From: Chiloscyllium plagiosum
Taxonomy: Eukaryota
Length of the DNA: 20,000 nt
NCBI RefSeq assembly: GCF_004010195.1
Contig: NC_057719.1
Coordinates: 7,026,964 to 7,046,963 of the forward strand
Reading direction: 5' to 3'
This document shows, piece by piece, positions 1 through 20,000 of the stretch (positions are counted from its first letter, which is position 1; each line of letters opens with the position of its first letter). Under the pieces are notes generated by a model that saw nothing but the letters and a program-made list of their open reading frames with translations, was not told the DNA's origin and did no database searches. The translations under genes were made by a program, and so were the position numbers.

Positions 1-2
1 CC

Positions 3-89
3 ATCAGACCTGACCCTCTGGGAACCCCACCCAATTGGACTCAATCCAATTTCCCTCCTCCTCCTGTAGTTCAATTTTCACCTGTTTAA
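3..89 (+). CDS. Possible 3' end of a host-gene terminal coding exon (…IRPDPLGTPPNWTQSNFPPPPVVQFSPV*), protein not recognised
   Basis: Frame 3 is open from the window edge to TAA at 87-89 and encodes a Pro-rich peptide. It is followed by ~950 nt of AT-rich, UTR-like sequence and an AATAAA. Too short to be certain, and no homology recognised. Confidence 0.3.
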   Translation: MRPDPLGTPPNWTQSNFPPPPVVQFSPV

Positions 90-480
90 AGTGGATGGAT
101 GGATACAGCCAAGCAAATAATGACTTTCAGAATTCCAGACCATGGACCTATGCAACCTTCGGTATAATAATGAAAAAAATTTGGTTTGTACAAGAAAGTT
201 GAATGAGGAACTTCCTAAGCTTATCAATTTGGCTCAGGTCATTTGAGATGTAAGCAATAGAGAGACTATTTAAACACTCCACCGATGGTGACTGAAATTT
301 CCTGATCGGATACTTGCACGTGCCAGCAAAAGGGCCCTGCCACCTCATCCAGTCATTGTGCTTACTAAGCATTTTGCATAATGTTGATGTCATGTGGTGC
401 CTCCTTTCTGGCATCACTTTTGAAGAAGGACTGAGGCCAGTGACCAATATGTGACAAAGACTGAGCAAGTTGGCTGATTT

Positions 481-557
481 TAGAGTCATGGAGTCATTGA
501 GATGTACAGCATGGAAACAGACTCTTCGGTGCAACTCGTCCATGCTGACCAGATATC
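481..557 (-). mobile_element. CR1 LINE 3' tail fragment
   Basis: Reverse complement reads gatatctggtcagcatggacgagttgcaccgaagagtctgtttccatgctgtacatctcaatgactccatgactcta. This matches the CR1 3' ends at ~10005-10077 and ~17290-17314, including the short-repeat tail. Confidence 0.85.
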
Positions 558-1031
558 TTGTTTTGCTATTTTATCTGCAAGTGTATCAGTAGAAATGATT
601 CATTAAATTTAAATTTTGCTGTATTTGAGTAAATTAGCATGTATTAAATAGTATCGTAAGAAATTGTTAATGGCAAGGTGAATCTCTAACGTAAAGCAAA
701 AGTTAAGTTTGCAGTCGTTTGTATTTTGTTTATTGAAGTAATTCTGAAGCTGATGCAACAATGTCACAATGTTCATACATAGGTTTGCATAACCATCTGC
801 TCTATAAATTTGAAGTTTTTTTACAAGGGAACAGCGACTTCAAAAATCTGTTTTACAAACAGCTCCTTTGGTGCAAATTCCTCCTTCCTCTTGTCTGACC
901 TAATGTGTGTGTATTGTTGATTTATTTAGACTTAAATAACGAGAGTTGCAAGTCACGAATGCTACCTGCACAACTATATTATATTGACTGCAAAATCTTT
1001 TAAATACACTATTTGTGACATGTCCAATTCC

Positions 1032-1037
1032 AATAAA
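1032..1037 (+). promoter_or_regulatory. Candidate polyadenylation signal AATAAA
   Basis: AATAAA followed by T/GT-rich sequence, ~940 nt after the putative stop codon. The hexamer is common in AT-rich DNA. Confidence 0.25.
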
Positions 1038-1350
1038 TCTGGTTTTGAGATCTGGAGTGCACTTAGGATTTATATTTATGATTTTGAAGTGTATTTGCTA
1101 ACATTGCTATGCCATGGTAGTGTGTGATGTGGGCATGGTCAGTTTTGAGTTTAAATTAATTGACTTAATGAAAGAGAATATCTGTAGACACAAGGTTTTG
1201 TTTTTGCAGATATCCTTGGACTGATGTTTCGAATAGATGTTCTTTGGCTTCGAGCTGTAACCGAAAGGCTTAAACATAACAGTGACTGCTTTAAAGCAGT
1301 TCATTGCATACCTAGCTCTGCATGACATTGAGGAGATGTGATGAGGCAAG

Positions 1351-1503
1351 TTTGCCTTTCTGTTCCTTTTTCTCCATTTTTGCTTTATTTTCTTGTTTCT
1401 TTCCTTTTGTTTTTCCTTTTCTCCCCATTTCTCACTTATTTTCCATTTGCACACTTGTCTACCCATTTGCCTTCCATCCCTCCTTTTGTCTAACAATCTT
1501 TCT
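1351..1503. repeat. Pyrimidine-rich (T/C) low-complexity tract
   Basis: Runs such as ttttctccatttttgctttattttcttgtttctttccttttgtttttccttttctcccc. Confidence 0.7.
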
Positions 1504-2657
1504 GGCTCATCTTTAAATTCAGAATTGCATGCATTCCATAGTTTCTTTTCTTTGCGTGTAATATTGTAATAATTTTTATTTCCTTAGACTTTACATTTGA
1601 TTGAAATTATTGGGTTTTTGGACCTTGTTTCTTAGTCATGCTGATAAAGCACTTTTTCTCTTGCTTGGGTTTTCAAAAACCGTAAATATTTAAAGACCTT
1701 TTTATAAACAGTTTAACGATAAGACATAATTACTGAGATTTTGTATATTTTTTGTAACTGCAAGAATTCAGGTAGAAGAATGTAGAGTATGTTGTTTGTG
1801 AATTTATTAAGGTGTAAGAAGGACTAAATGGTTCACTTCATCCAAGAAAAGAAGTTATAGATTTAAGCTTCATATCACTGCATCACTTGTAGTGGAAGTT
1901 AAACATCAGTAATCCATTGATTGGGCCAACAAATTAGGTAACACAAGAGTGAGCAGTGTTTGGATATTATGTGTACACACTGTCTCAATAAATACTAAAG
2001 ATTGCATGGTATCAAAACAAAGGCCAGATTATTTACAAGCACCCAGATGCACCTATTGTTATTTCAGTCAGATTATAGTGGTAACACAGCTAATTTCAAG
2101 CTAAATAAAGAGGAACATTACCTGAGTGTGCTGACTTCAGCCAAAAGCAGTGTAAAAGGCTATTGAACAAGTTCCAAAAGAGAGACAGACTTGCGTCCGC
2201 ATTGGGCCCTTCATGGGTACAGGAATTTTCAAGTGCTTTATAGTTATTGAAGTGTAGCCATTGTTTTAATGCAGGAAACATTAAACAGACTCCCACGTGC
2301 AGCAATTTCATATTGAACAGGCAGCTGGTTTTTGTAATCTGACTGAGTTATCATCATTGGGCAAACTGAGGACTGATCCCCTGTGCTACTTAGTCTATGG
2401 TGGTGGGATCATTTATATCAACTTGAGAGGGAACATGGAGCCTCTGTCCAGGATGTACAGGCCTCCTGGATTTTTCAGGACAGCTCTGTATTGTATGGCT
2501 GTGACCTAGATTGGATCCTGGATGATGTTTGTCCTGTAATTTGTTCTTTATGCATATTCAATACAACTTTGATCATGCACACTACTTGCTTCCCTCTCCT
2601 CAATACTCATTTAATGAAAAGTGTTACTTAATTTCTTGCCCAAGAATATGTCATCCT

Positions 2658-2820
2658 ACCTTGATTTAACATCTCATTTGAAAGTTGGAACCGCATGTTT
2701 TATGCTTCACTCCCTCATGATGGCCGTAGTCAATCCCCCTTGATTTTTATCTTCAAGTCCTGCTGTGGACCTTAAACTCCATTTTCTGACTTCAAGGTGA
2801 GATTAGTACCAACTGAGTTG
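2658..2820 (-). mobile_element. Old tRNA-headed DeuSINE (SacSINE1-like) remnant, 5' part
   Basis: ccttgatttaacatctcatttgaaag…cactccctca…tcaagtcc…gtggaccttaaac…ttctgacttcaaggtgagattagtaccaactgag resembles the reverse complement of the DeuSINE tRNA head plus Deu domain as recalled. Heavily diverged. Confidence 0.55.
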
Positions 2821-3658
2821 CTTCCATGTGTGTAAAAGATTTACCAATGAAAGATGTTTGATTTCTAACTATTCTTGAAACTATAAATCCTTTTGTCTTG
2901 ATCCAGTATGTCATAAACCTTAAATGCTTCTACAATGAACACCTGAAAGACCTAAATCTCAACTAATTAAATATGGACATTACCTTTGTTCCAGGGAACA
3001 CTCTCATCACTTTGTGTGTTAGCTTATCAATAACAGTTGTCTCTCTGTTCCACCGTGGACAAACCAAATATGATTAACGTGATCAGAATGTTCATTATCT
3101 TTCCTCCATTATCTTGGTTTCCCTTAGCCAAACTAGGCTGTTGAATCTTGATTCCAAACAATGATACAAAATGCATCACTAACAAACTATCCTTCATTTG
3201 AAAGAAGCATTTTGGAAGTCACCTGATAAGTCATTTTGTTATCTACTTTTAAACCCAGCAGAAGTCGCTTGCGAAGAGACAGAATGTCACCAAAAGCCAT
3301 CAAACAATCTACAAGTCATCTGAGCAGCAAAGGTCATAATACCTTGTGGGAGCTATTACCAGAGAGAATGAACCCCATTCCATGTTTTCCAATGTCAAAT
3401 TCACCTGAGAACTCACCTTCTGGAAATTTGTGTTAAAGAAAGTTTGCAGCTTATTGATAATCCTTTTTCTTTACAAGACTTTAACTTCTCGTTTAAAGTG
3501 TTACTTTCATCTAGTCTCAAATTTCAAAAAATAAATTGAGGAGACTGCCTCAAAAACAACCATAAAGGGGTTTATAAGTTGCAGCTATATTTTACTCATC
3601 TGAACCTAACAATTGTGTAAAATCAGTGAGATATTGCATTAAAATCTGCGTCTGGTGT

Positions 3659-3785
3659 GCCTGATGAAGAGTTTACGCCCGAAAAATCAACTTTCCTGCT
3701 CCTCAGATGCTGCCTGACCTGCTGTGCTTTTCCAGCATGACATTCTTGACTCTGATCGCCAGCATCTGCGGTCCTCACTTTCTCC
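3659..3785 (+). mobile_element. Solo Penelope-like terminal (pLTR) fragment with decayed hammerhead motif
   Basis: cctgatgaagagtttacgcccgaaa…gatgctgcctgacctgctgtgcttttccagc…tcctcactttctcc is homologous to 10717-10925 and to the PLE 3' end at 19582-19677. Confidence 0.85.
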
Positions 3786-4779
3786 CAAAAGTAAATAACC
3801 CTCATTTTTAAAGCTTTCATAAAGCTTGTTATTTAATGGGAAAGCACTCTGGGCAAGAACCGTCACACCCACAAATACTGATCAGTGGTAATAAAAAGGA
3901 ATCCAATAATGCAAGTATCCTCCTCTAGATGCTTTATTTCTGATTAAAGAAAAGTACTGAGGTAATCATTTTTGTATTAAAGGTAGTTGATACTTTTAGT
4001 AACTAATTATGAAGATAATCAGTGAAGTCTGAATACTGTGTAGTCATTGTGGACAGATAAGTTAGTAGCTTTACACAAAACAATAAAAGTGTTAACATTT
4101 TTGCTACCTTAGTTTCTTTACCAGTCACCTTGTCTGTTTCTATCTTGAAGTTTCTCAGTCAGCAACTTATTCTTAAAAAAATCACAAAGGAAATGTAAAG
4201 ATTATTGTCATCAAATACTTGCACATTTTTATTCTATTCAAGTAGTGGTCCCTGTGATGGTATTCTATGCAGTTGAAATTATTTTTATGTTGTTATGTCA
4301 GAACTGTGGTTTTAGAAGAAGTTGAATAAATTGGAACAGTAACAAATGTTCCACAGTGTAATCCATGTTATTTGTGGTACAAACTGCTCGTAGAGAGGGA
4401 GTTTGGAATTGTAATTGTGGGTGACCAATATTCCTTCAAATATTGTCCAATTAGTATTCTCAGTTCAATAAAAGTGTGTTGTTATGTAATATGTAAGAAA
4501 ATTTACAAGCCTGCCATATGCAATAAATACAAATGACAAATAAGAATGCTGTTACTGTTAGGTTGTTTGATCTGAACTAGTCAAAAGTTGTTTACTATTA
4601 TTTATACTAGAATTTATTATTTAATAAATCTAGTGAGAATCAACCCAAGGGGGAAAAGAAAACAGTACTGCAAAGCAAATTGTGCGTTCTTGATTCTGTC
4701 ATAAACATTTTCCAGCATAGTCAAAATGAAACCTGTGACCAGATTTAGAGAAAGTTATCACTTCTTTTGTTTTAAATCT

Positions 4780-5320
4780 ACAAGACAGAAGCAGGTAATT
4801 TTGCCCACATGCTCAGTGGACGTTTTACTTGTCACGAAAGCTCTATCCCATCTGACATCATCTCATCCTTTTTAAGTATGTCCCTCTAATCTTCGTGCTT
4901 ACCTTAAAGGCATCTATGCAATTCATCTCAGCTACTCCCCGTGATGGTCAGCACCACAACCTATGATTAGAATTGTGGTATGATTGCAGCACAGTTTTTA
5001 TGCTGCTTTTCTGCAAGAAGAAATTACCTAATCCACTCTTCTATCCTTCTCTCATGACTGTGCAAATATTTTCTCAACAGATGCTTATACAACTTGCCTT
5101 TTGAAACCTCAGTGTTGTGTCCAACACACACAGACGCACACACACACAGATGCGCGCAGACACACGCAGACACGCACTCTCATGCTCAGACACACACACA
5201 CACACACACACTCTCTCTCTCTCATGCTCAGACACACAGACACTGGTGCACTTACAGATACTGACAGGTGCACACAATGCATTCCAGATCCAAGCCACAT
5301 TTTCAACCATTTGCAGTGTC
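4780..5320 (-). mobile_element. Highly decayed CR1-like 3' remnants, interrupted by a microsatellite
   Basis: Patchy similarity (agacagaagcaggtaattttgccc…, catctcagctactccccgtgatgg…, gcattccagatc) to minus-strand CR1 3' regions such as 13294-13520. Confidence 0.35.
5123..5243. repeat. Compound (CA)n/(CT)n microsatellite with duplicated ctctcatgctcagacacaca unit
   Basis: Directly visible. It explains the VCVC/HTHT ORFs. Confidence 0.95.
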
Positions 5321-5379
5321 TGTCTGATTAGTACAATGTGATGAATAGAGTTCTGTAAGTGTCTGTGCTGTGGCTTTGA

Positions 5380-6455
5380 TGTTTTACAATTTGAATCAAT
5401 GACTTGGTTGAGGGGAGTGAAGGCATGATAGCAAACTTTACAGACAATGCAGATAGTGAGGAAAGTGTGGTCTGAACAAGATGTAAAGGAATTGCAGACA
5501 AGTAGAGGTCGAGAAAATGGACTAAAATCTGGCAGATGATGCATGATGTGGGAAAATATGAATTTGTTCACTTTTAGTGATAATGTGAAAGAAAACTGAC
5601 TTAAATGGAAAACAATTAACAGAATTCCAAGGTGCAGAGGGGTCTAGGTGTTCTATGTGCGAAGTCACAAAGTTATTATGCAAATGAAACAAAAACAAAA
5701 ATTGGTTGAGAAATTCAGCATTCTGAAGCAGGATAGCTGGACCTGAAACATTAACTTTGCGTTAATCCACATTCTCTCCTCCAATGCTGTCAGATCTGCC
5801 GAGTTTTTCCAGCAATCTATGTTTTTGTTTTGGGTTTCCTGCATCCACATGTGTTTTAGTTTTTTTTAGTTATGTAGATAAAACAGAAATAAAGAAGGTT
5901 AGTGGGGTGCTCTGCTTTATAAGGGGAAATGAATGCAAAAGTAATGGTGTTACACTTCAGTTTTCAGGGTATTATTTCAGATCTGTTTTAGGAATTTTAT
6001 TTAAGGGAGGTTGTAAACACATTGAAGGCAGTTTAAAGTGGTTTGCAAGATTGAATCCAGGAGGAAGGTTTAACAGGCTGGCTTGTTTTCACGAAAGTTC
6101 ACAAGAGTGAGGGATGACTTAACTGAAGTGTATAAAATTCTGAGTGGTCTTGCCAAGGTAGATGTTGAAAGGATGTTTTGTGGGTCAGTCCAGAATGTTA
6201 GGCTTCTGCTTTATAATTAGAGGTTGCTCTTTCAGGATAGAGATGAGTTTTTTTTATCCTGAGGATTGACTTTGGAAATTTCAGTCTGAAAATGTTATAA
6301 GGCAGGCGGATAGGTACTTGTCAGGTAAAGGAATTGTGGGTTAGTGGGGCTCGATGGGAATGTGGAATTAGAAATACAAACAAATCAGCCACAAACTTGT
6401 TGAATGGCAGAGCAGGCTCAAGGGCTATTTTACTCTTGTTTTTATGTTTATGTGT
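5380..6455 (+). mobile_element. Old, decayed CR1 LINE (RT C-terminal half to 3' UTR)
   Basis: atcaatgacttgg…atagcaaactttacagacaatgc (INDL…KFADD-like), tggcagatg, gaagtgtataaaattctgagtgg and a 3' end gaatggcagagcaggctcaaggg, colinear with the CR1 at 7424-10077. Confidence 0.7.
5686..5869. mobile_element. Short PLE-terminus-like fold-back element inserted in the old CR1
   Basis: Inverted arms aaacaaaaacaaaaattgg…gaaattcagca and tgccgagtttttccagcaatctatgtttttgttt. Decayed hammerhead-like core ctgaagcagg…cctgaaacatt at 5723-5752. Possible TSD ttatgcaaat (5676-5685) / ttatgtagat (5870-5879). Confidence 0.6.
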
Positions 6456-6574
6456 TCTTTTGCTCACCACCTTCAATGTTTTCTGGTTCTTAACTATTCC
6501 TATTGATGGAAGCGTTTTGATCTTGTCCTGGTCCTCGTGATTTTGAACACCACTTTCTAAGCTTGGCTAAAGAC

Positions 6575-6647
6575 ACTGATTTTAAAGAACATCTTAAAGA
6601 AGAAAGTGAGTGAGCAAGGCAGAGAGTTGAAAGAGGAAATTCCAGGA
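6575..6647 (-). mobile_element. L2-like LINE remnant
   Basis: ttttaaagaacatcttaaagaagaaagtgag…gcagagag…gaggaaattccag resembles the antisense L2 RT 3' region as recalled. Short. Confidence 0.4.
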
Positions 6648-7011
6648 TGTTTAACGAGAATCAATAAGAAAATTCTAGCCATACCTTAGAGGTGAACAAA
6701 ATTCCTTAAACAGGAGCCAGTAGACAGATGAGTGAAAATGCTGGAGAAATGTGGCGAGTGGAATAGAGTTAATGTGTGTCTGATATAACTTCAGAATTCT
6801 TCGTCAACATAAATGATCCACTAAAACTCAGTGCATGCTTGAGGCACGGCATCTTGTCATCTGATCAGGCATTTTTCACACATTTCTGGATTCTGTTAAG
6901 TTTAGCAATTACTGACCATAAATCCCAGTTTGCTTTTATTTTGTGGTATGCCAATCTGAACCTTGGTTTTTCATGTTTTTGCTTTTGCTGTGCATTAATC
7001 TGCTTTTTTTA

Positions 7012-7055
7012 CAGGCACAGTTGGGCCGAATGGCCTATTTCTGTGCTATAAATTC
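7012..7055 (+). mobile_element. CR1/SINE 3' tail fragment
   Basis: ggcacagttgggccgaatggcctatttctgtgctataaattc is the conserved CR1 3' terminal stem motif. Confidence 0.65.
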
Positions 7056-7423
7056 AAAGCAATAATTTCCAGAAACAGTTGATATATGGACTTAATGCAA
7101 AGTTTTTTTTGCTTTGATTTTTTAAAAAAAGGAACAGTAATTAGAAATGTGTATTATGATTAAAGCAATAGATAAAGGGAATTTGCGGAAGATATTTTTA
7201 GAATTTGAGAATTGGATGCTAAGACTGAAAGTTCGTCTTTTTACTTGCCACTGTTAGACTTTGCAGTCAAGTTGCAGTCCATATATTTTTCTGTAGTGAT
7301 TGAGTTTGGAGCTGGAGGAGTTTGCCAGCTGTGTCATATCATGGTAGTAAATCACTGAGGAAGTGATCTTTAAAAAATTATTGATTCTTTCTCTCTCCAC
7401 CCACCAGCACCAACTTAAAAAAA

Positions 7424-10077
7424 ATACAAATTCTATAGGAAGGTCAGAAAGTGGGGTGAAAGAGGAGGAGTGTGGTGCTTTGGATAAGGGGTAGTATTAC
7501 TGTTGTACTTGAGGATATTCTGGGAATACATCCAGCAAAATTATTTGGGTGGAACTGAGAAATAAGAAAGGAATGATCACCTTATTGGGATTGTATTATA
7601 GACCCCCTAATAATTGAGAAACAAATTTGTAAGGAGATTTTTGTTATTTGTAAGAATAATAGGGTGATTATGGTAGGGGATTTTAACTTTCCAAGCATAG
7701 GCTGGGACTGCAACAGTATTAAGGGTTTAGATGGAAAGGAATTTCTTAAGTGTGTACAAGAAAATTTTCTGATTCAGTATGTGAATGTACCTACTGGAGA
7801 AGGTGCAAACCTTGACCTTCTCTTGGGAAGTAGGGCGGTGGGGGAGCACTTTGGGGCGAGCGACCATAATTCCATTAGATTTTAAAATAGTGATGGAAAA
7901 GGATAGACCAGGTCTAAAAGTTGAAGTTCTAAATTGGAGAAAGGCCAATTTTGACAGTATTAGGCAAGAACTTTCAAAAGCTGATTGTGTGCAGATGTTC
8001 GCAGGTAAAGGGATGGCTGGAAAATGGGAAGCCTTCAGAAATGAGAGTCCAGAGAAAGTATATTCCTGTCAGGGTGAAAGGAAAGGCTGGTAGGTACACG
8101 GAATGTTGGATGACTAAAGAAATTGAGGGTTTGGTTCAGAAAAAGAAGGAAGCATATGTAAGATATAGACAGGATAGATCGAGTGAATCCTTAGAGTATA
8201 ATGGCAGTAGGAGTATATTTAAGAGGGAAAACAGAAGAGCAAAAAGGGGACATAATTTAGCTTTGGCAAATAGGGCTAAGGAGAAACCAAAGAGATTTTG
8301 TAACTACCTTAAGTTCCAAAGGGTAACTAGGGAGAGAATAGGGACCCTTAAATCAAGGCAACTTGTGTGGAGCCTCAAGAGATGGGTAGATACTAAACTA
8401 GTATTTTGCATCAGGAGAAGGACATGGAAGATATAGAATGTGGGGAAATAGATGGTGACATCTTGAAAAATGTCCATATTACAGAGGAGGAGGTGCTGTA
8501 TGTCTTGAAACAGACAGACAGAAATGGATAAATCTCCAGGACCTGATCAGGTGTACCCTTGAATTCTGAGGGAAGTTAGGGACGTGATTGTTGGGTTCCT
8601 TGCTGAGATATTTGTATCATCGATAGTTGCAGGTAAGGTGCCGGAAGACTAGAGGTTGGCTAACATGGTACCTCTATTTTAAGAAAGGTGGTAAGGAAAA
8701 GCCAGGGAACTCCAGATCAGTGAGTCTGACGTCAGTGGTGGACAGGTTGTTTGGGTGGGGGTCCTGATGGACAGGATGTATATGTATTTGGAAAGGCGAG
8801 GACTGATTCAGGATAGTCAACATAGCTTTGTGCATGGGAAATCATGTCTCACAAACTTGATTGAGTTTTTTAAAGAAGTAACAAAGATGATTGATGAGGG
8901 CAGAGCGGTGGACGTGATCTATATGGACTTCAGTAAGGCGTTTGACAAAGTTCCTCATGGGAGACTGGTTAACCGGGTTAGATTTCATGGAATATAGGAA
9001 GAATTAGCCATTTGGATGCAGACTTGGCTTGAAGATAGAAGACAGAGGGTGGTGGTGGAGGTTATTTTTCAGATTGGAGGCCTGTGACCAGTGGAGTGCC
9101 ACAAGGATCGGTGCTGTGTCCACTGCTTTCCATCATTTATAAAATTATTTGGATGTGAACATAGGAGGTGTAGTTAGTAGGTTTGCCGATGACCCCAAAA
9201 TTGGAGTTGTAGTGGATAGCAAAGAAGGTTACCTCAGTACAATGGGAACTTGATCAGATGCACCAATGGGCTGATGGATTTTAATTCGGATAAATGTGAG
9301 GTGCTGCATTTTGGGAAAGCAAATCTTAGCAGGACCTATTCACTTAATGGTAAGGTCCTAGGGAGTGTTGCTGAACAAAGAGACCTTGGAATGCAGGGTC
9401 AAAGCTCCTTGAAAGTAGACTCGCAGGTAGATAGGATAGTGAAGGCGGTATTTGATATGCTTTTCTTTATTGGTCAGAGTATAGGAGTTGGAAGGTCATG
9501 TTGCGGTTGTACAGGACATTGGTTAGGCCACTTTTGGAATATTGCATGCAGTTCTGGTCTCTCTCCATTCAGAGAGATGTTGTGAAACTTGAAAGGGTAC
9601 AGAAAAGGTTTACAAGGATGTTGGCAGGGTTGGAGGATTTGAGCTATAGGGAGAGGCTGAACAGGCTGGGGCTGTATTCCCTGAAGCTTCAGCGGCTGAG
9701 GGGTGACCTTATAGAGGTTTATAAAATCATGAGGGTCATGGATAGGAACAATAGACAAGGTCTTTTCCCTGGGGTGGGGGAGTCTAGAACTAGAGGGCAG
9801 GGGTTTAGGGTGAGAGGGGGAAGATATAAAAGAGACCTAAGAGGCAACTTTTTCACTCAGAGGGTGTTGTGTGTATGGGATGAGCTGCCAGAAGAAGTGG
9901 TGGAGCTGATGCAATTGCAGCACTTAAAAGATATTTGGATGGGTATATGAATAGAAACTGTTTGGAGGGATATGGGCCAAGTGTTGGCAAATGGGATTAG
10001 ATTAGATATCTAATTGGCATGGACGTGTTGGACAGAAGGGCCTGGTTCCGTGATGTACATCTGTCTCTATATCTCTA
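7424..10077 (+). mobile_element. 5'-truncated, frameshifted CR1 LINE ORF2 (C-terminal APE endonuclease, RT, 3' UTR)
   Basis: ORF pieces MVGDFNFP…LDLLL…SDHN (APE), QHSFVHGKSCLTNL…YMDFSKAFDKVPH (RT), [24 protein letters not shown]…LERVQKRFTRM…RGDLIEVYKIM. Canonical 3' tail at ~10005-10077. Confidence 0.97.
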
Positions 10078-10713
10078 ACCCCTGGAGTGTACTTGAAAAT
10101 TCAAATCGGCTATTGTACTTTTTGCTTTAATGTATGCTAAGCCTGACATTAGAAATGGATAGATGGTCAAGTTTGTGTTCAGTTAGCTACTCCTATTTGA
10201 GTTGTAGGATATATTTGGTGTCGCACAGTATTTTGCTCTGCTAAGTGAATGATTTATTGTCACTTGCATTTTACAGTAAATAATACTGTAAAATACAAGG
10301 TAAAATACAATGAAATGTTTCAACAGTTGCCACAATCCAGTACCATTTTGAACAGGTAAAGAATAAAAGAAAAACTGAAAGATGGTCCTGAGCCAGTTCA
10401 TCAATGATATCGGTGCTGGCACCCTTCCTCCACCGTCTATGCCAGCACCAATGTAGCAGTTGCCACTCTTTAGGCCCCATTTTTGCGCTACTAGGCCCAT
10501 CTGGCCAATGGTGGGGCCCGTACTGAACCCACACATCCTGCAGCCAGGAGTCCCCAGCTCTGCTGCTATTTCGATGCCAGGAGTCTCAGCTCCGGGCACA
10601 TCACGCTGCTTCCTTGCCATTGCCAGGAGTCCCCACTCTGGGTCTACTGCAACTAGGAGTCCCTGGCTCCGCTGCCAGACCAAGTCACTACTGCCACTTT
10701 GCCAAGAGTCCAA

Positions 10714-10925
10714 TTTGGAGAAAGTGAGCACTGCAGATGCTGGAGATCAGAGCTGAAAAATGTGTTGCTGGAAAAGCGCAGCAGATCAGACAGCATCAAA
10801 GGAGCAGGAGAATCGATGTTTCGGGCATAAGCCCTTCTTCAGGAATCATTCCTGAAAACGTCGAGTCTCCTGCTCCTTTGTTGCTGCCTTACCTGCTGTG
10901 CTTTTCCAGCAACACACTTTTCAGC
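10714..10925. mobile_element. Palindromic head-to-head PLE-terminus mini-element with 10-bp TSD
   Basis: Arms 10752-10846 and 10848-10925 are inverted about base 10847 (ttcaggaat-c-attcctgaa). AAGAGTCCAA occurs at 10704-10713 and 10926-10935. Confidence 0.9.
10812..10846 (-). ncRNA. Minimal hammerhead ribozyme motif (one stem III substitution)
   Basis: Minus strand reads attc-CTGAAGA-A-GGGC-ttat-GCCC-GAAAC-ATC-gatt. Confidence 0.6.
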
Positions 10926-11241
10926 AAGAGTCCAACTTTGGCTGCCTTCCTCCAAGTTGTCACCTTGCGGTGCTGCCATCTTGATAAGTCCGCTGCTGCT
11001 GCCTCCGATCTCTGGAGGGGCTTTCCCTTCGCTGCCGCCAAACACTGGGAGGACAACCTGCTGCTTCCTCCACCTCCACTTCTAGACACCATGAGGATCC
11101 ACCTCCTCCATGACCTCTGACTGCTGGGAGGGGCTGAAATTCCATATGAGACTCTCTACTGCCTCGCCAATTTCACTGACTAACCCACCTCAAAAGGCTC
11201 TAAAGAAAAGAATGTAAGAAGAGTAGCAGAAATAAGAAAGT

Positions 11242-11351
11242 AAGCGGGACCAGGTGAGCCCCGGGCTCGACCCTCACGCAGCCATGTTCCTCCTCCGCAA
11301 GCGGGACCAGGTGAGCCCTGGGCTCGACCCTCATGCAACCATGCTCCTCCG
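11242..11351. repeat. Two tandem copies of a 57-nt unit, each with a GAGCCC-N-GGGCTC palindrome
   Basis: aagcgggaccaggtgagccc(c/t)gggctcgaccctca(c/t)gca(g/a)ccatg(t/c)tcctcc starts at 11242 and again at 11299. Confidence 0.95.
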
Positions 11352-12769
11352 TCGCCATCTTGAATCAGTTAAGTAAATGGTGTACCAAAGTGATTTATAT
11401 CTTCACTGTAATAACAAGGTTAAAATTATTGCTTTAATTATTGTTTCAATCTGTTGCTTATTAGCATGCAGGCAGGCATCCTGGGTGGTACAGTGTGTCA
11501 TCATTTAAATGAGCTCAGTTATGCAAAAGGGAGAATTTAATCCTTACTAATGGTATTTGTTTTCTCGTACCCACTTTCACTACATTTGATTGCATTATGA
11601 TGAGCCTTGCACTCCAGTGTTATCACCGCTTTGATTTATCATACTCCTGCGAGTATGCTGGATTAAAAGGTGTACTTAAATCAGTAAATGTTAACTTTGT
11701 ACGCTTCTCATTGGACCATTTGTATACTGTTACAGCTGATATCATGATAGAGTTCAGTGCGCATCAAAATATTGTTTCCAGTCATTACTAGAGACAGACC
11801 GTCTTTAATTATACTATTTTTCTTAAGTGCATTTTTTAAACAAGCCTATGTTTGCTCAACCTAATGACAAGTGTAGTCTTTTGTTGGAATAATGAAGCCT
11901 TGTGAACTAATAATAGTGAGGTTATTCTTGCATTGTGTCCAAGTCTCATGCCAGTGGAGTTGTCTTTTCCTAGAAAGTTGATGGTGTCCTTGTGACAAAG
12001 ACAAGTTTATGTCATTAATATTGCAAAATAAATAAGGAACAGAGGACTGCATGCAACAGAAGCCTAAATACTGCAATTCTTTCAAACATAGTTGATAACA
12101 TAAAATAATGGAATAATCCTTAAAACCTAATCCTAGACTTTATATGAATGTTCTAATTTTTGAAATAGATTTTTGCTTATCTTTGCCCATGTTATGGTTT
12201 TGGGCATTGATTTTTTTTTTCACCTTCTCAGACAAAATTTAACAGTTAGGTGTTTTGAAGTCTTGTATTTTAAAGTGAAGTGAAATCATGCAAAGTTGGT
12301 TTTTGAAAAGAAAGCTTTAGGCATTAGGCATGTGCATTGAAGCTAGAGAAGCAGTTTGCGAAATGTCACAAACAAAGCTACTTTGAATGCAAACCACAGA
12401 ATTAAATGTTGTATCCAGTGCCCGTTAAGCCAGAATGGCCCCTAACCATTTCAGGATATGGCTTCATCAGTCCCACATGACACTGCAAAGAGGAAAATGG
12501 TGGGTTTTTTTATTGACAGGTCCATCATTAAATCATTGAGTAAAGAAGCAGCTAGAGGCGATAGCTTTTGCTGGATGACTCTGAAAAGTGCCTTCTGTTA
12601 TGCAGCTGCCTCTTAAAAGCATTTTTAAAGTGAGAAAATTTGACATTGTTATAACTAGAATTTTTAGAAATGGTAAACTGTATTTGTAGTGACAGCATGG
12701 TTGCTGTAGTAGCTTTTTTTCAGTGCTGTAGACCAGTTAAATTGTCCTTGTTAGTAATAAACACCAAAA

Positions 12770-12920
12770 AAAAAAATGAGAAGCTGGAATCTGAAACAAT
12801 AAAATGCAGCAGGTCAGGCACCATTTGTGAAGCACTGTGTATATTGAGGAGTGGACCCTGATGGAGGTTCACTTCTGATATATTAACTATTCGCAACTCT
12901 GTGCTGATGAGCGTTGACCA
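12770..12920. mobile_element. Very decayed PLE-terminus-like repeat
   Basis: gaagctggaatctgaaacaa…gcagcaggtcaggcaccat matches the gcagcaggtcaggcagcat motif of the other PLE termini. Confidence 0.4.
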
Positions 12921-13293
12921 GTCTGTCTGGACCTTTATTCTCTCATACTTGATGATACTAACCTAGTTTTGTCTTTATATTTAAAAACTTTTTCTAGAAG
13001 CCTGCCCAATAACTACAATAATGGAATTTAAAGCATTATCACGTTTAAAAATTAATGAGCTACAATAAAATATTCAGTAAATTCCTGTTTTAAGTTGCCT
13101 AATTTAAAGTTGTTCCACTTCAATGTTAATCATTTAACAGGGTCAATATAAATGGGACATGCATCACATTTAGCATCGCAGGTTGTGTGTATGATTTGTC
13201 ATCAGATCTGAATTAGGATGAAGTGATCCAGTCAGCATAATTTTGGATCAACCTTTGTTGATCCCTAAGCCTCTGCCTCATACATGCATTAAA

Positions 13294-14974
13294 ACATAGA
13301 AAATAGGAACAGGAGGAGGCCATTTGGCCCATTGTACTTGGCTCTGCCATTCAGTATGGTTGATCCCCTCTCTCACACCGTACTCCCGTCCTCTCCTCAT
13401 ACCCCTTAACAACTTTAGCTTTAGACATCTCTCTCAAATATAATTAGTAACTTTTGTATCCATAGCTGCTGTGATAGAGATTTCCACAGGGCCAGTACCC
13501 TGAATGAAGAAATATTTCCTCAGGTTGTTTTTCAGACTGGAGGCCTGTGACCAGTGGAGTGCCACAAGGATCAGTGCTGGGTCCACCATCATTCGTTATT
13601 TATATAAATGATTTGGATATGAGCATAAGAGATATAGTTAGTAAGTTTACAGATGGCATCAAATTGGACAGTGAAGAAGGCTACCTCCGATTATAAAAGG
13701 ATCTTCATTAGATGGGCCAGTGGGCTGAGAAGTTGGAGTTTAATTCAGATAACTGTGAAGTGCTGCATTTTGGTAAAGCAAATCTTAGCAGGACTTGTAA
13801 ACCTTTTCTGAACCATTAAGTGTATAAGATGTTGCCAGGATTGGAGGATTTGAGTTGGGTGAGACTGAATAGGCTGGGGCTGTTTTCCCTGGAGTGTCGA
13901 AGGCTGAGGGTTCACCTTATAGAGGTTTATAAAATTGAAGGGCATAGATAGGATAAATAGACAAAGTCTTTTCCCTGAGGTCGGGGAGTCCAGAACTGGA
14001 GGGTGAGATTTAGGGTGAGAGGGGAAAGATAAAGACCTAAGGGGCAACTTTATCATGCAGATGGCGGTATGTGTATGTTCCAAACCCCAAATCAGGGGAA
14101 ACATTATCCCTCTCTAGTCCTGTTACAATTTTACATATTTAAATGAGCCCCCCGCCCCCTTCCGTGATAAACCCCAGTAAATATAGGCCCAATCAATTCA
14201 ATCTCTCCTCATTGGACAAATCAGCAACCCCAGGAATTAATGTGGTGAGCTTTCATTGCATTTCTTTTCTTGGACAAGGAGACCAAAACTGGAACACACT
14301 GCTCTAGGTGTGGTCTAACCAAGGCTTTTTATAGCTGCACTAGACCATTTAGCTCCTGTCCTCAAACTGTTGAACTAAAGTCCAACATACCATTTGTCAC
14401 CTTAACTGCTTGCTGCATCTGCATGCTTGCTTTTAATGACTTTGTGTAAGGACACCGTGGTCCCTTTATTGTCACTTTAGTAATATTCTGTCGTTCTCCC
14501 AAAGTGGTCAGCTACACATTTACCCACACCATACTGCATCTGCGATGCATTTGTCATTCAACTTTTCTAAATCACTTTTACATTCTTCTCTCCACTTAAT
14601 ATCCCACTTAGTTTTACATTGCCAGCAAAATTGGAAATGTTACAATTGATTCCATTATACAAATCATTGATATGTGTTATGTCAAACTGGGAGTCAAGTT
14701 TTCATTGCTGATAGCTACTGGTTGGAACCCAAGAATCACACTCATCCACTCTGATAAACAGCTAATAAACAGCACATATGCTTTGCTTTTGAACACTAAC
14801 CTCTTGCATGGGACTTTATCAAATACTTTCTGAAAATCCAAAGATGCACAGGTTCTCCCTCATCTATTCTACTAGTACATCAATAGAAAGTTCAGTTGTA
14901 AAACGTGATTTCCCTTTCATAGCTCCATACTGACTTTGTTTAATCCTGTTAATGTTTTCCACGTGAACAGTTAT
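13294..14974 (-). mobile_element. Old antisense CR1 LINE (second family), interrupted by a younger CR1 and ending at a PLE
   Basis: 3' end catagaaaataggaacaggaggaggccatttggccc. Antisense RT motifs gaccaaaactgg…ctaggtgtggtctaaccaagg, gccagcaaaattgg and ggactttatcaaatactttctgaaaatcc (DFQKxFDKVP). Confidence 0.8.
13522..14077 (+). mobile_element. Internally deleted and rearranged CR1 RT fragment, same family as 7424-10077
   Basis: Near-identity to 9060-9878 (ggaggcctgtgaccagtggagtgccacaaggatc…). Lacks the 3' tail and carries a deletion plus a micro-inversion. Confidence 0.92.
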
Positions 14975-15380
14975 CTGTTCGCCGAGCTGGAAGTTTTTGT
15001 TGCAAACGTTTCGTCCCCTGTCTAGGTGACATCCTCAGTGCTTGGGAGCCTCCTGTCGTCTACGTATGTGGCTACTTGGGATAGCTGGTCGTGTCGTTTC
15101 GTGGCGAGTTGGTGTTCATGTATGCGGATTGTTAGCTGTCTTCCTGTTTGTCCTATATAGTGTTTTGTGCAGACCTTGCATTGGATTTTGTACACTACAT
15201 TAGTTTTGCTCATGCTGGGTATCGGGTCCTTCGTTCTGGTGAGTTGTTGTCTGAGTGTGGCTGTTGGTTTGTGTGCTGTTATAAGTCCTAGTGGTCGCAG
15301 TAGTCTGGCTGTCAGTTCAGAGATGATCTTGATGTATGGTAGTGTGGCTAGTCCTTTGGGTTGCGGCATGTCCTCGTTCC
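14975..15380 (-). mobile_element. Penelope-like element fragment: partial GIY-YIG endonuclease joined to the terminal repeat
   Basis: ORF 15022-15483 contains TLPYIK…LLRPLG…KP…KDP…NVVYKIQCKVCTKHYIGQTGRQLTIRIHEH (GIY-YIG with CxxC, PLE-type). The domain breaks off near 15056, where it meets the terminal sequence. Confidence 0.93.
15002..15041 (-). ncRNA. Minimal type I hammerhead ribozyme, core intact
   Basis: Minus strand reads GCA-CTGAGGA-T-GTCACCT-agac-AGGGGAC-GAAAC-GTT^TGC. Stem I is GCA/TGC, stem II pairs 6 of 7, and AAACGTTT is palindromic. Confidence 0.8.
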
Positions 15381-15893
15381 AACATGCGAGGGTGTTGGTC
15401 CTAACCATGCTTTGATACAGCTTGTATAAATCCCATCTTCCCCAGAATTGGTCCCAGTGTCTATTTAAATCCATCCCTCCCACATCATCTCTCTAGTCAT
15501 ACATTCAATCAATCTGTTCTCCTATTTCTGATCTTGAGAGTTCATGGCACATAGAAATGTAGAAATCTGGAGCAGGTGTAGACCATTTGGTCTTTACGTT
15601 TGTTCTGCCATTCAGTTTGATCATGGCTAATTATCCCATTTAGTATCCAGTTCTTGTTTTCTCCCTTTAATCCTTTTGTTCCTAAAATCTACGTCTAACT
15701 CCTATTTGAAAACAATCATGTTTGACCTCAATTACTTTGTGGCAGAAAATTCTACATTTACATTCTGGGTGAAGAAATTTCTCCTCATTGCAGTCCTCAA
15801 TATTCTAAGGTATCCTTAGACAGTGAACCCTATTATTGGATTTCCCCTGCCATTGGGAAAATCCTACCTGTTTTTCTGCTGTCTAGTCCTGTT

Positions 15894-17314
15894 GAGGGAG
15901 ATACTAAATGAGTATTTTGCATAAGCATTTACTGTGGAAAAGGATATGGAAGGTATAGACAGTAGGGAAATAGATGGTGACATCTTGCATCCATATTACA
16001 GAGGAGGAAGTGCTGGATGTCTTGAAATGGGTAAAGGTGGATAAATCCCCAGGACCTAATCAGGTGTACCATGGAAATCTCTGGGAAGCTAGAGAAGTGA
16101 TTGCTTGGCTTCTTGCTGAGATATTTGTATCATCGATAGTCACAGGTGAGGTGCTGGAAGATTGCAGATTGGCTAACGTGGTGCCACTGTTTAAGAAGGG
16201 TGGTAAGGACAAGCCAGGGAACTATAGACCNNNNNNNNNNNNNNNNNNNNNNNNNNNNNNNNNNNNNNNNNNNNNNNNNNNNNNNNNNNNNNNNNNNNNN
16301 NNNNNNNNNNNNNNNNNNNNNNNNNNNNNNNNNNNNNNNNNNNNNNNNNNNNNNNNNNNNNNNNNNNNNNNNNNNNNNNNNNNNNNNNNNNNNNNNNNNN
16401 NNNNNNNNNNNNNNNNNNNNNNNNNNNNNNNNNNNNNNNNNNNNNNNNNNNNNNNNNNAGGTACAGTTAGTAAGTTTGCAGATAACACCAAAATTGGAGG
16501 TGTAGTGGACAACGAAGAGGGTTACCTTCCATTACAACAGGATCTTGACCAGATGGGCCAATGGGCTGAGAAGTGGCAGATGGAGTTTAATTCCAATAAA
16601 GGCAAGGTGGCGCATTTTGGGAAAGCAAATCTTAGCAGGATTTACACACTTAATGGTAAGGTCCAAGGGAGTGTTGCTGAACAAAGAGACCTTGGAGTGC
16701 AGGTTCATAGCTCCTTGAAAGCGGAGTTGCAGGTAGATAGGATATTGGTCAGAGTGTTGAGTAGAGGAGTCGGGAGGTCATGTTGCGGATGTATAGGACA
16801 TTGGTACGACCACTGTTGGAATATTGCGTGCAATTCTGGTCCCTTTCCTATCGGAAAGATGTTATGAAATTTGACAGGGCTCAGAAAAGAGTTATAAGGA
16901 TGTTGCCAGGGTTGGAGGATTTGAACTATAGGGAGAGGCTGAACAGGCTGGGGTTGTTTTCCCTGGAGCGTCTGAGGCTGAGGGGTGAGCTTATAGAGGT
17001 TTACAAAATTATGAGGGGCATGGATAGGATAAATAGACACAGTATTTTCCCTGGGGTCGGGAAGTTCAGAACTAGAGGGCATAAGTTTAGGGTGAGATGG
17101 GAAAGATATAAAAGAGACCTATAGGGCAACGTTTTCACACAGTGTGGTACATGTATGGAATGAGCTGCCAGAGGAAATGGTGGAGGCTGGTACAATTGCA
17201 ATATTTGAGACATTTGGATAGGTATATGAATAGGAAGGGTTTGGAGGGATATGGGCCGGCTGCTAGCAGGTGGGACGAGATTGGGTTGGGATATCTGGTC
17301 GGCATGGACTCTAT
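15894..17314 (+). mobile_element. 5'-truncated CR1 LINE ORF2 (RT) with assembly gap
   Basis: KSPGP…ANVVPLFKKGGKDKPGNYR, SKFADNTKIGG, WAEKWQMEFN, YRTLVRPLLEYCVQFWS. Shortened tail ggcatggactcta. Candidate TSD TGTT at 15890-15893 and 17315-17318. Confidence 0.96.
16231..16458. other. Assembly gap (228 N)
   Basis: Run of N inside the CR1 copy. Confidence 1.
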
Positions 17315-17835
17315 TGTTAGAATTTTATGGGTTTGTATGAGATCCCCATTCATTCTTCTAAACTCCAGTGAAATGAGTTCTAACTGATCTAGTCCGTCTT
17401 CACATCTCCGTTCCGCCATCCCAGGAATCGGTCTAGTTACCTTTTTGTTGCACTCTTCTTAGAGCCAGGATATTGTTTCTCAAATAAAAAAATGAAAACT
17501 GCATGCAATACTTCAGAATTAGTCTCACAAGGTCCTGTATTATTGCAGTAAGATGTTCCTATACCTGTATTTGAATCCTTTCATGTAAAGACCATCAAAT
17601 CATTTTCTACCTTGCTGTACCTGCATGCTTCAGTGGCCGGTGTACAAGGAAACACGAGTCTTGTTACACCCTCATCTTTCCCAATCTATCGCCATCGAAC
17701 AATCTGCCTAGTTACTATTTTTATCGTTATTGGGCGCTGGGAAACGTGAGATCTTAATTCTTCAGCTCCTTACATTCTATCTGTCGGATCTCCTCCCTTT
17801 TACAACTATATCAATGGGAGTGATGTGGATCATGA

Positions 17836-17920
17836 TCTCCCTCTCCCCTCCTCGCTCCCCCGCTCCCCCCTCCTCGCTCCCCCGCTCTTTCTCTCTTCCT
17901 TTCTCCTCCCCCCCGCCCAC
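17836..17920. repeat. C-rich low-complexity tract with duplicated ccctcctcgctcccccgctc
   Basis: Directly visible. G-runs lie on the minus strand. Confidence 0.8.
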
Positions 17921-18257
17921 TTTTGCAGCAATTCATTTTTTTTCTTTATCCTTGATACTTGATGAATAGCAGCATAAAGGTAGTTTGATTTATGGGGTAA
18001 ATGTTTTAATATTTTTCCTTGATGGAAAAGGTGCTGCAGAACCTAAGTAAATCTTTTACATTGGTTGTATTGGGGAAAATCTGATTTGCCTAAAATTGAT
18101 TCACTTAAAAGTTTCCCTTTTTTTAGGGATACCACAGATATCTTAAGTGAAAACTCGCTGTATTACTGCTTAAAACTAAAGTGCAAAGTACTTATTTTAA
18201 AGATTTAAACCAAGAGGAGCAAGACTTTCAAGACCTCGGGTGTCTCTATTGTATAGG

Positions 18258-18430
18258 TATGTTATCAGAAAACCTAGCAGCCAATTTGTCCACAGCAAGC
18301 TCTCTGAAATGCACTACAGCTAGTAACAATGATGTGCAAAGTATCTCTTTGTGGGTGTTGATTGAGGGATAACTATTGACCAGACAGCAAGGGAAAATTC
18401 CATTACTTAGAAAATAGTGCCCAATGGATA
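18258..18430 (-). mobile_element. DeuSINE (SacSINE1-like) remnant, 3' or central part
   Basis: gcagccaatttgtccacagcaagctc…tgttgattgagggataactattgaccagaca…aaatagtgcc resembles the antisense DeuSINE body as recalled. Confidence 0.6.
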
Positions 18431-18507
18431 TAATATTTAGATTTTCACAAGGCATTTTAAAATACCATATATTAAGCTACTTAGTAAAAGGCATTGGAGA
18501 TAGTATA

Positions 18508-19032
18508 CAGTCGATTCCGTTATAATGTGTGATTCTTCAACATGAATTGGCTTTAATGCGATTGAAGAATTTGGACTTGTTTGTAGAATGCGAACTTTCT
18601 TGATCTGGATTGGCTATAACGTGATTCCAGCCATGCGCGGAACGGTGACTCAGTGGTTAGCACTACTGTCTCTCAGCACCAGGGACTGGTTCGATTCCAG
18701 CCTTGAGCGACTGTCTGGAGTTTGCACATTCTCCCCGTGTCTGCGTGGGTTTCCTCTGGGTGCTCCGGTGTCTGCCCACTGTCCAAAGATGTGCAGCTCC
18801 GGTGAATTGGCCATGCTAAATTGTCTATAGTGTTGGCTGCGTTAGTCAGAGGGAAATAGGTCTGGGTGGGTGATTCTTTGGAGGGTCGGTGTGGACTTGG
18901 GCTGAAGGACCTGTTTCCACATCGTAGGGAATCTAATCTCATCTGTTTAAATGGCACTGCTATTGTGCGATTTTCTTACAATGCAAGTTCACACAAGAAT
19001 GAAACTATCGCGTTATATCAGCCGATTGACTT
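18508..19032. mobile_element. Tc1/mariner (Tigger-like) MITE split by a SINE
   Basis: Left end TA-CAGTCGATTCCGTTATAATG. Right end CGCGTTATATCAGCCGATTGACT is an imperfect inverted repeat of it. No coding capacity. Confidence 0.6.
18635..18944 (+). mobile_element. Near full-length tRNA-derived V-SINE (HE1-like)
   Basis: Pol III box A tgactcagtgg (18646-18656) and box B ggttcgattcc (18688-18698). V-domain ggagtttgcacattctccccgtgtctgcgtgggtttcc. CR1-like tail gggctgaaggacctgtttcc with an (aatct)n end. Confidence 0.93.
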
Positions 19033-19039
19033 TCTATTA

Positions 19040-19581
19040 GAAGGGAGTTGTTGGGATAATGGATAAATTTTCAGAATGACAACTTGCAACTCGTGGTGTG
19101 CTACAGGGATCAGTGTTGGGGCCACAATTAACTACAATGACTTAGGTTTATAGACAGGTTAAGCAGGTCGGCAAAAACTTGGCAGATAGCATTGCTTTTC
19201 CCCAAATTATATACTGTGCACTTTGGCAGGATAAATGGAGGAGCTGAATATTATTGAAATGGAGAAAGACTGCAAAAAGGTACAGAATAAAGGGGTTCGG
19301 GAGTCCTTGAGGCATAAATCTAAAAACGCTAGCATTCAAATTCAGGGGTTAAAGGGAAAGCAAATGCAATTTTGGCCTATATAGTAGGTTCTTCTACAAC
19401 TCTATGTCCTGCATTAAAGAAAAGTCTAGCTTTAGAAACGTTTAAAGTATTGGCCAACACGTTTCAAACGTTTGCACTTTAGAAACAGCGACCCCAATTT
19501 GTTAATTACATGACAAATTGCAAGAAACACACGTTTTAACAAAATGATCTGTATTTCAAAGGAATGGAGTATAAAAATTGG
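19040..19581 (+). mobile_element. Old, deleted CR1 RT fragment
   Basis: ggtgtgctacagggatcagtgttggggcc (GVxQGSVLGP), tggcagat, aaagcaaatgcaattttggcc, resuming as atttcaaaggaatggagtataaaa after an insert. Confidence 0.7.
19382..19551. mobile_element. Probable short TA-flanked MITE inside the CR1 fragment
   Basis: Interrupts the CR1 at a TA. Weakly inverted ends ta-tagtaggttcttctacaac and gttttaacaaaatgatctg-ta. Confidence 0.4.
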
Positions 19582-20000
19582 GAGCTGAAAATGTGTTGCT
19601 GGAAAAGCGCAGCAGGTCAGGCAGCATCCAGGGAACAGGAGAATCGGCGTTTCGGGCATAAGCCCTTCTTCAGGAATGAGGAAAGTGTGTCCAGCAGGCT
19701 AAGATAAAAGGTAGGGAGGAGGGACTTGGGGGAGGGGCGTCGGAAATGCGATAGGTGGAAAGAGGTCAAGGTGAGGGTGATAGGTCAGACTGGGGTGGGG
19801 GCAGAGAGGTCAGGAAGAAGATTGCAGGTTAGGAAGGCAGTGCTGGGTTTGATGTATTTGACTGGGTGGAGGGGAAATGAGTAAACTGTTGAAATCTGAG
19901 TTCATCCCTTGTGGTTGGAGGGTTCCTAGGCAGAAGATGAGGCGCTCTTCCTCCAACCGTCGTGTTGTTGTGGTCTGGCGATGGAGGAGTCCAAAGACCT
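19582..20000 (-). mobile_element. Penelope-like element 3' end: GIY-YIG C-terminus, 3' UTR and pLTR; runs off the window
   Basis: Minus-strand translation from 19998 gives VFGLLHRQTTTTRRLEEERLIFCLGTLQPQGMNSDF, the PLE endonuclease C-terminal E..I..L.T..P.G.N motif. The terminus matches 3659-3785 and 10752-10846. Confidence 0.9.
19642..19677 (-). ncRNA. Minimal hammerhead motif with mutated cleavage triplet
   Basis: Minus strand reads attc-CTGAAGA-A-GGGC-ttat-GCCC-GAAAC-GCC-gatt. The expected GUC triplet is GCC. Confidence 0.6.

Follow-up and report, generated by a model that had tools for sequence, protein, structure and literature searches.

The question raised by this locus is whether a stretch of 40 nucleotides on the minus strand of the window (the whole 20,000-nucleotide stretch of DNA analysed here) is a ribozyme that could act where it lies, or one that was merely carried along in the dead copy of a mobile element. 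The initial annotation had described it as an apparently intact minimal hammerhead at the terminus of a Penelope-like element (PLE). When re-read from the window, the sequence given for the minus strand from 15041 to 15002 is correct to the letter, each of the conserved core nucleotides claimed (C3-U-G-A-N-G-A9, G12-A-A-A15.1, U16.1 and H17) is found, and the proposed geometry of a 3-bp stem I and a stem II of seven positions with one mismatch holds on the positions (Table 1). The G10.1-C11.1 pair is present (G15030 with C15013), as are the palindromic 15.2/16.2 nucleotides (C15008/G15007), which follow one another with no loop III. The core pattern matches a single time in the window, where chance would give 0.01 matches (1 of 200 shuffles), and a looser pattern of the core alone is found in 13 of 2000 shuffles. 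In the covariance-model search that had been suggested, with a model trained on 22 relatives and the window sequence left out, 15002-15041 comes top of 12 window matches with 31.3 bits and an E-value of 1.4e-7, which is as rough as the calibration behind it. Rfam hammerhead families give no match at E up to 10, either in a scan of the window or in one of 14950-15100, and the family-type motif pattern has no match in viral contigs. The 40-mer folds as a monomer no better than shuffles (z 0.06), which is expected because stem III has no loop. Judged by its sequence, the motif is a real minimal type I hammerhead of Penelope-like elements.

Table 1. Positions and strands of the Penelope-like copy, its coding remnants and the parts of its hammerhead motif.
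Feature	Position	Strand	Details	Basis
Penelope-like copy	14974..15380	-	5'-truncated, internally deleted, 407 bp	loose read ends, depth steps, tblastn of PLE proteins
ORF C-terminal remnant	15022..15380	-	N-terminal half of GIY-YIG endonuclease	homologues and Pfam
Deletion junction	15054..15056	.	in-frame loss of ~228 bp, 3-bp microhomology	
AC-rich 3' tail, insertion end	14974..15001	-		loose-end consensus, median lengths at 14974
First 19 codons of element ORF	14976..15032	-		match to full-length PLE ORF N-termini
Minimal type I hammerhead motif	15002..15041	-	GUU triplet, loop-less stem III	pattern and covariance model
Stem I	15041-15039 with 15004-15002	-	3 bp	
Core C3-A9	15038-15032	-		
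Extra U between A9 and 10.1	15031	-		
Stem II	15030-15024 with 15019-15013	-	6 pairs and an A.G mismatch at 15027/15016	
Loop II	15023-15020	-	4 nt	
Core G12-A14	15012-15010	-		
A15.1-U16.1	15009-15006	-	A15.1-C-G-U16.1 without loop	
N17	15005	-	U; predicted cut 15005^15004	

The limits of the insertion are set by loose ends and depth steps that recur at 14974 and 15380 in all four of the sequencing runs mapped to 14800-15700, and they enclose a portion of the region from thumb to endonuclease together with the ribozyme and a short tail. Homologues of the family have a single ORF in which an RT is followed by a C-terminal GIY-YIG endonuclease; the window copy begins within this ORF and therefore has no RT, and it has also lost half of the endonuclease. 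The nearest proteins among 14 matches, several of which carry an RT domain, belong to Chiloscyllium punctatum and Hemiscyllium ocellatum, with identities of 88-95%, and the Pfam GIY-YIG match in the remnant ORF lies below the cut-off (E 0.021). Relative to the homologues P0002 and P0059 the internal deletion amounts to 76 codons and removes the second half of the endonuclease, and family reads diverge from the window sequence at 15054-15056 from either side with a 3-bp overlap. The 3' end of the insertion falls about 12 nt short of the apparent end of many other genomic copies, and its AC-rich stretch would by analogy be the PLE tail (PMC11167929; PMC8557442). In the linker that joins RT to endonuclease no cysteines are seen over the ~60 residues leading up to the GIY-YIG motif (by eye, alignment A1), and a zinc-finger-like motif in this linker is described as a feature of Neptune and Nematis (PMC8557442). 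The family likely belongs to the Penelope/Poseidon clade. The placement at a Penelope terminus is borne out, as the motif sits at the 3' end of a PLE copy and in sense to its ORF. The accompanying phrase "transcribed antisense" is misleading, for the motif is antisense only to the plus strand of the window, and its strand is the sense strand of the element ORF. No second copy of the element or of its motif exists elsewhere in the window, and no tandem array is present at the locus. A further trace of the family is seen in a protein of C. punctatum (P0005, MAP3K7 isoform X3), whose C-terminal ~160 residues correspond to the endonuclease region of the same PLE family and represent either an exonised element or a gene-model artefact.

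The window holds two further hammerhead motifs, both of a second PLE family and both more than 4 kb from 15002-15041, one on each side. A 3' end of this second family, which we take to be Neptune-like, occupies 19560-20000 on the minus strand and consists of an endonuclease-like C-terminus, a pyrimidine-rich spacer and a minimal hammerhead at 19643-19676 in which U16.1 is changed (22 bits with model R1). The other motif, at 10812-10845 on the minus strand, has G16.2 replaced by A (28 bits), and lies within 10714-10925, where the same family forms an inverted terminal-repeat pair with 70-nt arms 34 nt apart, a layout typical of PLE ends. Decayed fragments related to the terminal repeat of the second family, with broken hammerhead cores, occur at 3658-3790, 5720-5830 and ~12807-12870. 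The remaining repeats include several LINE copies, decayed but still matching endonuclease and RT (7577-10003, 13522-14078 and 15974-17282), presumably of the CR1/L2 type, and a GC-rich 57-nt tandem duplication at 11242-11355 (1.9 copies, 92%) which adjoins the GC-rich 10500-11500. An assembly gap lies at 16231-16458.

Relatives of the element were chosen by protein alone as the best 80 of 470 confirmed loci, at 26-40% protein identity, and the 63 of these in which 150 nt or more lie downstream of the protein match were scanned for the core without any demand for pairing. The scan yields 24 matches on the sense strand and none on the antisense strand, where a shuffled set yields 0.24. Stem II has at least 3 bp in all 24 motifs (shuffle rate 0.07), stem I has at least 2 bp in 22 (0.17), and a palindromic Watson-Crick pair at 15.2/16.2, which may be CG, GC or UA, is found in 19 (0.21). 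In an alignment of 22 of the 24, with two duplicates dropped, a hand-assigned structure and 21 distinct rows for the covariation analysis, 91% of cells pair against 20-40% in slid controls. Ten of the 11 pairs change on both sides, all three stems covary, and the covariation score is reached by none of 500 shuffles. Kinship inflates this covariation, as the 25 motifs, including that of the window, collapse to 15 families, and after collapsing the innermost pairs hold in 11-15 of the 15. The covariation that had been proposed as a check is thus present at the level of the superfamily, where core and stems are conserved among distant relatives, and it is among these that the alignments show the motif to be under structural selection. 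Within the shark family, among 40 of the 201 variant rows, N17 is the only position of the motif that differs. Longer palindromic inserts in stem III are found in five of the relatives (L029, at 59 minus and 2628 plus, L038, L052, L054 and L066), some of them with a U3/A8 variant of the core, and L029 carries the same motif within inverted terminal repeats.

The position at which the family does vary is the one after which cleavage is predicted. Among RNA reads C is the letter at N17 in 102 of 194 and in 11 of 23 (113 of 217 overall), it makes up about 24% of the contig depth of three runs, and the relatives have C in 18, U in five and A in one of the 24 motifs. U17 was considered as a decay mutation of the window copy and rejected, being common in both reads and relatives; judged by these counts it is a natural variant, and its commonness argues that it is tolerated. 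NUU sites are slower to cut than NUC sites. U17 also makes an 8-nt palindrome of the window copy, which the initial annotation had taken to harbour stem III. This stands for the central ACGU, which builds stem III in a dimer, and fails for the outer pairs, which would trap nucleotides of the core. In co-folding with a two-strand nearest-neighbour model that ignores the tertiary contacts of the core, the U17 sequence is predicted to form an extended 8-bp duplex, in which A13, A14, U17 and U1.1 are paired, at -19.1 kcal/mol against -12.7 kcal/mol for the double hammerhead, a difference of 6.4 kcal/mol. For C17 the extended palindrome is predicted at -11.7 against -12.7 kcal/mol for the double hammerhead, and C17 has other misfolds. 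As a prediction only, U17 would favour an inactive misfolded duplex.

Transcription can be followed in about 2% of run X21 from organism A, a single-cell poly(A) run in which cleavage ends show up poorly. Split by first-mate strand, the reads at the motif have mean depths of 194 and 23, in favour of minus-strand RNA under the convention of most stranded libraries, and this supports transcription of the family on the ribozyme strand. Most reads cross the cut site (depth 217 at 15005 and 192 at 14991), and the read ends at 15004/15005 that cleavage had been expected to leave do not appear as a pile-up of starts or ends in this sample, itself a weak test. None of these reads can be traced to the window copy: its private allele at 15062 is carried by 0 of 32 X21 reads and that at 15066 by 0 of 34, all of which have the family letter, and the depth in the flanks on both sides of the copy is zero. 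The window copy thus shows no sign of transcription in the X21 sample, and other tissues could transcribe the site.

A contig of organism B, a related species, joins 14975 to 15385 at a depth of 47 and so represents an empty site. Differences in its left flank number 5 in ~176 letters, and its incompletely read joint hints at some letters in common at the 3' junction and at four additional ones at the 5' junction. On this one contig, the insertion would either postdate the split from the related species or be polymorphic. Both outer junctions are without differences in contigs of organism A, a run that is possibly the assembly's own source; inspection of these junctions by eye reveals no target-site duplication, and the flank gives only a weak LINE-like match at 14794-14841. 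Eight positions in the ORF differ from more than 80% of the RNA reads and a ninth from 68% (among 40 of the 201 variant rows). At nine changes per 325 nt of ORF the probability that none falls within 40 nt is 0.33, so that an intact motif needs no selection on the window copy, and such selection was rejected as the cause of its intactness; the copy is intact because it is young. The A.G mismatch of stem II was likewise considered as private to the window copy and rejected, as it is absent from the best-supported differences among the same variant rows.

The 40 nucleotides also carry coding information. The ATG at 15032-15030, which coincides with A9-U-G10.1, opens 19 codons, and the predicted cut falls 28 nt after its A, within codon 10. 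No full-length shark ORF is found among 40 long homologues, so relatives from outside the sharks served to test the start codon. The 19 codons agree at 10 of 19 residues with P0019 of Dicrocoelium dendriticum (offset 0 of 824 aa) and at 11 of 19 with P0020 (offset 1 of 832 aa), both of which are 48-50% identical to P0002. These scores are reached by 0 of 2000 shuffles and the other two frames score at most 15, whereas the other 38 of the 40 long homologues have no match to the 19 codons. Going by the N-terminal matches, the ATG at 15032 is the start codon of the element, and, since this AUG begins at A9, cleavage would detach it from the remainder of the ORF. The frame of the C-terminal remnant runs into a TAG (15024-15022) where stem II passes into loop II, a place at which P0001, P0002 and P0059 also end and which P0003, P0010 and P0012 read through. 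In the start frame C17 and U17 both encode Leu. The overlap with the AUG seems to reach a fluke element, the N-terminal residues of which, under any choice of codons, dictate at least 4 of the 6 pairs of stem II (as do 4 of 400 random peptides), and another relative starts with Met-Met as an in-frame reading of the core would give. In rotifer elements the ORF is described as starting inside the terminal repeat (PMC3846280).

It is conceivable that in the shark family this stretch unites ribozyme, start and stop in one switch. The ORF of one unit would end in loop II, 11 nt past the AUG of the next unit at A9 and in another frame, so that a tandem unit would have no untranslated region. A ribosome translating tandem or circular RNA could terminate and re-initiate within the ribozyme and thereby hold it unfolded, until binding of the element protein would lead to the AUG being cut off and switch the RNA from a messenger to a non-translated template; C17 and U17 could tune this switch without a change of amino acid. 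We consider the scheme doubtful. A stop within 11 nt of C3 is present in 4 of 24 metagenome loci, many of them decayed, and P0003, P0010 and P0012 are without a stop at that position, both of which speak against the scheme, as does an N-terminus common to only 2 of the 40 long homologues. The literature search, in the parts of papers that it reached, returned no paper on shark PLE hammerheads and none on a stop codon inside a ribozyme, which does not establish their absence from print.

Taken together, the locus is very probably a hammerhead of a Penelope/Poseidon-type terminal repeat which was copied passively within a short dead insertion and is inert in the window. In the RNA of the family, by analogy with published elements, two motifs in a tandem transcript could base-pair by way of their ACGU and cleave slowly after N17, probably with help from the element's own protein. 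The window copy would have arisen by reverse transcription from an RNA left uncut at its 3' ribozyme, given that the copy extends 31 nt beyond the cut site; the 5' truncation and the loss of 76 codons are seen in the copy itself. It is quite improbable that this copy cleaves in vivo, which would involve read-through on the minus strand, pairing in trans with family RNA or protein, and cutting of a host transcript at 15005^15004. Its core and stems do match the family majority at every compared position except the polymorphic N17, RNA of the family is there, most of it of the ribozyme strand, GUU is listed among the active triplets (PMC3138052) and the Anolis motif, which required the element's protein, cleaved once this was added (PMC11167929). 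However, no X21 read carries the private alleles, the flanks have no depth, and the two other motifs in the window belong to another family and have a broken stem III position each; in a monomer with 7-9 nt of flank the pair probabilities of stems I and II fall to ~0.2-0.35, and the single motifs reported in the literature showed no cleavage and dimers only little (PMC4209133). The earlier suggestion that the copy could self-cleave when paired with a second one is therefore unsupported as regards cleavage in the cell, and with no partner nearby, no reads of its own and a misfold-prone U17 the window copy is most likely inert.

The motif could instead be kept for reasons other than cutting, as overlapping code for the start of the ORF or as a folded signal for binding or priming by the element protein. 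The core does read as protein at the N-terminus of the ORF, where the codons for K-R-L correspond to the GAAA-CG-U core, and the roughly 2% sample of X21 shows no pile-up of read ends. Catalytic mutants of the Anolis element are reported to insert normally in vitro with no reads ending at the cut site (PMC11167929), and Naiad elements thrive without hammerheads (PMC8557442). Yet the core is also invariant where the ORF frame opens only downstream (L001) and where the frame of the AUG differs (L007, L074 and L079), so that its coding role is not a sufficient explanation; covariation is seen in all three stems, and the Anolis motif does cleave, its activity being abolished by C3G or G8C and partly rescued in the double mutant (PMC11167929), which together make a purely non-catalytic role unlikely. 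The chance that the motif is a mere look-alike or an artefact of assembly is vanishingly small. The lack of an Rfam match and the poor folding of the 40-mer would fit this, but the rates expected by chance are low on both the pattern and the roughly calibrated model, position and strand match those of the relatives, and reads and contigs of four runs cover the motif, and this explanation is refuted by the read coverage, the motifs of the relatives, their covariation and the covariance-model score.

Minimal type I hammerheads (min-HHR) are carried by metazoan Penelope-like elements, and the genomes of fishes and amphibians contain thousands of motifs of this type (Cervera and De la Pena 2014, PMC4209133); Lunse et al. 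have described cleavage of PLE hammerheads as dimers (as cited in PMC6765202). As they are described there (PMC4209133), these ribozymes share with the motif in the window a full core, an extra nucleotide between 9 and 10.1, the G10.1-C11.1 pair, a long stem II and a short stem I, the palindromic 15.2/16.2 without loop III, the location in a terminal repeat and the occurrence mostly as single motifs in truncated copies. In its sequence the window motif thus has every feature listed for PLE minimal hammerheads, with a stem I of 3 bp as compared with 4-5 in Schistosoma and 2 in D. virilis, and no shark example was found in the searched portions of that paper and its supplements. A single locus matters little when such motifs are common and the window itself holds two more from another family. 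Non-LTR retrozymes, which have a type I hammerhead of PLE origin and are reported from one cartilaginous fish, consist of non-coding units in tandem, each with its own ribozyme (bioRxiv 10.64898/2026.07.22.740005), in contrast to the single, coding-derived fragment in the window; with no tandem array, no second copy and a coding origin, this identity was rejected. The closest parallel is the Poseidon element PAc of Anolis carolinensis (Frangieh et al. 2024, PMC11167929), in which the ORF likewise starts at the beginning of stem II, the cut lies 26 nt after the start codon as compared with 28 nt here, insertions end in a downstream AC-rich tail and no RNA ends are found at the cut site. The PAc ribozyme cleaves with its protein, whereas the window motif is known from sequence and read data, and initiation on PAc is placed at 111-118, whereas the tail here ends ~58 nt past the start codon. 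The stop of a preceding ORF inside the ribozyme, present here, goes unmentioned for PAc in the portions of that paper available (PMC11167929). The role of PLE hammerheads is described as still open (PMC8557442; PMC11167929), and the shark family, which combines an overlap of stop, start and cut with a natural synonymous C17/U17 variant, offers a compact test case, that overlap being the one lead at this locus worth testing.
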